The notes under the pieces: generated by a model
The model's database searches: none
What the model saw: the letters and a program-made list of their open reading frames with translations, nothing else
Told to the model about the DNA's origin: nothing
From: Candidatus Campbellbacteria bacterium
GTDB lineage: Bacteria > Patescibacteriota > Minisyncoccia > Phycocordibacterales > EsbW-18
Length of the DNA: 64,000 nucleotides
Assembly: GCA_024653945.1 (NCBI GenBank)
Contig: JANLIT010000004.1
Coordinates: forward strand, 13,281-77,280
Direction of reading: 5' to 3'
Part shown: piece after piece, positions 1-64,000 of the stretch
Layout of the letters: the number at the start of each line of letters is the position of its first letter
Numbering within the stretch: the stretch's first letter is position 1
Position numbers and translations under genes: made by a program

Positions 1-15
1 AGATAAGTATACACT

Positions 16-162
16 GCGGAGACGGGAGGATTCGCCTCTCGTTGCTGGTGCAACTCGAAACCTTCGCCTCCTCTTCGGAAGCTGCGGCCCGCGGTTCGAA
101 TTGCACCCCCTTTCTCCATAGTACGCAAAACAGATGGCAAAAGCCATCCTTGTTTGCATATG
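16..162 (-). repeat. tRNA-linked repeat element (TLE) downstream of tRNA-Ser; its distal end is a 20-nt direct copy of the tRNA-Ser 3' end
   Basis: Exact duplicate tgcggagacgggaggattcg at 16-35 and 161-180; internal imperfect inverted repeat 47-63/101-116; same architecture as the other tRNA-adjacent copies in this window. Confidence 0.55.
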
Positions 163-249
163 CGGAGACGGGAGGATTCGAACCTCCGATCCGGTTTCCC
201 AGATGCCGGTTTTCGAAACCGGTGCCTTCAACCACTCAGCCACGTCTCC
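163..249 (-). tRNA. tRNA-Ser(CGA), type II with long variable arm; CCA not encoded
   Basis: Cloverleaf read by eye: acceptor GGAGACG/CGTCTCC, anticodon stem CCGGT/ACCGG with loop TTCGAAA, T-arm GGAGGTTCGAATCCTCC. Confidence 0.85.
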
Positions 250-262
250 TTACAAAACACGC

Positions 263-943
263 CTATCCTATCACTTTATCAATGTCTTCTCTAGAGATTG
301 GGCCTTCGCGTAAAACTTCACACATATCATCAACACATTGCACAACCGTTGAAACGTGTGTCTCTGGAAGTTGCCCCCCATCTATGGTTCCATCAATCAT
401 TTTCCATGTATCTTTCAAACTTTTTTTAACATCAGGAATTGAATAACATGCGGGCGTATCTGACGCATTAGCGCTTGTTGCGGTTATAGGAAAATTGCAC
501 GCACGAACAAGATCAAGAACCCATTGTCGATTTGGAATACGAAAACCTATGGTTGTGCCTTCTGCAAGCAGTTTTTTAGAAACACGTTCGCGCGCGGGAA
601 CAACAAGAGTAAGGGGTCCAGGTAAAAAAGCTTCTGCCACAGCAAGAGCCCGCGGAGAAAAAACTCCATATCGTTTTGCCATAGCAATGTCCGACACTAC
701 AACAGAGATTGCCTTTGATTCGGGGCGACCTTTTACCAAACTTATTTTAGTTATTGCACCATCACGATCAGTCCGCACCGCAAGTCCGTATGCAGTATCT
801 GTTGGAAAAACTAAGACCCCACCATCTTCTAAAATAGCCCGTGCTTGAATTATTCCGGCTGCGTTTTCTTCTATTTTTTTAACCATCTCCGTATTTTGCC
901 ATTTATCTGAAAAAATGCTATATTTTTGCTCGTTGGCCCTCAA
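263..943 (-). CDS. tsaC: L-threonylcarbamoyladenylate synthase TsaC (YrdC/Sua5 domain)
   Basis: YrdC-domain motifs VFPTDTAYGL, LPGPLTLV, RIPN...TSANASD; start uncertain (alternative Met near 886). Confidence 0.8.
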   Translation of the reverse strand: MRANEQKYSIFSDKWQNTEMVKKIEENAAGIIQARAILEDGGVLVFPTDTAYGLAVRTDRDGAITKISLVKGRPESKAISVVVSDIAMAKRYGVFSPRALAVAEAFLPGPLTLVVPARERVSKKLLAEGTTIGFRIPNRQWVLDLVRACNFPITATSANASDTPACYSIPDVKKSLKDTWKMIDGTIDGGQLPETHVSTVVQCVDDMCEVLREGPISREDIDKVIG

Positions 944-966
944 GTTGGGCCCGCATAAATACCAGC

Positions 967-1040
967 GGCCTCATCGTCTAGCCTGGTTAGGACGTCACCC
1001 TTTCACGGTGAAAACTCGGGTTCGAATCCCGATGAGGTCA
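967..1040 (+). tRNA. tRNA-Glu(TTC); CCA not encoded
   Basis: Acceptor GGCCTCA/TGAGGTC; anticodon stem TCACC/GGTGA with loop CTTTCAC; T-arm TCGGGTTCGAATCCCGA. Confidence 0.85.
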
Positions 1041-1236
1041 CAACACAAAACAGGGCGCCCATATGGGGCGTTTTTGTTTTGTGTCTAGTGGACCGAAATA
1101 GCAGGCAAACTACTTTGCCTGCGTCGGAATTCGAATGACGGAGCATGTTTCGAGCATGGCGAGAAACAGCGAGTCACGTCCAGCAGTACTTATGAGCAAA
1201 GCGAATTAGTAACTGCGGGACGAATCCCGATGATAC
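1041..1236 (+). repeat. TLE downstream of tRNA-Glu: hairpin, conserved core, then a partial copy of the tRNA-Glu T-arm/3' end
   Basis: The hairpin ACAAAACAGGGCGCC/GGGGCGTTTTTGTTTTGT follows the tRNA directly; core motif AGTACTTATGAGCAAAGCGAATTAGTAACT is shared with the Gly, Trp and Lys copies; terminal GCGGGACGAATCCCGATGA resembles the tRNA-Glu 3' end. Confidence 0.55.
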
Positions 1237-1317
1237 GACAAAATACTTAGTGATCCGTGACCACAAAAAAGGAGATAAAAGTTATACACCCCACACATAT
1301 CACTTACATATCCAGAA

Positions 1318-1656
1318 GTGCTACTCTTAAAGAGACCTTATAAGTCATTACTTTTATTATTATTTTATAGTAACCATTTTATGGAACCACAATCAAACGT
1401 ATACAAATACGCAACATGGATTCTTGTCGTTGTTGTCATTATTCTCGGTGTCATGCTTAGTAGGAAGAATGCTGAGACCATCACAAGTCAACTTGGAGAT
1501 TCTACCGTTGACATTCAAGCATGTCGTGTAAAGGTTGCAACATGGCAAGAGGCAAATCCTAAAGGAACACCAGTCAGTGCAACGGCACAAGCTGAGCTCG
1601 ATGGTATTCTCGAGACATGTCTCGGTAGTGTTGAGGATGCTCAAGACAAAATATAA
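1318..1656 (+). CDS. hypothetical small membrane-anchored protein (likely start at Met 1381)
   Basis: ORF with one hydrophobic N-terminal segment, followed by a rho-independent terminator. Confidence 0.4.
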   Translation: MLLLKRPYKSLLLLLFYSNHFMEPQSNVYKYATWILVVVVIILGVMLSRKNAETITSQLGDSTVDIQACRVKVATWQEANPKGTPVSATAQAELDGILETCLGSVEDAQDKI

Positions 1657-1683
1657 AGTTAGAGAAATCTTCTCTCTTATGAA

Positions 1684-1716
1684 AACAGTTCCGACGCCGT
1701 GTCGGAACTGTTTTTG
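1684..1716 (+). terminator. rho-independent terminator
   Basis: Hairpin cagttccgacgccgtgtcggaactg followed by a T-run. Confidence 0.6.
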
Positions 1717-1784
1717 TATAGACAATTTGCTATACTCACCTGACCTCAATACGATGTCATCTGGTCTAAAAAGACCCTTATTTC

Positions 1785-3005
1785 ATGAAAATACTAGCAA
1801 TAGAAACGAGTTGTGATGAGACGGCCGTGTCCATTCTAGAGTGCTCTGGAGACGCCCATATGCCCTCCTGCGCCGTGCTGGGCACGGGTTTGTACTCACA
1901 GGCATCCAAACACGCCGAATTTGGTGGTGTCTTCCCCAACCTTGCAAAACGAGAACACCAACTAAACCTGACTTCGATGTTAAAAATCGCACTGAAGGAG
2001 TCAGGTTTAAGCACCAAGCACCAAGCACCAGATTCCAAACAAATTCAAAATTTCCAAACAATGCAAGAAATTTTAGAACGGGAGGAAACGCTTTTTAAGA
2101 ACCTACAAGAATATCTCTCAAAAAACCCAAATAATCCTGGGTTTGATGCAATTGCGGTAACCCAAGGTCCAGGTCTTGAACCGGCGCTGTGGGTTGGGAT
2201 TAACTTTGCAAAAGCACTTTCTTTTTTCTGGAATATTCCACTTGTTCCCGTCAATCACATGGAAGGACACATCCTTTCTGTCCTCTCGGACAGAAAGGAA
2301 AATTCCAATGATCAAATAACAAATAACAAAATAGCGTTTCCTGCTATTGCCCTGCTTGTCTCCGGAGGACACACGGAACTTGACCTCGTGCATGATTGGG
2401 GGACGTATGAGCTCATTGGGCAAACGCGCGATGATGCTGTTGGGGAAGCGTTTGATAAAGTTGCACGACTCCTCGGACTTCCCTATCCTGGTGGACCAGA
2501 AATAAGTCGCCTTGCGGCGGAAGCACGAAATCCGAAATCCGAAATCCGAAACACTATCCACCTTCCTCGACCAATGATTGACTCAAATGATTTTGATTTT
2601 TCATTTGCAGGACTTAAAACAGCCGTTCTCTACGCAGTCAAAAAACTTGGCTCGCTCTCTGATGAGCAAAAGAAAGAAATTGCATGTGAATTTGAAAACG
2701 CCGCAGTAGAAGTATTGGTTTCAAAAACAAAAAAGGCACTTGAACACTACAACGCCCCAACACTCATCATCGGCGGAGGCGTTGTCGCAAATACACATTT
2801 ACGTGAAGAAATGAAAAAAATGCTCGCACAGGAATTTCCTGATGTAACACTTCTTCTTCCCACCCACGAACTCTCCACAGATAACGCGGTCATGATAGGA
2901 ATTGCTGGGTACATTGCATATACAAAAAACCCCAACGAATATGGAGTCTTTTCACCTGAACACGGTGACCTGCGCGCACACGGAACCCTTAGACTCTCAA
3001 GTTAG
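1785..3005 (+). CDS. tsaD: tRNA N6-adenosine threonylcarbamoyltransferase TsaD (Kae1/Gcp family) with an insertion of about 40 aa
   Basis: ILAIETSCDETAVSI, GPGLEPALWVG and NHMEGH motifs; an extra segment sits between LKESGL and the GPG motif; an in-frame (gaaatcc)x3 repeat at 2526-2548. Confidence 0.85.
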   Translation: MKILAIETSCDETAVSILECSGDAHMPSCAVLGTGLYSQASKHAEFGGVFPNLAKREHQLNLTSMLKIALKESGLSTKHQAPDSKQIQNFQTMQEILEREETLFKNLQEYLSKNPNNPGFDAIAVTQGPGLEPALWVGINFAKALSFFWNIPLVPVNHMEGHILSVLSDRKENSNDQITNNKIAFPAIALLVSGGHTELDLVHDWGTYELIGQTRDDAVGEAFDKVARLLGLPYPGGPEISRLAAEARNPKSEIRNTIHLPRPMIDSNDFDFSFAGLKTAVLYAVKKLGSLSDEQKKEIACEFENAAVEVLVSKTKKALEHYNAPTLIIGGGVVANTHLREEMKKMLAQEFPDVTLLLPTHELSTDNAVMIGIAGYIAYTKNPNEYGVFSPEHGDLRAHGTLRLSS

Positions 3006-3668
3006 TTTGGGATTAGGTTCCATAACTAAAACCCGTGTCCTCTCAAAATCAGTAGGAATCAAACGAACCAACCGACGATTGACAAAATCTATTTGAAAAA
3101 TCATATCGTTTGCCTTCCAAGACCGTTGTAAACCGTTCGCTAAGAACAGATTCTGAAGGTCCACCATTTCGCGTTCAGTATCTTGTTTCAGCTGGTGTAT
3201 ATCCTCAGCACTCCATCCCGAAACCGCCACATCGAGTTCTTTTTTTGTATAGCCATCTACCTTCTCCATTAAAAAAATACTGTTCTGTTCACTCTCAAAA
3301 AAACCAATCGGTTTCGGCGCAGGTAGTCCGAGGGATTGGATGTATGAAAGGAGATTGTACTCATATAAAGGTTCCCCCGTCTCCTTCAGCATACTTTTTT
3401 CTCGGTTTGTCCACTTCGCAATCGGCGTGACAACCCTGTCTCCCTCTTCCCAATCAGGTAGCTGCCGTACTGCGCCAGGATCGTCGCGAAGAGAACCTTC
3501 TTTGTCATACTTCTTCTCACCACTTTTCATTGGTGTCCCAAGACGCTCGAAGTACCCGAGAGGATCTTGCCTTAATTCTAGGGGAACTAAAGAAGCGTAC
3601 TTCTCCCCAAATTCCATCTTGAATGGTTGATCTGAGGTTTCCGATGTATGAAAAGATTCAAGGCCCAT
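2997..3668 (-). CDS. hypothetical protein (possible kinase-like fold; weak)
   Basis: Long ORF; an IDF-containing segment is weakly reminiscent of Kdo/RIO-type kinase motifs. Confidence 0.3.
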   Translation of the reverse strand: MGLESFHTSETSDQPFKMEFGEKYASLVPLELRQDPLGYFERLGTPMKSGEKKYDKEGSLRDDPGAVRQLPDWEEGDRVVTPIAKWTNREKSMLKETGEPLYEYNLLSYIQSLGLPAPKPIGFFESEQNSIFLMEKVDGYTKKELDVAVSGWSAEDIHQLKQDTEREMVDLQNLFLANGLQRSWKANDMIFQIDFVNRRLVRLIPTDFERTRVLVMEPNPKLT

Positions 3669-3671
3669 ACG

Positions 3672-4754
3672 TTACACAATCAATAAATCTTTTGCGAGAA
3701 GAAGATAGTTGAAGTACGACAAGAAGACAATCAAAATAATGAGTGCGATGCCATGAGAAAATTCACGCGAGTGTCTTTTGTGTACTTGAAAGAGAACCAT
3801 CAACAATGTCACAAAAGCAAGTGCGAGTCCGATGATGATGTATCCCCAACGAACCACGGCTCGTGGTTGTGCTAAAAACTTCTCCCACGCATTTGTATAC
3901 GAAATTCGTTCAACGGGCATAATGACCTCCTCCTTAACTGAAGCTCCTGCCGTATTCGCATCTCGCGCTGGGGTAAACTCCTGTGCTAATGAAACATCTT
4001 GGGCCCCTTCTGGAGCTGGAGCCGGTACTTGGGTCACTGCTGTTGGGGTCACCTCCTGAACTACCACTGGCTCTGAAACGGTCTGCTGGGCTACAGCCAC
4101 GGTAGCTCCCTGTACCTCCTGTGTGCTCGCAACGGCAAGCGTAGGGGCAGTTTGAGCAATCACGGGGGCAACCGCGACTTGTGCTGGCGTACCAAAAAGC
4201 TGAACGACAAAAATGGTCTTCCTGTCCTTGTATTGCCCTGGGACAGCGGCAATACCTATTTCAGTAAAGGTCCCATTCATGATGTTTTCTCGGTGTCCTG
4301 GAGAGTTCATCCATGCTTGTTCAACGTCACCCGAGTCAACAAAGTTCACCGCCAAGTTTTCTCCCGCATTCACAAAATTGTATCCCGCTCGGTAAAACCA
4401 ATACCACGGATTGAGTCCGTCGGGACTTGTGTGTGCAAAATATTCGTTTTCCGCCATGTGCTCCGCCTTCATGCGTGCCGCCTTTTCCAAAATCGGACTC
4501 ACCGTCAAATCAGAAAGTCCTTCTGCTTCTCGGTCCTTGTTTGCAAGGTCAACAAGCACTCCGGGAACAACCGCTGCTGTAAATTCAATACTCGTACGAA
4601 TGAGAAGCGCTTGGAATACAGAAAAACCAAACGTGAGCACGAGAATCGTGGTAAGCGCAACAATACTTGCATCACGAACCATGTGTGGCTTGTGGTCGTT
4701 GCCTTCGTGCGGAATGAAGTAATCTTTAATATGTTTTCGCATAGCTGTTAGCAT
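3672..4754 (-). CDS. CAP/SCP (YkwD-like) domain membrane protein with a Thr/Val/Ala/Pro-rich linker
   Basis: CAP-domain motifs HTSPDG, GENLA, WMNSPGHRENIM; N- and C-terminal hydrophobic segments. Confidence 0.6.
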   Translation of the reverse strand: MLTAMRKHIKDYFIPHEGNDHKPHMVRDASIVALTTILVLTFGFSVFQALLIRTSIEFTAAVVPGVLVDLANKDREAEGLSDLTVSPILEKAARMKAEHMAENEYFAHTSPDGLNPWYWFYRAGYNFVNAGENLAVNFVDSGDVEQAWMNSPGHRENIMNGTFTEIGIAAVPGQYKDRKTIFVVQLFGTPAQVAVAPVIAQTAPTLAVASTQEVQGATVAVAQQTVSEPVVVQEVTPTAVTQVPAPAPEGAQDVSLAQEFTPARDANTAGASVKEEVIMPVERISYTNAWEKFLAQPRAVVRWGYIIIGLALAFVTLLMVLFQVHKRHSREFSHGIALIILIVFLSYFNYLLLAKDLLIV

Positions 4755-4763
4755 GAGTATATC

Positions 4764-5414
4764 CTACTTCGTATCGTCGCTATCAACAAGTGTCGCGTAG
4801 ACAACAAGTACTCGGTCGTATTCCTGTGTCTCTTGGCTATATGTTCCTGAGCAGGTAATAAGACGCAAACCTGGAAACGTTATATCGCCGTATACTTTTT
4901 CTGTCGGAAAATTGCTTCTATCGTACCGTTCAAGTACTGTTACACGAAATGTTGCTGTTGTTCCGTCTGCGCGATCTACATACACATAGTCGCCTTCTGT
5001 GAGTTGACCAAGAGATAAAAACACACCAGGGCCTTCATACGAGTCAACATGTCCGAGCACAACAGCAGGACCAATTTCACCAGGTGTCGGACCATAGGTG
5101 TACCATCCAACTTCTGTGTATCCTTTTGGAATTTCAATTTCACCATTTTCTTGCAGACCAAGAGGAACAAAATTAGTGTCCACAAATATATCTGGAATAC
5201 GCAAACGCATTGGGTCTGAATCTTCAAGCGGGCGCGCTGGATCAAAAATCGGTCGTGAAGATGTTGCAAGAGTTTCTTGAGAATTTTTTTGTGTCAAATA
5301 TGTGGTGACACCTCCTTGTGATGCTATAAGGATTCCAAAACCAACGACAAGCAACACAACGCCCACAGATATAAGTACTTTTTTTGTGTTCATTTCTGAA
5401 TTAAACAACATCAT
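4764..5414 (-). CDS. sortase family transpeptidase
   Basis: N-terminal TM anchor; His motif VVLGHVDS; catalytic TLxTC motif LRLITCSG; conserved downstream Arg. Confidence 0.75.
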   Translation of the reverse strand: MMLFNSEMNTKKVLISVGVVLLVVGFGILIASQGGVTTYLTQKNSQETLATSSRPIFDPARPLEDSDPMRLRIPDIFVDTNFVPLGLQENGEIEIPKGYTEVGWYTYGPTPGEIGPAVVLGHVDSYEGPGVFLSLGQLTEGDYVYVDRADGTTATFRVTVLERYDRSNFPTEKVYGDITFPGLRLITCSGTYSQETQEYDRVLVVYATLVDSDDTK

Positions 5415-5482
5415 ATTCGCTGTACATGGTAACTCTTTTTGCCCGTTGTGTCAACCCCATCGTGGGTTGGGGCCGTCTTAAT

Positions 5483-5559
5483 GCAAAACCCGCCCAAAAG
5501 GCGGGTTTTGCGCTTTTTTGTTTTCCGAAGCGAAGCTTCCCTTTTGGAAGCTTCGCTTC
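5483..5559 (-). terminator. tandem perfect hairpins downstream of the 605-aa surface-protein gene
   Basis: 12-bp stem GCAAAACCCGCC/GGCGGGTTTTGC and 14-bp stem GAAGCGAAGCTTCC/GGAAGCTTCGCTTC; the second hairpin recurs at 7488-7520. Confidence 0.6.
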
Positions 5560-5572
5560 TTGTTTTAAATCT

Positions 5573-7390
5573 TTAGTAAAGACACATCTTCAATCCTCCA
5601 AATCCTGTAGCAGGAGCACCGAGTGGAAGAATGGATGTTTGCTCACCCAAGACCTCACCAAGAACCTCTCCGCCACCATCTGTGGATGAGTTTCGACGAC
5701 GGAAGCCACTTCCTCCACCGTCGTCGTCATCGTCTCCGTTTGTATCATCACCACCAGTATCTTCGTGAGAATATGAGTTGGTGAATGTACATGTTACATC
5801 CTGATCTTCAGAGAGATACACAGTTACAGACCTCTCTGGTTTATTCGTGTCATACTCAGTTCCATAGTTACAACTAATGAGAGACAGGCTCCAATCAACA
5901 CCTGCATCTACTTCACTGATTGTGTACGTTCCTGAAGAAAGATTCGACAGTACCTCAGGTTCATCATTTGCAGAAAGATCAAACGATGATTCATCCCAGT
6001 AATTAAATGTAAATATGTGGGTTCCATCCGCACCTTCGTTTACCTCCTTGTCAATTGTGATTGAACCTCCGTTCTGATGATTACCAAAGTCCTTGAGCGA
6101 GAAGGTGCCGGGTGTTCCTTCTCCGTCGCCCTGAATCCGATGTCCAACAGTGCCGTTTGCGCAGGTAACCGTTCCGTCCGAAGCGGAAATCGGCGAGGTC
6201 TGTTCCCAACCGCTTTGGACCTCTTCGCAGACAACGTAATTAAGCTCTGGGTCTAAACTGTCGAAGGAGTAGTTGCCGTCGCCATCGGTCGTAGTCGTGT
6301 CCGCGGGCGTCTCTTCGATTACAGTCGTATCTTCGTCGATTGTGTACGGGAACAGGTTGATGGTCCATCCGTCGATGCCGGATTCGTCATCGCTCTGCCG
6401 ATCGCTGTTCACGTCGTTCCACTTCATGCCAGTAACAATGGATCGCGTGGTATTGGTAAAGGTACAAGTCACATCATCGCCACTTTCCACAGTGATTCGT
6501 TCGCCATCTTCAACGGCACTACCAGTGCTATCACCATCGTAAATACATTCTACGTCGGCTAATTGCCAGGCGCTCTGCTGGGTTTCCAGAACATCATATG
6601 TTCCAGGAGCGAGGGAGATGGGACTGGAAGTCGCGGTGTTATCTTCTGGGTCAGCGTCAGGTGTAAGATCAACCCCGTACAAGAACACGGTTGGATCTAT
6701 TCCCGTCACCAAAAATTCAAAGTTGGGGGTCCTTCTAGGGTCAACTGGCTCACCTTGCACGAGACCTTGAAAATCCCCAATCTTCACAATCGTAAGGGTT
6801 GCTGGAGGTATACATGTCTCGCTGTCCACAGTCAGTCTGAATATAACTCCTGCTGGATTACCCGGTCCGTCGGGTTCGTCGTTTGTTGCCTCAATCGTCA
6901 GCGTGTTCGTACCGCTCAAAAGAGAGCTGGCTGGGATAGGGTGTGTTCCAACAATCTGCCAATTGTCACCAGAGCCTACCGCATTGCCGTTGATGGTGAC
7001 AACGTAACTGTTGTCCGCGGTGATATCAAGAGAAGCTCCTGTTGGTGTTCCAACAATCTCAAACGTTCTCGTGAAGGTCAGCGTGCCGGCTGGGTGCGAG
7101 CCTGTGTCATCGGCAGGGACTTTGTCTGCATCCCAGATCCACGTAGCACCTGATGGAAGTGGATCATAGTCATCCCATACGGAGTGTGGAGTAACAGCAA
7201 CCGCATTACCACTACCTACTTGTGTTTCCGAATCACTGACAAGTGTCTGTGTGCTTGGGTCACACGCTGGTGCTACCGTTGCATTTGCGTTCAGTGGACT
7301 AAAAGAAAATACCCCAATAAAAAGAAGTGCGCCCAAAAGCCCCAGCCCAATAGTTCGATGTGTTTTATACGATGTAGTAATGAGAGCCAT
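5573..7390 (-). CDS. secreted adhesin-like surface protein (605 aa) with SdrD-B/Cna-B-like domains; paralog of the 1639-aa gene upstream
   Basis: Signal peptide MALITTSYKT...NANA; SdrD-B/Cna-B-like segments with Thr-Cys-Thr-Phe-Thr-Asn (TCTFTN) motifs and GMKWNDVNSDRQ; C-terminal 45 aa identical to the paralog (ends LPLGAPATGFGGLKMCLY). Confidence 0.7.
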   Translation of the reverse strand: MALITTSYKTHRTIGLGLLGALLFIGVFSFSPLNANATVAPACDPSTQTLVSDSETQVGSGNAVAVTPHSVWDDYDPLPSGATWIWDADKVPADDTGSHPAGTLTFTRTFEIVGTPTGASLDITADNSYVVTINGNAVGSGDNWQIVGTHPIPASSLLSGTNTLTIEATNDEPDGPGNPAGVIFRLTVDSETCIPPATLTIVKIGDFQGLVQGEPVDPRRTPNFEFLVTGIDPTVFLYGVDLTPDADPEDNTATSSPISLAPGTYDVLETQQSAWQLADVECIYDGDSTGSAVEDGERITVESGDDVTCTFTNTTRSIVTGMKWNDVNSDRQSDDESGIDGWTINLFPYTIDEDTTVIEETPADTTTTDGDGNYSFDSLDPELNYVVCEEVQSGWEQTSPISASDGTVTCANGTVGHRIQGDGEGTPGTFSLKDFGNHQNGGSITIDKEVNEGADGTHIFTFNYWDESSFDLSANDEPEVLSNLSSGTYTISEVDAGVDWSLSLISCNYGTEYDTNKPERSVTVYLSEDQDVTCTFTNSYSHEDTGGDDTNGDDDDDGGGSGFRRRNSSTDGGGEVLGEVLGEQTSILPLGAPATGFGGLKMCLY

Positions 7391-7487
7391 ATGTATATGA
7401 TTAGTGACCCACCTTTAGTGGCGAGCTCTGATTAATTAACAACTTTTATTAAAATACTTTTCCCGAGGGTTAAACCTCTGCTTAAAA

Positions 7488-7520
7488 GAAGCGAAGCTTC
7501 CCTTCTGGAAGCTTCGCTTC
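7488..7520 (-). terminator. hairpin downstream of the 1639-aa gene; duplicate of the hairpin at 5527-5559
   Basis: GAAGCGAAGCTTCC-CTTCT-GGAAGCTTCGCTTC perfect stem; a REP-like GAGGGTTAAACCTC lies next to it at 7465-7478. Confidence 0.55.
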
Positions 7521-7534
7521 TTGCTTTTAAATCT

Positions 7535-10500
7535 TTAGTAAAGACACATCTTCAATCCTCCAAAGCCTGTGTTTGGAGCTCCGAGTGGAAGAATGGATGT
7601 TTGTTCACCCAAAACCTCACCAAGAACCTCTCCGCCACCATCTGTGGATGAGTTTCGACGAAAACCTGAGCTTCCGCCACCATTACTTCCACCACCATCG
7701 TCTGTTGTAATTGTAGGATTTTGGTGGTTACCGAAGTCAATACCAACCAGAGAATCTCCTAGAGAAAGTTCCACTTCATGGCCGGCCCCTTCACCCTGAC
7801 AGAGCGTGTTGCCCGACGGGTATGTCTTCTCCCATCCGTCCTGGCCCGTCTCACAGACTATGTATGTGTCTGGAATAAGGTCGGAGAATGAGTAGTTTCC
7901 ATCAGCGTCGGTTTCCGTTGACACGATGAACCCGCCTTCACTATCGTTTGAAGCGTGGATCGCCCAGCCCTGAAGACCTGGTTCACCCGAATCCTTGATA
8001 CCATCAGCGTTAAGGTCATTCCACTTCATACCCGAGATTGAGCCTCTGTCATCATCGTTTGTAAAGACACACGTAATTGTTTCTCCGTTAGACAGAACAA
8101 TGTTGCCTGAATTAATATCGGTGTGTCCTGTGTCATCTGATGTACACGATACACTTTGAAGATTCCATCCAGGTAGAACTGTCTCAGTCACTGAATACGA
8201 GGTGCCAACATTAAGGTCACCACTGTTGTGTTCCTGATTTGCTTCAAGCAAGAAGTTATCAGTACTCCAACTTGGGTCAAATTCAAACGCAGTGTTTGTG
8301 TCGCTTACTTCTGTCACCTCCTTGCGAACGATAATTCGTTCGCCATCATCGTCATCGTCGTCTCCACTTGTTTGAGGGTCATAGGTGTTGGTGAATGTGC
8401 AGGTAACGTCTTCATCCTCACCAAGTGTAATTTCAACATCACCTTCACCTAGGTCGTGAAAAAAATCAACGTCGTCGCCACAATCAACATCCGTGACATA
8501 CCAATCGTCGTCGGTGCTAGTTAATTCAGTAACGATATAGCTTCCAGCTACAAGACCTGAGAATGTTTCTGGATCATTGCTTGCTGTAAGGAGTATGTCG
8601 TCATCGCCCCCATCGAGGTCAAATGAGAATGCTTCATCTTGACTTCCCCCCACAACAACCTTATCAATCGTAATAGAACCTCCGTCCTGGTGATTGCCGA
8701 AATCAAAACCATCTCGGTCATCAGTACCTGTGTCAATAATAAGTTGGTACCCAACACCATCATCACACGCTACAGCATATCCGTCAGAAATCTCTGGTGA
8801 TGTTTGATTCCAACCACTTCCTTGTGCTTCACACACTTTGTAATCGCCATAAGAAATATTGAACTGGTAGTAACCGTCTGAATTTGTTTCCATTGAGCCA
8901 ACGAGGACATCCTCGTCATCATAGATATTGATAGTCCAACCTTCAATTGTTGGTTCGTCGTAATCTTTGTATCCATCATTATCAAGATCGTTGTACTTCA
9001 CACCATTGATGTTTCCTTCACCACCTCCCTGTTGTCCGTCTCTCTCGTTGATAAGGTTGAAGGTGTACACACCCTGATCACTGTCGATATTCCAAACAGT
9101 ACCTCCTCCCGCACCACTGAAGTATGACCAGCCATCCTGCATAACTTCGTCCACAGTGTACTCATCAAGAGCAACATCATTGAAGGTTACACAACCTGTT
9201 TCATCAGTAATACCTGTGTACCCCTTGTAGATATCAACCGAGAGTGTTCCTGAGTTATCATCAAACCATCCTGGGTTCTGCACACCACTATCACCATCAA
9301 AGATGGTAAATGGTACTGGACCAGTAACGCTTGGTGTGAACCCTTGGAGGTATGCATGTGGAGTATTGTATGCACCCCAGTTGCCGAATCCAAGTCCACT
9401 AAAGTCGCCACCAATGTTGAGTTCAAGAATTTCTGTTGGGTACCCTGTGTATCCGTCCATCTGGGTTGCCCAAGAATCTATTGTAGAGTATTCAGAGTCA
9501 ACAAGGTTTGCACCACCTTGGTTACTCCACGTACCGTCTGCAAAAGCAAGGTATGATGTTCCCGCGTCAAGCGATGTTGAGTCAGTACCGTTGATATCCT
9601 CTGAATCAACAATCAAGTCCGATTCTACAGAATCACCCTTGAGGAAGACCGTCCATCCTGAAAGACCCTCGTTCTGGCCCACCTCATACTTACAAATCGT
9701 AACTTCATTGTGGTGTTCTGGTTCTTGTGGTGGCACACAGAAGAGCGCCACGTTGTCGAGGAACGTCCCCTCGGAGTTTGGAGTACCGAGGTCTTTAAAT
9801 GCGATGTCTGTTGAACTGTCTCCGGCTACAAATGAGTGTGCATACGTGTTCCATACCGTGTTTAGATTTGCACTTCCATCAAGACTCACCGCGTTAAGCA
9901 CGTTGCCATCTTGTGAGACTTCAAGATTGTTTTCTGAAGTTCCTGTTCCTGGTCGTGGAGAGAATGCGTATGAAAGTTGATACGTTCTTCCTGGAACCGT
10001 TGCAATAGCTTCTGAAATGATAGTTGATGCCTCTTCACCATTTGGACCACTTGCGTGACCGTTCCAATCAGAATCGAGCTCAGCGTACTGTTCAAGCTCA
10101 TATGGCAACCATCCGTTTACTCCACCGTGAAGTTCTGCATTTGCTGTAGCGGGAGCGCCTACAAATGCACCCGCCCATGCAACCGTCCAATCAAGACCTG
10201 AAAAACCTGAAGCAAAGATGTCCCATCCAGAACCATCGGTAACGTCTGGCAATTCAAATCCTCCGTTTGCAATAAGATTTTGTTCAGGATTACACTCGCG
10301 AGCGTTCACAAGGTTAAATGTTTGTGTGGGTTCATTTACTGTGACCTGACTTCCTGCATTAGTTGCATCATCTGCATCAGTAAGGTTTTCCCAACCCTCC
10401 TGCATAAATTCATCAAGAGTATATGTGCCATAAGGAACCGCTTCAAATGACACACAACCATCTTTATTCGTTGTTCCTGAATAGTCGTGTTCATCAGTAT

Positions 10501-12454
10501 CATCGGCCATAAATGTATCATCACCGACATACTCATCAAGCCACACCTCCCAATCTGAGAGAAGGTTTTCTGGGTCAACTGAGTTTTCATACTTACAAAT
10601 CGTTATGTCTGATGTGTCTTCAACTGGTGGTTGCTCACAAGATGTCTGCTCTTCACCGTTCACCACAAGTTGGTAGATACCTGCTGCGGGGTTCCTTTCA
10701 GGAAGCTGTTCGTATCCTGCCATACCAATGTTTTCAACCGTCAATTCAATAGTGTTCCATCCTGAATCAACATAACTGGTGACATCCGTAGGACCAGTAA
10801 CAGCTCCATAGTTAAATTCGGTTATGTTTGAGATAACAGGGTCACCGTTGATAGTAATCCAGTAGCGGTTATCTGCAGCAAGATTAAGAGTTGCGTCGTT
10901 TACAGGACCGTCAACAAAGAAATCTTTTGTAAATGTTTTTGCCACAGTTTGTGATCCGTCAACAACTTGATAGCTGTCCCAAATCCAAGTAGCTACACTG
11001 TTGAGTGCTGTGGTCCATGCACCGTGAATCCACGCGGCAACTGCATCACCGTTACCAACGCCTTCGTCACCCGCTTCACTCACCACCTCTACACGACACG
11101 CTTCTGCCACCAAGATAGGAACGTTCCACGCAACACAGTAGTAGTCTGTGTCCGGTGTGGTGCTAAGCCATTCCCAGTTATCATAGTGAAGTATGTCATC
11201 AGAACAATAGATTTCTGCTGAAACATTTTCTGTTGTGTTTTGACCTGTAAAAGGAATGTAATTTGCGTCAAAAAGTTCACGTACACGAAGCTGACTATCG
11301 TTTGAAATATCAACCACTGCAGTACCAGCAACAAATGCTGTCCATCCTGCTCCTGCTGAGCCTGGAGTATTGTCGTCAGGGTCTCCAGCGGTGCTGTAAC
11401 TCCATTCAAAGTCCCACGGAACGAGCTGACAGCCGTTATTTGGGTTTGCTGCGAGCCAGCGAGTTGCAGTATTTGATGTCACAGTTGTAAGTGTTGATGT
11501 ACCTGCGCCCCAGTTTGGAAGGTCACTTTCTTCATCACACTCAATTTTTTGTGCGTGAAGGGTAACAGTTTCTTCTGATGGAACGACGCCTTCGTTATAT
11601 GCAACACAGTGGGCAGTTCCGTCAGTGGGAACGAATGTAAGCTCTTGGTTATCGTTTGTACCAGAAGTATCTCCGTCACCTTCACAGTAAAGACCTAAAA
11701 CATCTTCGTTTGGAAGTTTGTTACCGGCGCCGTCGGTTTCAACAATAAGATAGCGTCCAGCTGATGGGAGATTGTCTATAGTGAGTATTCCGCTACCGTT
11801 TGTTGAACCATCTTCAATGAATGGTCCGTCTAATTCTGGGTAAGGACCATCGGTATCATCTGCTTCGCCGTGAACATACCCAAAAGTCTTGCCCGACTGC
11901 AAAGCACATGCTTCTGGTACATCTCCGCCTACACCATTATCGTCGCGATTTACGGTTGTACCGTCAGGACACACGTATTTTGTAATTTCAATTGAACCCG
12001 TTGGGTCATCACTGCCTATATCTTCACAAGCATCCCCGATATTATTCTGATTTCCGTCTACCTGATCTGGATTTACAGCATTTACACAGTTATCACATGC
12101 GTCTCCAACACCATCCCCATCTGCATCTTCTTGGTTAGGATTTGCAACCTCAGAACAATTATCTGAGTCATCGGGAATATCATCATCGTCTGTGTCTACT
12201 GGATCTGGTGCGGGACAAGCGCCACTTTGATCGGGCATAACATCTCCGTGGTCAAGATGTGTTTGAAGAGCGTTTGCATTAAAGGTTAACAAAGAGAAAT
12301 TGCCGTCGTCGTCTTTGTGACAAACAGTAACATCTCCTGCTGGTTGTGCATTTACTAACGAGCCAAAAGAAAACACTCCAACAACAAGGAGTGCGCCCAA
12401 AAGCCCCAACCCAATAGTTCGATATGTTTTATACGAGGTAGTAATGAAAGCCAT
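7535..12454 (-). CDS. giant secreted adhesin-like protein (1639 aa) with thrombospondin type-3-like Ca-binding repeats and several SdrD-B/Cna-B-like domains
   Basis: Signal peptide; D-rich DxDxDG/NC..NP.Q repeats (about aa 83-150); segments with TCTFTNT/TCVFTND motifs and GMKWNDLNADG; C-terminus identical to the 605-aa paralog. Confidence 0.75.
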   Translation of the reverse strand: MAFITTSYKTYRTIGLGLLGALLVVGVFSFGSLVNAQPAGDVTVCHKDDDGNFSLLTFNANALQTHLDHGDVMPDQSGACPAPDPVDTDDDDIPDDSDNCSEVANPNQEDADGDGVGDACDNCVNAVNPDQVDGNQNNIGDACEDIGSDDPTGSIEITKYVCPDGTTVNRDDNGVGGDVPEACALQSGKTFGYVHGEADDTDGPYPELDGPFIEDGSTNGSGILTIDNLPSAGRYLIVETDGAGNKLPNEDVLGLYCEGDGDTSGTNDNQELTFVPTDGTAHCVAYNEGVVPSEETVTLHAQKIECDEESDLPNWGAGTSTLTTVTSNTATRWLAANPNNGCQLVPWDFEWSYSTAGDPDDNTPGSAGAGWTAFVAGTAVVDISNDSQLRVRELFDANYIPFTGQNTTENVSAEIYCSDDILHYDNWEWLSTTPDTDYYCVAWNVPILVAEACRVEVVSEAGDEGVGNGDAVAAWIHGAWTTALNSVATWIWDSYQVVDGSQTVAKTFTKDFFVDGPVNDATLNLAADNRYWITINGDPVISNITEFNYGAVTGPTDVTSYVDSGWNTIELTVENIGMAGYEQLPERNPAAGIYQLVVNGEEQTSCEQPPVEDTSDITICKYENSVDPENLLSDWEVWLDEYVGDDTFMADDTDEHDYSGTTNKDGCVSFEAVPYGTYTLDEFMQEGWENLTDADDATNAGSQVTVNEPTQTFNLVNARECNPEQNLIANGGFELPDVTDGSGWDIFASGFSGLDWTVAWAGAFVGAPATANAELHGGVNGWLPYELEQYAELDSDWNGHASGPNGEEASTIISEAIATVPGRTYQLSYAFSPRPGTGTSENNLEVSQDGNVLNAVSLDGSANLNTVWNTYAHSFVAGDSSTDIAFKDLGTPNSEGTFLDNVALFCVPPQEPEHHNEVTICKYEVGQNEGLSGWTVFLKGDSVESDLIVDSEDINGTDSTSLDAGTSYLAFADGTWSNQGGANLVDSEYSTIDSWATQMDGYTGYPTEILELNIGGDFSGLGFGNWGAYNTPHAYLQGFTPSVTGPVPFTIFDGDSGVQNPGWFDDNSGTLSVDIYKGYTGITDETGCVTFNDVALDEYTVDEVMQDGWSYFSGAGGGTVWNIDSDQGVYTFNLINERDGQQGGGEGNINGVKYNDLDNDGYKDYDEPTIEGWTINIYDDEDVLVGSMETNSDGYYQFNISYGDYKVCEAQGSGWNQTSPEISDGYAVACDDGVGYQLIIDTGTDDRDGFDFGNHQDGGSITIDKVVVGGSQDEAFSFDLDGGDDDILLTASNDPETFSGLVAGSYIVTELTSTDDDWYVTDVDCGDDVDFFHDLGEGDVEITLGEDEDVTCTFTNTYDPQTSGDDDDDDGERIIVRKEVTEVSDTNTAFEFDPSWSTDNFLLEANQEHNSGDLNVGTSYSVTETVLPGWNLQSVSCTSDDTGHTDINSGNIVLSNGETITCVFTNDDDRGSISGMKWNDLNADGIKDSGEPGLQGWAIHASNDSEGGFIVSTETDADGNYSFSDLIPDTYIVCETGQDGWEKTYPSGNTLCQGEGAGHEVELSLGDSLVGIDFGNHQNPTITTDDGGGSNGGGSSGFRRNSSTDGGGEVLGEVLGEQTSILPLGAPNTGFGGLKMCLY

Positions 12455-12814
12455 ATGTATATGATTAGTGACCTACCTTTTTGGGTAGGCTATTAAAAAC
12501 GTTTTTTATAAAAATACCCCTGTGTACAACTAATTATCCCTCTACAAACCGTCTCCACCTCGGAGATCAAATTTTTCTAAAGATTACACCGTCATTTTAA
12601 TCTAGTCAAGCCCCACAAGTCAAAGACATTTTTAAAGATTTTGTGTATAGACGGTGGATAATAATACAATACAAAAGAATAATTGTGTCAAACGACTTTC
12701 CTGTTCATTGACAAAATTCTTTTTACTCATTTTGATAATTTTCTTTTTTCTCACCCCATCCTTTTCAACACAACAAAAAGAGTTCAATCCCCCACCCCAC
12801 CAAGATTAATATCT

Positions 12815-12852
12815 CCCAAAGGTTAAACCTTCGCAAAGGTTTAACCTTTGGG
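12815..12852. repeat. REP-like palindromes (2 copies) of the family CAAAGGTT(T)AAACCTTYG
   Basis: caaaggttaaaccttcg followed by caaaggtttaacctttgg; the same palindrome family flanks the RAYT gene. Confidence 0.65.
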
Positions 12853-12867
12853 TACCATACATATCCA

Positions 12868-12996
12868 TAAAGGACATTATAAAAGACATTTAAATATGGA
12901 TGCGATGTTTATATTTTTATAAAGGACATAAAGGACATTATCTCGCCCCACCTTCCACCACCAAAGGTTAAACCTTTGGGCGTTGCGTCCTTTATA
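12868..12996. promoter_or_regulatory. array of five TAAAGGACAT-like direct/inverted repeats in the intergenic region upstream of the giant adhesin gene
   Basis: taaaggacat at 12868, 12920 and 12929; taaaagacat at 12879; inverted copy gtcctttata at 12987. Confidence 0.35.
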
Positions 12997-13043
12997 AAAA
13001 TTTCATCCCTGTGGTGTAAATTACCGAACGAAGGTTTAACCTT
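12961..13043. repeat. two REP-like palindromes at the 5' side of the RAYT gene
   Basis: ccaaaggttaaacctttgg (12961-12979) and cgaaggtttaaccttcg (13027-13043). Confidence 0.65.
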
Positions 13044-13052
13044 CGTAAATCT

Positions 13053-13710
13053 TATGGGAAGAAAAGTGGCACTTGCTCTGGGTGAGTTTTACCATCTCTA
13101 TAACCGGGGCGTCGAAAAAAGAATAGTTTTCACTAATAAATATGACTATGATCGTTTTTTGTCCCTGATGTATCTATGCAATACCACAAAATACGTAGAT
13201 GCTCGAGAGCAAGGAGGTACGCTTCAAAAAGCCTACAGAACAAGGGGTGGCAATCGAATAGTTGATATCTGTACGTATTGCCTTATGCCAAACCATTTTC
13301 ACATTCTCATAAAGGAAATGGCCGAGGGTGGTGCCAGTAAATTTATGCAAAAACTAACCACAGGATACACAATGTACTTCAATAAACGATATAAACACAC
13401 CGGGGCACTTTTTCAAGGAACATACAAATCATCACACGCAAATACCGACCAATATCTTTCCTACCTTATTGCGTATATTCATCTCAATCCTGTCAAAATT
13501 ATTGAACCGAACTGGAAAAAAGACGGCATCCTGAATTTACAAAGAGCTGAAATGTACCTAAAAGAATACCCGCACTCAAGTTATCTCGACTATCTCGGCA
13601 AAACACGCGTTCATAATTGCATCATAAATAAGAGTGCTTTGCCTGAGTACTGTAGTACTCCACAAGATTTTATGGAAAGTGTTAAAACTTGGCTCTCCCC
13701 GAAGGTTTAA
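13053..13710 (+). CDS. REP-associated tyrosine transposase (IS200-like Y1 transposase, RAYT)
   Basis: HuH motif NHFHILI and catalytic-Tyr region YLIAYIHLNPV; flanked on both sides by REP palindromes; the ORF track starts at 12976, but the two 5' REPs lie inside that extension, so Met 13053 is preferred. Confidence 0.75.
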
Positions 13711-13734
13711 CCTTCGCGAAGGTTAAACCTTCGG
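13700..13734. repeat. two REP-like palindromes overlapping the RAYT stop codon
   Basis: cgaaggtttaaccttcg and cgaaggttaaaccttcg. Confidence 0.65.
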
Positions 13735-13779
13735 GAAACGGCTCTTTCAGCTTTATCTTTCTGTTGCTAGAATGGTCGT

Positions 13780-15966
13780 ATGACTCCTGACAAATTCCTC
13801 AAACCATATAATCCAGTACAAACAGAAAAAGACACATACACACGATGGGAAGAGAGCGGTTATTTCAATCCTGATGTGTGTGTACAAAAGGGGGTTACCT
13901 CGGCCGACGCCCCGCCATTTTGTATCGTCCTTCCCCCACCAAATGTGACGGGTACACTCCATCTTGGCCACGCACTTGAAGACTCACTACAAGATGCAAT
14001 GATTCGCTTTGCCCGTATGCGTGGCAAAAAAACTCTCTGGGTGCCCGGAACTGACCATGCGGCAATCGCCACACAAACGAGAGTTGAAAAAATTCTTGAA
14101 AAAGAGGGGGTCCGTCGTAGTGACTTGGGCCGTGAAAAATTCCTAAAACGAGTAAATGCCTTCGCACAAAATTCACACGATACGATTGTGTCACAAGTAC
14201 GCGCAACAGGCGCGTCACTTGATTGGTCGCGTGAAGCATTCACCCTCGATGAAAAACGTTCGTTCGCCGTGCGTACCACATTCAAGCGAATGTATGATGA
14301 AGGGCTCATCTACCAGGGCAAGAAAATTGTTAACTGGGACCCGAAGGGTCAGACGGTTATTTCGGATGATGAAATTGAGTATGTGGAAGAAAAAACAAAA
14401 TTGTATTATTTCAAGTATGGCCCATTTGAAATCAGCACCGCACGACCAGAAACGAAATTCGGTGACAAATATGTCGTCATGCATCCAGCGGACACACGAT
14501 ACGCGGGATACACACATGGGCAGAAAATTGAACTTGAGTGGATTAACGGGCCAATCACTGCAACCGTCGTTAAGGACGAAAGTATTGATATGGAATTCGG
14601 TACTGGGGTGATGACTATTACACCGTGGCACAGTATGGTTGACTTTGATATGGCAGTACGCCACGGCCTCGACTACGAACAGATTATTGACTCACACGGA
14701 CGTCTGCTCCCTATTGCACAAGAATTTGCGGGAATGAAAATTACCGACGCGCGAGAAAAAATTGTTGAAAAACTACAACAAAAAGGTCTTGTTACCCGCG
14801 TCGAAGAAAACTATGTACACAATATTGCTACCGCACAACGCTCTGGCGGAAAAATCGAACCGCAGATAATGAAACAATGGTTCGTGAACGTAACCAAAGA
14901 ATTTGTTCTTCCCCACTCGACCATCCCAAGCATCACTTCAGGAGCAACGACCACCCTCAAGGAAATTATGCGTAAGGGTGTCCTGGGCGGAGCAATACAC
15001 GTTCTTCCCGACCGGTTTGAAAAAATATATTTCCACTGGATAGACAACCTCCGTGATTGGTGTATCTCGCGACAAATTTGGTATGGACACCAAATACCAG
15101 TGTGGTATCGGGGAGATGAAATATATGTTGGTATTGAAGCACCCCAGGGTAACGATTGGATTCAGGATGAAGATACGCTTGATACGTGGTTTTCTTCGGC
15201 TTTGTGGCCGTTTTCTACCCTCGGATGGCCCCAAGAGACATCAGACCTACAAACATTCTTCCCAAATACAGTTATGGCCCCTGGATACGAAATACTCTTT
15301 TTCTGGGTTGCGCGAATGATTCTCATGAGTGGCTACCTACTTGGCAGTGTTCCGTTTAAGACAGTGTACCTGCACGGCATGCTCCGAGACGCGCAAGGAC
15401 GTAAATTTAGTAAATCTGCAGGAAACGGGGTAGATCCTTTGGATATTATCAAATCGTACGGGGCTGACGCATTGCGCATGTCGCTCGTTGTTGGTATCGG
15501 TCCTGGTAATGACAGCAACTTTACTGAAGACAAGGTGCGCGCATATAAAAAGTTTTCAAATAAAATTTGGAACGTCACACGATTTGTCCTAGACAACACA
15601 GAGGGTGTTCCAAAGGAGCAACCGGAACTTCGCGCTGAAGACATCGCTCGTCTTGAAGAACTTTCGGCTCTTACAAAAGAAGTTACCGAAGAGTATGAAC
15701 AATATCAGCTCTACCTTGCAGGAGAAAAACTCTATCATTATGTGTGGCACACACTTGCCGATGTTATTCTTGAGGAACGAAAGGATATTCTTGTTGGTAT
15801 TGATGAGAAAGCAAAACGAAGTGCACAGTGGACCTTGATGCATATCCTAACCACATCACTCAAACTTCTCCACCCACTTATGCCATTCGTTACCGAGGAA
15901 ATTTGGAGTTCACTTCCCCACACAGAAACTGATATGATTATGGTAGCTCCATGGCCACGTACATAA
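13780..15966 (+). CDS. valS: valyl-tRNA synthetase (short form, 728 aa, lacking the C-terminal coiled coil)
   Basis: HIGH-region PPPNVTGTLHLGHA; KMSKS as KFSKSAGNG; ValRS-like editing and anticodon-binding segments. Confidence 0.85.
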   Translation: MTPDKFLKPYNPVQTEKDTYTRWEESGYFNPDVCVQKGVTSADAPPFCIVLPPPNVTGTLHLGHALEDSLQDAMIRFARMRGKKTLWVPGTDHAAIATQTRVEKILEKEGVRRSDLGREKFLKRVNAFAQNSHDTIVSQVRATGASLDWSREAFTLDEKRSFAVRTTFKRMYDEGLIYQGKKIVNWDPKGQTVISDDEIEYVEEKTKLYYFKYGPFEISTARPETKFGDKYVVMHPADTRYAGYTHGQKIELEWINGPITATVVKDESIDMEFGTGVMTITPWHSMVDFDMAVRHGLDYEQIIDSHGRLLPIAQEFAGMKITDAREKIVEKLQQKGLVTRVEENYVHNIATAQRSGGKIEPQIMKQWFVNVTKEFVLPHSTIPSITSGATTTLKEIMRKGVLGGAIHVLPDRFEKIYFHWIDNLRDWCISRQIWYGHQIPVWYRGDEIYVGIEAPQGNDWIQDEDTLDTWFSSALWPFSTLGWPQETSDLQTFFPNTVMAPGYEILFFWVARMILMSGYLLGSVPFKTVYLHGMLRDAQGRKFSKSAGNGVDPLDIIKSYGADALRMSLVVGIGPGNDSNFTEDKVRAYKKFSNKIWNVTRFVLDNTEGVPKEQPELRAEDIARLEELSALTKEVTEEYEQYQLYLAGEKLYHYVWHTLADVILEERKDILVGIDEKAKRSAQWTLMHILTTSLKLLHPLMPFVTEEIWSSLPHTETDMIMVAPWPRT

Positions 15967-15970
15967 TTTC

Positions 15971-16666
15971 ATGCCGATCTTTCAATCAGTTGTCATAGCA
16001 TTTTTAGGAGGATCCATCCCCGCCTTTTTTTGGCTTTGGTTTTGGCTACGTGAAGATAGAAAACACCCAGAACCTCGGCATCTTTTGGTAGCTTGTTTTT
16101 TTCTTGGTATGGCCGGCGTAGTGGTTGCAATTCCCTTGGAAAAAGCAGCCGAGCTCATTTCAACCGCTCCCCTTTTTATATTTATTGTATGGGCGCTTAT
16201 TGAAGAGTCCCTCAAGTATGGTGCTGCCTACATCGGTGGCATGCACACACAAGCAGAAGATGAACCTATTGACGCAATGGTGTACTTGCTCACGGCCGCA
16301 CTTGGATTTGCAGCAGCAGAAAATATGCTCTTCCTCCTCAACCCACTTATTGAAGGCGATGCGTTCGTGGGAATACTCACAGGAAACATCCGTTTTATTG
16401 GAACATCACTCTTACATGTGGTTGCTTCGTGTGTTATTGGAGGTATGGTTGCTCTTTCCTTTTACAAAAAGAAAAAAATACGCCACGAATACTTTTTGGC
16501 CGGACTTATCGGTGCTGTTGCCCTTCACACAGCATTCAACTACTTTATTGTGCAGGGTGGTGCTGGTGGTCTTTTCTATGTGTTTGCAATGCTCTGGATA
16601 CTCGTCATTGGGCTCATGCTCTTGTTTGAAGACGTAAAACGTGTCCATCCACAGGGTGTGGTGTAG
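15971..16666 (+). CDS. PrsW-family intramembrane metalloprotease
   Basis: Multi-TM protein with EExxK (EESLK) and FxxxE (FAAAEN) motifs. Confidence 0.6.
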   Translation: MPIFQSVVIAFLGGSIPAFFWLWFWLREDRKHPEPRHLLVACFFLGMAGVVVAIPLEKAAELISTAPLFIFIVWALIEESLKYGAAYIGGMHTQAEDEPIDAMVYLLTAALGFAAAENMLFLLNPLIEGDAFVGILTGNIRFIGTSLLHVVASCVIGGMVALSFYKKKKIRHEYFLAGLIGAVALHTAFNYFIVQGGAGGLFYVFAMLWILVIGLMLLFEDVKRVHPQGVV

Positions 16667-16746
16667 CAAGTTGTTCTACGGGTGGTACAATTAAGAATAC
16701 TGAAAGTAACACTTTATAAAACAGTAACGTACCTCACACCTATTTC

Positions 16747-17211
16747 ATGAAAAAACAATCATTCTTTCAACGACTCACTGGGGCTATCAATACGGATGAC
16801 GATTTTCTTGACGACGAACAAGACGCAAAAGACATCGTGCGCCGTGAAAGTATTGGAACGCTTGCTGAAGACCACGAGCACGAAGCGGAGCTTGCTGTTG
16901 ATGTGAGTCAAACACCAACTGAAATCATCATTAAGACCATGGTTGCTGGTGTAGGACTTGATGACTTGGATGTGTCCATCAGTCAAGAAATGGTGATTAT
17001 CAAAGGTTCACGCCGTGAAGTGTATGAAGCAGATGATAGTGATTACTTTCATCGAGAATTGTATTGGGGAACATTTGCCAGAACCATTCTTCTCCCTGCG
17101 GAAGTAAAATCAGAAGATGCGATTGCAGAGATTAAAAATGGACTTCTCACTATCCGTCTACCAAAGATAGATAAGCAGAGACAAACAAAACTTCGTATCC
17201 GAACAATTTAA
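16747..17211 (+). CDS. Hsp20/alpha-crystallin family small heat-shock protein
   Basis: Alpha-crystallin domain; C-terminal GLLTIRLPK motif. Confidence 0.75.
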   Translation: MKKQSFFQRLTGAINTDDDFLDDEQDAKDIVRRESIGTLAEDHEHEAELAVDVSQTPTEIIIKTMVAGVGLDDLDVSISQEMVIIKGSRREVYEADDSDYFHRELYWGTFARTILLPAEVKSEDAIAEIKNGLLTIRLPKIDKQRQTKLRIRTI

Positions 17212-17212
17212 A

Positions 17213-17245
17213 TCAAAAAAACCGCCTTCGGGCGGTTTTTTTGTT
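17213..17245 (+). terminator. rho-independent terminator after the hsp20 gene
   Basis: aaaccgccttcgggcggttt hairpin followed by a T-run. Confidence 0.7.
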
Positions 17246-17247
17246 AC

Positions 17248-17323
17248 TGGTGCTTGGGACCGGGCTCGAACCGGTGACCCCCGCCTCTTCAGGGCGATGC
17301 TCTACCAACTGAGCTACCCAAGC
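17248..17323 (-). tRNA. tRNA-Phe(GAA), CCA encoded
   Basis: Acceptor GCTTGGG/CCCAAGC; anticodon loop CTGAAGA; T-arm CCGGTTCGAGCCCGG; terminal CCA present. Confidence 0.85.
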
Positions 17324-17398
17324 GCCACCTTCCTTTCAAGTTCCCTTGAAGGCCACAATATCATGTTTTTTTACCCTCTTCCACCTCCTTTCAGTCAC

Positions 17399-17647
17399 CT
17401 AAAAATTAAAAAAACTTTCAATGCTACTTTGTTCCCCATCACCATTTCCTGTTAAAGATTGTATTGTATCAATGTAGGGTTGTATAAGGTAGAACGCACC
17501 AACCGAAGCACCGATAATAATTGCCCAATAGACTACACGCATAACACTTCCCACCATAATGTGTCGATACATTTTTCTAACAAGAATATTTGTTTCTTTT
17601 GCAAGTGTGGCGGTTTCTTCAAGAAGTTTTTTTTCTTCAGGTGTCAT
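17399..17647 (-). CDS. hypothetical small membrane protein
   Basis: ORF with one TM segment; start set at MTPEEKK to avoid overlap with tRNA-Arg. Confidence 0.35.
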   Translation of the reverse strand: MTPEEKKLLEETATLAKETNILVRKMYRHIMVGSVMRVVYWAIIIGASVGAFYLIQPYIDTIQSLTGNGDGEQSSIESFFNF

Positions 17648-17699
17648 ATGAGTAGTATATCGTATATAGGATTTAGTATATAGTAAGAAGTTGTATAAA

Positions 17700-17771
17700 G
17701 CCCCCATAGCTCAACGGATAGAGCAGTTCCGTCCTAAGGAAAAAATCCTCGTTCAATTCGGGGTGGGGGCA
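17700..17771 (+). tRNA. tRNA-Arg(CCT)
   Basis: Acceptor GCCCCCA/TGGGGGC; anticodon loop GTCCTAA; T-arm CCTCGTTCAATTCGGGG. Confidence 0.75.
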
Positions 17772-18307
17772 CTTGAAGTGATTCTACGTGGCGTAGCGTG
17801 TGCTCGGATAATAAATCCCATTTTCCAATCAATAACCACACTCCAACCAGATTCTTGTAGTGTTTCGAGTGTTGGCCGATTCAGGTGACAATTATAGGCA
17901 AACGCTGACCACCGTGGTGTTGCTCTATCAGCAATATAGCGAAGACATGTGTTGGAGGGACGAATATGTTCAACCATATGCAGTACCCCACCTGGACGAA
18001 GTACTCGCTCAATCTCATTAAGAACCTTTTTTTGGTTAGAGACGGAACACAAAACAAGACTAGAGACAACGTGGTCAAAACTACCGTTAGAAAAGGGGAG
18101 GTTCTCAGCTGATATGTGTGTAATACTTACTGGTATCTTAACACCACCTGCAACCTTCACTGCTTTTTGGTACTGCTCATAGTTAGGTTCAATACCAGCG
18201 ACAGAAGAGGCGTGTGTATACAGTGGTATGTTTTGCCCTGCTCCAACACCAATCTCAAGTACGTCACCAGTGAGTTCTGCAACAAGTTTTTTTCTCCAAT
18301 TCAACAT
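17753..18307 (-). CDS. class I SAM-dependent methyltransferase
   Basis: Motif I VLEIGVGAG; LRPGGVL; the 3' end overlaps tRNA-Arg by 19 nt, so the exact stop is uncertain. Confidence 0.6.
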   Translation of the reverse strand: MLNWRKKLVAELTGDVLEIGVGAGQNIPLYTHASSVAGIEPNYEQYQKAVKVAGGVKIPVSITHISAENLPFSNGSFDHVVSSLVLCSVSNQKKVLNEIERVLRPGGVLHMVEHIRPSNTCLRYIADRATPRWSAFAYNCHLNRPTLETLQESGWSVVIDWKMGFIIRAHATPRRITSSAPTPN

Positions 18308-18399
18308 AATGTGCGAGTAGCGAGAACCTGCCTGCCGGCAGGCGGGTCGAACTCGGGTCTTAACCTTGGCCCTGCAATAATTTTGCGGACCTGTGCGAG

Positions 18400-18537
18400 T
18401 GGTGGGAATCGGTCACGAGTTACTAATTCGCTTCGCTCATAAGTACTCTCGACCCCGCCTCCCAAATTGTCACACTGTGATAATTTGGTCCGGCCTTCGA
18501 TTCCCGCGCATCCATCAAAAAAATAATTTTTTGATTG
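18400..18537 (-). repeat. TLE downstream of tRNA-Gly
   Basis: After the tRNA comes a hairpin ATCAAAAAATTATTTTTTTGAT, then motifs GGAATCGAAGGCCGGA and GAGGCGGGGTCGAGA, then AGTACTTATGAGCGAAGCGAATTAGTAACT, then CGTGACCGATTCCCACCACTCGCACA, which is a partial copy of the tRNA-Gly 3' end. Confidence 0.6.
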
Positions 18538-18608
18538 TGCGAGTGGCGGGAATCGAACCCGCGTCAGATGCTTGGGAAGCATCCATTCGACCACTGAACT
18601 ACACTCGC
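18538..18608 (-). tRNA. tRNA-Gly(CCC); CCA not encoded
   Basis: Acceptor GCGAGTG/CACTCGC; anticodon loop TTCCCAA; T-arm GCGGGTTCGATTCCCGC. Confidence 0.85.
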
Positions 18609-18758
18609 AAAATTCTTCAGGATTGCGATTTACAATACACTCGTTTCACTCGTGATTCAAGAGAATGTACTCCAAGAGTGAATCTACTGATTCACCTACT
18701 GGGTGTGTAAATCGGGAAGAATGTCACATTCTGAAACTCAAACCTGTACCCGCTTGTT

Positions 18759-19130
18759 CTACCACAACCACTCCCACAACCTACCCCACCACCCAACTTC
18801 CACTTCTTCTGTACTCGACGCTTCTTCATCATTGATGAGTATAATCACTTTTTCTCCAGATTTAGCAATACTATATCGTTCGCGTAACTTTGATTCAACA
18901 CCCGCAACTGTTTCCATAGATTCTATTTCAGAAGAAAGAAATTCCTTGCGTTGTATAAGATCTTCATACTGTCCTTGTACACGCGCACGTGCCTCTTCTG
19001 CTTGTTCTTTTTTTTGAAAAATATCCCAGAGCTCTTTTCCACCAATAAACAGTAGCCCAAGTAATACTGCGATAGTAACGTTTGAGTAGAGTAACTTTCG
19101 AGCTCGTTGTCGTTGTCTAAAGTCTGCCAT
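18759..19130 (-). CDS. FtsB/DivIC-like septum-formation initiator family protein (membrane-anchored coiled coil)
   Basis: N-terminal TM helix followed by a coiled-coil segment; roughly 120 aa. Confidence 0.35.
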   Translation of the reverse strand: MADFRQRQRARKLLYSNVTIAVLLGLLFIGGKELWDIFQKKEQAEEARARVQGQYEDLIQRKEFLSSEIESMETVAGVESKLRERYSIAKSGEKVIILINDEEASSTEEVEVGWWGRLWEWLW

Positions 19131-19306
19131 AGAGTAAATCTAGTATACCGCAAAATGCTGTGGTACAATCTTTTTTGTTATATGCTATTTCAAAAGAAAA
19201 CACAAAAGGTGGTAAGGGCGATTTGGATGGTGGTCGTTATTTTGGTTATCATCAGTATGATTGCCCTCTATACACCATCCATTTTCTAATAAACCCTTAC
19301 CCGACT

Positions 19307-21094
19307 CTACTCTTTAACCATTTTGAGGAACACATCGTGGGGAATGTTTACTTTTGCGTTTTTAAGCATTTTCTTCTTTCCTCTCTTTTGTTTTTCTAAG
19401 AGTTTCATTTTTCGCGTAATATCACCTCCATACAAATATCCAGTCACGTCTTTTCGCATGGCCTTCAAACTATCTGAGGCAACAATACGCCCCTTGGCAC
19501 GCGCCTGAATCTTTGTCACAAATAATTGTCGTGGAAGAGCTGATGCAAGTTTTTCTACCGCCTTGCGGGCTTCTTCCTCGAGAGTTCTGTGTGATACAAC
19601 GCGTGAAAATGCTGTTACCACTTCGTCCGCAACAAGAATATCCAGACGGACCACATCCGCGTCTTTCATTTCGGTCAATTCATATGACAGAGATGCGTAG
19701 CCCGCCGTCACACTTTTTACCGCATCAAAAAATCCACGCATTAATTCACGTAGTGGCATCGCAAGAGAAAGCGATACACGTCCATCACGAAATGTTTTTG
19801 AATCCTCCAACGAAGCCTCGTGGTCATACAGTAATTGCATGAGAGCATTCATATATGCCGATGGTGTAATGAGGTGCACAGCAACCCACGGCTCACGTAT
19901 TCGTGTTGCTGTGCCATGGTCTGGAAAAAGAGCTGGAGAATAAATCATTTCTGTTTCACCATTTTTGTAGGTAACTTCATACGTAATTGATGGCGTGGTC
20001 ACAATCATTGAAAGATTGGACTCTCGGCGCAATCGTTCGGTCACAATTTCAAGATGAAGCATTCCCAAAAAACCACAACGAAATCCGCGACCAAGTGTTC
20101 CTGATGCTTCCTCTTCATATGAAAGAGACGAGTCAGAAAGACGCAAACGTTCAAGTGCTTGTCGCAGTAGTGTGAAGTCATCTTGTCCTTCAGGAAAAAT
20201 ACTTGCCCACACAACTGGCTTTGGTTGTTGATATCCAGGGAGGGCTTCTGCTGGATCTTTTGGTTTAGTGAGTGTGTCACCAACAGATGCAATACCTGGT
20301 TTTTTAATACCCGTCACGATGTATCCAATCTCACCAGGACCGAGAGATTCCATGAGATGCTCTTGTGGTGTGAACACACCAACCTCTCCTGCGAAACATT
20401 CCTCACCCGCGGCAACAAAAGAGAGTCTGTCTTTGCCGGACACACTTCCGTTTACAATACGGGTATGCACAATAATTCCGCGATGGTTTGAATACGTAAA
20501 ATCAAAAACAAGCGCTTGTAACTTTTCACCTGTTGGTTCTTTTGGTGGTGGAATACGTCGTACTATTTCTTCCAATAATTCGGCGACACCCTCTCCTGTT
20601 CGTCCTGACACTTTCATAATAGTGTTGGGGTCACAGGTAAGTATTTCAATAATTTCCAATGCAACATCCTCAATACGTGCAAGGGGTGAATCAATTTTTG
20701 AAAGCACTGGAATTATGGTAAGACCTTGTTCGCGCGCCATAGCAAGTGTGGTAAGTGTTTGTGCCTGCACTCCTTGTGTTGCGTCAACAAGTAACAGTGT
20801 TCCTTCAACGGCCTTGAGGGCGCGCGATACCTCATATGAGAAATCTATATGTCCAGGTGTGTCAATGAGGTTAAGAACGTGCTTCTCCCCCCCTGTGCTG
20901 AAATCCATGCGTACAGGGGCCATTTTGATGGTAATACCGCGCTCACGCTCCAAATCCATTGAATCAAGCACCTGCTCGCGCATTTTTCGTTTCTCTATGG
21001 TATGTGTCACCTCAAGCATGCGGTCAGCCAATGTGGACTTACCGTGATCAATGTGGGCGATAATACTAAAATTTCTAATGAGTCGTGATGGCAT
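19307..21094 (-). CDS. lepA: elongation factor 4 (LepA)
   Basis: NFSIIAHIDHGKSTLADR G1 motif; length and LepA-specific C-terminal domain. Confidence 0.9.
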   Translation of the reverse strand: MPSRLIRNFSIIAHIDHGKSTLADRMLEVTHTIEKRKMREQVLDSMDLERERGITIKMAPVRMDFSTGGEKHVLNLIDTPGHIDFSYEVSRALKAVEGTLLLVDATQGVQAQTLTTLAMAREQGLTIIPVLSKIDSPLARIEDVALEIIEILTCDPNTIMKVSGRTGEGVAELLEEIVRRIPPPKEPTGEKLQALVFDFTYSNHRGIIVHTRIVNGSVSGKDRLSFVAAGEECFAGEVGVFTPQEHLMESLGPGEIGYIVTGIKKPGIASVGDTLTKPKDPAEALPGYQQPKPVVWASIFPEGQDDFTLLRQALERLRLSDSSLSYEEEASGTLGRGFRCGFLGMLHLEIVTERLRRESNLSMIVTTPSITYEVTYKNGETEMIYSPALFPDHGTATRIREPWVAVHLITPSAYMNALMQLLYDHEASLEDSKTFRDGRVSLSLAMPLRELMRGFFDAVKSVTAGYASLSYELTEMKDADVVRLDILVADEVVTAFSRVVSHRTLEEEARKAVEKLASALPRQLFVTKIQARAKGRIVASDSLKAMRKDVTGYLYGGDITRKMKLLEKQKRGKKKMLKNAKVNIPHDVFLKMVKE

Positions 21095-21137
21095 AGTAGG
21101 TCAATCCTACCAGAAAAACAGCGTTGTGAAAGGAGTA

Positions 21138-22814
21138 CTACAATTCTTCTGGACTTGGTGCAATAGGTTTTGTGCGCCAGAATTTAACATGGACTGTTTG
21201 CCACATCTCTGCAAGCTCGTTATTTTTTAGACCAATGAGCACCAAAACACCCGCGGCCACTCCAACAATACCCGCACTTACTCCGTGCACAAGAACTCCA
21301 GCGAACGAATCAAGATTTATAAAAGGTTCAAGCACATGTAGGGTCATATACGCACCCGCTCCAGCGATTATTGAAGCAGCAAAACTTTGCCAAAACGTTT
21401 TATACATACTAGAAGGAAGGTGGCCACCGAAATCGTGTCTGAAAAGTAACCAGAAAGCGGTCGCATTGCACATCATGCCAACGGTATATCCAAATGAAAG
21501 CATAATAATAACAGCACCAGAAACATCGCTGATACGAAAGAGTGATTCCACAAAAAACCGTACCCCTTCAAATGAACGGTAGAGCCACACACTCCCGTAC
21601 GCAGTAAGAAGTGTGAGGACCGATGTAGAAACATTAATCCAAAACGGTCGAGCCGTTTTTCCAGCAGCATAGTACCCACGAACAAAAAGTAGCACCAAAC
21701 TATGTGCAACAAGTGAGACCACAAGCATTGCCATTACTGCGGCAGTTAAACGTGTTGCTGACCAATCAAATGCACCCGATCCCAACAGAAGGCGGACGAT
21801 GTGTGCACGCAATACGATAAATAACACAGTTGCCGGGAGAGACCAAAAGAGAATGTGCCGAACAGCAACTAATAAATGATCTATAAAAACGTCTCGCTTC
21901 CCTTCTGAAAAAAGATTTACCAATGTCGGAAATGCCGCAACAGAATATGAAACACCAATAATGGTGAGTGGTGCAAGATTAATATTTAATGCAAATGTAA
22001 ATACAGCAATGGACCCTTCAGGAAAACGCGACGCCATACCAATGAGTATCATTAATATAATTTGATCGAACGCGAGAGTCATTGTCCGTGGAATAGAAAC
22101 CATAACCAATAATTTAATATCTGGCCATGAAATGGTACGTGTAAGTTTTGGCACAAGTCGCTCTTTGATAAGAGTGGGAATTTGCACACAGAGGTGGAGC
22201 ACGGCGCCAAGAACGACACCGTACGTAAGTCCTTGAATTCCAAACATCGGATACAGCACCACGACACCAACAATAATACCGATGTTATACACAAGCGGAG
22301 AAATCGCGTACACAAAAAACTTTTTTGTAATTTGAGTAACGCTCGCCACAATGTTAGAAAGACCAAGAAATATTGGAGAAAGAAGAAGAATTCGTGTCAG
22401 CATAACCAATGTGTCGTGTTGTTCTGGTGAAAATCCTGGATACAGAAAATCTGAAAGAGCTGGAATGAAAAACCACAGAACAGCACTCACGCCAACCATG
22501 AAGAATGTGAATACGGTTGTTATCTCAGAAAGAAAACGGCGAGCATCCTCCCTATCATCTATTTTTTTTGCAAGAAACGGAATAAGAACGAATAGAGACA
22601 CAAATGACGCGATGGACGCAAACACCACGTCTGGAATTCGAAAGGCGGCATAGTACACATCTAGAGTCGCGCTCGCTCCAAAGGCATGGGCCAGCAACCT
22701 ATCTCGAATAAGCCCCAGAACTTGTGATGCAAGCGAGAAAATGGCAATAGTATATGCCGCCTGGTGAAGACCCTCTATTTTTGTTGAAAAAAGTGCAAAA
22801 AACCTTTGTATCAT
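21138..22814 (-). CDS. murJ: lipid II flippase MurJ (MviN)
   Basis: About 14 TM helices; MurJ N-terminal signature ...LIRDRLLAHAFGASATLDVYYAAFRIPD... Confidence 0.85.
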   Translation of the reverse strand: MIQRFFALFSTKIEGLHQAAYTIAIFSLASQVLGLIRDRLLAHAFGASATLDVYYAAFRIPDVVFASIASFVSLFVLIPFLAKKIDDREDARRFLSEITTVFTFFMVGVSAVLWFFIPALSDFLYPGFSPEQHDTLVMLTRILLLSPIFLGLSNIVASVTQITKKFFVYAISPLVYNIGIIVGVVVLYPMFGIQGLTYGVVLGAVLHLCVQIPTLIKERLVPKLTRTISWPDIKLLVMVSIPRTMTLAFDQIILMILIGMASRFPEGSIAVFTFALNINLAPLTIIGVSYSVAAFPTLVNLFSEGKRDVFIDHLLVAVRHILFWSLPATVLFIVLRAHIVRLLLGSGAFDWSATRLTAAVMAMLVVSLVAHSLVLLFVRGYYAAGKTARPFWINVSTSVLTLLTAYGSVWLYRSFEGVRFFVESLFRISDVSGAVIIMLSFGYTVGMMCNATAFWLLFRHDFGGHLPSSMYKTFWQSFAASIIAGAGAYMTLHVLEPFINLDSFAGVLVHGVSAGIVGVAAGVLVLIGLKNNELAEMWQTVHVKFWRTKPIAPSPEEL

Positions 22815-22904
22815 ACTGATTTATGTTCGTCACAAATGATACCAGGTTACAGGATAAGAGTCATTGTATAAGTTGTTTATGGCACTTGCTTTTGTATAAA
22901 ACCA

Positions 22905-23402
22905 CACGTATACTTCTGAAGCTTGTACAGGGCAATCGCGCCTGTGTTCTTTCACAGAGTGAGGAAAGTCCGAACATGTGCCAATTTTGCCTACCGAAGG
23001 TAGTTGTAACAATTGAGCATCCCGCCGAAACACTTTAGTGTGAAGGCGGGGCCCTATAACTTTTTGAAGTTACAATGGGACGCTTGAACGTGCAAACATC
23101 TTCGGTGGGTGAAATTAGCAGGACGGTAGTGGGTAACGCCCACCATACGCAAGTATAGAGGTACGAGCAGTGACGGTTTGTGTGGCAACGCACAAACAAT
23201 CCCTTGTGGATTATTTCGGTGGCAACATCGAAGTGAAACGGCAAAATCCTTACCTACATGCAAGGTCGTGCCATATTTTTGTTTTACAAAAACATGGAGA
23301 ACCGCAAAGACATCGTGTGTAAATACGATGCAAGATAAATGATTGTCACCAAGCGCTCGCAAGAGAGTGCTGGTACAGAATTCGGCTTACACGTACAAGT
23401 AC
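22905..23402 (+). ncRNA. rnpB: RNase P RNA (bacterial type, rnpB), about 500 nt
   Basis: Conserved P4 strands GAGGAAAGTCCG (22961-) and ACAGAATTCGGCTTA (23374-); P1 pairing cttgtac/gtacaag; a terminator follows at 23409-23436. Confidence 0.75.
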
Positions 23403-23408
23403 TATCAT

Positions 23409-23436
23409 AAAAACCCGCTTCACGCGGGTTTTTGTG
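23409..23436 (+). terminator. rho-independent terminator after rnpB
   Basis: aaacccgcttcacgcgggttt hairpin followed by a T-run. Confidence 0.7.
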
Positions 23437-23443
23437 TTTCTTG

Positions 23444-23893
23444 TTATTTAAATACCACCTCAAGTTGTGTTCCCTTCTCGATATGTAGTTCGTTTGATAC
23501 GCCAGCATTTACTTCGAGTACATACAGGGCTTTTTCGTTTGGTATAAAGACACTTGGATAGGTTTCTGGTGACACATTTTGTTCAAGGTGCACAACGGTG
23601 AAGTTGTTATCTAACCAAATGATATCAAGCGAAAAAAACATATCCTTCATCCAAAAACCATATACATCAGAAGTGTCAAAAACAAAAAGCATTCCTGTAT
23701 TTGGCAACAGTGATTTTCGACCACTAAGACCTTGCGTTCTTAATTCTGGTGTATCAACCACTTCAAATGCTAGTGTTTTATCGTCAATCGACACCGTTGC
23801 TATCTTCGGTGAATCTTGTGGTATACGTACAAAAAAAGCGAGAGCAATTGCCCCCATACATATACCAGCAAAAATCAACAAAACAGTTTTCAT
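23444..23893 (-). CDS. DUF192 domain protein (COG1430)
   Basis: Signal/TM segment; GMLFVF...GFWMKDMFFSLDIIWLD...VLEVNAG; start set at MKTVLLIF. Confidence 0.6.
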   Translation of the reverse strand: MKTVLLIFAGICMGAIALAFFVRIPQDSPKIATVSIDDKTLAFEVVDTPELRTQGLSGRKSLLPNTGMLFVFDTSDVYGFWMKDMFFSLDIIWLDNNFTVVHLEQNVSPETYPSVFIPNEKALYVLEVNAGVSNELHIEKGTQLEVVFK

Positions 23894-23934
23894 ATTGCGG
23901 GCTTCGCCACGCCGAAGGTTTGCTACTGCGAACC

Positions 23935-24081
23935 GAAGGCGGGCCCACGAGGAATCGGTCACGAATCACTAAGTATTTTTGTTTCCTACGGAACCAAAAA
24001 TTCTAAGTGTTCTCGACCCCGCCTCAGCATATCTGCTTCCGGCTTTCGATTCCTCATATTAAATTACATTTTAATTATAAT
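23935..24081 (-). repeat. TLE downstream of tRNA-Trp
   Basis: 19-nt exact copy of the tRNA-Trp 3' end (gcgggcccacgaggaatcg at 23941-23959 and 24081-24099); shares GGAATCGAAAGCCGGA, GAGGCGGGGTCGAGA and TACTTAGTGATTCGTGACCGATTCC with the Gly copy. Confidence 0.6.
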
Positions 24082-24152
24082 GCGGGCCCACGAGGAATCG
24101 AACCTCGATCACCGGTTTTGGAGACCGGAGTTTTACCACTAAACTATAGGCC
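24082..24152 (-). tRNA. tRNA-Trp(CCA); CCA not encoded
   Basis: Acceptor GGGCCTA/TGGGCCC; anticodon stem CCGGT/ACCGG with loop CTCCAAA; T-arm CGAGGTTCGATTCCTCG. Confidence 0.85.
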
Positions 24153-24265
24153 CGAAATGAGGAACAGAGAGAAGCTTGCTTACTCTTTGTCTCCGAATGA
24201 GGGCCTATATCGAGTAAGCGAAAATATAGGCCCCTATTTAGGCATTGTACCAGTTTTACTTCCCC

Positions 24266-24296
24266 TATGAAAACAGCCCCTGCTGGGCTGTTTTGC
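24266..24296 (-). terminator. hairpin terminator downstream of rpmG
   Basis: aaacagcccctgctgggctgttt stem-loop. Confidence 0.5.
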
Positions 24297-24300
24297 TTCT

Positions 24301-24468
24301 TTATTTCTTTACTTGTTTATACGCAACATGCTCCCGCAGTGTTGGGTCAAATTTCTTAAATTCAAGGCGCTCTTTATTTTGAGCCCCCTTACTCTTTTTG
24401 TTGCGACGGGTCCAATACATGTGGTCGGACTTGGTCGATTTCATTTTTACGAGTGCGTCTTGTGACAT
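24301..24468 (-). CDS. rpmG: 50S ribosomal protein L33 (55 aa; not in the ORF track)
   Basis: Manual translation gives MSQDALVKMKSTKSDHMYWTRRNKKSKGAQNKERLEFKKFDPTLREHVAYKQVKK, matching the L33 consensus (TxKNKR..PEKLEL.KFDP..R.HV.YKE.K). Confidence 0.8.
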   Translation of the reverse strand: MSQDALVKMKSTKSDHMYWTRRNKKSKGAQNKERLEFKKFDPTLREHVAYKQVKK

Positions 24469-24508
24469 AGTGGAGATATACTAGCACGGGAATTAGTCAC
24501 GCGCAAAC

Positions 24509-25300
24509 ATGACTTTTTGGTACCCAGTGCGATATACTAACCTTATGTCCGAGGAAAAAACCACTGAAAAAAAGATTTCCGTGCAAGATTTGCACCAAGC
24601 TGTGTCGTATATTAAAACACTCATTTTAGATGAGGAGCACTTACTTGATGATACCGAGCATCTTAAAAAGATTCTTTCACAAGCATCTGTTGGTTTTGAC
24701 GCAGAAAAAGATCATGACGTGATTGAAAAACTTCACTCCCAGCTCCACTACCTACGCACAATGGTGTACAAAGACGAGTTGACAGGAATTCTCAACAGAC
24801 GCGGTATTCATGAAGAATTTACCTCATTCTTTGAAGAGGCAAAATTTAGTGAAGAAAATAAGGGTAAAAGAACGGGAGTCACCATTCACGACTTCTCTAT
24901 TCTTTTTATTGATTTGGATAATTTCAAAAATATTAATGACACATTGGGACATGATGCGGGAGATGAAATACTAAAAAAAATTGGCTCTATACTCAAAGCC
25001 GATATGCGTGACACTGATGCAGTTGGTCGTTTTGGAGGTGAAGAGTTTGTTGTTGCCATGCTCGGTACAACAGAGGATGATGCCTATATAAAAGCTGAAA
25101 AAATAAGAGCGCACATTGAGGGAACACTTTGTCTTGAGCCTTCTGCGTGTGTAACTGCAAGTATTGGCGTCGCTTCACTCCACACCACAAAAGCAGAAAC
25201 ACTGGAGCGGTTGATAACCTTTGCCGACCAAGCTATGTACGAAGCAAAAACAAAAAGAAGTAAAAATAATGTCGTAAAATATAGTGAGTTGAAGAAATAA
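24509..25300 (+). CDS. GGDEF-domain diguanylate cyclase with N-terminal coiled coil
   Basis: LTGILNRRG, DLDNFKNINDTLGH and RFGGEEF (GGEEF) motifs; alternative start near 24545. Confidence 0.75.
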   Translation: MTFWYPVRYTNLMSEEKTTEKKISVQDLHQAVSYIKTLILDEEHLLDDTEHLKKILSQASVGFDAEKDHDVIEKLHSQLHYLRTMVYKDELTGILNRRGIHEEFTSFFEEAKFSEENKGKRTGVTIHDFSILFIDLDNFKNINDTLGHDAGDEILKKIGSILKADMRDTDAVGRFGGEEFVVAMLGTTEDDAYIKAEKIRAHIEGTLCLEPSACVTASIGVASLHTTKAETLERLITFADQAMYEAKTKRSKNNVVKYSELKK

Positions 25301-25329
25301 GAAGCTGGGGAGGACCGCGAGTACGCTTT

Positions 25330-25486
25330 TCTCCCTCGACTAAACTTTTGCCGTCGCAAAAGTTTGTCTGGGCACCACCTCACGAAATTTTCTACTGAAA
25401 ATTTCGCTCCGGTGTTCGAATCCTCCTCTTCCAACAGCGTCAGAATGAAAAATACACCAGGCATTGCTGGTGTATTTTTCATTCTG
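25330..25486 (-). repeat. divergent TLE-like region downstream of tRNA-Tyr, including a perfect 20-bp-stem hairpin
   Basis: Stem cagaatgaaaaatacaccag/ctggtgtatttttcattctg at 25441-25486 directly abuts the tRNA; GGAGGATTCGAACACCGGAGCG resembles the GGAATTCGAATGACGGAGC motif of the Glu copy; 9-bp inverted repeat GAAATTTTC/GAAAATTTC. Confidence 0.45.
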
Positions 25487-25569
25487 TGCGCCGGGGAGGA
25501 TTCGAACCTCCGTAGCCCGAAGGCGCTAGATTTACAGTCTAGTGCGATTGACCGCTCCGCCACCGACGC
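25487..25569 (-). tRNA. tRNA-Tyr(GTA), type II; CCA not encoded
   Basis: Acceptor GCGTCGG/CCGGCGC; anticodon loop CTGTAAA; long variable arm; T-arm GGAGGTTCGAATCCTCC. Confidence 0.85.
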
Positions 25570-25610
25570 ATCGAGGTATACGTTACAACAAAAAAACAGT
25601 AAACGCAAAA

Positions 25611-28328
25611 TTATGCGTGGGCTATTTCTTTATCCTTTCTTGAAATCCGTGACTTGGTAGATTTACTTGTACCTTTTTTAGTAAGAGAGAAGACAATATC
25701 CATTTCTCCATTTTCTTGTTTTTGTGCATCTACAAGAACGGCTCCACCTTGGAAAATACCCTGAGACACCATGAGCTGTGCCACGCGTGTCAAAATCTTG
25801 TCTTGAATCAAGCGCTTGAGTGGTCGTGCACCATATGTTGGGTTATATCCCTTTTCTGCCAAAAACGCCACCGCCTCAGGAGAAACTTCAAGGGTAATTT
25901 CTTTTTCAGCCAAACGTTTCTTCACAATTTCCAATTGAATAGAAACAATGTTACCAATCGCCTCTTTTGAAAGCACGTTAAACACAACCATTTCATCCAA
26001 ACGGTTCAAAAATTCTGGACGAAACTGGTCACGAAGCGCTTCCATAACTTTGTCACGAATATTTTTACTTGATTGTTCCTCTTCATCACTCGATGCAAAT
26101 CCGATGCCATGCATACGGTCAAGATACTGTGCACCGACGTTGGATGTCATAATAAGAATTGCATTTTTGAAGTTCACCGTGCGCCCCTTTGCGTCAGTGA
26201 GTCGTCCATCATCAAGAACCTGCAAAAGAATATTGAATACTTCTGGATGTGCTTTCTCAATCTCATCAAACAAGATCACACTGTACGGTCGATGACGAAT
26301 GAGTTCCGTGAGTGCGCCCCCCTCTTCATGACCAACATATCCTGGAGGCGCACCAATGACTTTTGAAACAGAGTGTTTCTCCATAAACTCGGACATGTCA
26401 ACACGAATGAGTGCCTTCTCATCATCAAACATAAATTCCGCAAGCGTCTTTGCCAATTCAGTTTTTCCAACACCTGTAGGACCCAAGAATATGAATGAAC
26501 CAATTGGTCGGTTGGGGTCTGCGATACCAGCACGTGAACGCTTTACTGCATTTGATACTTTTTCAACGGCTTCGTCTTGACCGACAACGCGTCGACGAAG
26601 CTCGTCTTCCATGCGAGACAGTTTCTGTGCCTCACCTTCTAACATTCGTGACACAGGAATACCTGTCCATCGTGACACAATTTCTGCAATGTCTGGCTCT
26701 GTCACATCCTCTTTGAGAATACGTCGTGATTTTTGAAGTCGTTTCAAACGAGCAGTTCGTGTTTCAAGCTCCTTCTCAAGTGTTGGGATGTTTCCATAAC
26801 GAATTTCTGCGGCACGAGCCAAATCGGCAGTTGCTTCGGCGGCCTCTGCATCAAGACGAGCACGCTCCATTTGTTTTTTAATTTCCTTAATTTCAGTGAT
26901 TGTTTCTTTTTCATTTTTCCACTTGAGTTCTATTTCTTCAATAGTTTCCTTAAGGTCCGCAATTTCTTTATCAATCACCTTCACTCGCCCCTTCACCTTT
27001 GCAGATTTTTCACCAACTCCAGACGCCTCGCCTTTGAGTGCTTCCTTTTCAATCTCCAACATCATTATTTTTCTGTGTGTCTCCTCCAAAATTGGTGGTT
27101 TGTTTTCAAGTGAAATACGTAATGCGGATGATGCCTCATCTATGAGGTCAACAGCTTTATCAGGCAAAAAACGGTCAGAAATGTACCGACTTGAAAGACC
27201 CACTGCAGCAATAATGGCATCGTCAGTAATTTTTACTCCGTGGAATAATTCATACTTTTCTTTTAATCCACGCAAAATAGCAACTGCATCTTCTACAGAT
27301 GGTTCATTAATAAATACTGGTTGAAAACGTCGTGTTAATGCGGGATCTTTTTCAATGTGACGTTGATATTCCTTAAAAGTTGTGGCGCCAATCGCTCGTA
27401 AATCACCGCGCGCAAGCGCCGGCTTTAACATGTTTGAGACGTCAAGCGAACCCTCTGCAGCTCCAGCACCAACAATGGTATGAATTTCGTCAATAAAGAG
27501 AACAATATTTCCGTTTGAATTTTCAATATCTTTTACGATTGCTTTGAGACGTTCTTCAAACTCTCCACGATATTTTGTTCCTGCAATAAGAGAACCGAGG
27601 TCAAGAGACACTAGATCCTTTCCCTTTAACGACTCTGGAATGTCTCCAGACGCAATTCGTTGTGCAAGTCCCTCAACAACCGCGGTTTTTCCTACTCCAG
27701 CTTCACCGATTAAAATTGGATTGTTTTTTGTACGACGAGATAAAATCTGAATAATTCGCTGAATCTCCTTATCGCGCCCAATCACGGGGTCAAGTTTATT
27801 TTCTTTTGCGAGTACGGTGAGACTTCGTGTGTATCGAGCAATCGCACGTGGTTTTTTGGGTCCGCCCTCTGCTGTTTCGGGGTTCTCACGAAGTTCTTTA
27901 AGTACGTGGAGAACTGCCTCACGAGATACTTTAAATTGTTTTAAGATTTCTTTTGACTCACCCGGACTATCAATAGCACTGATAAAAAGGTGTTCGGTAG
28001 AAACAAATTTATCTGAAAGAGATGCTGCTATTTTTAAAGAGTGCTCAAGGGCCTTCGCAAGTTCTGGAGTCAAATACATTTGGTATGCAGGTGATACTGT
28101 CTGATTGCTATCAGTTGGCTCAAGGGAATCAAGAAGTGCGTCGGTCAACGCTATCGTATCAACTTCAAGTTTGTCCAAAATTGAAGCAACCATGCTTTCT
28201 TCCTGAAGAATGAGTGAAGCGAGCAAGTGCAAAACCCCTACATTACTTTGTCCACGTTCAATGGCAAGCTCGTGGGCACGCTTAATTGCCTCCTTTGCTT
28301 TTGTTGTAAATTTTTGAAACGGGGGCAT
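25611..28328 (-). CDS. clpB: ATP-dependent chaperone ClpB (two AAA+ modules plus a long M-domain coiled coil)
   Basis: Clp N-domain; Walker A GEAGVGKT and GPTGVGKT; [11 protein letters not shown]; coiled-coil middle domain; 905 aa. Confidence 0.85.
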
Positions 28329-28401
28329 AGATTTCAGTATAATAACCTATATTTACGATATAGTCAATCCCACCCTAAACCAAGCACGCGACTCTTTTTA
28401 C

Positions 28402-29169
28402 TTACAGAGACGTTGAGAATATCGTTCTAAAGAGCCCTAATTCAGTTGGATGCACAATACCCACAATCTCGCCCCTATTGGTCATTAGAGGCGTTCCTAG
28501 GGCCATTCCTGCCGTATCAATAGTTGTCTTAATAAGCCCCATACCTGTCTGGTTTTCTGGAGTAGGAAGCGTGATGTTTGTAACAACGCCTGGAGAAATT
28601 GTAAACGATTCATTTCCGCTCAACGCAACGATGGTTTGTCCGAGTCTTAAATCAACAATAGACGCGTGTGGTGCTGGTTTGAATACAAGCACCTCACCTT
28701 CTTGTGCTGGATCAATAGTAAACGTGCTGATGCCGTCGGTACTGGTCCCCGCAATCACCTTTGTTGATACACCGTCATCACGCATGGCAAGGTAGGTTTC
28801 TTTCGATTTGAATGATGCCGAACTGGACAGCATGGTTCCTACCTCATCTGTGACAATACCAAAAGCTACAAAAGTATTTTTCGTACGACCAATTTCATAC
28901 AAACGAACAATGCTTGGACGAATGGTTTCAATGGCTTGCGCAATAAGTTCATTTTCCTGAACAACAACCGTTTTTGTAATAACTTCTTTTTCTCCCGGTA
29001 TAAATGTTTCAATTGGTTTTTCAATAATTCTATCAATAACGCGCATCACATCAACTGGAGCTTTTTCAATAAGTGATACCGTTGCAATACCCGTAGCGAT
29101 TGATGTCACAAAAGACACCAATAGTGTTAAAAGAATTATTTGCATTTTGCTGAGTGTTTCGATATCCAT
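28402..29169 (-). CDS. trypsin-like (S1C/HtrA-like) peptidase-domain protein lacking a PDZ domain; the catalytic Ser appears substituted
   Basis: HtrA-like block TIDTAGMALGTPLMTNRGEIVGIV sits where GNSGGPL is expected; signal/TM N-terminus; start set at ATG 29169 (MDIETL...). Confidence 0.55.
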   Translation of the reverse strand: MDIETLSKMQIILLTLLVSFVTSIATGIATVSLIEKAPVDVMRVIDRIIEKPIETFIPGEKEVITKTVVVQENELIAQAIETIRPSIVRLYEIGRTKNTFVAFGIVTDEVGTMLSSSASFKSKETYLAMRDDGVSTKVIAGTSTDGISTFTIDPAQEGEVLVFKPAPHASIVDLRLGQTIVALSGNESFTISPGVVTNITLPTPENQTGMGLIKTTIDTAGMALGTPLMTNRGEIVGIVHPTELGLFRTIFSTSL

Positions 29170-29257
29170 ATAGAGTAGAAGTTGGAAGTTAGATGTTGGA
29201 AGAAAAATATATTTGATACTCCTAGTATAAATGATAACTGTTGTGCCGACAAGAATG

Positions 29258-30449
29258 CTATGCGAGCACGTCCACAAGAACACTTATCACATACTCAATA
29301 TCTTCACGTACTGATTCCTTGCCAAATGAAATACGTAGTACGTTATTTTTTCTCTCTGGGTCAAGTGCCGCAATAACATATGAACCCTCACCTCCTCCAG
29401 ACAAACAGGCACTTTTGGCTGATGCGGCAATACCGTGCATTGAGAGTTGCGTCACCAAAAACTCAGCTTCAATGTTGGGGAAAGAAACGCTAATATTGTT
29501 TGCAACACGATTTGTTAGGCTTCCGTGAATGCGCGCATCTGGAAACCGGGCGTGTAATTGTTCAATAGAATAGTCACGTAGCACCGTAATCCGAGCAACG
29601 GTCTCGTCCCGTTCCTGCTCACAAAGTTCAAACGCTTTTGCAAAACCAACAATTGCTGGAACGTTGGGGGTACCACCTTCATCTTTTTGAATTTTATGAA
29701 TCGTCCCGCACATACCCACGTACGGCGTTCCATGCTTTATCACAAGCGCTCCAATACCTTTTGGTCCATACATTTTGTGCGCATCAAGCGTCATCATATC
29801 CGCACCAATGTTTGGCAATACCACTGGAAGCCATAGTGGCGCCTGACTCGCGTCGGTGTGTAACACAATCTGGTTTTTTCTTCCCTTGTTTATATCTTTC
29901 AATCGCTCTGCAAGTTGCGCAATTGGTTGAATTGTTCCAATTTCATTGTTCACCAACATATTCGAAATAAAAACCGTTGTATCCTTAATAAGTGCGAGTG
30001 TTCTATCAACATCAAGAATGCCGTCAGTAGTAACTGGTGCATAGGAAACAGACACACCGCGACGTGAAAGTAACTCTGCACACGAACGAACGGAGGAATG
30101 TTCGATGCTCCCCACGATGCAATGCATGTCAGACAAAAGCATACCCTTGTCTTGTAGTGCGTTCAGTACTCCCATGATAGCCCTCATATTTCCATCACTT
30201 CCACTATGCGTAAAACGAACTTCATCTGCAGTAACTCCCACATACGTTGCTATGCGGGAACGTGCATCTTCAACGACACGTCGCGCTTCCATACCAAACG
30301 CGTGTGGAGAGCGCGGATTCGCGAATACATCGGTCTCATACAAATGCATGACTTCCGCCACACGCGGGTCAAGTGGAGTTGTCGCCGCATAATCAAGATA
30401 CACACGAGGTCGAGTTGTTTTTGGGCGCATGTTGGACATACTCATATCT
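29258..30449 (-). CDS. cysteine desulfurase (NifS/IscS family, class V aminotransferase)
   Basis: VYLDYAATTPLDP; PLP-binding Lys in TLDAHKMYGPKG; start chosen to avoid overlap with infB (the ORF track extends to 30574). Confidence 0.8.
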
Positions 30450-30503
30450 CTCATACTACGCCGATGATGCTCACACGGCATCCTTTCATACTCTACAAAA
30501 ACA

Positions 30504-32063
30504 TTGTATAATACACGCACCGCGTCGAAAGACGCTTTTTCTATCCTTATGACTGCCCTGCGTAACAAAAGCATAGAACGACCCCCTATTGTCGTTGTCC
30601 TCGGGCACGTTGATCATGGTAAATCGAGTCTTTTGGACTATGTTCGAAAAACAAACATCGTTGCCACAGAGGCAGGAGGTATCACACAGCACACAGCTGC
30701 GTACGAAGTAGTGCACAAAGACAAAACCGGTGCACTGAAAAAAATCACCTTCATTGACACTCCAGGACACGAGGCGTTTAAGGCCCAGCGCCAACGAGGT
30801 GCTTCCGTTGCTGACATTGCCATTCTCGTTGTTTCTGCAGAAGATGGTGTTAAAGCGCAAACAAAAGAAGCCGTGCAAGCAATTGAAGATGCGGATATAC
30901 CATACATTGTGGCCATCAACAAAATTGACGCCCCAAATGCAAATGTGGAGCGAACTGTCGCCAATCTTATTGAAAATAGTATTTTCGTGGAAGGTCACGG
31001 TGGCTCTACTCCCTACATTCCTATTAGTGCAAAAAAAGGAACTGGTATTGATGAGTTGCTTGAAATGATTTTACTTGTTGCGTCTCTTGAAGAACTGCAC
31101 GCAGAACCAGATGTGTCTGCAACAGGTATCATTATTGAAGCACACCGTGATGCACAGAAAGGAATTTCTGCCACGTTCATCATTACCAATGGAACTCTTT
31201 CCAAGGGCTCAGCCGTTTCTGCTGGAAAAAGTTGTTCACCGGTGCGTGCTTTGTACGATTTTAAAGGCGAACACATTGAAACAGCAAGTGTGTGTGCTCC
31301 AGTAACTATTATTGGATGGAATGAACTTCCAGAAGTGGGATCTGAAGTACACACGTTTGATAAAAAGAAAGATGCGGAAGCGTTCTGTGCTGAAACTGTT
31401 GAGACACACATAGACACACCTGTGGCTACAGCCATTTCCCCAGATGACACATCAGAACACGCGCTTGTTCCTATTGTTATAAAAGCAGATGTGTCTGGCT
31501 CACTTGATGCCATCGCACATGAAATTGCAAAAATTCAGGAAGAAAAAGTTGACCTCAAAATTATTCTTACGGGAGTTGGTCCAATATCTGAGAATGACGT
31601 GAAGCGTGCTGGTGGTGATGTGCGAACAGTGATTATTGGTTTTAATACAAGTGTGGAAACCGAGGCGCGCCTTAGTGCTGAGCGTGTTGGTATGACCGTG
31701 CACACTGAAACTATTATTTACAAACTCACCGAATGGTTGGCCGCACTGGTGGCACAGCGAAAGCCAAAAGAAACCGTGCAAGAGGTCTGTGGTCAAGCGC
31801 GCGTACTCAAACTTTTTAGTGTGGTTAAAACAAAACAAGTCCTTGGTGCACGTGTTGATGAGGGGGCGTTCCATGTTGGTGATACGGTGACCATCGTGCG
31901 ACGCGAAGAAGAAATTGGACATGGACGTATTGTTGGTTTACAAAAAGATAGAGATCAAGTAAAACAAGTTCCCACTGGAACAGAGTTTGGAGGACGAGTT
32001 GATTCTCCTACCACTATTGCAACTGGGGACACACTTATTTCGTACACGTCAGTAACACGATAA
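30504..32063 (+). CDS. infB: translation initiation factor IF-2 (short N-terminus)
   Basis: G domain VVVLGHVDHGKSSLLD, DTPGHEAF, NKID; IF-2 C-terminal beta-barrel domains. Confidence 0.85.
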   Translation: MYNTRTASKDAFSILMTALRNKSIERPPIVVVLGHVDHGKSSLLDYVRKTNIVATEAGGITQHTAAYEVVHKDKTGALKKITFIDTPGHEAFKAQRQRGASVADIAILVVSAEDGVKAQTKEAVQAIEDADIPYIVAINKIDAPNANVERTVANLIENSIFVEGHGGSTPYIPISAKKGTGIDELLEMILLVASLEELHAEPDVSATGIIIEAHRDAQKGISATFIITNGTLSKGSAVSAGKSCSPVRALYDFKGEHIETASVCAPVTIIGWNELPEVGSEVHTFDKKKDAEAFCAETVETHIDTPVATAISPDDTSEHALVPIVIKADVSGSLDAIAHEIAKIQEEKVDLKIILTGVGPISENDVKRAGGDVRTVIIGFNTSVETEARLSAERVGMTVHTETIIYKLTEWLAALVAQRKPKETVQEVCGQARVLKLFSVVKTKQVLGARVDEGAFHVGDTVTIVRREEEIGHGRIVGLQKDRDQVKQVPTGTEFGGRVDSPTTIATGDTLISYTSVTR

Positions 32064-32066
32064 TCT

Positions 32067-32399
32067 ATGTCACGTCGAGAACAAAAAGAAGAATTGTTTG
32101 CACACATTGCCGCTGATTTCGTGAATCTTGAATCAAACCGACAGTCGTTGGTAACGGTCACACGCGCAGTGTTATCTTCTGATGAAAAACGTTTAAGTAT
32201 TTTTATCAGTGTGCTTCCTGATTCCTATGAAGACACTGCGTTGGATTTTTTGAAACGAAAAAGAAAAGAGTTTCGTGCATTTGCACAAAAACGTGCACGA
32301 ACACGCATCCTTCCCTTCTTCGATTTTGAAATCGATTACGGAGAAAAGAATCGCATCGAACTTGAGGCATTGTCAGATGACAATAAACCTTTAGAATAG
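32067..32399 (+). CDS. rbfA: ribosome-binding factor A
   Basis: Size, position directly after infB, and RbfA-like KH fold sequence. Confidence 0.7.
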   Translation: MSRREQKEELFAHIAADFVNLESNRQSLVTVTRAVLSSDEKRLSIFISVLPDSYEDTALDFLKRKRKEFRAFAQKRARTRILPFFDFEIDYGEKNRIELEALSDDNKPLE

Positions 32400-32406
32400 G
32401 TGAAGT

Positions 32407-32482
32407 GGCACGGTGGCGAAGTGGTAACGCGACGGTCTGCAAAACCGTTATTGCGCGGGTTCAATTCCCGCCCGTGCCTCCA
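32407..32482 (+). tRNA. tRNA-Cys(GCA), CCA encoded
   Basis: Acceptor GGCACGG/CCGTGCC; anticodon loop CTGCAAA; T-arm GCGGGTTCAATTCCCGC; terminal CCA present. Confidence 0.85.
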
Positions 32483-32519
32483 GGAGGATTTGTTGTGTTG
32501 GGAATTAAATGCCGGATTT

Positions 32520-32600
32520 GGGCCAGTGGTGGAATGGTATACACGCACGACTTAAGATCGTGTCTCGTATGAGATGTGGGTTCGAGTCCCACCTGGCCCA
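32520..32600 (+). tRNA. tRNA-Leu(TAA), type II; CCA not encoded
   Basis: Acceptor GGGCCAG/CTGGCCC; anticodon loop CTTAAGA; long variable arm; T-arm GTGGGTTCGAGTCCCAC. Confidence 0.8.
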
Positions 32601-32716
32601 CAAAGCGAAGCTTTGTCGTGTGGGACGAGAAAGTCGCAGACCGACGGGCCGAGACGGGGCTGCAAAATTTTTCAGCAGAAAAATATTTGTGGCCGAGTCC
32701 CACCTGGCCCACACCA
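32601..32716 (+). repeat. TLE downstream of tRNA-Leu(TAA)
   Basis: 19-nt copy of the tRNA 3' end gagtcccacctggcccaca at 32695-32713; hairpin AAAGCGAAGCTTT directly after the tRNA; GAGACGGGGCTGC resembles GAGGCGGGGTCGAGA. Confidence 0.5.
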
Positions 32717-32801
32717 TAAGAAACAACAGTGAGAGAAATTTTTAAAAAAGAAAAAACTGATACAATGTATCAATCTAACATCATTTTAAAACACCTAGAA
32801 A

Positions 32802-33662
32802 ATGGAATCTTTCGAAAAAAATAATCAACTTAGTTACGAAAAAAAAACTCTTTTAACTGAGAGGGACAGGGAGGTTGTAAAAGAAAGTCTTGAAACGCTT
32901 TTGCATAAATTTAGAGATATTCCAAATGAAAAACTGCCAACAGTGGTAGCATTCTTAGAAACCTCAACTCGACCCGCAGTTTACGCTGTAAAACCAATTT
33001 TTAAAAAAATTTATAAAGAGGCCCAATTGAATGAACCTAAAATTCAATTTTTGACCACTTTTAGAAGTATCGACAAGACCTCCCTTGGCCACATATTTAC
33101 AGAAAAATTTTTTTATGAACTAGAAAATGGAAAATCGTTTGAAGAAGCCCTAAAAGAAGCCCGAGACAGGTCTCTTTCTGATGGGGCCAGTGAAGAAATG
33201 CTCGAGTCTTATACTGACAAAATAATCGACCACTACCTAACACTAATGGAGAAACTTAAGACCCTACTTGAATCGTCAAATGACGGTCCTGTACTAATTT
33301 TTGACGATTATATTTTTAGTATGGCTTCCTACAACCAAATAGTTGGAGCTTTGAAGGCTTTGGAAGTTCCTCCCGGTAGGGTTACTTTCTTTGCAATGTA
33401 TGGCTGGGCTGGTAAAGAGCCCCTTGAAAAAGCAGCTTCCCCAGATGTTCCTATCTGGGTTGGATCAGATATCAAAAAAGATGAAACTTGGTCTGGTTTT
33501 TCATACAGAAGAAATCCAGAGAAGTCAAAATACCTCGGTGTGGCAAAAAACTTCCCAAATGTTACGGAGAAAATATCGTCTGAGGAAAGGGATTCTGAAA
33601 AAATGAAAGAGCTGAGACAAATATTTAGTAATTTGGGCGAAGAAGTTTCTCGAGAGCCTTAA
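32802..33662 (+). CDS. hypothetical protein with a type I phosphoribosyltransferase-like C-terminal domain (low-GC island gene 1)
   Basis: PRTase-like PRPP-binding motif VLIFDDYIFSMAS, preceded by the PTVVAFLETSTRPAVYAV segment; AT-rich coding sequence. Confidence 0.4.
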   Translation: MESFEKNNQLSYEKKTLLTERDREVVKESLETLLHKFRDIPNEKLPTVVAFLETSTRPAVYAVKPIFKKIYKEAQLNEPKIQFLTTFRSIDKTSLGHIFTEKFFYELENGKSFEEALKEARDRSLSDGASEEMLESYTDKIIDHYLTLMEKLKTLLESSNDGPVLIFDDYIFSMASYNQIVGALKALEVPPGRVTFFAMYGWAGKEPLEKAASPDVPIWVGSDIKKDETWSGFSYRRNPEKSKYLGVAKNFPNVTEKISSEERDSEKMKELRQIFSNLGEEVSREP

Positions 33663-33684
33663 TAGCTGTTTTTAAATATAACGT

Positions 33685-34629
33685 ATGAGAGAATACCCAA
33701 AAAATCCGGAGATAGAATCAATCGATCAAATTCCAACTATAAAATCTGGATCTTTGATTATTGAGAGAGGAAAAACAGAACAACTTGAGAATTTACCCGA
33801 AAACAGTATAGCCCTTGATGGGTATGTTCAAGGTCCATTATTTGATCTTGAACACAATAAGTTTTCATTTGATCACCACGATAATGTAAATAGACAAATT
33901 ACTCGCGCAAGCTGTCAACAAATAGCTGATGCACTACTGCTTGGTTTTGAACCCAAAGAATCAAATATTTATGTTAATGATATTGACGGAGACACCGTTT
34001 TATCCGTGTGGCTACTTCGACACCCTAAAATGGTGAATGATCCGAGGGTCAGAATGTTGGTTGAGTCTGTGGGTGGAGTAGACGCGCACGGTCCAGCATA
34101 TGTACCGCTTGATTCAGAGCTTGCCGAGAAATTTTATAAGGGAGTAATGAAACCTGAAATTGATACACGAAGGAATAGAACATACGCTCAGACTGACTTA
34201 AATACTTTATTAGAAGAATGTCTAAAAAATGTGGACGCCTTGGTGGCAGGAACATTGGTGTATGAAAAACTAGAAGATCACAGGAGTTTTGAAGTTATAA
34301 AAGAAGGCACGGGATGGATTATGGTAGAGTCTAATGACTTCGTTTTTGATCTTGTATATAAAGCTGGCCATACTCGCGCAGTGGCAATGCAAAAACAACC
34401 GGATGGAAGTATTGCGTATACCGTTGCAAAAAAATCAGAACTTGTCAGCAATTTCCCAGTCGGACCAACATCAAAGGACGGGAGTATACTTTACGAGCTA
34501 AACAAACTTGAGGCAGGTTGGGGCGGAGGATCTACTATCGGTGGAGCCCCCCGTAATCCCGACGGATCAAGATCTCATTTATCTCCGGAGGAAGTTTTTG
34601 GTGCTATCGAAGATATACTCAATAAATAG
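33685..34629 (+). CDS. DHH/DHHA1-like phosphoesterase-motif protein (island gene 2; paralog of 35053..36027)
   Basis: FDHHDN, NDIDGDTVLS, and C-terminal GWGGGSTIGGA resembling the DHHA1 GGGH motif; the motif order differs from canonical NrnA/RecJ. Confidence 0.4.
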   Translation: MREYPKNPEIESIDQIPTIKSGSLIIERGKTEQLENLPENSIALDGYVQGPLFDLEHNKFSFDHHDNVNRQITRASCQQIADALLLGFEPKESNIYVNDIDGDTVLSVWLLRHPKMVNDPRVRMLVESVGGVDAHGPAYVPLDSELAEKFYKGVMKPEIDTRRNRTYAQTDLNTLLEECLKNVDALVAGTLVYEKLEDHRSFEVIKEGTGWIMVESNDFVFDLVYKAGHTRAVAMQKQPDGSIAYTVAKKSELVSNFPVGPTSKDGSILYELNKLEAGWGGGSTIGGAPRNPDGSRSHLSPEEVFGAIEDILNK

Positions 34630-34717
34630 AGTGACTATTTTTATTTAATTACTTGTACGAGCGTTTAACTATTTACGGGTATAAACAAGGCACTATGTGC
34701 CGTGGGTAAGAATATTT

Positions 34718-34996
34718 CTATTCTTTTGGTTGTTTTTTATCTTTTTGATCCCGTATTAAATCAGCAATAAAATAAGAGTCGGCAAATTGGCCTCGACTAT
34801 TTTTATAGACAGTATAGCCGTCATAAATTAATCTGCCTGATGGAGTAAATCTGTCTTTTCCATCAAAAAAACCATGTTCACTTACCAGTTCCCAACCAAG
34901 TTCAGATGCACTCTTATCAAATTCCTCCGTATGGTTGTCAACGGATTTTTTTACCTCTTCATGCTCACTACTAGGCATTTCCATTTTATTTTCCAT
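34718..34996 (-). CDS. hypothetical small protein (island gene 3)
   Basis: ORF only; acidic N-terminus. Confidence 0.3.
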   Translation of the reverse strand: MENKMEMPSSEHEEVKKSVDNHTEEFDKSASELGWELVSEHGFFDGKDRFTPSGRLIYDGYTVYKNSRGQFADSYFIADLIRDQKDKKQPKE

Positions 34997-35052
34997 GTTT
35001 ATATAAATTAAATTCGTATAATTAATAACGATTATACTATTAGTCTTATACT

Positions 35053-36027
35053 CTACTTACTTTCAAGTTTTTCTTTAATAATCTTGTCTAGTAAAACCGC
35101 ATACTCTTCTGGATTTAATGTGGTTCCCCCTTTTCCTTCAGGACCCTTGGCTCTTTTAGTACTGCCCGCATTCCACCTGCCACCAAAATCTGGCAAATTA
35201 AGGGTGTTCAGAGTTAGACCTTCAGGTGCTTTCATTCCTAATCGTATCTTTATCTCCCATCTTTCTGGATTATCTTTCATCGGACTTCCGAGAAGTATGA
35301 CGATTGCATCAGGTAAAAGGGCCGGCAACAGTCCTGCGTCAAATTTTTCATTTACAGATGTAAAATACACATCCCCGATACTATTGAATTTTCCGTCTGT
35401 TATTATTTCTTTTGCCCTTTTTCTGTCTTGTAATCGTTTGTTGAGCATTTGTTCCGCTTCTTCATCAACCGGTTCTCCTTTAAGGAGTTTTTCAAGATTG
35501 GTTAGAGAAAAAGAAATGCTTCTTTTATCTTGTAGAGATTGGAGTAGATCAGCAATTTCATTTTGAGCACCTGTGTGGTCAGCCGCAATTGCAGCCTCTC
35601 CAAATTTTTGATCTGGTGACAATATGCCTCTCATAATCGAACTTGAAAGAACACTGTCACAATCCACATGATTGACTACAACATGAACTGGTGGAATCAT
35701 CACACCATTTTTTTCAACAAATTGTATGGCTAGGTTAGTGCTAGAAATTTGTCTTGCCATTAAAGCTCCTGGCGCATGATGATCTATGTTTGTTACATCC
35801 TCCTGTCTATACCCGGATTCTAACTCCTCTCCTTTTTCAATATCTTCTACATAAAAATCACAAACTACGATAGGATCATCTGGTATAATCTCTCGTAATT
35901 CTGATATTGTAATTTTTGATCTTTCGGGAAAAAGTTCGATTGGTAATTTTTCTAACTTGTCAGTAAGTGGTTCTGGGTCAGAAATAGTATATCCTTGCTC
36001 TACAAAATTTTCTGGTTGTTTTTCCAT
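35053..36027 (-). CDS. DHH/DHHA1-like phosphoesterase-motif protein (island gene 4; divergent paralog of 33685..34629)
   Basis: NIDHHAPG, VNHVDCDSVLSS, GGRWNAGSTKRAKG...LNPEE, collinear with the motifs of the paralog. Confidence 0.4.
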   Translation of the reverse strand: MEKQPENFVEQGYTISDPEPLTDKLEKLPIELFPERSKITISELREIIPDDPIVVCDFYVEDIEKGEELESGYRQEDVTNIDHHAPGALMARQISSTNLAIQFVEKNGVMIPPVHVVVNHVDCDSVLSSSIMRGILSPDQKFGEAAIAADHTGAQNEIADLLQSLQDKRSISFSLTNLEKLLKGEPVDEEAEQMLNKRLQDRKRAKEIITDGKFNSIGDVYFTSVNEKFDAGLLPALLPDAIVILLGSPMKDNPERWEIKIRLGMKAPEGLTLNTLNLPDFGGRWNAGSTKRAKGPEGKGGTTLNPEEYAVLLDKIIKEKLESK

Positions 36028-36138
36028 ATGCTCTAATACTAAGCATATTATCTACCTTACACAAGTGCGTCTTAAATCGTGTGATTAAGTCCCACACCTA
36101 GAATAATTCTTTTTTATTGCTACAATAACGCTATTCCA

Positions 36139-36211
36139 CCACCCATAGCTCAGCTGGTAGAGCAGCTCCCTCTTAAGGAGACGGTCGTAGGTCCGATTCC
36201 TACTGGGTGGA
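36139..36211 (+). tRNA. tRNA-Lys(CTT); CCA not encoded
   Basis: Acceptor CCACCCA/TGGGTGG; anticodon loop CTCTTAA; T-arm GTAGGTCCGATTCCTAC. Confidence 0.8.
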
Positions 36212-36387
36212 CTTTCGGTAGAAAGTCCTGCAAACTAGAGCGCACGGCGGTGCGCACCGCACCAGCAAGCCGTACCTGGTTCGCGCGAAGTGCGATACGG
36301 CTTACTGGGTGGACTACGAGTACTTAGAATTTTACAAGTGTAGCGAAGTAAAATACTTAGTAACTTGTGACGACTTTCACACATATT
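36212..36387 (+). repeat. TLE downstream of tRNA-Lys, extending to the start of tRNA-Leu(TAG)
   Basis: 13-nt copy of the tRNA-Lys 3' end tactgggtggact at 36304-36316; hairpin GCGCAC-GGCG-GTGCGC; core GAGTACTTAGAATTTT...AATACTTAGTAACTTGTGACGA matches the Trp, Gly and Glu copies. Confidence 0.55.
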
Positions 36388-36472
36388 GGGCGAGTGGCGA
36401 AATTGGTAGACGCGCTAGCCTTAGGAGCTAGTGTCGCAAGACTTGGAGGTTCGAGTCCTCTCTCGCCCACCA
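36388..36472 (+). tRNA. tRNA-Leu(TAG), type II, CCA encoded
   Basis: Acceptor GGGCGAG/CTCGCCC; anticodon loop CTTAGGA; long variable arm; T-arm GGAGGTTCGAGTCCTCT; terminal CCA present. Confidence 0.85.
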
Positions 36473-36475
36473 AAC

Positions 36476-36515
36476 AAACAGGAGGGATGCGAAGCATTCT
36501 TCCTGTTTTTGTTTT
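36476..36515 (+). terminator. rho-independent terminator after the tRNA pair
   Basis: aacaggag...ttcctgtt hairpin followed by TTTTTGTTTTG. Confidence 0.65.
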
Positions 36516-36577
36516 GTAGGTAACGAGAGGGGGCTCGAAATACGGCCCTACAAAGCCCTATTTTATGCATTCGTAGC

Positions 36578-36605
36578 TTGACAATCCTATTGTTTGTGAT
36601 ATACT
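36578..36605 (+). promoter_or_regulatory. sigma70-like promoter (TTGACA-N16-TATACT with an extended -10 TG)
   Basis: ttgaca at 36578-36583 and tatact at 36600-36605; about 100-nt leader with an AAAGGAG RBS before the ATG at 36709. Confidence 0.55.
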
Positions 36606-36708
36606 GTGTCTCGGCAGTTCTTTGACATCATGAATTTGGAAATTCATCTCGCAAGGGATTGAATATATCAGAAAACAAACAACCTCACTCTCTCGAAAGG
36701 AGAACACC

Positions 36709-37560
36709 ATGGCTATCATCCGCACGGGCTTCGTGATGGAGCTCTTTGAGGCAGTCGCCGCCCGCTTGGGCGTCGACTGGTTGGTCGACAAGGGAAAGAA
36801 GTCAACCACCGAAACTCCATCAGCCACACAAGCAAGTGACCAGAAAGAAGACCGCATGGACTGGCACTTGCTCATCAACAACGACAGTGTATTGCCCTTG
36901 AAGAATCGGAAGATTCTTCATGAGGCAGTCGAGAAGTTGTCGCCAGACGACCGTGATCGTGCCGAGCAAGCTATCGGCAAGGTCCTCTCGGATGGGCGTG
37001 ATGGCTTCTTCAAGGCGCGGTCCGTTGTCACCATGACACAGAAGAGTTCCGAATCCCGTAAGGGGGACGACTCGAAAACCGTCAAGGAGACGACTGAGTC
37101 GTCGAAGTCAGGTGTGGCAAAGACAGTGAAAGAAACGACCGAGTCCCACAAAGGAGGCGACTCGAAGTCAGCACGTGAGCCAGTGACTCGGGAAGTATAT
37201 CCGAAAGGTTTTGAACCCGAGAGTCTCACCGTTGAGTTCCTCAGGAGCTCAACAAACTCACTAGAGGCGGCCGATCTGTTCCTCGCGATGCTTCTCCAGA
37301 AGTCTCGCACCCAGCAGGCACGAGAAGCTGCTAAGAAAGCGCTCGATCAGGTTGAGAAGTTTGTTGGGAACAAGCTCTGGTGGTTCTTCGGAACGTACCT
37401 TGCTCTTCTCATCATCTCTCTCGTCGGCTGGGTTGTCTGCTTCAGCGCAGTCATCACCAGCCCCGAAGCATTCTCCACGTTCATGTGGGGTCTCGTGTGG
37501 TTCGCCCTCTTCGTCGCTCTCTCGACGCCAATCGCAAAACTTCTACTTCCCAAAGAGTAA
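36709..37560 (+). CDS. hypothetical membrane protein with internal repeats (high-GC segment)
   Basis: Repeats DSKTVKETTESSKSG/VAKTVKETTESHKGG; two C-terminal TM helices; GC clearly above the window average. Confidence 0.45.
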   Translation: MAIIRTGFVMELFEAVAARLGVDWLVDKGKKSTTETPSATQASDQKEDRMDWHLLINNDSVLPLKNRKILHEAVEKLSPDDRDRAEQAIGKVLSDGRDGFFKARSVVTMTQKSSESRKGDDSKTVKETTESSKSGVAKTVKETTESHKGGDSKSAREPVTREVYPKGFEPESLTVEFLRSSTNSLEAADLFLAMLLQKSRTQQAREAAKKALDQVEKFVGNKLWWFFGTYLALLIISLVGWVVCFSAVITSPEAFSTFMWGLVWFALFVALSTPIAKLLLPKE

Positions 37561-37570
37561 GGAGTAGGTC

Positions 37571-38431
37571 ATGAACGAAAAAGATTTGCCGAAAATCATC
37601 GGCGCACTCCTCTCAGGAGTAGTCCTCTTTATCCTCATGACGTACATGGGGGTAACGAACGGTTTTCTGAAGATTCTTGTTGTTGTACTTCTCCTCCTGT
37701 CGTTTTTCAGCGACAGGTTTGGAAATGCTGGCAAGAAGTTGCGTACCATCTTCAGCATCGCGACGGCTGTTGTGTTTCTCCTTTCGTGGGGATACACTGC
37801 AGCAACTGCAACATGGGGAAAGCACGAGCTCCAGGTGGCCATGCCACGTGAAATCTTTAACTCGGAGAGTCCTCTGCCGAAAGCAGGAGAAAATCCGACT
37901 ACGGGTGCCACATCGAAATTCATCCGTCTTCCCGACGGAACGCTCAAGCCCGTTCCACTTTCGTGGAAACGCGACCAGCGAACGGGGTTGGAGATCCCAA
38001 ATCCTGGGACCGTCGAGTACTGGAACCAACTCAACGAGTACAACGCTCAGGAAGCCCGCAAGACCACCACTCCGGTAGAGTACCGGTTTTGCTGGAGCAA
38101 GCCGAAGGAGGTCAAAGGTTACCGTCCAGACCTCCGACAGAAGTGTCTCCCTATGCGAATCAACGCATGGAGCGGTGGGTACATCAACATCTCCGTCTTC
38201 CACCTCTCAGGAGGTGAAACGAAGGAGCAGGTGTACTCCATGAATCGGCCCGAAGGGACCGGCACATGGAAGAACACCGACGGAAGTGGCGGACACGGGG
38301 TGTGGGAAGAGCTTCCCCTCCCAGAAGGAACCAACACAAAGATGTTGGGAAGACTCAAAGATGAGACCCAGAAGGACGACGGGTGGTTCAGTTTTGTCAT
38401 CACCCCAAAGTCCACCACCCCAAGTTCATGA
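37571..38431 (+). CDS. hypothetical membrane-anchored protein (high-GC segment)
   Basis: N-terminal TM helices followed by a soluble domain; same GC-rich composition as the upstream gene. Confidence 0.45.
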   Translation: MNEKDLPKIIGALLSGVVLFILMTYMGVTNGFLKILVVVLLLLSFFSDRFGNAGKKLRTIFSIATAVVFLLSWGYTAATATWGKHELQVAMPREIFNSESPLPKAGENPTTGATSKFIRLPDGTLKPVPLSWKRDQRTGLEIPNPGTVEYWNQLNEYNAQEARKTTTPVEYRFCWSKPKEVKGYRPDLRQKCLPMRINAWSGGYINISVFHLSGGETKEQVYSMNRPEGTGTWKNTDGSGGHGVWEELPLPEGTNTKMLGRLKDETQKDDGWFSFVITPKSTTPSS

Positions 38432-38521
38432 TGTGCATAGTGACGTTGGTGGTCCTCACAGACCACCAACGTCGAAGGGCGCCCCTCGCGGGACGCCCTT
38501 TTCTTATACACTATCCATTTT

Positions 38522-38815
38522 TTATATTGGCGCTGTTACGGTTGGTGTAATCGCAGCTGGTGGATTTGGATTTGTAGCACCAATGGTACCTGTAATAATC
38601 TTAATGATCCCAAATACTGAAATCATAATGACCATCCCAAGAATTCCCCACAGCATATTCCGCCTCCCTTTTGCCTTACCATCATCACTTTCCGAATCAC
38701 GGATTGATTCAACAATTCCCCAGAAAAATATGACAAAAGCAACAGCAAAAAGAAGAAGGATAATCGGCTTAAGAATCACCGTATATCCAGTTGCAAGAAA
38801 AGTCTGGAGTGACAT
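38522..38815 (-). CDS. VirB2/TrbC-like T4SS pilin family small protein (1 of 6 tandem paralogs)
   Basis: About 100 aa; two hydrophobic helices separated by a short acidic/basic loop; Thr/Pro-rich tail. Confidence 0.5.
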   Translation of the reverse strand: MSLQTFLATGYTVILKPIILLLFAVAFVIFFWGIVESIRDSESDDGKAKGRRNMLWGILGMVIMISVFGIIKIITGTIGATNPNPPAAITPTVTAPI

Positions 38816-38827
38816 ACGGACTTACTT

Positions 38828-39172
38828 TTATTGAACGCCAGGTACTGGCAAATTACCACCTGTCGTAACTCCAACCTGAGCGGCAATGAAGTTAATAATA
38901 CCGACGATTGCAACCATCACGAAAAGCGCAATGATACCTCCAATCATAAGACCCTTGCCTTTCTTTCGAGCCTCATCATCATCTGAATTCATGATGAACT
39001 TAATCAACCCCCAGAAGAATACAAGGAGGGCCAAACCAATAACAATAGGCGTTGCGGTGTCAATCAATCTTCCAATTGCGGTAAGAATATTTGAAACACC
39101 ACCCAACTGTGCAAATGCAAACAATGGTGTGAATGCAGATGCGATAGCGAGACCTTGTAGAACTTTTTTCAT
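38828..39172 (-). CDS. VirB2/TrbC-like pilin family protein (2 of 6)
   Basis: Signal peptide ...LFAFAQ; two TM helices with loop NSDDDEARKKGKG. Confidence 0.55.
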   Translation of the reverse strand: MKKVLQGLAIASAFTPLFAFAQLGGVSNILTAIGRLIDTATPIVIGLALLVFFWGLIKFIMNSDDDEARKKGKGLMIGGIIALFVMVAIVGIINFIAAQVGVTTGGNLPVPGVQ

Positions 39173-39263
39173 ACGTAGTGTGTAATTACTTTTAATATAA
39201 TGCTAACAACTTAATACTATCACCAACATACCCGAGAAACTAGATACTCTGTCCCCAAAACCG

Positions 39264-39608
39264 TTACAGAGTTACCTTGGGAGGAGTGAACGGACCGTCT
39301 ACTGGGCTAAGACCGAGAGATGACCTAATAAATGCGACTAACCCAACGACTGAAAATAATACGAATAACGCTATCACCCCGTATATCATAATACTTTTCC
39401 CTTCCTTGGCCTTGTCCGCATCACCAGCACTGGTAAGATACTTTACAATTCCCCACATAAACACAAGAAGAGCGAGCGAGGCAATTATTGGGATAAGCCA
39501 ACCAACCCACACCCCCAAACTGGTTATAACACTCCCAACACTCTGTGCAAACACAAACAACGGCGAGAGTACAAGCACTGCAACAAGCGATGATATATAT
39601 CTACGCAT
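39264..39608 (-). CDS. VirB2/TrbC-like pilin family protein (3 of 6)
   Basis: Signal peptide ...VFAQS; loop TSAGDADKAKEGKS between two TM helices. Confidence 0.55.
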   Translation of the reverse strand: MRRYISSLVAVLVLSPLFVFAQSVGSVITSLGVWVGWLIPIIASLALLVFMWGIVKYLTSAGDADKAKEGKSIMIYGVIALFVLFSVVGLVAFIRSSLGLSPVDGPFTPPKVTL

Positions 39609-39628
39609 AATGATTAAATTAATGACAA

Positions 39629-39925
39629 TTAAAATATTGACCTATAAAGCAGTTGCACAATTCCCCAGAACGAAAAAAGAATAAAGAGTGCGAGGATTCC
39701 ATACGTCATAATACTTTTACCTTCTTGTGCTTTTGCTTCATCACCGGCATTGCGTATGTATTTTACAATACCCCATATAAAGAATAGCACCGCAAGCCCT
39801 GTGAGCAAAGCAAGAATGGGATTAAGAAGTCCTGTGAAGAGTCCAATCAAACCAGCCAAATCTGTAACGGCAAAAGAAACCAGTGGCGCAAAAACAAGTG
39901 TGAGAAGTAGCAGTATTTTTTTCAT
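39629..39925 (-). CDS. VirB2/TrbC-like pilin family protein (4 of 6)
   Basis: Signal peptide ...VSFAVT; loop RNAGDEAKAQEGKS; close paralog of copy 3. Confidence 0.55.
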   Translation of the reverse strand: MKKILLLLTLVFAPLVSFAVTDLAGLIGLFTGLLNPILALLTGLAVLFFIWGIVKYIRNAGDEAKAQEGKSIMTYGILALFILFSFWGIVQLLYRSIF

Positions 39926-40338
39926 ACAATATCTTGTTGGGTTGTTGGCGCATCTCTGTGGCCAAGTTGAGTAACGGTATTTTTAATAACATCTGAAAGA
40001 ATTTGTGCACCAAGAAGAACTGCCGCGCCAACAACCGTCCAGAGAAAAGTATTTTTTGCATCCGTAATTCCCTTTGGGTCCCCTCGCGCTTTCACAAACA
40101 AAAATCCTGAATAAATGAGGAAAAAGACGATGACAAAGTAACCAATATCTTTAACCGCTGTGACAATAATAGTGATGAGTGCAGGAATACTGGTTACATT
40201 ATTAAGTGGGTTCTCGATGGTACTACCTTCACCGCCCACTTGTGCAAAAATGACCATAGGAACCACAAAAACAAACAGTGCCAGAGCGAGAGACACAACC
40301 GCACGTATCTTTTTATTTTTTTGAAAAAATGTGTTCAT
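39922..40338 (-). CDS. VirB2/TrbC-like pilin family protein (5 of 6)
   Basis: Signal peptide ...IFAQV; two TM helices; loop KARGDPKGITDAKN. Confidence 0.5.
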   Translation of the reverse strand: MNTFFQKNKKIRAVVSLALALFVFVVPMVIFAQVGGEGSTIENPLNNVTSIPALITIIVTAVKDIGYFVIVFFLIYSGFLFVKARGDPKGITDAKNTFLWTVVGAAVLLGAQILSDVIKNTVTQLGHRDAPTTQQDIV

Positions 40339-40340
40339 AG

Positions 40341-40796
40341 TTATGGTTGTCTAAATGGATTTGCTGACCACCCCCTTCCTGTTAGCACATTTGTTATTAA
40401 ATCAATAATCAAAAATCCTGCAAGTGCAATAATAAGCCCAAAGAAGACATTTTTAAATATTTCATGAGCTTTTGATATCTTGCCCATATCCCCCGCCGCC
40501 GTGAGATACAAAATACCCGCCCACGCAAATAGTGCCGCCGAAATCGGAAGTGCAACCGTATAGAGGAGAAAGTTAATGACATTATTAACGAGAAGAACGA
40601 GGTCATTGAACGTGCAGGCGGTCTGGGGTGGTGGCCCACCACAAGGAACAATCGCTGCAAAAGATACCAGAGGAACGAGCACTACCGCCAAAGAAAGGCC
40701 GAAGGCCACCGTCTTTCGTTTCTGTTCTTGTGTCATATAGCCATTGTATGCCCTTATCAGAAAAAAGTTATCCCCACCCACATTTTTCGTCTTCAT
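40341..40796 (-). CDS. VirB2/TrbC-like pilin family protein (6 of 6)
   Basis: Signal peptide ...VSFAAIV; two TM helices; loop AAGDMGKISKAHE. Confidence 0.5.
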   Translation of the reverse strand: MKTKNVGGDNFFLIRAYNGYMTQEQKRKTVAFGLSLAVVLVPLVSFAAIVPCGGPPPQTACTFNDLVLLVNNVINFLLYTVALPISAALFAWAGILYLTAAGDMGKISKAHEIFKNVFFGLIIALAGFLIIDLITNVLTGRGWSANPFRQP

Positions 40797-40799
40797 TTG

Positions 40800-42095
40800 C
40801 TATTCTAATAGCTGGCTCATCCGTCCATTTGCCTGACTTACCGCCTGACTTATTGATACTCGCCCCGACGTTACATCTTCAATGAGTGTACTAAAGAGTG
40901 CGTTCGTTTGAACGGGGTCTGGGTCATAAAATCCTCTTGAGATAAGTGCATCATTATAAAATACTGCCTTGTATGGGTCGGTCGGCACTTGTGAGAGAGC
41001 GTCGCGACGTGCTGGCGGAAGTCCGAGTATGTCAAGAAAAAATGGAGACATCTCTTTACTTGTCAGAATTGTTGCGGCTTGAAATGCATTTGCCTTCGTT
41101 GGTGATTGGTTGAGAATTGCAATCGCATATATGGTGCCGAACGTACTTTTTTGAACAGCGTCACGAACCTGTGGCATGCGCGTCACATCAAAATTAAGAT
41201 TTGGGTTTTGTTCTCGTATACCAAAAAGCTCACCAGAAAAACCGAGGTACATAGCAAGATCACCCCTTACAAATAAATCCTTTGAGGCAATCAAGGAACG
41301 ATTCCATGAGTATGACGGCTTTACTGGATTTGCAAACTCAGTATAAAAGCGGAGGGCTGAATCTGCAGGAACTTCGGAAAGACCAAATCGTTCGCTGATA
41401 CTGCTCATCACGCCGTTTTCTGTGCGTATTGTAATCGGATTACCAGCCTGCATCATCATAAGTGCGAGAATCTCTTTTGCATGATTGACATTGCGATATT
41501 CTCCGAGCGCTATGGCACTTTGTAATACATTATGTGCTGTATCTGATTTTGTGAGCTTCGGCACAAGGGCTGTTATTTCTTCCCACAACAATGGTGGTTG
41601 GGCTATGCCCGCAGCATTAAAGAGTGTCCTGTTCCAATAGAGCACCATAGGGTCAACGGCAAGCGGAAAGGCAAGAATACCGTCCGTACCAACAAACAAC
41701 TCGGCACCCTCAATAAAAGTATCCCTAAATGTTCGCTCGGGAAGATTTTGAAAAGGAATCGGATAGATTTTCTTTTCGTGCTTGAGGAGTCGTTCTTGAG
41801 AAAGAATAATCGCATCGGGGCCTCGGTTTTCTGCAAGAGCTTCTGTTAGTTTTGCATCAAATGCTTCTTCAGAAAATTGTGTGTAGGTAATCGTGAGAAT
41901 ATTGTCATTTTTTTCATTAAAAAGTTGTACGGCTTTATCAATCATGTTTTTATCAAGCGTTCCCCACAAAACTGCCTGCGCAGGAACATCTCCCGAACCT
42001 GACGAGCCAAACTTACCATACGATGCCACCGCAATAACTCCGGCAATAATAAAAAATCCAAAAATAACGAGAATAATTGTTGGAAATGATTTCAT
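40800..42095 (-). CDS. membrane-anchored extracellular solute-binding protein (ABC transporter SBP family 1-like)
   Basis: N-terminal TM anchor; SBP_bac_1-like fold. Confidence 0.5.
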   Translation of the reverse strand: MKSFPTIILVIFGFFIIAGVIAVASYGKFGSSGSGDVPAQAVLWGTLDKNMIDKAVQLFNEKNDNILTITYTQFSEEAFDAKLTEALAENRGPDAIILSQERLLKHEKKIYPIPFQNLPERTFRDTFIEGAELFVGTDGILAFPLAVDPMVLYWNRTLFNAAGIAQPPLLWEEITALVPKLTKSDTAHNVLQSAIALGEYRNVNHAKEILALMMMQAGNPITIRTENGVMSSISERFGLSEVPADSALRFYTEFANPVKPSYSWNRSLIASKDLFVRGDLAMYLGFSGELFGIREQNPNLNFDVTRMPQVRDAVQKSTFGTIYAIAILNQSPTKANAFQAATILTSKEMSPFFLDILGLPPARRDALSQVPTDPYKAVFYNDALISRGFYDPDPVQTNALFSTLIEDVTSGRVSISQAVSQANGRMSQLLE

Positions 42096-42149
42096 ATAAA
42101 GTGGGGGTTGGAAGTTAGATGTTGGATGTTGGAGGTTGGTTTTAGTTTG

Positions 42150-42215
42150 GTCTTTGTTATTTTTCTTTCTACATACTACTTTCTACATACTACTTTCTGC
42201 TTACTACTTTCTGCT
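42150..42215. repeat. tandem 15-bp repeats (ctacatactactttc x2, then tgcttactactttc x2), intergenic
   Basis: Direct reading of ctacatactactttctacatactactttctgcttactactttctgcttactac. Confidence 0.7.
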
Positions 42216-42217
42216 TA

Positions 42218-42757
42218 CTACTTATTTTCTTTCGGCTTTCTTAAAAGCATACCGTAGTGGTGTGTTCCTGCATCAATGTCTTTTTCAAAAACAAACCCCG
42301 CACTTTCAGCGAGCGTTTGGGCGGTGTGACGTTTGAGCACAGATGTAGCATGAGGTCCCATACCTCCGTACGAATCACTCCAGTCAACAATGAGCGCCTT
42401 TCCATCAGCACGTAGAATACGGAACATCTCCTTTAAAAAACGCTCCTTGTGCTCTATTTGAAACAAGATATTGGTGGCCATAACTGCGTGCACTGATGCA
42501 TCCGCGAGTGTTGTTCCCCGCTCTTCTTCAAGATCAGTCCACATGGTGTGTACATTCAAAAGGCCTTCCTGCTGTGCTTCTTTGTGCACTTTTTGTATGA
42601 GCTCTTTCTGAAGATCGCACGCATACACTACCCCCGTTTCACCAACGTGGCGCGCAGCAAGAAACGTGAAATCCCCGGCACCAACGCCGAGGTCTGCAAC
42701 ATGCATTCCTTCACCGAGTTGAAACTGCTCAATAATTTTTTCAGGGTGTGCAAACAT
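42218..42757 (-). CDS. class I SAM-dependent methyltransferase (type 11-like)
   Basis: Motif I VADLGVGAGDF; ILRADGKALIVDW. Confidence 0.65.
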   Translation of the reverse strand: MFAHPEKIIEQFQLGEGMHVADLGVGAGDFTFLAARHVGETGVVYACDLQKELIQKVHKEAQQEGLLNVHTMWTDLEEERGTTLADASVHAVMATNILFQIEHKERFLKEMFRILRADGKALIVDWSDSYGGMGPHATSVLKRHTAQTLAESAGFVFEKDIDAGTHHYGMLLRKPKENK

Positions 42758-42851
42758 ATACCACTATTGTAAAGCACCACTAACCAAGCACCAAATGATA
42801 AGTGGAACAATCGAAAAAACCCACAAAAAATTCTTACTACTTACTTCTACC

Positions 42852-45323
42852 CTACAAGCAGACAAATGATGCGATAGAATCTCCCTCACGAAGCTTCATA
42901 ATACGAACACCTTGTGTCACGCGTCCAAGAAGTGAGATTTCAGAAAGTGCTACCCGAATAACCTGTCCTTTTTGGGAAATGACCACAAGTTCACCTTCTT
43001 CAGATGACACAATCTGAGACGCCATCACCTTACCCGTTTTTGCGGTTACATTCGCCGTTTTTACACCCCCACCTCCTCGTTTTTGAGTTTTATACTCATC
43101 TATTGCTGTTCGCTTTCCGTATCCGTTTGAAAGGAGAATAAGTAGTGCTGAGTCGGCGTCTTCTTTCTTCACAACACTCGTGCCCACAATAACGTCTTTT
43201 GCTGACAGACGCATTGCCCGAACACCTCCGGCAGTACGTCCCATGGCTCGAATATCTGTTTCTTTGAAACGAATTGATTGACCACTTTGAGAAACGAGCA
43301 ATGTTTCATCTCCAGGATTTACAAGAACGGCAGCAATGAGTTCATCATTTGCGTCCAGTGAAATCGCAATAATACCACTACGGCGTACATCGTGGAAATT
43401 GGCAACTGCAACCTTTTTTGCAACACCGCGACGAGTCACCATCATAACACCACCTTTTGACTCTTTTGAAATTTTTGACAGCGGAAGAATGGATGTCACG
43501 CGCTCTCCGTCTGAAAGCTGTAGGAAGTTCATCACCGACTTTCCTTTCGTTGCGCGCTTTCCTTCTGGAAGTTCGTACATCTTCAATTGGTACACCTTTC
43601 CTTTGTCCGTAAAGAACAGGAGGTCGTCGTGTGTATGTGCACCAACAAGCATGGTAACAAAATCTTCTTCTTTGGTATCCAAATCGATCACTCCAACACC
43701 ACCACGCTTTTGTGCCTTGTATTCACTTGGATTCGTGCGCTTGATGTACCCGCCAGCAGTAAATACCACAACGTTTTCTTCGTTGGGAATTAAATCTTCA
43801 GCAGAAAGATTTTCAACGCCCCCTCGAACCACTTTTGTTCTTCGGTCATCACCGTATTTCTGCTCAATTGCAGTGAGCTCTGTCTTAATAACCTCACGCA
43901 TCTTTTTCTCACTCTTGAGAAGTGCTGTAAGTTCGGTAATAGTTTTTTGAACCTCTGCAAGCTCGTCTTCAACCTTCTTTCGTTCAAGACCAGCAAGCTT
44001 TTGAAGTCGCATTTCCAAAATGGCAATCGCTTGGAGCTCTGAGAAACTGAATTTTTTCTTAAGGGATTCTTTTGCGTCAAGAGCATCTTTTGATTTCTTA
44101 ATAACCGCAATTACTTGGTCAATATGGTCGAGTGCTTTGGAGAGACCAAGGAGAATGTGCTCTCGGGCCTGTGCAACATTGAGGTCAAATTGCGTACGAC
44201 GTCGAACCACAATAAGGCGGTGTTTGACAAACTCTTCCAAAATACTCTTCAAGGAGAGCGTTTGCGGAACACCGTCCACGAGACACACGGTATTGATGTG
44301 GAACGTGTCTTCAAGCTGTGTGTGTTTGTAGAGAAAGTTGAGAATTTTTTGTGGATGTGCCCCCGTTTTGAGCTCAATCACCACACGAATATCCTTCGTT
44401 GATTCATCACGAATATCACGAATACCATCAATCTTTTTTTCTCGAACAAGGTCAGCAACTTTGACAATGAGATCCGCCTTGTTAACACGGTACGGAATTG
44501 ATGTAATTATAATTTGAAATTGACCCTTTTTCCCTTCCATAATTTCAGCTTCACCACGTGTCACAATTCCTCCCTTTCCGTTCGTGTATGCGTGCTTAAT
44601 ATCTTTTTCACCAAAAATAACCCCGCCTGTTGGAAAGTCTGGCCCTTTGACAAACGAGAGGAGGTCGTCATTTGTTGCTTCTGGGTTATCGGCAAGATGC
44701 ACCGTTGCGTGGACAACTTCACGGAGGTTGTGTGGAGGAATGTTTGTTGCCATACCAACAGCAATACCAAGCGTGCCGTTTAAAAGAAGTCCTGGGACAG
44801 ACGCCGGAAACACTACTGGCTCTTTGTATCGTCCGTCATAGTTTGGTCGCCAATCAACCGTATCTTTTTCAAGGTCTTGCATGAGCTCAAATGCCACGCG
44901 CGACATTCGTGCTTCGGTGTATCGCATCGCGGCTGGAGGGTCTCCATCAATTGAACCAAAGTTTCCCTGACCAATAACGAGCGGGTAGCGGTACGAAAAT
45001 AGTTGCGCCATGTTCACCATCGCATCGTACACAGACGCATCTCCGTGCGGGTGGTATTTTCCAAGCACTTCACCAACGACAGCGGCTGATTTTCGTGGCT
45101 TTGCTGTTGGAAGCAACCGCATGCCATACATGGCGTATAAAATTCTGCGATGCACTGGTTTAAGCCCATCTCGAACATCCGGCAACGCGCGCATTGTGAT
45201 AACCGACATCGCATAGTCCAAATACGCCTCCTTCATTTCGGCAGAAATGCTACGAGAAACAATCCCTGATTCGGAGCGATCTGGCACTATATTTTCATCT
45301 TCTTTTGGTGTTTTGGAAGCCAT
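42852..45323 (-). CDS. gyrA: DNA gyrase subunit A
   Basis: [28 protein letters not shown]; active-site Tyr region; C-terminal beta-pinwheel repeats. Confidence 0.9.
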
Positions 45324-45401
45324 GAAATACTACATTTTTACCCTATCATTATACACCAAAAAGACCCACAAATAAAGGGGATTTCTTCGCTTTTGGGTGT
45401 T

Positions 45402-45653
45402 TTAAAATGAGTTCTGCACGGTGCTTTTGAGCGAGTCCCAAAGAGAGGAAAATGTTTCTTTGGAGCTATTCAGTGGGGAAACTTTTTCTGAAATAACGGT
45501 GTCTGCGGGAGAGGAAATTTGATTGAGGTGTGCAAAAAATGAGACAAACCAAATACCAAAAATACACACCGTTATCCAAAAGGCAATCCACAATGCTATG
45601 GTACGACGTTCGTGTTCTGGGCGCTGTTGAATCTTTTGTAATAACGTAAACAT
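45402..45653 (-). CDS. hypothetical small membrane protein
   Basis: ORF with one TM segment. Confidence 0.3.
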   Translation of the reverse strand: MFTLLQKIQQRPEHERRTIALWIAFWITVCIFGIWFVSFFAHLNQISSPADTVISEKVSPLNSSKETFSSLWDSLKSTVQNSF

Positions 45654-45665
45654 ACTGGGAATGTG

Positions 45666-46292
45666 CTACACCTGTGGAGAAAGCACAATAACCTCACCCT
45701 CTTTTTCAATCACTTCTTTTTTTCGCAAAGTTACCTTGTCTGTTGCCGAAGCCCCCGTTTCTCCCTCTTCTTTAAGAAACGCCTTGAGTGTGTCTGCTGT
45801 GTAGTGCATTGGAATCACCACATGTGGTTCAAGAGAAACGGAAAGTTTGTGAGCCGCACGCGCATCAAGAACGCCGTCTCCACCAATAGGAAGAAAGAGA
45901 ATGTCAACATCATCCAGCACTTCATACAACTCTGAAGAAAGTTGTCCATCAGAAAGTGCACCACAAAAACACATCTTCATATCTTCCAATGTAACGAGGT
46001 ACACCGTATTGAGTCTCTCTTTTCCGTCATACATACTCTTTGACGAATATCCGCGAATCACAATACCATTGAGTTCATATTCTCCTGGCCCACTGATAAC
46101 TAGAGGACTGGCATCTCCGCGTGCAACCGTTTCCGCACCATTCATATCGGGGTGGTTCACCGAAACAAGCACAACATCTGCACCGTACGATGTTGCGGTG
46201 TGTTTTGATTTCTTGGATACGGGGTTAAATGCGAGGACCGCGTCTCCAAATTGAACTTTAAATGACTCTAGTGTGTTGTACGTAATTATCAT
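45666..46292 (-). CDS. MBL-fold metallo-hydrolase
   Basis: Size and beta-lactamase-fold-like sequence; weak motif support. Confidence 0.45.
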   Translation of the reverse strand: MIITYNTLESFKVQFGDAVLAFNPVSKKSKHTATSYGADVVLVSVNHPDMNGAETVARGDASPLVISGPGEYELNGIVIRGYSSKSMYDGKERLNTVYLVTLEDMKMCFCGALSDGQLSSELYEVLDDVDILFLPIGGDGVLDARAAHKLSVSLEPHVVIPMHYTADTLKAFLKEEGETGASATDKVTLRKKEVIEKEGEVIVLSPQV

Positions 46293-46343
46293 ATGTACGC
46301 AAAGTATACCAAAAAATGCCTTCCCCGTCCTCTTATATTCATA

Positions 46344-47279
46344 CTACAAATATGTTTCTTTATTTTGCTTGTGCTCTTCAAACGTCTCAGCATAGTGGGT
46401 TACCCCATCCTTTCCATTGAGGTAATACCAATATGGTGTCTTTGTTGGAGAAAGTGCCGCTTCAATGGCACTTCGTCCTGGGTTGCTAATCGGTGTTGGT
46501 GGAAGTCCAACTCGTGTGTATGAATTGTATGGAGAATCAAGTTCCAAATCTGCACTCGTCAATTCGTGTGACTCCTTTCCAAGTGTGTACGCAAACGTAG
46601 CATCAACTTGTAATGCCATGCCAACATCAAAACGCTTCCAGAGAATGCCGGACACGCTACGCTGATCTTCTCTCCCACGTGCCTCCTCTTCTATAATAGA
46701 TGCCATCGTTACTATTTCTTCCAAACTTCGACTTGATGATGCAATTGCATCTGCGTATTCGGCAAGAATGGTGTCTGATTTTTTGGAGAGTGTTGAGAGA
46801 ACATCTTCTGGTGTTGTGTTTACAAAAAAGAAATACGTATCAGGAAACAAAAATCCCTCTTGGGTGTATGCGAGTGAAAAAAACTTTTGTTTGTCAAATG
46901 CTGGCAGATTTTTTGAAAGAATATCAGCCATAGTGGCAACGGTGATGCCTTCAGGGAGCACTACTTTAATCTGTTCCAAACGATAGTCACCGTGCGTGAG
47001 GCGATATGCAACCGCGAGTGTTCCTTGTGGTTTTTTAAAAAGGTAATCTCCCGCTCGAATATTTTCTGCACCACCGATGACTTCTGTAAGCACCCTGAGT
47101 AATGTTGTTGATGTAATAATACGTGCGCCTTTAAGCAACGATGCAGCCTCTACAAACGAAGCACCTTCTGGGATATTCACCAAGGAGTGCTCTGGGAACG
47201 GCTTCGGCGTATGCAACAAAATCAAAAGAAGCACAACGCCACACACCACACCAATGTTCATCATCATATTTCGAGACAT
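46344..47279 (-). CDS. mltG: endolytic murein transglycosylase MltG (YceG-like)
   Basis: N-terminal TM helix; YceG-domain C-terminal motifs ...YNSYTRVGLPPTPISNPG... Confidence 0.75.
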   Translation of the reverse strand: MSRNMMMNIGVVCGVVLLLILLHTPKPFPEHSLVNIPEGASFVEAASLLKGARIITSTTLLRVLTEVIGGAENIRAGDYLFKKPQGTLAVAYRLTHGDYRLEQIKVVLPEGITVATMADILSKNLPAFDKQKFFSLAYTQEGFLFPDTYFFFVNTTPEDVLSTLSKKSDTILAEYADAIASSSRSLEEIVTMASIIEEEARGREDQRSVSGILWKRFDVGMALQVDATFAYTLGKESHELTSADLELDSPYNSYTRVGLPPTPISNPGRSAIEAALSPTKTPYWYYLNGKDGVTHYAETFEEHKQNKETYL

Positions 47280-47281
47280 AC

Positions 47282-48595
47282 CTATACAGGAAGATTCATT
47301 GGTGGCTCTGCTTTTTGTGATTCAATACGACCAAATGTTGGTGTTTCTACAACGCCTCCAGGGAAGTGAAAAATGGTTGCTAATTCTTCGGCATTAAGTA
47401 CAAACGGTTTTCGTTTGTAGGGTGCGTGAAAATAACTTCGTAAACGGTATGCCTCAAACATTTCCCGTTTCATTTTTGGAAGGCGTATTTTAAGTGGGTC
47501 CTGAATAATATAATCAAAACTTGTCCCTCGAACTTTTTTGAATCCGTTCAGGTGTGGTGTGTTGTACTGTGTCAGCACACCATTAAGCGCCCCTTTGTGT
47601 GACTTGTTGAAATAGTCTTTTTCCGCGACATACACTCCACGAATACCAACGTCAAACCCGAGCTTCGTTATGCTTCGTTCAAGTGCAGTTACAATATCTT
47701 TCTCCCCAGAAGTGAAGGTGACCAACGTACTTTCCTCATCATCATTTTTACCCTTTCCTTTGAGCGTTCTCTTGTCAATAATCTTCTTTATCTCACCCTT
47801 CACATCATCTTTCCACTTGTCAGTTTTTTCAAAGTGCTCTTTTGTCTTTTTTCCTATATCAAACACATCCTCAACCGACTTAAAATTAGCAAAAAATGAG
47901 CCTTCTTTGGTATCCTCTTTTTTGTGTGCACGAACAAGAATTTGTATCCATGCCTGTTCACCCTTACCCAAACCACCGAGATACTCTAGCACTGGGGCAA
48001 TGGGGTCAATTTTAAATTCCTCTTTTGGATCTCTATCCAAACCATAATCAATGTACGTTTTAATTGGGTACGGATCTGGTTTGTTGAGTATAAATTCTGC
48101 GGCATAGAGGTCCGCCACATCGGGGTCATACAAAAATGCCAGCGTGTAGTCAGGAACTTCAACGACTTCTGTTTTCGGATACTGTGCGTAGATATGATTT
48201 TGAATATTTTTAACACTATTTCTCCATGTCCAAATAAAAAACTTCACCTGGCCTTCAAGAGACACAAGCTCAAGAGAAAACCATGCACGCACACCACCGT
48301 CCCAATATTTTTCAAGAAGGTTACCTTCACCGGGAATCGAATAGAGTGAGTTGAGAGCCATTTCCATTGCTGCGGGTGACTTACTCACTTCTCGCGGAAC
48401 TTTAATTTCAAGAAGAACGGGTTCTTGTTTTGCCAAATATTTTGCCCTTCGATACCGCATCCACCCGCGCCACCCAGCATATCCAAACAGAATAGGTGCC
48501 CACAGAGGAGCAAGCTCAAACAAAAAACGGGAAGTGGTCCAGATGGGTTGTATACGTTCTAGAATATCGCCGAACATATAAGTATCATACCACAC
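47282..48595 (-). CDS. hypothetical protein (437 aa)
   Basis: Long ORF consistent with the coding strand of its neighbours; no family recognised by eye. Confidence 0.35.
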   Translation of the reverse strand: MWYDTYMFGDILERIQPIWTTSRFLFELAPLWAPILFGYAGWRGWMRYRRAKYLAKQEPVLLEIKVPREVSKSPAAMEMALNSLYSIPGEGNLLEKYWDGGVRAWFSLELVSLEGQVKFFIWTWRNSVKNIQNHIYAQYPKTEVVEVPDYTLAFLYDPDVADLYAAEFILNKPDPYPIKTYIDYGLDRDPKEEFKIDPIAPVLEYLGGLGKGEQAWIQILVRAHKKEDTKEGSFFANFKSVEDVFDIGKKTKEHFEKTDKWKDDVKGEIKKIIDKRTLKGKGKNDDEESTLVTFTSGEKDIVTALERSITKLGFDVGIRGVYVAEKDYFNKSHKGALNGVLTQYNTPHLNGFKKVRGTSFDYIIQDPLKIRLPKMKREMFEAYRLRSYFHAPYKRKPFVLNAEELATIFHFPGGVVETPTFGRIESQKAEPPMNLPV

Positions 48596-48640
48596 GCCCC
48601 CGCCTTCAAAATGAAGTGCGGGGGCTTTGGCGTGCCGAGA

Positions 48641-49711
48641 TTAGGCGAGAACGTAGGTTCCGTCTGGATTCTTAGAGAAATATTTTGAATCCTGAAGATT
48701 AACAAGAATAGTATTTGGCTTTACGTAACGCTCCTTGAGTACTTTTGCAACAACGTCATCTTTTGTAAGAGCACCGTGTTCTTTAAGAATTTTCGTAATA
48801 ACATCACGCACAACTCCCTGCATATATCCCCATTCCGCAAGTGCGTAGAGTCCGCGTCCCACGAGAACAAATCGGTCATCCTTAATAAGCTCGTTGTGTG
48901 TTGTCGCAACGTGCGCCTTCTTTTCAAAAAGTTCGTTGATTCGTTTAGCAACTTCGCTAAAGTGAAGTGGCGATCCGTGATTTCGAATAGCAAGATATGC
49001 AAAGTCACGAACTCCCTTTGGTGTAACATTTGGAGATGCTGAGTGTCCCCATTCTCCTAATGGATTACTGGAAACAACCTTTGACATAGTGAGCCATCGA
49101 CGTGTCATTTCTTCAGTGCGATATACTTCAGCAACATTTTTTAAATGTGAGAGAAATGTGGCGATAACGTCTGATTCAGAAACAAGTTCCTCGTATGAAA
49201 GTGATGCGTAGAGTTGTTTCAATGCCTCTTCAACTTTTTCTGCCAAGTCAGTATCTGCGTGCCAGCGATGTTCAAAGTGTTCATCTTCTTTTCTTTTTTC
49301 AAAATCTTCCCCAACAACCAAAATAAAGTGGAAGTGGTTTCGCACACCAGCATCAGCTGAGAGGTGTGCGAGAAAATGTTCCTCAGATGCAATGCCACCA
49401 AAAAACATGAGCTCTTCTTTCAGTTCTGCAAACGCATTTTTATCTTTTGTGTATGCATCCGATTTTCGGATACTGCCGAGAGCGTAATTTTCAATCTGAC
49501 GAACTCGTTCACGGGTAATACCATACAATTCGCCAATTGCCTCAAGTGTCATACGCTTCACCTTATCACCAAGACCATACCGTTTGATGAGAACATCCTG
49601 TGCACGTGCAGAAAGGGCACCAAGAAGACGCTTGGTTACCTGCTTTGAGTTAAAAGAAATTGCCGACTTTCGACCGGCAGATGGTGATACTTTTTTTAAG
49701 GTTTTTGACAT
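48641..49711 (-). CDS. DNA-binding protein with an N-terminal sigma-70 region-4-like HTH and a C-terminal HARE-HTH-like domain
   Basis: TLEAIGELYGITRERVRQIENYAL (region 4.2-like); C-terminal HFSEVAKRINELF...DDRFVLVGRGLYALAEWGY (HARE-HTH-like). Confidence 0.4.
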   Translation of the reverse strand: MSKTLKKVSPSAGRKSAISFNSKQVTKRLLGALSARAQDVLIKRYGLGDKVKRMTLEAIGELYGITRERVRQIENYALGSIRKSDAYTKDKNAFAELKEELMFFGGIASEEHFLAHLSADAGVRNHFHFILVVGEDFEKRKEDEHFEHRWHADTDLAEKVEEALKQLYASLSYEELVSESDVIATFLSHLKNVAEVYRTEEMTRRWLTMSKVVSSNPLGEWGHSASPNVTPKGVRDFAYLAIRNHGSPLHFSEVAKRINELFEKKAHVATTHNELIKDDRFVLVGRGLYALAEWGYMQGVVRDVITKILKEHGALTKDDVVAKVLKERYVKPNTILVNLQDSKYFSKNPDGTYVLA

Positions 49712-49770
49712 GCGTGTATTAGTTATCTATTGATTGATACCTGCTAGTCTATCACTCTTGGGGGATATCG

Positions 49771-52308
49771 TCAAGGCTCTCGCGTAACGATACTTATAAG
49801 GCGATTGGGGATAAAAATGACCTTCTCAACAGTAACTTTCTCTAGGTACCGAGACAGCTTTTCATCCTTATAAATTAAGGCCAAAACGTCATCTTGGGTC
49901 ACTCCGGGGATGGTCAAAACCTTACCCCGAACCTTACCGTTGACCTGCATTATAACATATATCTCTTTTTCTGCAAGTACTGACTCATCGTACGTCGGCC
50001 ACGCTTGTATATGAACAGAATCCTGATGCCCGAGCTGTTGCCAAAGCTCTTCGGTAATATGTGGGGCAAAGGGAGCAAGAATACGCGCGAAGGTTTCAAA
50101 AGCTTCTTGTGGTATTCCCCTTTCTTTCTCCAGAGCATTAAGACAAATCATGAGTGCCGAAACAGCGGTGTTAAACTTAAACGATTCTATTTCATCCGTC
50201 ACTTTCTTAATTGTTTGATGAAGAACTCGCTTACCACTCTCAGATAGCTCATCAGCGCCAATCTTACTTGCCATTTTCCATACTCGTTCAATAAATCTTC
50301 GTACTCCAATGATACCGTCGGAGCTCCAGGGATACGAACCAACTTCATTGTATGGTCCAATGAATGCAAGATACATACGAACGGTATCCGACCCAAGTTG
50401 TGCAACTACCGCATCTGGATCAATAACGTTTCCTTTACTCTTACTCATTTTGTTTCCATCAGGACCAAGAATGAGTCCGCGATTCATTCGCTTCAGGTAC
50501 GGTTCCGAGTCACGAACAAGCCCGAGGTCAAAAAGAACTTTGTGCCAAAATCGAGAATACAGCAAGTGCATTGTTGTGTGTTCGGCCCCACCAGAATAAA
50601 ACGCAACAGGCATCCACATATCTTGTTTTGCTCGGGACGCAAACTCTTTCTCATTCTTTGGGTCGGTGTATCGAAGAAAATACCACGAAGAATCAATGAA
50701 TGTATCCAACGTATCTGTTTCGCGTTGTGCATCTCCGCCACATGTTGGACACTTCACATTCACCCAACTTTCTGCTTTTGCGAGAGGCGACTTACCATCC
50801 CCCATTGGAAGATAGTCGTCAATTTCGGGAAGTATCACAGGAAGGTCTTTCTCTGGAACAGGAACTGGACCACATTTCTCACAATGGATAATTGGAATGG
50901 GACAACCCCAATATCGTTGACGTGACACAATCCAATCACGCATACGGTACGTTGTTTTCATTTCCCCACCAACAGATTCGGTAATTTCTCTTTTTACTTC
51001 TTCAGTATTTTTTCCATTGAATTGGTTTGAATTCACCAATACTCCGTGACCTTCGTAACAGCGCTCGCCTTTTTTTATCAAATCAAGCTCTGAAAGACGA
51101 TGTCGTTCCGAAGTTTGTGCTACTGTTTCGTCTTCTAATTGGTGAGGAGCAAACGTCGGATACCCCCACGTGTCTACATCGTGCTCGTTCAAAGGATCGA
51201 TAACGTGGACCATTGGCAACTCGTAACGCCGTGCAAACTCATAATCTCGTCTGTCGTGTGCAGGGACGGCCATAATGGCACCTGTCCCATATGATGCGAG
51301 TACGTAATCAGCAATAAATATTGGAATCTCTTCTTTGTTTGCTGGATTAATCGCAACAACACCCTCAAGCTTCACACCCGTCTTTTCTCTTCCCTCCGCC
51401 ATACGATCAATCTCCGCTTTCTTGCGTGACTCTGTCGCATATTTTTGCACTTCCGCAAAATTGGAAATAGTACCTTTTAGTTTTTCTACCAATTCATGCT
51501 CGGGTGCGAGCACAAGGTAGGTTGCACCAAATAGCGTGTCCGGACGAGTTGTAAACACCTCAACAAAATCTAATTTTTCGAATTTCGAATTTCGAATTTC
51601 GAATTTAATCTGTGCACCTTCTGACGCACCAATCCAATTTCGTTGTGCTTCTTTAATCGCTTCTGGATACTGGAGTGTGTCTAAGTCAGACAATAGTCGT
51701 GGTGCGTAGTCGGTAATTTTAAGATTCCATTGTTTCATCAAACGCTTCTCAACTTCTGTTTCACACCGTTCACAGTGTCCCGCAACCACTTGCTCATTTG
51801 CGAGCACCGTCTTGCATGAGGGACACCAGTTTACCTCCGTTTCTTTTTGATATGCCAAACCTTTATTGTAGATTTGCAGAAAGAGCCACTGTGTCCATTT
51901 GTAGTACGATGGATCACACGTCACCACTTCGCGCGACCAATCAAACGATGCACCCATTGAACGAAGTTGGTTGCGCATGTACTCAATATTGCCAAGTGTC
52001 CACTCGCGCGGATTCAATTTGTTTTTAATCGCAGCGTTTTCAGCGGGCAAACCGAATGCATCAAACCCCATTGGGTAGAGCACATTGAAACCCTTCATGC
52101 GTTTGTACCGCGCAAAAATATCTGGAACAGAAAATGCATACCAATGTCCCACATGCAGGTTTCCCGACGGATAGGGAAACTCAATTAACGAGTAGAACTT
52201 GGGGCGTTTGTCTTCATCCTGCGCACGGAAAAGCTCTTGCCTCTCCCACTCTTTACGCCATTTCTCTTCAATTTTTTTGTGGTCGTAGGATTCCATATAC
52301 GTAAACAC
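49771..52308 (-). CDS. leuS: leucyl-tRNA synthetase
   Basis: HIGH region YPSGNLHVGHWYAF; KMSKSKGN; editing (CP1) domain; an in-frame (gaaattc)x4 repeat at 51584-51612. Confidence 0.9.
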   Translation of the reverse strand: MFTYMESYDHKKIEEKWRKEWERQELFRAQDEDKRPKFYSLIEFPYPSGNLHVGHWYAFSVPDIFARYKRMKGFNVLYPMGFDAFGLPAENAAIKNKLNPREWTLGNIEYMRNQLRSMGASFDWSREVVTCDPSYYKWTQWLFLQIYNKGLAYQKETEVNWCPSCKTVLANEQVVAGHCERCETEVEKRLMKQWNLKITDYAPRLLSDLDTLQYPEAIKEAQRNWIGASEGAQIKFEIRNSKFEKLDFVEVFTTRPDTLFGATYLVLAPEHELVEKLKGTISNFAEVQKYATESRKKAEIDRMAEGREKTGVKLEGVVAINPANKEEIPIFIADYVLASYGTGAIMAVPAHDRRDYEFARRYELPMVHVIDPLNEHDVDTWGYPTFAPHQLEDETVAQTSERHRLSELDLIKKGERCYEGHGVLVNSNQFNGKNTEEVKREITESVGGEMKTTYRMRDWIVSRQRYWGCPIPIIHCEKCGPVPVPEKDLPVILPEIDDYLPMGDGKSPLAKAESWVNVKCPTCGGDAQRETDTLDTFIDSSWYFLRYTDPKNEKEFASRAKQDMWMPVAFYSGGAEHTTMHLLYSRFWHKVLFDLGLVRDSEPYLKRMNRGLILGPDGNKMSKSKGNVIDPDAVVAQLGSDTVRMYLAFIGPYNEVGSYPWSSDGIIGVRRFIERVWKMASKIGADELSESGKRVLHQTIKKVTDEIESFKFNTAVSALMICLNALEKERGIPQEAFETFARILAPFAPHITEELWQQLGHQDSVHIQAWPTYDESVLAEKEIYVIMQVNGKVRGKVLTIPGVTQDDVLALIYKDEKLSRYLEKVTVEKVIFIPNRLISIVTREP

Positions 52309-52332
52309 TATACTACACCACGCACTGAGGAT

Positions 52333-52372
52333 ATAAAAACAGCCTCGCCACAGCTGTGTGGCGAGGCTGTTT
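52333..52372 (-). terminator. hairpin terminator downstream of the 52381..53316 gene
   Basis: aaacagcctcgccacagctgtgtggcgaggctgttt perfect stem. Confidence 0.6.
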
Positions 52373-52380
52373 TTCTTATT

Positions 52381-53316
52381 TTACTGTTTATACACTGGAT
52401 ATGTTTTTGGATCTATTGTTCGTTCAAAACACACTCGTCCCGAATCGTGAACAAAGTTTCCACTCATACCCCCCATGTCGTAGTACACAGGTGCAGGTGC
52501 TGTTTTTGCCGAATCAAGATTTGCTTGAGCAAACGTCGCACACAATTCAAACGAAAGAGGTTTAAGCACCGTGTATTCATATGATTCTTGTGATTGTGGG
52601 TCAACGGGTGCGCGGTATCCACTAATATCATCAGAAAGTGCACCTAGAGTTGTTGGCAATGCGTTGTGCTTTTGGTAGTAAAGGGTAATCTCCTGTTGAA
52701 CACCCGAAAGGTCGTTCACTCGTTGTTCATCAAAACGAAGCGCACGAACTTGAGATGGTGAGCCCGCAACAACAAGTCCCCACACAACAACTCCAACAAC
52801 TCCAATGACGGCAAGCACGATGAGTGTTTTGTTTACTTTTGTATCCTTTGACTCTGCACGACGTAAATCATAGAAGTAGTAGGCAAAGATAATTCCAGCA
52901 ACAACAAATACTGAAAGCATTTTCCAAATAAACCGAGATGAAATTTCTCCACCAAGGTATGTATTCACCAGCGCGATAATGTCACCCGCAACCGCCGCAC
53001 CAGCAATAAAGAGTGTGAAGTACACAAACCATTTACGAATAGCGAGTTGATACTTGGCAACATCGCGAGCTATATCTTTTCGGATGAGCCACGAAAGCAC
53101 GATGTACAAAGGAAATGCAACAAGGAGTGTTGACATAGCAAATCGCATACCACTTGTTGCCCACGATGACATGTACTGTGGATTCAATGCGTCGGGAAGT
53201 AGGGTGTTGATAATACTAAAAAAAATCGCAATAAGGGCACCCGCAGATGCATAGAGCGCTACCGCCGTGCCAAGATACATAAAGAAGTCCTTTGGCGTCA
53301 TTTTTGGTTTATCCAT
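52381..53316 (-). CDS. hypothetical multi-pass membrane protein with a C-terminal soluble domain
   Basis: 4-5 TM helices; shares the 5' leader motif described in the findings. Confidence 0.4.
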   Translation of the reverse strand: MDKPKMTPKDFFMYLGTAVALYASAGALIAIFFSIINTLLPDALNPQYMSSWATSGMRFAMSTLLVAFPLYIVLSWLIRKDIARDVAKYQLAIRKWFVYFTLFIAGAAVAGDIIALVNTYLGGEISSRFIWKMLSVFVVAGIIFAYYFYDLRRAESKDTKVNKTLIVLAVIGVVGVVVWGLVVAGSPSQVRALRFDEQRVNDLSGVQQEITLYYQKHNALPTTLGALSDDISGYRAPVDPQSQESYEYTVLKPLSFELCATFAQANLDSAKTAPAPVYYDMGGMSGNFVHDSGRVCFERTIDPKTYPVYKQ

Positions 53317-53428
53317 ATAAATAGAAGTTAGTAGTAAGTAGTAAGTAGTTAGTAATTTCCTTGATTACACACCAAGTATACTCTGATTCTTGCCCAAAAT
53401 ACACGAAAATAGCGAGTCTAAAAAACAC

Positions 53429-53456
53429 TTGACAAACAAACATGGTCTGCTATACT
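53429..53456 (+). promoter_or_regulatory. strong sigma70-like promoter (TTGACA-N16-TATACT)
   Basis: ttgaca at 53429-53434 and tatact at 53451-53456. Confidence 0.55.
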
Positions 53457-53462
53457 GTATCT

Positions 53463-53915
53463 ACCTTCAGCAGGCACGGGTTGCCCAGCTTGCATGAGAA
53501 GGTATCGTTCTTCGTGGGACAGCCCAACGAGGCTCCCACAGACAACCAACTACAACAACCTGGCTCAAAAGGAGGTTCGAACTAGATACCCTTGGCTACC
53601 AAGAGCAAGGGCTGGTCAAACAAGTACTAGAAGAGTACCTCGCCACCGACAACACACGATCTTCTCGCTTCTTGTGAGACAGAACGGCGGTACCACTCAA
53701 AAGGAGGGCCTGCTAGTGCGTGATTAGTGAAGGCGCTTGCGAGTGTAAGGAGAGAGTTTCGCGCCGCGAAACTACAAATAAACCCTCTCACTTGACGGAC
53801 TGTTAGCGGGTGTCCGCATCAAGTACTCGCACAGCTTGAGTTAAAAAGGGTTGGATACACAGAGACGCAGTGCGGGGGCCGGGCAGTCAGCGATGACTCC
53901 CCGGCCCTTTTTCAT
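53463..53915 (+). ncRNA. candidate structured ncRNA of unknown class, bounded by a consensus promoter and a terminator
   Basis: About 450 nt with higher GC than its flanks; no convincing ORF (only an Arg-rich 77-aa frame); terminator hairpin gggccggg...cccggccc followed by TTTTTC at 53872-53915. Confidence 0.4.
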
Positions 53916-53993
53916 TTCATGCAACATTTTCAGACGTCCGACTTCTCTACAGGAAGGTCGGGCTCCCTTGTTACATGTTACATGACTTGTAAA

Positions 53994-55088
53994 CTAGATT
54001 TTAAACTCGACGACGTCGCCGTCTTTGACGATGTATTCCTTCCCTTCTGTACGTACCAAACCCTTTTCACGAGCTGTTGCGTATGAGCCGGCATCAATTA
54101 AATCTTTCCAAAAAACAACCTCAGCACGAATAAATTTTTGTAAAAAGTCCGTGTGAATCGCAGCGCCAGCTTGCGGTGCAGTGCTTCCCTTCTTTATTGT
54201 CCACGCACGTGTTTCATCTTCTCCAGTCGTCAAGAATGTCATCAAATCAAGAAGTGTAAAACCAGAAACAATTAAATCATCAATACCACCACGTACTGAA
54301 AGCTCTGTGCGCATGGCAACACGCTCGTCATATTCCATATCTTTCAAATCAGATTCTGTATTTGCGTCCACCACAACCCATACCGCTTTTTCTTTTTCAA
54401 AAAATGCAAGCAATGCCGTCCACCGTTCATCTTTGAGTTCATCTAAATTTTTTCCACCTGATTGTGTGTTAAGTGCGTAGAGCATCTTTTTCATCGTCAA
54501 AAGGTTGAGGAGTTTCACTTTTTCAAACTCTTCTTCGGTGAGTGCTGTGGTTCGAGCAAATGCCTCGGATTCAAGCACTACCTTCACCTTCTCCAGCCCG
54601 TCTTTCTCAACCTGTGCCTCACGTGAGCCACTACGGACCTCCTTCTCAACACTTCCGAGACGCTTCGTTACTACCTGCATATCTGCCAAAATAAGCTCTA
54701 AATTAATCACCCCAATGTCTCGTACTGGGTCAATGGTGTTTGATACGTGAATAATGTCAGCATTTTCAAATATACGCACCACCTGCACAATCGCATCAAC
54801 TTCGCGAATGTGGGAGAGAAATTGGTTTCCAAGTCCCTGCCCTTCCGATGCGCCCTTTACAAGTCCCGCGATGTCCACAAACTCAACGGCCGCAGGAATT
54901 GTTTTTTTTGATTGTGAAAACGTTGAAAGAACGGTGAGACGTTCGTCGGGTACTCGAACAACACCAACTGACGGATCAATGGTGCAGAACGGATAATTTG
55001 CGGCATCAACACTTTGACGTGTAAGCGCATTAAAAAGCGTCGACTTACCAACGTTGGGAAGACCAACAATACCAAGCGAGAGTCCCAT
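53994..55088 (-). CDS. ychF: ribosome-binding ATPase YchF (Obg-family GTPase)
   Basis: GIVGLPNVGKSTLFNALT; YchF-specific coiled-coil and TGS domains; 364 aa. Confidence 0.85.
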   Translation of the reverse strand: MGLSLGIVGLPNVGKSTLFNALTRQSVDAANYPFCTIDPSVGVVRVPDERLTVLSTFSQSKKTIPAAVEFVDIAGLVKGASEGQGLGNQFLSHIREVDAIVQVVRIFENADIIHVSNTIDPVRDIGVINLELILADMQVVTKRLGSVEKEVRSGSREAQVEKDGLEKVKVVLESEAFARTTALTEEEFEKVKLLNLLTMKKMLYALNTQSGGKNLDELKDERWTALLAFFEKEKAVWVVVDANTESDLKDMEYDERVAMRTELSVRGGIDDLIVSGFTLLDLMTFLTTGEDETRAWTIKKGSTAPQAGAAIHTDFLQKFIRAEVVFWKDLIDAGSYATAREKGLVRTEGKEYIVKDGDVVEFKI

Positions 55089-55090
55089 AA

Positions 55091-55327
55091 TTATTTTGAA
55101 TCCTGCATTAAGGTGTGCAATTCAACTTCGTGAGATGCAAAAACAGCTTGGGCTGCGGCCATTTGCTCCATACCACTGTTCGTTTTTTCTTGAACCTCTT
55201 GTGCAATACGTACAAAAAGGTCTGGGTCTTTTTCAAGCATACGCATAAACATATCGCGTTGCTCGGGAGGTAACCCTTCGAGTTGTTTCTGTGCGAGTTT
55301 TTGTAGCAATAATCCTGAAATACTCAT
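55091..55327 (-). CDS. hypothetical small helical protein
   Basis: ORF co-directional with and directly upstream of ychF. Confidence 0.3.
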   Translation of the reverse strand: MSISGLLLQKLAQKQLEGLPPEQRDMFMRMLEKDPDLFVRIAQEVQEKTNSGMEQMAAAQAVFASHEVELHTLMQDSK

Positions 55328-55404
55328 AGTAGTACTAGGCAGACTAGCATAGACAAAAACAAAACACCACTCGCATACGGGTGGTGTTTTGCAAAACGAA
55401 AAAA

Positions 55405-55629
55405 TTAGTTTGTCGTTGTTGTAGTAGAAGTTGTTACTTCTGTTGTTGTGCCAGTTGTTCCATCATCACTTGTAGTTGCAACAACAGTTGTTGTTTCTAC
55501 TGTTGTCTCATCTACAATCACATCAGACACATCCTTCTTGTTTGTGAAGAAGAGAACACCTGCGAGAATGAGAAGAACAACAATGATGAGGATCGTAACA
55601 CCCGCTCCTCCTTTTTGTGTTGAAGTCAT
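55405..55629 (-). CDS. hypothetical small membrane protein with a Thr-rich tail
   Basis: N-terminal TM helix; TTxT-rich low-complexity C-terminus. Confidence 0.35.
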   Translation of the reverse strand: MTSTQKGGAGVTILIIVVLLILAGVLFFTNKKDVSDVIVDETTVETTTVVATTSDDGTTGTTTEVTTSTTTTTN

Positions 55630-55786
55630 GTCAAAAAATTACGATTAATAAAACGGGTGCCACACTAAACATCACTGTCCATGAACGACACCAGATTTGT
55701 ACCCACAACTATAGCACAGACAGCCCCCAAAAGCAAAACCCGCACGTGTGTGCAGGTTCTGCTTTTAGATATATTTTTCTAAAGAA

Positions 55787-64000: not shown

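Follow-up and report, generated by a model that had tools for sequence, protein, structure and literature searches.

A low-GC insertion in a tRNA cluster of a Candidatus Campbellbacteria bacterium with independent accessory cargo, including two putative DHH/DHHA1-like phosphoesterases of rearranged motif order

Positions 32716–36098 of the DNA analysed here form, in our assessment with fair probability, a horizontally acquired insertion whose cargo consists of independent accessory genes, including gene B as a likely signal phosphodiesterase, and not a functional operon. The window, i.e. the whole stretch analysed, covers 64,000 nt of contig JANLIT010000004.1 of Candidatus Campbellbacteria bacterium (GCA_024653945.1; positions 13,281–77,280, forward strand). 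Two of the island genes, B and D, stand for two families without Pfam assignment, hitherto unannotated, with a rearranged order of the active-site motifs. The features discussed below are collected in Table 1.

Table 1. Features of the tRNA cluster and of the inserted segment, in window coordinates
Feature	Position	Strand	Remarks
tRNA-Cys	32407-32482		Upstream flank of the island
tRNA-Leu(taa)	32520..32601	+	Upstream anchor of the insertion site; ARAGORN; Rfam tRNA 61.4 bits
tRNA-like element (TLE)	32602..32715	+	Insertion target; ~90-nt spacer, then copy of the tRNA-Leu 3′ end (GAGTCCCACCTGGCCCACA) + CC
Left copy of 8-bp junction repeat CCCACACC	32708..32715	+	L006 12116-12123 aligns here
Inserted DNA	32716..36090	.	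3375 bp unique, 37% GC; synteny with L006, L007, L011 and L009, plus composition
Gene A (NUW02_03245)	32802..33662	+	286 aa; annotated hypothetical; divergent PRTase-like
Gene B (NUW02_03250)	33685..34629	+	314 aa; putative non-canonical DHH/DHHA1-like phosphoesterase
Gene C	34655..34996	-	Truncated copy of a 199-aa gene: 92-aa ORF (34718-34996) and remnant beyond the stop codon
Gene D (NUW02_03260)	35053..36027	-	324 aa; second putative non-canonical DHH/DHHA1-like phosphoesterase
Right junction	36079..36098	+	Degenerate copy resembling the tRNA-Leu T arm (GTGTGATTAAGTCCCAC), with the right CCCACACC copy at its end
tRNA-Lys(ctt)	36139..36212	+	Downstream anchor; in relatives directly 3′ of tRNA-Leu(taa) and its TLE
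tRNA-Leu(tag)	36388-36472		Downstream flank of the island

The segment is an insertion, since tRNA-Cys, tRNA-Leu(taa), tRNA-Lys and tRNA-Leu(tag) are contiguous in all four relatives compared (L006, L007, L011 and L009; IF-2 identity 51–82%), with no gene separating Leu(taa) from Lys. The alignment with L006 runs at 98% identity up to 32715 and resumes at 36091, and 8 bp are common to both junctions: the same L006 stretch aligns to the left copy of the repeat and to the right one at 36091–36098, which is an exact 8-bp repeat of the former. With 37.3% GC as compared with 44.4% for the window (z = −4.3 against 1078 same-size windows elsewhere), the segment is also the lowest-GC 3.4-kb segment of the window, and GC3 is 0.24–0.31 for all four island genes, as against 0.38 ± 0.08. 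The first-pass annotation had already described a horizontally acquired, AT-rich four-gene island lying between tRNA-Cys/Leu and tRNA-Lys/Leu, each pair with a TLE. Composition and synteny bear this description out, the four ORFs and the motifs quoted for them are present in the sequence, and so are the tRNAs and both 3′-end copies, the second TLE being an exact copy, 13 nt long, of the 3′ end of tRNA-Lys (36303–36315). That the segment is instead ancestral and was lost independently in the relatives appears extremely improbable. Such a history would fit an island devoid of an integrase and a junction repeat of merely 8 bp, but the segment is missing from all four genomes over the whole range of IF-2 identity, its GC content lies 7 points under that of the flanks, the nearest relative of every gene sits elsewhere, in other organisms, and L006 is nearly identical right up to both junctions.

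The border repeats, derived from a tRNA 3′ end, are present at both ends of the island but are short and imperfect. On the left, the repeat within the TLE (32685–32713) shares 86% identity with the tRNA-Leu 3′ end (32574–32602). This TLE is 98% conserved in L006, found in L007 and missing from L011; a stable fold is predicted for it (z = −3.97), and it matches no Rfam family. On the right, 13 of 17 bases (76%) at 36079–36095 agree with the tRNA-Leu T arm. The local alignment score, 20, compares with a background of 12.3 ± 3.2 and is not significant alone; the meaning of this copy derives from synteny and not from stand-alone similarity. The weak tRNA-Leu copy earlier placed at 36094–36111 is thus real and located exactly at the right junction, although its coordinates were offset. 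As to the mechanism, we infer that low-GC DNA from a foreign source entered by recombination at the 3′ end of a tRNA-Leu-like element within the conserved tRNA-Cys/Leu/Lys/Leu cluster; this would have left the direct repeat of 8 bp and, at the far end, a decayed T-arm-like copy. None of the four island ORFs matched an integrase or transposase family in searches of the ORFs, and the island does not encode the recombinase. Alternatively, the 8-bp repeat could reflect microhomology instead of site-specific recombination.

The cargo is made up of independent accessory genes. Of the 102 loci that contain a B-family gene, the window alone has a relative of A or D within the flanks (0/101 others), and D-family loci contain neither A nor B. 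The nearest DNA relatives of A, of B with C, and of D lie in three unrelated contexts: that of A (76%, L001) follows an unrelated 519-aa gene, those of B and C (89% and 74%, L029–31) form an islet of 41% GC within a contig of 49.5% GC, and that of D (73%) is found in L005. This lack of co-occurrence, together with the unrelated contexts of the nearest relatives, argues that the four genes are no module. Gene C, moreover, is a gene remnant: it is 59% identical over 90 aa to a 199-aa protein of L029, where the full-length counterpart is convergent to B in another organism, and tblastn similarity to that protein continues past the stop codon of gene C, to residue 112.

An acquired nucleotide-salvage or nanoRNase module, as the first-pass annotation had proposed, would have B and D degrade short RNA to NMPs and A recycle the bases, to the benefit of a CPR cell with reduced biosynthesis. 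The host is indeed a CPR bacterium, A and B are co-directional with a gap of 22 nt, and the three intact proteins all have nucleotide-related folds. Nevertheless, we hold such a module to be very unlikely, and it is already largely refuted by the absence of co-occurrence (102 B-family loci, 5 D-family contexts and 2 A-family contexts); besides, the sole close relative of A pairs with a different gene, C is truncated and D lies on the opposite strand. The properties of gene A also speak against salvage, since its protein has no Pfam match of its own and its PRPP loop does not retain the Gly and Thr of canonical PRTases.

Judged from its sequence, gene A is a divergent PRTase-like protein, in line with the earlier reading of a PRPP-binding-like motif. 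It has one close homologue and 116 distant ones. Of 32 distant family members, four match Pfam Pribosyltran (best E 2.5e-6) and four match PRTase-CE, and the family profile matches PRTases in the PDB (PurR, OPRT, HGPRT) at the PRPP loop. In the PRPP-motif region of gene A, VLIFDDYIFSMAS, the hydrophobic strand and the DD pair are kept, with Met in place of Gly and Ser in place of Thr; the canonical motif (strand, two acidic residues, x-x-T/S-G-x-T) is thus not reproduced. The family consensus is ILvIDDYxxxGxT, with a variable Gly position. A Foldseek search with the AF2 model (pLDDT 89.4) returned no match at E ≤ 0.001; the best-probability matches were OPRT, HGPRT and UPRT, and PRTases reached probabilities of 0.75–0.87 and TM-scores of 0.3–0.46.

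Genes B and D are predicted to encode two-domain, metal-dependent phosphoesterases of the DHH/DHHA1 superfamily. A database of 5.8 billion non-redundant sequences yields, at E ≤ 0.001, 707 relatives for the B family, none of them with a Pfam domain, and 530 for the D family, both counted as cluster representatives; they are sparsely and patchily scattered over CPR, DPANN, Chlorobi, Chloroflexi and Gemmatimonadota. Gene B has no Pfam DHH or DHHA1 match. Gene D reaches 21.4 bits against Pfam DHH (E 3.3e-4), under the cut-off of 28.1, and does not match DHHA1; this match aligns D57 and DHH82–84 to profile positions 32–81, and 20 of 33 D-family members likewise match Pfam DHH under threshold. Invariant residues are D45, D63-H64-H65, N98-D99-x-D101-x-D103, D133, G278-W-G-G281 and R290 in B, and D57, D82-H83-H84, H120-x-D122-x-D124, D150-H151, R284, N286 and R292 in D. 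Equivalents of all four DHH motifs are accordingly invariant in both families (B/D: II, D45/D57; III, DHH 63–65/82–84; I, NDxDxD 98–103/HxDxD 120–124; IV, D133xH/D150H), but in the order II-III-I-IV instead of the canonical I-II-III-IV. The strand bearing DxD would be relocated to a position after the DHH motif; the earlier description likewise had DHH ahead of DxD. The motif at the GGGH position is glycine-rich and without His in both (GWGGGSTIGGAPR in B, where Ser replaces His; GGRWNAGSxKR in D), so that GGGH of the second domain appears altered to GGGS in B and to NAGS in D. As all predicted metal ligands are intact, B and D are probably active, presumably on small phosphodiester substrates.

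The fold of B appears to belong to the DHH/DHHA1 class according to its AF2 model (pLDDT 91.7). The 24 best Foldseek matches in the PDB are all DHH/DHHA1 proteins, among them PAP phosphatase 8a8k (E 3.6e-4, probability 0.99), TM1595 pApA phosphodiesterase, DhhP, GdpP, Rv2837c, the archaeal GAN/RecJ-type 5ghr, RecJ and NrN (E 0.024); a BFVD fold search likewise retrieved DHH/DHHA1 proteins. TM-scores to solved DHH enzymes are low (0.30–0.36). The C-terminal domain superposes on the tRNA-binding C-Ala/DHHA1 domain 6nlq with an rmsd of 3.7 over 93 columns. BLASTP detects no similarity between B and D, which had been called divergent paralogs. Profile comparison with hhalign gives a full-length collinear alignment (E = 1.3e-4 with 33 sequences each, 1.9e-3 with ~110 each), and reciprocal HMM searches in a database of 120 sequences give E ~1e-5 to 1e-4. 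The two are probably no more than distantly homologous, and ‘paralogs’ is too strong a word.

We read B as a putative nucleotide-signal or short-RNA phosphodiesterase. Its family recurs in type III CRISPR loci (L018, L055, L063, L064, L069, L074 and L075), an association obtained with an array finder and a panel of our own making and given here with no formal background rate. In L055, B is followed by an NE0113-like CARF protein and Cmr1 (PDB 9z7q, 8e-16); in L018, RT-Cas1, a mini-array, Cas_NE0113 and Card1 precede an operon with B as the last gene; in L063, L069, L074 and L075, CRISPR arrays lie 0.2–7.5 kb from B. Furthermore, in L003 and L048 B is followed by a Csx3-AAA-like ATPase (PADLOC 4.9e-47) and Csx3 (3.9e-20). 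Because B-family genes lie in type III CRISPR loci, beside Csx3 ring-nuclease genes and beside a metallophosphoesterase in giant phages, B may have a role in signal degradation; its target would most likely be a nucleotide second messenger, or linear products thereof, such as cyclic oligoadenylate-type signals or short oligoadenylates. These contexts in CRISPR loci, next to Csx3 and in giant phages lend real support, for the B family, to the earlier idea of a nucleotide-signal-degrading accessory system, but nothing alike adjoins B in the window, where neither a CRISPR array nor a cas or Csx3 gene was seen, so that its role there may differ from that in CRISPR loci. No recurrent type III CRISPR location was seen for the D family.

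It is tempting to propose, as a possibility held tentatively, that the B family, and perhaps D, constitutes an undescribed class of nucleotide-signal phosphodiesterases with a rearranged DHH core, used as a CRISPR off-switch, captured by phages and spread as a cassette. If so, B would be the off-switch of type III (RT-Cas1/Cmr) loci, beside CARF proteins (NE0113, Card1) and Csx3; giant phages would have captured B and a 2′,3′-phosphoesterase as an anti-signalling pair; and B would spread among CPR bacteria as a low-GC cassette that stands alone, and in these bacteria it may guard against immunity or toxicity based on cOA, possibly a host's.

Most B-family loci, however, are found in ordinary contexts (UvrABC, SHMT, YdjM/SelR, spermine synthase), and B could for this reason be a general short-RNA or pAp phosphoesterase recruited now and then. 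A stricter version, that B and D are ordinary housekeeping nanoRNase/pAp-phosphatase analogues (NrnA/Orn equivalents) carried on mobile DNA, with incidental CRISPR and phage contexts, seems doubtful to us. It would agree with the many housekeeping contexts of B and D, with PAP phosphatase, the NrnA-type TM1595 and Rv2837c as closest solved structures of B, with the size and two-domain layout that both share with NrnA, and with a gene GC that matches the host in several genomes (L019, 74% versus 73%; L018; L026; L028). It would be harder to reconcile with so sparse and patchy a distribution, with low-GC islets as the nearest relatives of the window copies, with the lack of B at the same site in four relatives, with its recurrence in CRISPR loci and phages, or with the position of D in L023–25 between a type I R-M system on one side and HD_4 and PDC-S27 on the other.

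In phages, B is adjacent to a PPP-type metallophosphoesterase in 16 phage-clade groups, in varying orientation, and in one giant-phage clade this gene is always beside B. Among solved structures, 4j6o is the closest to this phosphoesterase in sequence (8.4e-7); the entry was deposited as ‘Metallophosphoesterase’, and we take it to be the phosphatase domain of Pnkp, an RNA-repair enzyme of bacteria. The giant-phage B also has RtcB, Rnl1, RlaP, a CCA-adding enzyme and tmRNA within a few kb, and the first four point to RNA repair instead of signalling. B might accordingly be an end-processing enzyme that, jointly with a 2′,3′-phosphoesterase, heals or trims the ends of damaged RNA or tRNA upstream of RNA ligases; the resemblance of its C-terminal domain to C-Ala/DHHA1 and the occurrence of D-family genes near Dus and a CCA-adding enzyme would be consistent with this role. 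We consider it unlikely, as none of the RNA ligases adjoins B, RNA-repair genes are absent from the cellular B loci, and the phage loci, coming from two related clades with conserved synteny, amount to few independent observations.

Compared with known systems, the segment resembles tRNA-gene-targeted genomic islands, integrative elements whose attL/attR stem from a tRNA 3′ end, in its tRNA-type 3′ end target, a direct repeat at both ends, accessory cargo, deviant composition and absence from related genomes. It differs from them in having no integrase, an exact repeat of 8 bp and a size of 3.4 kb, and in being targeted to a TLE that lies downstream of the tRNA instead of to the tRNA. Gene A shares with type I phosphoribosyltransferases (OPRT, HGPRT, UPRT, the PurR PRT domain) a strand and acidic pair (VLIFDDY) at the PRPP-loop position, a core predicted to be alpha/beta and an SARP loop that follows the first strand, and some members of its family match Pribosyltran and PF24390 PRTase-CE; unlike these enzymes (PF00156), it has SMAS in place of the PRPP-loop Gly and Thr, a helical insertion of ~65 residues (94–158), and neither a Pfam match nor a significant fold match. 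The best fold matches of B are NrnA-type DHH/DHHA1 phosphoesterases (8a8k, TM1595, Mycobacterium tuberculosis Rv2837c/CnpB, Borrelia DhhP and the GdpP catalytic domain), which like B measure ~310 aa; B appears to share with them a two-domain layout, with a metal site rich in Asp and His in the alpha/beta domain at the N-terminus and a glycine-rich loop of the C-terminal domain at the GGGH position. B and D depart from these enzymes in motif order, in the GGGS and NAGS replacements and in their Pfam results (none for B, sub-threshold DHH for D), and B also in its low TM-scores and in an N-terminal domain predicted with fewer strands and more helices.

Enzymes that degrade CRISPR signals are known within this superfamily: a DHH-DHHA1 nuclease associated with the membrane breaks down cA4 (cited in PMC7824862), and NrN, a DHH-family phosphodiesterase of type III-B CRISPR loci, degrades SAM-AMP (PMC10600005; PDB 9lqc). 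B is not related to NrN in sequence, and PADLOC gave no match for it. No CorA gene was found in its vicinity; the partners of B are NE0113-type CARF proteins, Card1 and Csx3. Like NrN, a signal off-switch that is also among the fold matches of B, the B family would nonetheless represent an enzyme of the DHH superfamily with genes located within type III CRISPR loci, adjoining Cmr1, CARF proteins and arrays.

The four ORFs A to D (Table) lie downstream of the genes for IF-2 and RbfA, between tRNA-Cys/tRNA-Leu(taa) on one side and tRNA-Lys(ctt)/tRNA-Leu(tag) on the other. The segment 32716-36098 has a GC content of 37.3%, as compared with 44.4% for the window (z = -4.3 relative to same-size windows elsewhere, none of which reaches so low a value), and GC3 is low in all four genes, which bears out the low-GC island noticed in the first-pass annotation. 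Copies of tRNA 3' ends, the TLEs that it had listed, are likewise present downstream of tRNA-Leu and tRNA-Lys, and the protein motifs that it quoted were found in the translated ORFs. The genes correspond to NUW02_03245 to 03260, all annotated as encoding hypothetical proteins; protein B has 100% identity with NUW02_03250, which lies on a 148-kb contig of a metagenome-assembled Candidatus Campbellbacteria genome (CPR/Patescibacteria). Comparison of the four proteins with NCBIfam, PADLOC and PHROGs gave no useful match, a search for intergenic repeats, integron-like or of another kind, returned only short ones at chance level, and promoter and terminator scans of the island stayed at background. 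Elsewhere in the window, a 1-kb patch of 60.5% GC (window, 44%) holds a 397-aa ORF that matches, just below threshold, the C-terminal domain of IS110/IS116/IS902 transposases (E 7.9e-4, 20.2 versus 21.3 bits); the patch is probably a further mobile element of foreign origin. Tandem repeats that are long and imperfect (periods 276-315 nt, about three copies, 75-81% matches) occur at 56903-58540, probably within the gene for a large repetitive protein.

Coordinates of the island genes, tRNA-like elements (TLEs) and compared loci (L numbers denote other contigs or loci)
Feature	Sequence	Position	Strand	Remark
Gene A	window	32802-33662	+	286 aa
Gene B	window	33685-34629	+	314 aa
Gene C	window	34718-34996	-	92 aa
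Gene D	window	35053-36027	-	324 aa
TLE	window	32602-32715
TLE	window	36213-36317
TLE	L006	12116-12229
TLE	L007	11919-12055
TLE	L007	12148-12281
TLE	L011	11926-11965
TLE	L011	12258-12430
Inverted tRNA block	L006	11893-12311
DNA relative of A	window	32772-33651		76% identity; locus where A follows an unrelated 519-aa gene
DNA similarity upstream of A	window	32772-32801		3' end of the 519-aa gene
Close relative of A	L001	6442-8870
DNA relatives of B and C	window	33667-34640, 34735-35028		89%, 74% identity; pair forms an islet of 41% GC, contig 49.5% GC
DNA relative of D				73% identity; locus between trigger factor and ClpP genes
B-family CRISPR locus	L003	6001-9599
B-family CRISPR locus	L048	9950-13569
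B-family CRISPR locus	L055	339-5314
B-family CRISPR locus	L018	1-7894
B-family CRISPR locus	L063	46-11633
B-family CRISPR locus	L069	27-2939
B-family CRISPR locus	L074	255-10972
B-family CRISPR locus	L075	1714-4950
Phage contigs with B and metallophosphoesterase	L012-L014, L072, L076, L080-L082, L105-L107, L112	~8000-10000 of each
D in defence island	L023 (also L024, L025)	5398-10041
GC-rich patch with 397-aa ORF	window	62028-63251	-
Tandem repeats	window	56903-58540

Four related genomes (L006, L007, L011 and L009) were recovered by an IF-2 search, with IF-2 identities of 82, 65, 64 and 51%. In all of them tRNA-Cys, tRNA-Leu(taa) and tRNA-Lys(ctt) are close together, the Leu(taa)-Lys interval is gene-free and the island is missing, the answer to a presence/absence check proposed in the first-pass annotation. 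All four tRNA genes, including Leu(tag), fall within about 680 nt in L006, L007 and L011; in L009, Leu(tag) is 1.3 kb further on. Identity between the window and its closest relative, L006, is 98% as far as position 32715 and resumes at that level from 36091; eight L006 bases, CCCACACC, align to both ends of the island. Accordingly, the inserted DNA measures 3375 bp and is bounded by an exact 8-bp direct repeat. The insertion point is the 3' end of a TLE of about 115 nt whose terminal part duplicates the tRNA-Leu 3' end; the tRNA itself was not hit. Just inside the right end of the island, 13 of 17 bases match the tRNA-Leu T arm. A longer decayed tRNA-Leu copy, from the anticodon arm onward, was also considered at this end, but its local alignment score was not above background, and our claim is thus limited to the 8-bp repeat and the T-arm-like 17-mer. 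The landing-site TLE is older than the insertion, being present in both L006 and L007; it is absent from L011, where the same CTAGAA directly follows the tRNA. Family searches of the island ORFs revealed no integrase or transposase. The block of tRNA-Leu(taa), TLE, tRNA-Lys and tRNA-Leu(tag) runs the other way round in L006 with respect to IF-2/RbfA/tRNA-Cys; this inversion implies that the tRNA cluster is recombination-prone in more than one lineage.

TLEs in this lineage extend about 40-170 nt 3' of tRNA genes and end in a copy of the preceding tRNA 3' end, which after tRNA-Lys is an exact 13-mer. Both window elements fold more stably than shuffled sequence (z = -4.0 after tRNA-Leu and -3.3 after tRNA-Lys), and the elements have no match in Rfam. 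Their presence differs among relatives, and motifs such as TTTTTCAGCAGAAAAATA recur among their spacers. Their features suggest small elements, mobile or processed, that mimic tRNA 3' ends. In the best-supported account, one such element was the landing site for foreign low-GC DNA, and for CPR biology the locus shows that TLEs 3' of tRNA genes serve this role.

The cargo itself is, in the same account, a set of independent accessory genes. HMM searches of 102 B-bearing loci placed D or A near a B-family gene only in the window, and A/B/D partners were missing from five D-family and two A-family contexts. This lack of co-occurrence, together with the separate DNA relatives of the genes, indicates that the island is an assembly of separately mobile genes, and the suggestion that it forms a nucleotide-salvage module found no support. 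As a four-gene 'system' the island is ordinary, a mosaic of unrelated cargo. Two of the genes, B and C, move as a pair: C corresponds to the N-terminal 92 residues of a 199-aa protein whose full gene, in another organism (L029-31, L037), is convergent to a 94%-identical B copy. Since similarity runs on past the stop codon of C, C is a remnant, and no relatives were found beyond this 199-aa gene.

A has one close relative (67% identity), to which an exhaustive profile search added 116 distant ones. The family shares the motifs L-P-x-x-I-x-F-P-E-T-S-A-R-P-L and I-L-x-I-D-D-Y-x-x-x-G-x-T, and among 32 members four match Pfam Pribosyltran (best E 2.5e-6) and four PRTase-CE, for which our literature search found no paper. 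Against the PDB, the family profile matched PurR, OPRT, PRPP synthetase and HGPRT at the PRPP loop (E 0.005-0.06). The model of A (pLDDT 89.4) combines a strand-helix core like that of PRTases with a helical insertion of 65 residues; its fold search returned no significant match, PRTases carrying the highest probabilities. The loop of A reads SMAS, without the usual Gly and Thr, and A is PRTase-like rather than a demonstrable PRTase. Its only close relative lies directly 3' of a 519-aa protein that has no Pfam match and includes the sequence VGRALGEELGV, which resembles a Nudix box. The DNA of the window starts to resemble that locus 30 nt upstream of A, which suggests that A was torn from a pairing with the 519-aa gene.

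B and D belong to families of 707 and 530 relatives (cluster representatives, E <= 0.001), thinly spread over CPR bacteria, DPANN archaea, Chlorobi, Chloroflexi, Gemmatimonadota and Acidobacteriota. The relatives are annotated as hypothetical; no Pfam domain is recorded and no informative name given for any of them, and neither family has a Pfam, NCBIfam, PADLOC or PHROG model. Conserved residues are D45, D63-H64-H65, N98-D99-x-D101-x-D103, D133-x-H135 and G-W-G-G-G-S...R290 in B, and D57, D82-H83-H84, H120-x-D122-x-D124, D150-H151 and G-R-W-N-A-G-S...R292 in D. A below-threshold match to Pfam DHH in 20 of 33 D-family members maps the first Asp and the DHH onto the motif II-III part of the profile. 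The shared segment H/N-x-D-x-D-(S/T)-V-L-S resembles canonical DHH motif I (H-x-x-x-D-x-D-x-x-x-S) and is located after the DHH, giving the order II-III-I-IV; the DHH-before-DxD order read by the first-pass annotation is thus correct in both families. Its term 'paralogs' is too strong: B and D, probably distant homologues, show full-length collinear but weak profile similarity (hhalign E 1.3e-4 or 1.9e-3; reciprocal HMM matches), whereas BLASTP finds none. Sequence and profile searches of B and D against the PDB gave chance matches only. The AlphaFold model of B (pLDDT 91.7, pTM 0.87) has DHH/DHHA1 proteins as all 24 of its best PDB matches, among them PAP phosphatase, TM1595, DhhP, GdpP, Rv2837c, 5ghr (archaeal GAN/RecJ-type), RecJ and NrN, followed by the DHHA1-like C-Ala domain of AlaRS; viral predicted structures gave the same outcome. 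The TM-scores are low (0.30-0.36), as expected if chain order differs. Both families can be placed in the DHH/DHHA1 superfamily, with the DxD-bearing strand unusually relocated, a placement that supplies a predicted set of catalytic residues. Window B and D retain every invariant residue of their own families and hence look functional; they are probably active metal-dependent phosphodiesterases of rearranged DHH/DHHA1 type. Housekeeping nanoRNase activity remains as a rival assignment for both proteins.

Genomic context bears on the substrate of B. The B gene of L055 overlaps an NE0113-like CARF gene at the start of the latter, after which come Cmr1 (PDB 9z7q, 8e-16; 4l6u, 1.3e-6) and a large protein with a homologue in L064; proteins of the NE0113 CARF family have no effector domain (PMC4012209). 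L018 has B as the last gene of an operon of three, which adjoins Card1, Cas_NE0113, a mini-array and RT-Cas1. In the CPR genomes represented by L003/L004 and L040/L048, where B is 75-76% identical to the window protein, an ATPase 9 nt after B matches PADLOC Csx3-AAA (4.9e-47) and a 99-aa Csx3 is nearby (3.9e-20). CRISPR arrays lie 0.2-7.5 kb from B in L063, L069, L074 and L075. Neighbours of B in L003, L063 and L069 had no sequence or profile match in the PDB. CRISPR linkage thus concerns at least 7 of 76 identity groups, only 42 of which have at least 5 kb of flank. Csx3 acts as a ring nuclease, and SAM-AMP, a signal of type III systems, is broken down by the DHH enzyme NrN (PMC10600005, PMC11229360); there is as yet no systematic survey of the regulators and ring nucleases of type III loci (PMC11229360). 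Found in or beside type III/RT-Cas1 loci and lacking a PADLOC model, the B family is a candidate for a CRISPR ancillary gene not yet described. Within the window, B has no CRISPR or signalling gene nearby, and its role in the Campbellbacteria host may differ.

In one clade of phage-like contigs of 131-409 kb (16 groups), B always stands beside a PPP-type metallophosphoesterase (closest solved sequence relative, 4j6o) despite orientation changes, and also next to a conserved gene block that includes HU-like, Dps-like and ClpP genes; GenBank phages yielded a single B match, in an unannotated 485-kb megaphage. That giant phages turn DHH phosphodiesterases against nucleotide signals has been proposed before (PMC7824862). 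Some giant-phage contigs carry RtcB, Rnl1, RlaP, a CCA-adding enzyme and tmRNA within a few kb of B, and RNA-end repair remains as a rival function. The weight of context favours a B that would degrade nucleotide signals or their linear products: its occurrence in type III loci and next to Csx3, with the fixed phage pairing, suggests a further enzyme that switches off or evades nucleotide-based immune signalling.

The D family was not found in viral contigs or GenBank phages, and its contexts are varied: D can adjoin a tyrosine recombinase, an Exo_endo_phos protein and a CCA-adding enzyme, or else Dus. In one defence-island setting (HsdM, D, HD_4 hydrolase, PADLOC PDC-S27), D lies between a type I restriction methylase and, 4 nt downstream, a small gene of the HD_4 (alarmone-hydrolase) type, which is followed by an ATPase matching the candidate defence family PDC-S27. 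D and HD_4 are a possible nucleotide-degrading pair.

Our literature search found no paper on a permuted DHH family, on the rearranged-motif families or on their CRISPR/giant-phage link. Whereas tRNA-adjacent islands and DHH phosphoesterases are of kinds already known, the rearranged motif order in two unmodelled families is new, as is the candidate link of the B family to type III CRISPR loci and giant phages.

Follow-up and report, generated by a model that had tools for sequence, protein, structure and literature searches.

The window analysed here, a 64-kb stretch of a Candidatus Campbellbacteria MAG from class Paceibacteria of the Patescibacteria, carries a tandem array of pilin-like genes of the VirB2/TrbC superfamily, whose products probably form a heteromeric surface structure that is built by a T4SS and acts at the contact with the host.

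Organization of the Array

The array consists of six consecutive ORFs on the minus strand (P1 to P6, from first to last), which together span 38522-40796, and which are preceded by the genes of a methyltransferase and a binding protein and followed by two hairpins.

42218-42757, minus strand: class I SAM-dependent methyltransferase, 179 aa, first gene of the block
40800-42095, minus strand: MalE-like solute-binding-protein homologue, membrane-anchored, 431 aa (GenBank MCR4275040.1)
40341-40796, minus strand: P1, class-1 pilin-like protein, ORF of 151 aa (GenBank MCR4275039.1, 'pilin')
39922-40338, minus strand: P2, class-2 (TrbC-like) pilin, 138 aa (GenBank MCR4275038.1, 'TrbC/VirB2 family protein')
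39629-39925, minus strand: P3, core-class pilin, 98 aa (GenBank MCR4275037.1, 'pilin')
39264-39608, minus strand: P4, core-class pilin, 114 aa (GenBank MCR4275036.1, 'pilin')
38828-39172, minus strand: P5, core-class pilin, 114 aa
38522-38815, minus strand: P6, leaderless pilin-like protein, 97 aa, last gene of the array (GenBank NUW02_03285, hypothetical protein only)
38432-38521, minus strand: two G+C-rich hairpins of 11 and 14 bp in the convergent intergenic region

The genes are real. The ORFs go beyond chance, each having orthologues in dozens of genomes with dN/dS of 0.08-0.17, and GenBank already labels five of the six as pilin or TrbC/VirB2 (MCR4275034-39). Five intervals are tight, at 3, 2, -4, 20 and 12 nt (the negative value being the 4-nt overlap of P3 with P2), and the only long gap, 91 nt, precedes P5. 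Consensus promoter and terminator scans returned no more sites than shuffled sequence; a weak promoter-like site lies upstream of P5 (39223-39194), of a sort that is no commoner here than in shuffled sequence. The two hairpins after P6 (fold energy -55.1 kcal/mol, z-score -9.5 vs shuffles) probably mark the end of the operon and serve as a terminator for both strands; a canonical U-tract is missing from them, and the site was not flagged by the consensus terminator scan.

Each of the six proteins has two long hydrophobic helices with a short acidic and lysine-rich loop between them (AGDADKAKEGKS in P4), and the AF2 model of P5 is a helical hairpin (helices 26-61 and 66-100, helix pLDDT 82-92). 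A Sec-type leader with a (S/V/A)FA cleavage motif completes the VirB2-type pilin architecture (leader, two-helix hairpin, short polar loop) in five of them. In P1 the leader ends in ...VSFA before an A, and two conserved cysteines (IVPCGGPPPQTAC), both invariant in 16/16 orthologues, stand between it and the hairpin; in P2 it ends in ...VIFA before a Q. The C-terminus of P3 comes directly after helix 2. P6 begins straight at the mature domain, and the mere 12 nt between P5 and it leave no space for a leader; the same leaderless state was found in 24/26 of its orthologues. P1 most likely starts at Met21 (40736), which shortens it to 131 aa, because the PGAP call and the orthologue starts agree on this codon. 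An earlier note, made from the sequence of this region, had described six consecutive same-strand genes for two-helix proteins with a charged loop, which the ORFs, the orthologues, the signs of purifying selection and the P5 model bear out. Its signal peptide ending in FA(Q/V) holds for five proteins (with FA before A in P1) and fails for P6, and its size range of 97-151 aa keeps the lower bound and becomes 97-138 aa with the corrected P1.

Family Assignment

By their profile matches all six proteins are members of the Pfam T4SS_pilin family (PF18895). The gathering cut-off of 26.6 bits was passed by P2 (32.0 bits), P3 (45.2 bits), P4 (38.8 bits) and P5 (39.5 bits), and P1 (21.9 bits) and P6 (23.0 bits) fell just under it. 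These two were assigned to the family because their orthologues match PF18895 (16/16 for P1 and 24/25 for P6, E<=1e-3) and because profile-profile comparison agrees: hhalign gave 98.3% (E 1.3e-14) for P1 against the class 3-5 profile and 99.8% (E 1e-27) for P6, which aligns with P5 from residue 24 on, in its mature part, and the values between classes were 97.3-99.8%. The TrbC family PF04956 (cut-off 27.9 bits) was reached by P2 only, with 34.1 bits and a match to positions 1-94 of the 98-position profile; P1 scored 15.3 bits and P3-P6 had no PF04956 match. Among the class-2 orthologues (n=26), 23/26 matched PF04956 and 26/26 matched PF18895 (E<=1e-3). A search with the family profile retrieved 19,128 cluster representatives at E<=1e-3. 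The VirB2/TrbC-like pilin call of the earlier note was thus confirmed by profile search, with four proteins over the PF18895 cut-off and P2 over that of PF04956.

P3, P5 and P6 also matched NCBIfam NF045849 at E 1e-6 to 5e-6 (P3 with 28.1 bits, E 1.2e-6), the family of the pilin-like proteins Mbov_0395/MMCAP2_0565 of Mycoplasma ICEs, which are likewise small two-helix proteins and belong to conjugation systems of monoderm or wall-less cells. None of the scores (11-28 bits) reaches the cut-off of 40, and the proteins therefore resemble the Mbov_0395 family without being members of it. The traits of type IV (T4P) pilins, which are a class III leader cut by a prepilin peptidase (G|F/M-x-x-x-E) and one N-terminal hydrophobic helix, were not found: the leaders are of Sec type, there are two TM helices, and no G-F-T-L-I-E-type motif is present.

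The link from the array proteins to experimentally studied pilins is thin. With hhalign the class-2 and core profiles gave no significant match to a Rhizobiales VirB2 profile (E 0.08 and 0.11), the alignment behind which is narrow and was built from homologues of the Agrobacterium T-pilin precursor; the link to canonical pilins therefore rests on the broad Pfam TrbC model. In sequence-profile searches against PDB, the core profile found TraM of pKM101 (8cw4) marginally, at E 0.042 and ranked below a spurious FliL match, and the class-2 profile found nothing. Foldseek with the hairpin model returned no match below E=1.

Comparison with Known Pilin Systems

The Campbellbacteria array belongs to a kind that is already published for Patescibacteria (PMC10633639, PMC12102498); the earlier note had likened the protein architecture to pilins reported in episymbiotic CPR bacteria. 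Quinonero-Coronel et al. (2025, PMC12102498) reported 441 arrays of 2-11 divergent VirB2-like genes in 383 assemblies, defined as 2-11 pilin genes of low identity in tandem or with one non-pilin gene between, and found a pilin gene near virB4 in 1135/1948 assemblies. The window array agrees with this definition, having six same-strand genes with a mean paralog identity of 32% and a maximum of 49% (published arrays: mean 25%, maximum 54%). Patescibacterial arrays, including the 'Sec-secreted array' of Nanosynbacter lyticus TM7x, likewise contain PF18895 and in some cases PF04956, and are tandem and same-strand; both they and the window array are chromosomal with no relaxase nearby. In Southlakia epibionticum (Wang et al. 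2023, PMC10633639), six PF18895 pilins (SEML1_0014-0019), the same number as in the window, lie inside a T4SS cluster by homologues of VirB4, PrgI and VirB6, whereas the arrays in the window and in 41 related loci of Paceibacteria are detached from such genes. The S. epibionticum array is essential by Tn-seq, and essentiality has been shown for that array only.

VirB2 (the Agrobacterium T-pilin), TrbC (RP4) and TraM (pKM101) share with the window proteins the architecture of leader, helix, short charged loop and helix. These PF04956 proteins act as major pilins in diderms, in T4SSs for conjugation or for effectors, whereas the host of the window is monoderm, and canonical VirB2 systems have one pilin gene, whereas the window has six paralogs and no adjoining virB operon. 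Several divergent pilin genes in a row, as in the window, are known from the VirB2 paralogs of Bartonella and Anaplasma phagocytophilum (cited through PMC12102498). A role in antigenic or host-range variation has been assumed for those paralogs, whereas the window set is ancient, keeps its order and evolves under purifying selection.

A Conserved Block with a Methyltransferase and a Binding Protein

The block of methyltransferase, anchored MalE-like binding protein and pilins is conserved across Paceibacteria. The methyltransferase (Pfam Methyltransf_31/25/11; best PDB relative 3dh0, 3.7e-19; no specific NCBIfam cut-off reached) is directly upstream of the binding-protein gene in 42/42 places, the window included, with a median gap of about 5 nt and often a 4-nt overlap (122 nt in the window). 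The pilins follow the binding protein in 41/42 places, and the remaining contig ends at the binding-protein gene; the median gap here is about 3 nt, and each block has 3-8 pilins on the same strand with tight spacing. In three loci (L025, L036 and L038) the block is kept where the upstream gyrA context has been lost.

The neighbour was described earlier as a membrane-anchored solute-binding protein, and this proved correct. In Pfam it scores 72.8 bits on SBP_bac_8 and 51.8 bits on SBP_bac_1, and its AF2 model (pLDDT 90.7) has an N-terminal TM helix (residues 3-24) and a disordered linker. The best Foldseek matches (about 1e-22) are oligosaccharide binders (5f7v, 5ci5, 4r9g, 4qsd, MalE and 7x0l), and Pfam, the AF2 model and Foldseek agree on a two-lobed class I/II binding-protein fold. 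Its gene has neither an ABC permease gene nor an ATPase gene next to it in the window, and such genes do not recur beside its homologues in the 41 related loci, although a partner may lie elsewhere in the genome. A solute-binding-type protein that is tied to a T4SS in a regulatory role, and not to a neighbouring importer, has precedents in PrgZ of pCF10, an OppA-type peptide binder, and ChvE of Agrobacterium, a monosaccharide binder that signals through VirA. Unlike these two, the window protein is MalE-like and membrane-anchored. Compared with the published literature searched, the new observation is that in this lineage the array always comes after the binding protein and the methyltransferase, an association that was not found in PMC12102498 or PMC10633639.

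T4SS Machinery around the Array

No T4SS ATPase or channel genes were found in the window by Pfam scans of its 39 ORFs, and an HMM scan of all window ORFs of at least 60 aa detected only these six pilins, in line with the earlier remark that the window holds no T4SS ATPase, VirB4 or VirB6 gene. A plus-strand ORF (36709-37560) was rejected as a VirB10, since its score of 16.9 bits against a cut-off of 400 is noise. Within +/-10 kb no VirB4/VirD4-like genes were present in the 41 related loci, of which L039-L041 were covered by precomputed Pfam gene lists only. Outside the housekeeping clusters that these loci share with the window, a Walker A motif was seen in only two ORFs of at least 400 aa, one an ABC protein and the other an OLD-like ATPase. 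The large neighbours in these loci proved to be Mfd, ribosomal protein S1, PKD or peptidoglycan-binding proteins, an ABC exporter and an OLD-like ATPase, and no T4SS part is among them. At the level of assemblies, VirB4 was present in 3/5 that bear the module, and the other two are incomplete drafts. The Campbellbacteria entries of Table S1 in PMC12102498 give VirB4 for all four assemblies examined, and entries of Table S3 give three consecutive Campbellbacteria genes that are far from VirB4 and labelled FATA_PrgF. A PrgF identity was rejected for the window array, pCF10 PrgF and PrgG having no similarity to the pilin profile.

This arrangement might also be explained by a T4SS-independent device of the envelope, in which the binding protein and the two-helix proteins would form their own membrane complex or conduit without VirB4, for example an uptake or signalling system that depends on the binding protein and has small hairpin subunits as its membrane part. 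In none of the 42 places does the array lie near VirB4, and its position is always immediately behind the binding protein, which has no ABC partner genes beside it; VirB4 was also not detected in two of the five module-bearing drafts, although draft incompleteness can explain this. Natural fusions, in which 2-7 pilin domains stand behind one leader in single polypeptides with 4-14 predicted TM helices, also resemble polytopic membrane proteins more than extractable pilins. However, the proteins are homologous to TrbC/VirB2, the same family is found inside an essential T4SS cluster in Saccharimonadia, a pilin gene lies near virB4 in 1135 of the 1948 assemblies cited above, and an array that ranges from 3 to 8 genes is a poor fit to a fixed transporter architecture. 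We therefore consider such a device unlikely, and retain the T4SS-built surface structure as the preferred explanation.

Classes, Orthologues and Selection

Four ancient classes can be told apart among the paralogs, and across Paceibacteria (41 related loci) they recur in the same fixed order. Class 1 is marked by an N-terminal Cys-x-Cys, class 2 is TrbC-like, the core class has 1-4 copies, and the leaderless class comes last. The order of best hits was collinear in 29/37 loci, with a sharp separation of classes 1, 2 and 6. Orthologues are 63-88% identical, against 18-49% (mean 32%) for paralogs, of which P3 and P4 are the closest pair (49%); P5 is the best conserved, with 83-88% identity to its orthologues in L001 and L002, vs 63-74% for the other five. 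All six genes are under purifying selection, with dN/dS of 0.08-0.17 at dS of 0.46-0.83 in every slot, values that are 2-4 times those of neighbouring housekeeping genes.

From the divergence of the paralogs the earlier note had suggested a variable pilus, an idea that was also offered in PMC12102498 by analogy with Bartonella and Anaplasma. The paralogs would then be interchangeable major pilins, diversified against hosts or phages or to match host strains, and their low identity, the changing copy number of the core class between lineages and the dN/dS above the housekeeping level are consistent with this. The class data speak against it, since each slot has its orthologue in the same order even where the binding proteins are only 31-45% identical, orthologues are far closer than paralogs, dN/dS is low in every slot, the class features (Cys pair, TrbC-like N-terminal part, missing leader) are fixed, and no repeats or recombination cassettes were noticed. 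The suggestion is thus not supported, and an antigenically shifting pilus is very unlikely. The fixed set of pilin classes instead favours one heteromeric structure over interchangeable variants, and the fused pilin domains suggest that different domains act side by side.

A reading of the six as hydrophobic proteins of unrelated kinds (holins, immunity proteins, T4P pilins or chance ORFs), whose Pfam matches would be merely compositional, is largely refuted and hardly credible: small TM-rich proteins do draw weak matches to many hydrophobic families, several of which were seen here, and the fold search was uninformative, but the scores pass curated cut-offs, recur in 24-26 orthologues per class and come from full-length matches in register that also cover the conserved loop, none of the proteins has a class III (prepilin peptidase) leader, and the genes are under purifying selection.

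Proposed Role and Implications

According to the preferred explanation, the hairpins would insert into the cytoplasmic membrane with the loop towards the cytoplasm, and would then be taken up by T4SS machinery encoded elsewhere in the genome (homologues of VirB4, VirB3, VirB6 and TrsD). This machinery would build one heteromeric surface filament or stalk and not alternative pili, and the filament or stalk may act at host-cell contact, as proposed for the six-pilin array of S. epibionticum. The binding protein, made together with the pilins, might recognise or capture a host-derived oligosaccharide at the host interface. Polymerisation of the array proteins by a T4SS, and with it the formation of a pilus, is what we infer from these comparisons; pilus observations have so far been lacking for all Patescibacteria, and a 2025 review calls the pilus an 'intriguing possibility'.

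A more far-reaching reading, possible if rather doubtful, is that in Paceibacteria the whole block, with its four fixed pilin classes, is a dedicated device of the host interface, in which the pilin-derived proteins form a heteromeric filament or membrane conduit that is joined to the oligosaccharide-binding protein and serves to recognise or take up host-derived glycans. Such a device would be separate from the VirB4 machine in genetic terms and perhaps in mechanism as well. If true, this reading would offer a first concrete clue to what is handled by the enigmatic 'monoderm pilins' of Patescibacteria.

The presence of T4SS-type pilins in a monoderm lineage is an open puzzle of the Patescibacteria, and in the one species tested these pilins are essential. 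The window brings no new kind of element, and it is the comparison with the 41 related loci that gives handles on the puzzle: the fixed pilin classes, the leaderless member and the multi-domain fusions, and the invariant neighbourhood with the binding protein and the methyltransferase. The latter two are proteins with soluble domains, which can be expressed and screened for ligands and substrates, and in this way the published speculation of pilus-mediated uptake from the host becomes testable.

Family assignment of the six tandem genes

Six consecutive ORFs on the minus strand, P1 to P6 in transcription order, occupy positions 38522-40796 of the window, as the earlier note had described. The T4SS pilin profile search that it had proposed supports its VirB2/TrbC-like call: P2-P5 score above the Pfam cut-off of PF18895 (T4SS_pilin, 26.6 bits), and P2 also above that of PF04956 (TrbC/VirB2, 27.9 bits).

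Pilin array and the two genes upstream of it (window coordinates, strand, product, Pfam scores)
42218-42757, minus, methyltransferase
40800-42095, minus, binding protein (membrane-anchored, MalE-like solute-binding homologue)
40341-40796, minus, P1, 151 aa as ORF; PF18895 21.9 bits (below cut-off), PF04956 15.3 bits (below cut-off)
39922-40338, minus, P2, 138 aa; PF18895 32.0 bits, PF04956 34.1 bits (nearly whole model covered)
39629-39925, minus, P3, 98 aa; PF18895 45.2 bits, PF04956 no match
39264-39608, minus, P4, 114 aa; PF18895 38.8 bits, PF04956 no match
38828-39172, minus, P5, 114 aa; PF18895 39.5 bits, PF04956 no match
38522-38815, minus, P6, 97 aa; PF18895 23.0 bits (below cut-off), PF04956 no match

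Family membership of P1 and P6 is secured because PF18895 is matched by 16/16 P1 orthologues and 24/25 P6 orthologues, and because their profile-profile scores against the core classes (classes 3-5) are high (98.3% for P1 and 99.8% for P6). TrbC is also matched by 23/26 P2 orthologues. The pilin family is very large: when 1.84 billion cluster representatives were searched with its profile, 19,128 of them reached E<=1e-3 and 7,374 reached E<=1e-10. The exact GenBank matches (MCR4275034.1-MCR4275040.1), which derive from a 148,239-bp contig in a metagenome-assembled Candidatus Campbellbacteria genome, are annotated as 'pilin' (P1, P3, P4 and P5), 'TrbC/VirB2 family protein' (P2), 'hypothetical protein NUW02_03285' (P6) and 'extracellular solute-binding protein' (the binding protein).

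The tie to pilins studied by experiment is looser than the family name implies. A sequence-profile search of the PDB yielded only a marginal match to TraM of pKM101 (8cw4, E 0.042), comparing the pilin profiles with one built from genuine Agrobacterium-type VirB2 proteins gave nothing significant, and Foldseek found no match for the P5 hairpin model. At sub-threshold NCBIfam scores (E about 1e-6), P3, P5 and P6 also resemble the Mbov_0395 family, whose members are pilin-like proteins encoded by Mycoplasma ICEs.

Protein architecture and gene models

Each of P1-P6 has two long hydrophobic segments with a short acidic and lysine-rich loop between them, which is the two-helix build noticed earlier, and the AlphaFold2 model of P5 (71 homologues) is a helical hairpin (helices 26-61 and 66-100, pLDDT 82-92 in the helices). 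A signal peptide had been ascribed to every protein; P1-P5 do carry Sec-type leaders ending in (S/V/A)FA, and P6 has none. P6 aligns with mature P5 from residue 24 (hhalign 99.8%, E 1e-27), and its leaderless state recurs in 24/26 orthologues.

The P1 ORF lies 3 nt from the binding-protein gene and 2 nt from P2, P2 and P3 overlap by 4 nt, and the following gaps are 20 nt (P3-P4), 91 nt (P4-P5) and 12 nt (P5 stop to P6). The GenBank model of P1 (database protein P0006, 131 aa) starts at codon 21 (40736), as do all orthologues, and this codon is most likely the true start. The size range of 97-151 aa reported earlier thus holds for the ORFs, while P1, its upper bound, is likely 131 aa long. In the 90 nt 3' of P6, common to a convergent plus-strand gene, there are two G+C-rich hairpins (-55 kcal/mol, z = -9.5). 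Beyond the array, two convergent genes of unassigned function (36709-38431, plus strand) encode a 283-aa protein that repeats the motif 'KTVKETTES' and has TM helices at its C-terminus, and a 286-aa membrane protein. The gene for the latter is kept only in the closest relatives (loci L001 and L003) and therefore lies outside the block formed by the methyltransferase, the binding protein and the pilin array.

Conservation of the block

Using the binding protein as anchor and one genome per species, we found 36 related loci (31-72% identity), spanning Kaiser-, Adler-, Niyogi-, Ryan-, Yonath- and Tagabacteria, among others; five more were added through exact-protein look-ups of pilin homologues. 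A class I methyltransferase (175-245 aa) lies immediately 5' of the binding-protein gene in 42/42 places, window included, and a same-strand array of 3-8 pilin genes lies 3' of it in 41/41 places with continuing DNA, six genes being the commonest size (13/31 complete arrays). Median gaps are about 5 nt between methyltransferase and binding protein and 3 nt between binding protein and first pilin; overlaps of 4 nt or 1 nt are common. The gyrA gene is upstream in 35/39 places, the block stays intact where this context is lost (L025, L036 and L038), and the DNA downstream of the array differs between loci. In two distant loci (L035:11268-13121 and L036:11751-13259), the Cys-motif pilin that opens the array carries a long, fused C-terminal extension, rich in cysteine and with a weak match of lysozyme-like type (SLT_3), and an fn3-domain protein separates this pilin from the remaining array.

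The adjoining membrane-anchored solute-binding protein of the earlier note is borne out by an N-terminal TM helix (3-24), followed by a disordered linker and a two-lobed domain modelled at pLDDT 90.7 and pTM 0.86. Its MalE-likeness is only distant by sequence. Structure comparison ranks oligosaccharide binders highest (E about 1e-22): Lmo0181 with cycloalternan, Tlet_1705, a mannotriose binder, Atu4361 with sucrose or maltotriose, MalE, and CbpB with cellotetraose. The family holds at least 1,394 proteins of ~430 aa, and the source names among the matches listed are all Patescibacterial. No permease or ATPase gene accompanies the binding protein. The methyltransferase is a generic SAM enzyme; its closest PDB relative is 3dh0, a protein of unassigned function, and its matches to ArsM/UbiE-like models are far below cut-offs.

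Pilin classes and selection

When all pilins in the related loci were assigned to P1-P6 by best hit, the order was collinear in 29/37 loci. Class 1, first in order, has two invariant cysteines just past the leader (LVPCxG...C.F.DL, 16/16), class 2 is second and TrbC-like with an NPL motif, the core group has one to four copies, and class 6 is leaderless and final in most loci. Classes 1, 2 and 6 are sharply distinct, and the paralogs represent ancient classes in set order. Identity to the closest relatives (L001/L002) is 63-88% for the pilin orthologues, highest for P5, as against 79-82% for the binding protein, 80-82% for the methyltransferase and 92% for GyrA. For the L001/L002 pair (dS 0.46-0.83), the six pilins have dN/dS values of 0.08-0.17 and neighbouring genes 0.03-0.08; P1-P6 are thus functional and under purifying selection.

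The earlier observation is essentially right, including its family call. Its step from divergence to a variable pilus is unsupported, given the ordered ancient classes and the low dN/dS; the multiplicity looks like division of labour rather than a variable repertoire. Naturally occurring proteins that string 2-7 pilin domains behind one leader (e.g. database proteins P0242, P0352 and P0364) also point to division of labour. Such polypeptides (P0242, P0243, P0251, P0352 and P0364) have 203-606 aa, 4-14 predicted TM helices, one N-terminal leader and Gly/Ser/Pro-rich linkers, and look like genuine fusions, not stop-codon read-through.

T4SS machinery and possible function

Pfam scans of 39 window ORFs revealed housekeeping genes and surface proteins only, in agreement with the earlier statement that no T4SS ATPase or VirB6 is encoded in the window, and a pilin-family HMM detected no pilins besides P1-P6 among window ORFs of at least 60 aa. 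No VirB4/VirD4-like gene was found within 10 kb of the block in any related locus, where Mfd, ribosomal protein S1, IF-2, RbfA and ClpB are frequent neighbours; among large ORFs outside shared gene clusters, the Walker-A proteins were an ABC exporter and an OLD-like ATPase only. The main alternative, improbable in our view, is that the block acts without a T4SS, as a membrane device linked to the binding protein. VirB4 is present in 3/5 block-bearing assemblies, and the two negatives are both incomplete drafts; four Campbellbacteria assemblies in Table S1 of PMC12102498 have VirB4.

The data show the pilin family, the hairpin build, the leaders, the class order, the purifying selection and the conserved block; beyond these, we favor a T4SS-dependent function and infer the following steps. 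The hairpins would insert into the membrane, with the loop toward the cytoplasm and both ends outward by analogy with VirB2, whose loop is on the cytoplasmic side and whose termini both face outward. A VirB4-driven machine encoded elsewhere would pull them out and polymerise them, giving a single heteromeric filament or stalk at the host contact, in which P5 would probably be the major subunit and the remaining classes minor or adaptor subunits. The co-expressed binding protein may bind a host-derived glycan.

Other features of the window

12976-13710, plus, IS200-like Y1 transposase ORF in a local G+C dip (0.40)
24509-25300, plus, GGDEF diguanylate cyclase domain protein, in a very small genome
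3672-12454, minus, sortase locus with a CAP-domain membrane protein, a sortase (4764-5414) and two large SpaA/SdrD-B/Cna-B-type surface proteins
55787-61165, minus, second sortase locus with a sortase (59290-59979), a CARDB-domain membrane protein and a 1154-aa protein with six SpaA_2 repeats

The N-termini of the two large surface proteins (605 and 1639 aa) are nearly identical, and both proteins end in one and the same unusual tail (...ILPLGAP(N/A)TGFGGLKMCLY). No LPXTG-like motif was seen at the C-terminus of the 1154-aa protein. Eleven tRNA genes are scattered over the 64 kb, Rfam being otherwise without match. Cumulative GC skew declines steadily without reversing, which places origin and terminus both outside the window.

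Relation to published pilin arrays

The T4SS cluster of Southlakia epibionticum holds six predicted pilins (SEML1_0014-0019), all PF18895 (Wang et al., 2023, PMC10633639) and all essential by Tn-seq (PMC10633639). Among 3,035 Patescibacteria genomes searched with PF04956 and PF18895 (Quinonero-Coronel et al., 2025, PMC12102498), VirB2-like pilins were found in 1,948 VirB4-positive assemblies, close to virB4 in 1,135, and 441 arrays had 2-11 pilin genes with a mean identity of 25% (maximum 54%); citing Bartonella and Anaplasma as analogues, the authors proposed host-range versatility. A 2025 review called a pilus in monoderm Patescibacteria an 'intriguing possibility' and speculated on uptake from the host (PMC12857230). 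The mean pairwise identity of P1-P6 (32%, range 18-49%) is in line with the published figures, and the window array is therefore a further case of an already described type.

In Table S3 of PMC12102498, two GW2011 Campbellbacteria assemblies (GCA_000990745.1 and GCA_000990865.1) each have three consecutive FATA_PrgF-labelled genes (indices 174-176 and 175-177), far from VirB4 (gene 619), and VirB2 is not listed. Possibly they are genes of pilin arrays that were scored with a different profile; PrgF of pCF10 showed no similarity to the pilin profile.

We found neither the binding protein nor the methyltransferase mentioned in PMC10633639, PMC12102498, PMC12857230 or the results of full-text literature searches. 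The conserved block, together with the fixed order of classes that includes a leaderless one, adds modest, apparently unreported detail and suggests concrete experiments.

Follow-up and report, generated by a model that had tools for sequence, protein, structure and literature searches.

A compact transcription unit between two minus-strand genes

In the 64-kb window, that is, the whole stretch of DNA that was analysed, a unit of ~450 nt lies on the + strand, from ~53462 to 53912, between two genes that are both on the - strand. A first-pass annotation of the sequence had proposed here a candidate structured ncRNA of unknown class, in a promoter-to-terminator unit of ~450 nt in which a TTGACA-N16-TATACT promoter and a GC-hairpin terminator bracket a G+C-enriched segment. 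Both signals are indeed present, and so is the enrichment, with a G+C content of 0.52-0.545 inside the unit vs 0.37-0.46 in the flanks. The features of the locus are the following, helices being predicted from the fold and alignment described below.

53429-53456, + strand: sigma-70-type promoter, 11/12 consensus matches, TG present; conserved in all relatives
53462-53504, + strand: P1, three-part 5' hairpin (local fold -19.2 kcal/mol)
53506-53514, + strand: pyrimidine box CGUUCUUCG, invariant in all 5 sequences
53514-53539, + strand: P2, GUGGGAC...GUCCCAC hairpin that encloses a GCC/GGC inner helix; 2 pairs with two-sided change
53540-53576, + strand: A/C-rich unstructured linker with the invariant CCUGGCUCA and SD-like element 1 (SD1), AAAAGGAGGU
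53581-53616, + strand: P3, hairpin ACUAG-AUA-CCCUUG...CAAGGG-CUGGU, 100% paired, apical part of variable length
53617-53695, + strand: conserved linker CAAACAAGUACUAGA, then a central region of low conservation (alignment columns 200-280)
53680-53687, + strand: purine box CAGAACGG, complementary to the pyrimidine box as read from the sequence
53696-53730, + strand: SD-like element 2 (SD2), CUCAAAAGGAGG at 53696-53707, and a putative mini-ORF; SD2 is followed by GUG in all four lineages
53717-53741, + strand: 5' strand of P4 (UGCGU) and hairpin P5, whose loop and 3' strand AGGCGCUU are invariant
53749-53789, + strand: P6, outer helix GGAGAGAGUU/AACCCUCUC and inner hairpin UCGC-GCC-GCGA
53790-53824, + strand: P7, hairpin ACUUGA-CGGAC...GUCCG-CA-UCAAGU; 3 pairs with two-sided change
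53825-53874, + strand: variable 3' linker in the alignment, holding the 3' strand of P4 (53865-53869)
53875-53912, + strand: intrinsic terminator, G+C-rich stem of 14 bp capped by a GCGA (GNRA) tetraloop, then U5
53936-53963, + strand: second hairpin GUCCGACUUC...GAAGGUCGGGC past the terminator, absent in L081, L084 and L115

The promoter consists of the -35 hexamer TTGACA (53429-53434), a 16-nt spacer and TATACT (53451-53456), with TG at 53448-53449 completing an extended -10 element TGcTATACT (53448-53456), and transcription probably starts near 53462-53464. Sites with at least 11 of the 12 consensus matches are rare, as only 5 were found on both strands of the window, against a mean of 1.6 in block shuffles. 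At the other end, the terminator sequence GGGGCCGGGCAGUCAGCGAUGACUCCCCGGCCC is followed by UUUUU and folds with -28.2 kcal/mol (z = -4.2). An internal mismatch in the stem kept a simple scan for terminators from detecting it. Past it, the second hairpin at 53936-53963 may belong to the unit, and resembles a 'hairpin + GGUCGGGCUC' motif of other RNAs at the locus. The gene ychF is convergent with the RNA, its stop codon lying 7-80 nt past the terminator. We rejected a riboswitch or another cis-regulatory leader, given that no gene follows on the same strand and that the unit is closed by a terminator of its own.

The unit is kept at a syntenic site and other RNAs replace it in further genomes

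Homologues were found at the same site, between ychF and the DUF5671 gene, in four relatives, namely L081 (Logan SRR33452767), L115 (ENA ERZ965181), L084 (GCA_964631485.1) and L085 (SRR14932662), where the order is ychF - RNA - DUF5671 - leuS - sigma factor. Both the promoter and the terminator are conserved in the four of them, and 33 of the 34 positions of the terminator stem-loop are identical across all homologue sequences. Between lineages the RNA is 64-74% identical, with long invariant blocks. By comparison, third codon positions of ychF are 48-62% identical between lineages, and the non-transcribed spacer 46-55% in five of the six pairs (0.82 in the L081/L115 pair), which supports conservation of the RNA above neutral divergence. 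Poor conservation in relatives together with a lack of covariation, which the first-pass annotation had named as an outcome that would count against an ncRNA, is not what these genomes display.

The family is nevertheless narrow (four lineages) and fast-evolving, being limited to a small clade of Candidatus Campbellbacteria. Searches with nhmmer and blastn over 80 ychF-anchored loci, which were too distant, returned no homologue. A DUF5671-anchored metagenome scan yielded relatives of at most 48% identity, all without the RNA, and pattern scans of viral contigs gave chance matches only with a 15-mer and zero matches with a 22-mer. In related genomes the same site is occupied by other, unrelated RNAs, with a tandem pair in one genome, and the genes downstream of these RNAs differ (NUDIX, VKOR, ABC transporter). 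When our two covariance models, R1 and R2, were run against these other RNAs with filters on and off, only marginal matches were obtained, in L088 (E = 0.05) and in L119 unit 2 (E = 0.4), so that no homology to the 'type B', L088, L089 or L092 RNAs was demonstrable with these models.

Covariation supports a fold of at least seven helices

Folding of the whole unit compared with shuffled sequences gave z = -3.0 for the + strand and z = -2.0 for the - strand, the + strand being the better of the two, and the G-U pairs in the helices fit the + strand only. The comparative alignment for which the first-pass annotation had called supports a model with at least seven conserved helices, P1-P3 forming a 5' domain and P4-P7 a 3' domain on either side of a variable middle part.

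In the 5' domain, the outermost part of P1 (P1a, UACCUUC with GAAGGUA) is invariant, P1b (GCAGGC with GCUUGC) has 3 pairs with two-sided change, relatives having GUGGC/GCCAC, and P1c is GGG-UUG-CCC. Variants of P2 comprise U-A, C-G and A-U pairs, a shorter hairpin standing in its place in L084. Within P3 a U-G pair becomes C-G and a G-C pair becomes G-U, while the apical loop ranges from 7 to 21 nt in relatives. In the 3' domain, the UGCGU strand of P4 pairs with ACGCA at 53865-53869 (GUGC/GCAC in relatives, CUGUGG/CCACGG in L081), and in relatives this 3' strand touches or runs into the first G residues of the terminator stem. P5 is 90% paired, with G-C, A-U and G-U variants. P6 combines an invariant 11-nt internal loop, AACUACAAAUA, with 4 pairs changed on both sides (AGGGG/CCUUU in L115, and a C-G to G-U change in L081). 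The changes in P7 include CUCUG/CAGAG and CGGAU/AUCCG in L084, and its L115 version is shorter.

Overall, 97.5% of the cells of P1-P3 are paired, with 6 pairs changed on both sides, and 93.3% of those of P5-P7, with 8 such pairs. None of 500 shuffles equalled either domain. The total of 14 base pairs that changed on both sides with pairing kept comes from 4 independent lineages and from alignments fitted to the model, which makes the statistics weak. When the 3' partners were shifted by 1-3 columns, only ~40% of cells paired (36-50%).

The unit has no coding signature and matches no known RNA family

As noted in the first-pass annotation, the sole long ORF in the unit is an Arg-rich frame of 77 aa (53494-53727). 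We rejected it as a gene, since its ATG is missing in relatives, indels shift its frame and there is no codon pattern; it appears to be an artefact of the G+C-rich sequence, as does a 96-aa ORF in the L092 counterpart. In the alignment of the unit, mismatches are spread equally over the three codon positions and indels are not multiples of three. Neither an ORF shared among the homologues nor a Pfam match in the unit was found, so a type I toxin mRNA or another small-protein gene was discarded as well, and the earlier verdict of no convincing ORF stands. The short frame ending in SSRFL-stop that had been pointed out as possibly tag-like does exist, but its suggested role does not hold, as the frame is not conserved in relatives.

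Searches against Rfam 15 gave no match in the unit, whether at gathering threshold over the whole window or with relaxed filters and E up to 10 over an 800-nt region, and none in the unit counterparts of 26 related loci (E up to 1 or 0.1). The covariance-model scan that had been advised therefore brought up no known family, and we consider the RNA as the founder of a new family outside Rfam 15, a conclusion supported by these searches. The families dismissed earlier by eye stay dismissed. ARAGORN predicts no tmRNA in the window, the Rfam models tmRNA and tmRNA_permuted do not match at E up to 10, the RNA begins with a local hairpin and closes with a terminator, without T-arm or CCA, and no frame that could serve as a tag is conserved, indels shifting the frame. 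SRP models gave no match at E up to 10 either. Nor did 6S RNA match, and the consensus fold has several domains and local terminal hairpins; the short RNAs found at the locus in relatives are not rod-like either. RNase P RNA is encoded elsewhere in the window, at 22920-23405 on the + strand (E = 8.5e-20, 71.8 bits vs a Rfam gathering score of 100), and has no match in the unit. Taken together, conservation, compensatory pairs, the lack of coding signature and the lack of Rfam, ARAGORN or Pfam matches uphold the initial proposal of a structured ncRNA without known family, and support an independent gene at ~53462-53912 (+) whose predicted product is a structured non-coding RNA of ~450 nt.

We also rejected a CsrA sponge, the two conserved AAGGAG tracts lying in linkers, vs at least 6 motifs mostly in loops. 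With tblastn, CsrA, Hfq and NusB gave nothing but chance matches in the window, which is part of the genome, the CsrA one falling within valS. A trans-target search with the invariant loop ACUACAAAU revealed no enrichment, and our search of the literature on CPR ncRNAs found nothing relevant. By eye, CCUGGCUCAG is identical to the site of primer 27F, and GGCUGGUCA looks like the 3' end of 16S rRNA. Rfam, rRNA models included, gave no rRNA match in the region, so that a likeness to 16S rRNA termini is unproven.

Two invariant SD-like elements and a putative mini-ORF

The two AAAAGGAGG elements seen in the first-pass annotation are located at 53567 and 53699 on the + strand, both within an identical 12-mer, CTCAAAAGGAGG. 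The whole window holds 3 copies of AAAAGGAGG vs 0.59 expected. The RNA thereby carries two invariant CUCARAAGGAG elements that are predicted to be accessible, with ensemble means over four homologues of 57-88% unpaired for SD1 and 56-61% for SD2. Apart from these two conserved AAGGAG tracts, which are placed in single-stranded linkers, there is one more inside the P6 stem. SD1 has 9 nt of complementarity to the universal 16S rRNA 3' tail (the host's own tail being outside the window), and no ATG, GTG or TTG occurs 4-12 nt downstream of it. SD2 is followed by the mini-ORF GUG CGU GAU UAG (53716-53727), which would encode the peptide MRD, with in-frame stops UAG and UGA, and which shares sequence with the 5' strands of P4 and P5. 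A GUG and 3-5 codons follow SD2 in four of four lineages (MRD*, MATR*, MRDRK* and MRDR*). The other RNAs at the locus have an SD followed by ATG-initiated mini-ORFs (ME*, MT*, MHIRPPP* and MLARPPP*).

Such elements are scarce in front of the genes of the window, where an SD core precedes 5 of 47 (background 7.6%), 42 lacking it, and where SD matches of at least 5 nt occur at 6 of 47. One of the few SD leaders, that of the gene at 36709-37560, is laid out like the beginning of our RNA, with a TTGACA-16-TGnTATACT promoter, a GUUCUU(U/C) box close to the start of the transcript, then a hairpin, an A/C-rich linker and CUC(G/A)AAAGGAG. In that leader, however, the SD is followed by ATG and a 283-aa ORF, whereas SD1 has no start codon and is followed by 330 nt more of conserved structure.

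A pyrimidine box with several candidate partners

For the pyrimidine box we see three possible roles, as a boxA-like element, as an anti-SD-like element or as a strand of a long-range helix. Each lineage has a complement of 7-11 bp to it ~170-215 nt downstream, in a distal purine box (CAGAACGG in the window, GGAAGAAC in L081, GAGAACGA in L115 and CCGAGAGGAA in L084), from which we infer a long-range pairing. RNAalifold instead pairs the box with AGGAGC of SD2, and in thermodynamic folds its partner is ambiguous and differs between homologues. Since the box is invariant, covariation cannot test its pairing.

A possible ribosome-engaging RNA is the favoured reading

We consider that an independent ncRNA gene whose product may engage ribosomes is the best explanation of the locus as a whole, with a probability of about 0.6. 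That the RNA acts by engaging the translation machinery, and not by encoding, is in itself a tentative claim that we hold to be less likely than not. Given the SD-leader layout, the two SD-like elements and the mini-ORF, a decoy or 'minigene' mode appears the most likely and is our best guess. These features weakly suggest a mechanism in which the 5' third would mimic the scarce mRNA leaders of SD type, with their pyrimidine box, hairpin, A/C-rich linker and strong SD, making the RNA a long-lived decoy or 'minigene' that binds 30S subunits. Ribosomes would perhaps be cycled on the futile mini-ORF after SD2, so that the RNA might titrate or sense translational capacity, and their occupancy could simultaneously remodel the 3' domain. 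Short minigenes can inhibit translation via peptidyl-tRNA drop-off and tRNA sequestration (PMC2490762). Against ribosome engagement, pairing in P4 and P5, whose 5' strands it forms, would account for the mini-ORF sequence as well. The pattern of an SD, a start and an early stop was recognised post hoc and has a rough chance of ~0.1 per SD, and the SD-like tracts could simply pair with the pyrimidine box, as RNAalifold predicts for SD2. The narrow range, the fast turnover and the replacement by different RNAs at the site argue against a core housekeeping role.

A bolder version, which we regard as improbable, makes the RNA a ribosome-directed counterpart of 6S RNA, i.e. a highly transcribed RNA that would set global translational capacity with SD mimics and a futile minigene of 3-5 codons. 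The mRNAs of the CPR host would then be mostly leaderless or without SD, and the RNA might capture 30S subunits via the little-used anti-SD tail or drain tRNAs by peptidyl-tRNA drop-off. Under this version, the different RNAs found at the site in relatives would be functional analogues, because each has a strong SD and then a mini-ORF.

Among the other explanations, the one that we take most seriously, though the odds are clearly against it, is a structural RNA or RNP scaffold in which ribosomes have no part and the SD likeness is incidental, the purine tracts being internal partners. A large central domain would be closed by CGUUCUUCG on pairing with either SD2 or the distal purine box, and a protein partner or the tertiary fold would mediate the action of the RNA. 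The box complement found in every lineage and the RNAalifold pairing with SD2 agree with such a closure, and the invariant GNRA-capped terminator hairpin and the AACUACAAAUA loop suggest tertiary or protein contacts. However, the predicted partners vary between homologues, the invariance of the box puts its pairing beyond covariation testing, ensemble predictions leave SD1 and SD2 mostly unpaired, and an exact 12-mer duplication together with a 9-nt anti-SD match exceeds the needs of a 6-bp helix. Less likely than either this scaffold or the 6S-like version is a transcript acting in cis or on its locus, as an antitermination cassette resembling rrn leaders, where the 5' hairpin and a boxA-like GUUCUU would drive a processive untranslated transcript, or as a read-through of the terminator antisense to ychF. 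The box does look like boxA (GUUCUUC in the window; UGUUCUUUG, GCUCUUUCAA and CGUUCUUUCCAACA in other RNAs at the site), an element that recruits NusB/E and blocks or promotes Rho termination depending on the context (PMC12360218). The contact of P4 with the terminator stem and the convergent ychF just beyond it also fit. Against this, the boxA likeness refers to a general boxA consensus (there is no rRNA operon in the window or in any fetched locus), the terminator is predicted to be very strong, the other RNAs at the site in relatives face different downstream genes, and a covarying structure of 450 nt exceeds what a read-through switch needs.

We find it very unlikely that the unit is an mRNA or a dual-function RNA, whose product would be an MRD(R) peptide, the 77-aa frame or a small protein with a non-canonical start. 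Strong SD elements, the mini-ORF after SD2 in every lineage and the ATG mini-ORFs of the neighbouring RNA types would suit translation, but variable peptides of 2-5 residues such as MRD and MATR are unlikely as a selected product, the 77-aa frame is not conserved and has no Pfam match, and all of the covariation and most of the conserved sequence fall outside any ORF. Lastly, a highly divergent tmRNA (permuted forms included), 6S, SRP or RNase P RNA overlooked by covariance models is hardly credible. CPR RNAs can diverge, as the low-scoring RNase P RNA of this window illustrates, and the size is near that of tmRNA. Yet even at E up to 10 no Rfam model matched, ARAGORN found none, the ends are local hairpins with neither acceptor stem, T-arm nor CCA, no rod with a central bubble is formed, RNase P RNA is already present elsewhere, and the RNA is absent in more distant relatives and replaced at its site, unlike essential RNAs.

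Comparison with known RNAs and implications

The RNA shares with raiA, OLE, ROOL, GOLLD and the Rfam 'motif' RNAs its own promoter and terminator and a G+C content enriched relative to a genome richer in A+T. As in these orphan ncRNAs, which emerged from comparative analyses of G+C-rich intergenic regions, a covarying multi-helix fold goes with a non-coding nature, a narrow range and an open biochemical role. It matches none of them in sequence or structure, and it is smaller than OLE, ROOL and GOLLD. To our knowledge, SD-like elements and a mini-ORF are not features of raiA, OLE, ROOL or GOLLD.

Mimics and sponges offer another parallel. 6S RNA mimics an open promoter, and CsrB and RsmZ display GGA sites for CsrA, ~18-22 of them in CsrB and ~6-8 in RsmZ. 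Our RNA would likewise display copies of a ribosome-binding site between stable helices, and looks abundant judging from its sequence alone. Unlike 6S, it does not form a rod with a bubble at its centre, and unlike CsrB and RsmZ, which have their sites in hairpin loops, it has 2-3 GGA tracts in linkers and no Rfam match. The strong SD, the start codon and an ORF of 2-7 codons recall minigene RNAs (lambda bar and synthetic ones of 2-8 codons). For the inhibition of translation by minigenes, PMC2490762 cites a paper by Hernandez-Sanchez from 1998. The minigenes known so far are either artificial or oddities of phages and plasmids, and do not lie within a conserved chromosomal RNA of 450 nt, and here the ORF is putative. 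With leaders of rRNA operons and their boxA, the RNA has in common a strong promoter, a hairpin and a G(U/C)UCUU(U/C) box tens of nt into an untranslated transcript, but CGUUCUUCG departs from the boxA consensus, and no rRNA follows.

The genomes of CPR bacteria (Patescibacteria) are tiny, and as far as we know hardly any of their regulatory RNAs has been characterised. With 450 nt, support from covariation and one of the strongest promoters of the window, this RNA offers a concrete entry point. Its most striking feature is the pair of invariant, near-perfect SD mimics, predicted to be accessible, among genes of which nearly nine in ten lack an SD core, which raises the questions of what the anti-SD tail is used for where initiation is SD-less or leaderless, and of whether translation can be regulated by RNA mimicry. 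That unrelated structured RNAs replace one another quickly at a single intergenic site bears on the origin of ncRNA genes. If the RNA is merely a lineage-specific sRNA of ordinary function, it extends the list of RNA families only modestly.

A promoter-to-terminator unit between ychF and the DUF5671 gene

In this Candidatus Campbellbacteria MAG (Paceibacterota, CPR), the candidate RNA (about 53462-53912, +) lies in a gap of 677 nt delimited by two genes:

52381-53316 (-), DUF5671 gene, one flank of the gap
53994-55088 (-), ychF, the other flank of the gap

Every element listed by the first-pass annotation is present, which confirms its observation. First, the promoter consists of TTGACA (53429-53434), a 16-nt spacer and TGcTATACT (53448-53456), matching 11/12 consensus positions, and only 5 sites reach at least 11/12 in the 64 kb (shuffled mean 1.6). 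Second, the terminator GGGGCCGGGCAGUCAGCGAUGACUCCCCGGCCC-UUUUU (53875-53912) folds with -28.2 kcal/mol (z = -4.2) and its hairpin is capped by a GCGA tetraloop. Third, the G+C content is 0.52-0.545 within the unit vs 0.37-0.46 outside. Finally, the two copies of AAAAGGAGG, at 53567 and 53699, are both embedded in an identical 12-mer, CTCAAAAGGAGG.

The RNA is conserved in four lineages

The ychF-anchored loci proved too distant for comparison, and relatives' contigs were found via close DUF5671 protein homologues (57-84% identity). These contigs keep the order ychF, a gap of 600-830 nt, DUF5671, leuS and a sigma factor. A clear homologue, with the same promoter and terminator, occupies the gap in four lineages, that is the window, L081 (Logan SRR33452767), L084/L085 (GCA_964631485.1 and SRR14932662) and L115 (ERZ965181). 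Between lineages the RNA is 64-74% identical, with long invariant blocks, compared to 48-62% for third codon positions of ychF in the same lineages and to 46-55% for the non-transcribed spacer beside the RNA in 5 of the 6 pairs (0.82 for L081/L115). From these comparisons we conclude that the RNA is under purifying selection. Moreover, 33 of the 34 positions of the terminator hairpin are identical across lineages, in contrast to synonymous sites that are only 48-62% identical in the same lineages, a conservation that goes far beyond what termination needs. Searches with a profile HMM and with two covariance models found no additional copies in the window or the other loci, and loci whose DUF5671 protein is at most 48% identical are without the RNA, which points to a narrow family.

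Known families and coding potential

The unit had been described as fitting no known class, and a search of the region against Rfam 15 with relaxed filters and E up to 10 indeed gave no match; at the gathering threshold, the whole window yielded tRNAs only. No tmRNA was found by ARAGORN. The consensus fold has a local hairpin at its 5' end and the terminator at its 3' end, and because these exclude a tRNA-like acceptor stem as well as a closed rod, the earlier view that neither tmRNA nor 6S RNA fits holds. The defining features of tmRNA, 6S RNA, SRP RNA and RNase P RNA are absent from the RNA, as are those of a CsrB-type sponge, a riboswitch leader and a type I toxin mRNA.

The Arg-rich ORF of 77 aa that had been noticed is present (53494-53727) and is not a gene: mismatches to each relative are equal across the three codon positions, and many gaps in the alignment of this frame are not multiples of three. 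Pfam had no match for the unit's ORFs. The suggestion of a tag-like frame ending in 'SSRFL' is not supported, as this frame is not conserved; the four lineages share nothing in their ORF sets. Both frames are by-products of the G+C-rich sequence.

A structure with covarying helices

We built a structure model by running RNAalifold on the four lineages, refining the result manually and realigning to covariance models, which gave the following elements:

53462-53504 (+), P1, a three-part hairpin
53506-53514 (+), invariant pyrimidine box CGUUCUUCG
53514-53539 (+), P2
53540-53576 (+), A/C-rich linker, then CCUGGCUCA, then Shine-Dalgarno (SD)-like element 1 (SD1)
53581-53616 (+), P3
between P3 and SD2 (+), variable middle region
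53696-53707 (+), SD-like element 2 (SD2)
53717-53721 pairing with 53865-53869 (+), P4, closing the 3' domain
53720-53824 (+), P5, P6 and P7
53875-53912 (+), terminator, last element of the fold

Within P6 there is an inner hairpin, and the internal loop of this helix, AACUACAAAUA, is invariant. The covariation check proposed in the first-pass annotation favoured a structured RNA in both domains. In the 5' domain, 97.5% of the cells were paired and 6 pairs were changed on both sides, which 0/500 shuffles reached, and sliding the 3' partners by 1-3 columns lowered pairing to 37-44%. The corresponding values for the 3' domain were 93.3%, 8 pairs and 0/500, with 36-50% paired after sliding. As only four independent lineages are available and pairing was counted on alignments fitted to the structure, these statistics are supportive, not conclusive. 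Helix positions stay constant while sequence and length vary between lineages: P1b is GCAGGC/GCUUGC or GUGGC/GCCAC, P7 is CUUGA/UCAAG or CUCUG/CAGAG, P2 is altered in L084 with its position kept, and the apical part of P3 ranges from 7 to 21 nt. Several G-U pairs would become A-C mismatches if read on the opposite strand, consistent with the strand on which promoter and terminator lie. Together, these comparisons show that the unit is a real gene, independently transcribed, for a structured and non-coding RNA that represents a new family.

SD-like elements in an SD-poor genome

Taking the longest ORF as a guess of the start codon, only 5 of the window's 47 genes show one of the cores GGAG, GAGG and AGGA between -16 and -5 (background 7.6%), and only 6 of 47 carry at least 5 nt complementary to the 16S 3' tail. 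With such starts, this genome seems barely to use Shine-Dalgarno sequences. A TATACT -10 box precedes the ATG of many genes by 6-12 nt, for example 18759-19130 (-), 45666-46292 (-) and 3672-4754 (-), suggesting that leaderless or near-leaderless mRNAs are widespread among the window's genes. The leader (36578-36720, +) of one of the very few SD-led genes, 36709-37560, is laid out as the 5' third of the RNA: behind the promoter TTGACA-16-TGaTATACT come a GUUCUUUGA box and a hairpin, and then an A/C-rich linker leading to CUCGAAAGGAGA. The gene has no Pfam match; its neighbour 37571-38431 is paralogue-like.

SD1 (AAAGGAGGU) has 9 nt complementary to the universal 16S tail and no start codon follows it. 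In each of the four lineages, a GUG lies 4-9 nt past the GGAG core of SD2 and opens a mini-ORF of 3-5 codons (MRD, MATR, MRDRK and MRDR, each followed by a stop) overlapping the 5' strands of P4 and P5. Both SD tracts are predicted to be mostly unpaired.

Short identities to 16S rRNA termini occur at 53559-53568, 53609-53617 and 53755-53761. At the 5' end of 16S, the 27F primer site equals CCUGGCUCA(G); GGCUGGUCA resembles GGCUGGAUCA near the 16S 3' end, and AGAGUUU likewise matches. The Rfam search, whose library includes rRNA models, found no rRNA match in the region, and these identities may be due to chance.

Possible functions

Our main reading, to which we give a probability of about 0.3, is that the RNA mimics an mRNA leader and in this way acts on the translation machinery. 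SD1 and SD2 would bind 30S subunits, making the RNA a stable decoy, and ribosomes would possibly be cycled on the futile mini-ORF; minigenes inhibit translation via peptidyl-tRNA drop-off (PMC2490762). A ribosome on the mini-ORF would unfold P4 and P5, thereby coupling the fold of the 3' domain to translational status. That the RNA is a translational analogue of 6S RNA seems unlikely to us. Closest to it in kind are the orphan structured ncRNAs of G+C-rich intergenic regions, and closest in proposed mechanism are mimic or sponge RNAs (6S, CsrB) and minigene RNAs. This new family is unusual in that SD mimics and a mini-ORF occur together in it, in a genome poor in SD sequences.

Somewhat less plausible than the leader mimic is an RNP scaffold whose purine tracts merely pair with the pyrimidine box. 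In the consensus fold this box can pair with SD2; an alternative partner is a purine box that lies 170-215 nt downstream and whose sequence is lineage-specific with complementarity kept, and thermodynamic predictions give it no single partner. The pyrimidine box also resembles the boxA consensus. BoxA recruits NusB/E (PMC12360218). A cis function, either of boxA type or antisense to ychF, is improbable. We give still less credit to a peptide product. Last comes a divergent known housekeeping RNA, which would have had to escape the relaxed Rfam search; we regard it as highly implausible.

Other RNAs at the same site in relatives

Other relatives have different RNAs at this site; all of them are high in G+C and carry both a consensus promoter and a terminator:

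L083 1073-1626, L086 2385-2923 and L119 1873-2370 (-), type B RNA, 500-550 nt
L088 2714-3000 and L089 2695-3000 (-), short RNAs of ~170-190 nt
L092 2340-3000 (-), RNA of ~560 nt

Rfam gave no match for any of them, and homology to the window's RNA was not detectable; the best marginal matches to R2, one of its covariance models, were weak (L088, E = 0.05; L119, E = 0.4), though located and oriented as expected. Type B RNA, seen in other Campbellbacteria, has a consensus promoter and a 5' hairpin, contains G(U/C)UCUUU boxes as well as a strong SD, and ends in a terminator; RNAalifold found 30 pairs changed on both sides with only 3 sequences. In several of these RNAs a strong SD precedes a mini-ORF (ME, MT, MHIRPPP or MLARPPP, then a stop); the last two, with a polyproline-stop motif, are from 2 of the 3 type B RNAs. 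In L119, the 985-nt gap (1516-2500, -) holds two promoter-to-terminator units in tandem, type B and then a unit resembling the window's RNA, which points to an ancestor with both units at the locus and to later loss of either one in individual lineages. The intergenic site appears, from these loci, to be a hot spot for ncRNA gene turnover. The contigs listed for one lineage, those with protein P0006 (L116, L117 and L118, positions 1-90), all stop ~85 nt upstream of their DUF5671 gene and barely miss the expected RNA position; these assembly breaks may reflect population or strain-level variation at the site, or a repeat.

Other features of the window

RNase P RNA, which had been placed elsewhere in the window, was found at 22920-23405 (+; class A, E = 8.5e-20, 71.8 bits and thus under the Rfam gathering score of 100). 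It is ~120 nt longer than the model and has the appearance of a divergent form of CPR RNase P RNA that would go unnoticed in default annotation. A gap of 862 nt (61166-62027) is free of ORFs. On its - strand lies a perfect 12/12 promoter (61340 to 61312); in addition, the gap has a direct repeat of 30 nt, CGTCCCCAAAAGAAC.GCGG, with copies at 61456 and 61640, and positions 61884-61925 form a perfect 21+21-nt palindrome. Another ncRNA, or else a long structured leader, may lie in this gap. The A+T-rich gap at 12455-12975 (521 nt) has repeated AAAGGTTAAACCTTTGGG palindromes and AAAGGACAT repeats. Finally, 55787-59251 (-) encodes a protein of 1154 aa, probably a surface protein, in which a unit of ~90 aa (TVINDDGGxKQVSDF...GYTAxxWGGDCAANGxVTL) is repeated in tandem about six times; it also has a poly-Asp/Gly tract and, at its C terminus, a transmembrane segment.
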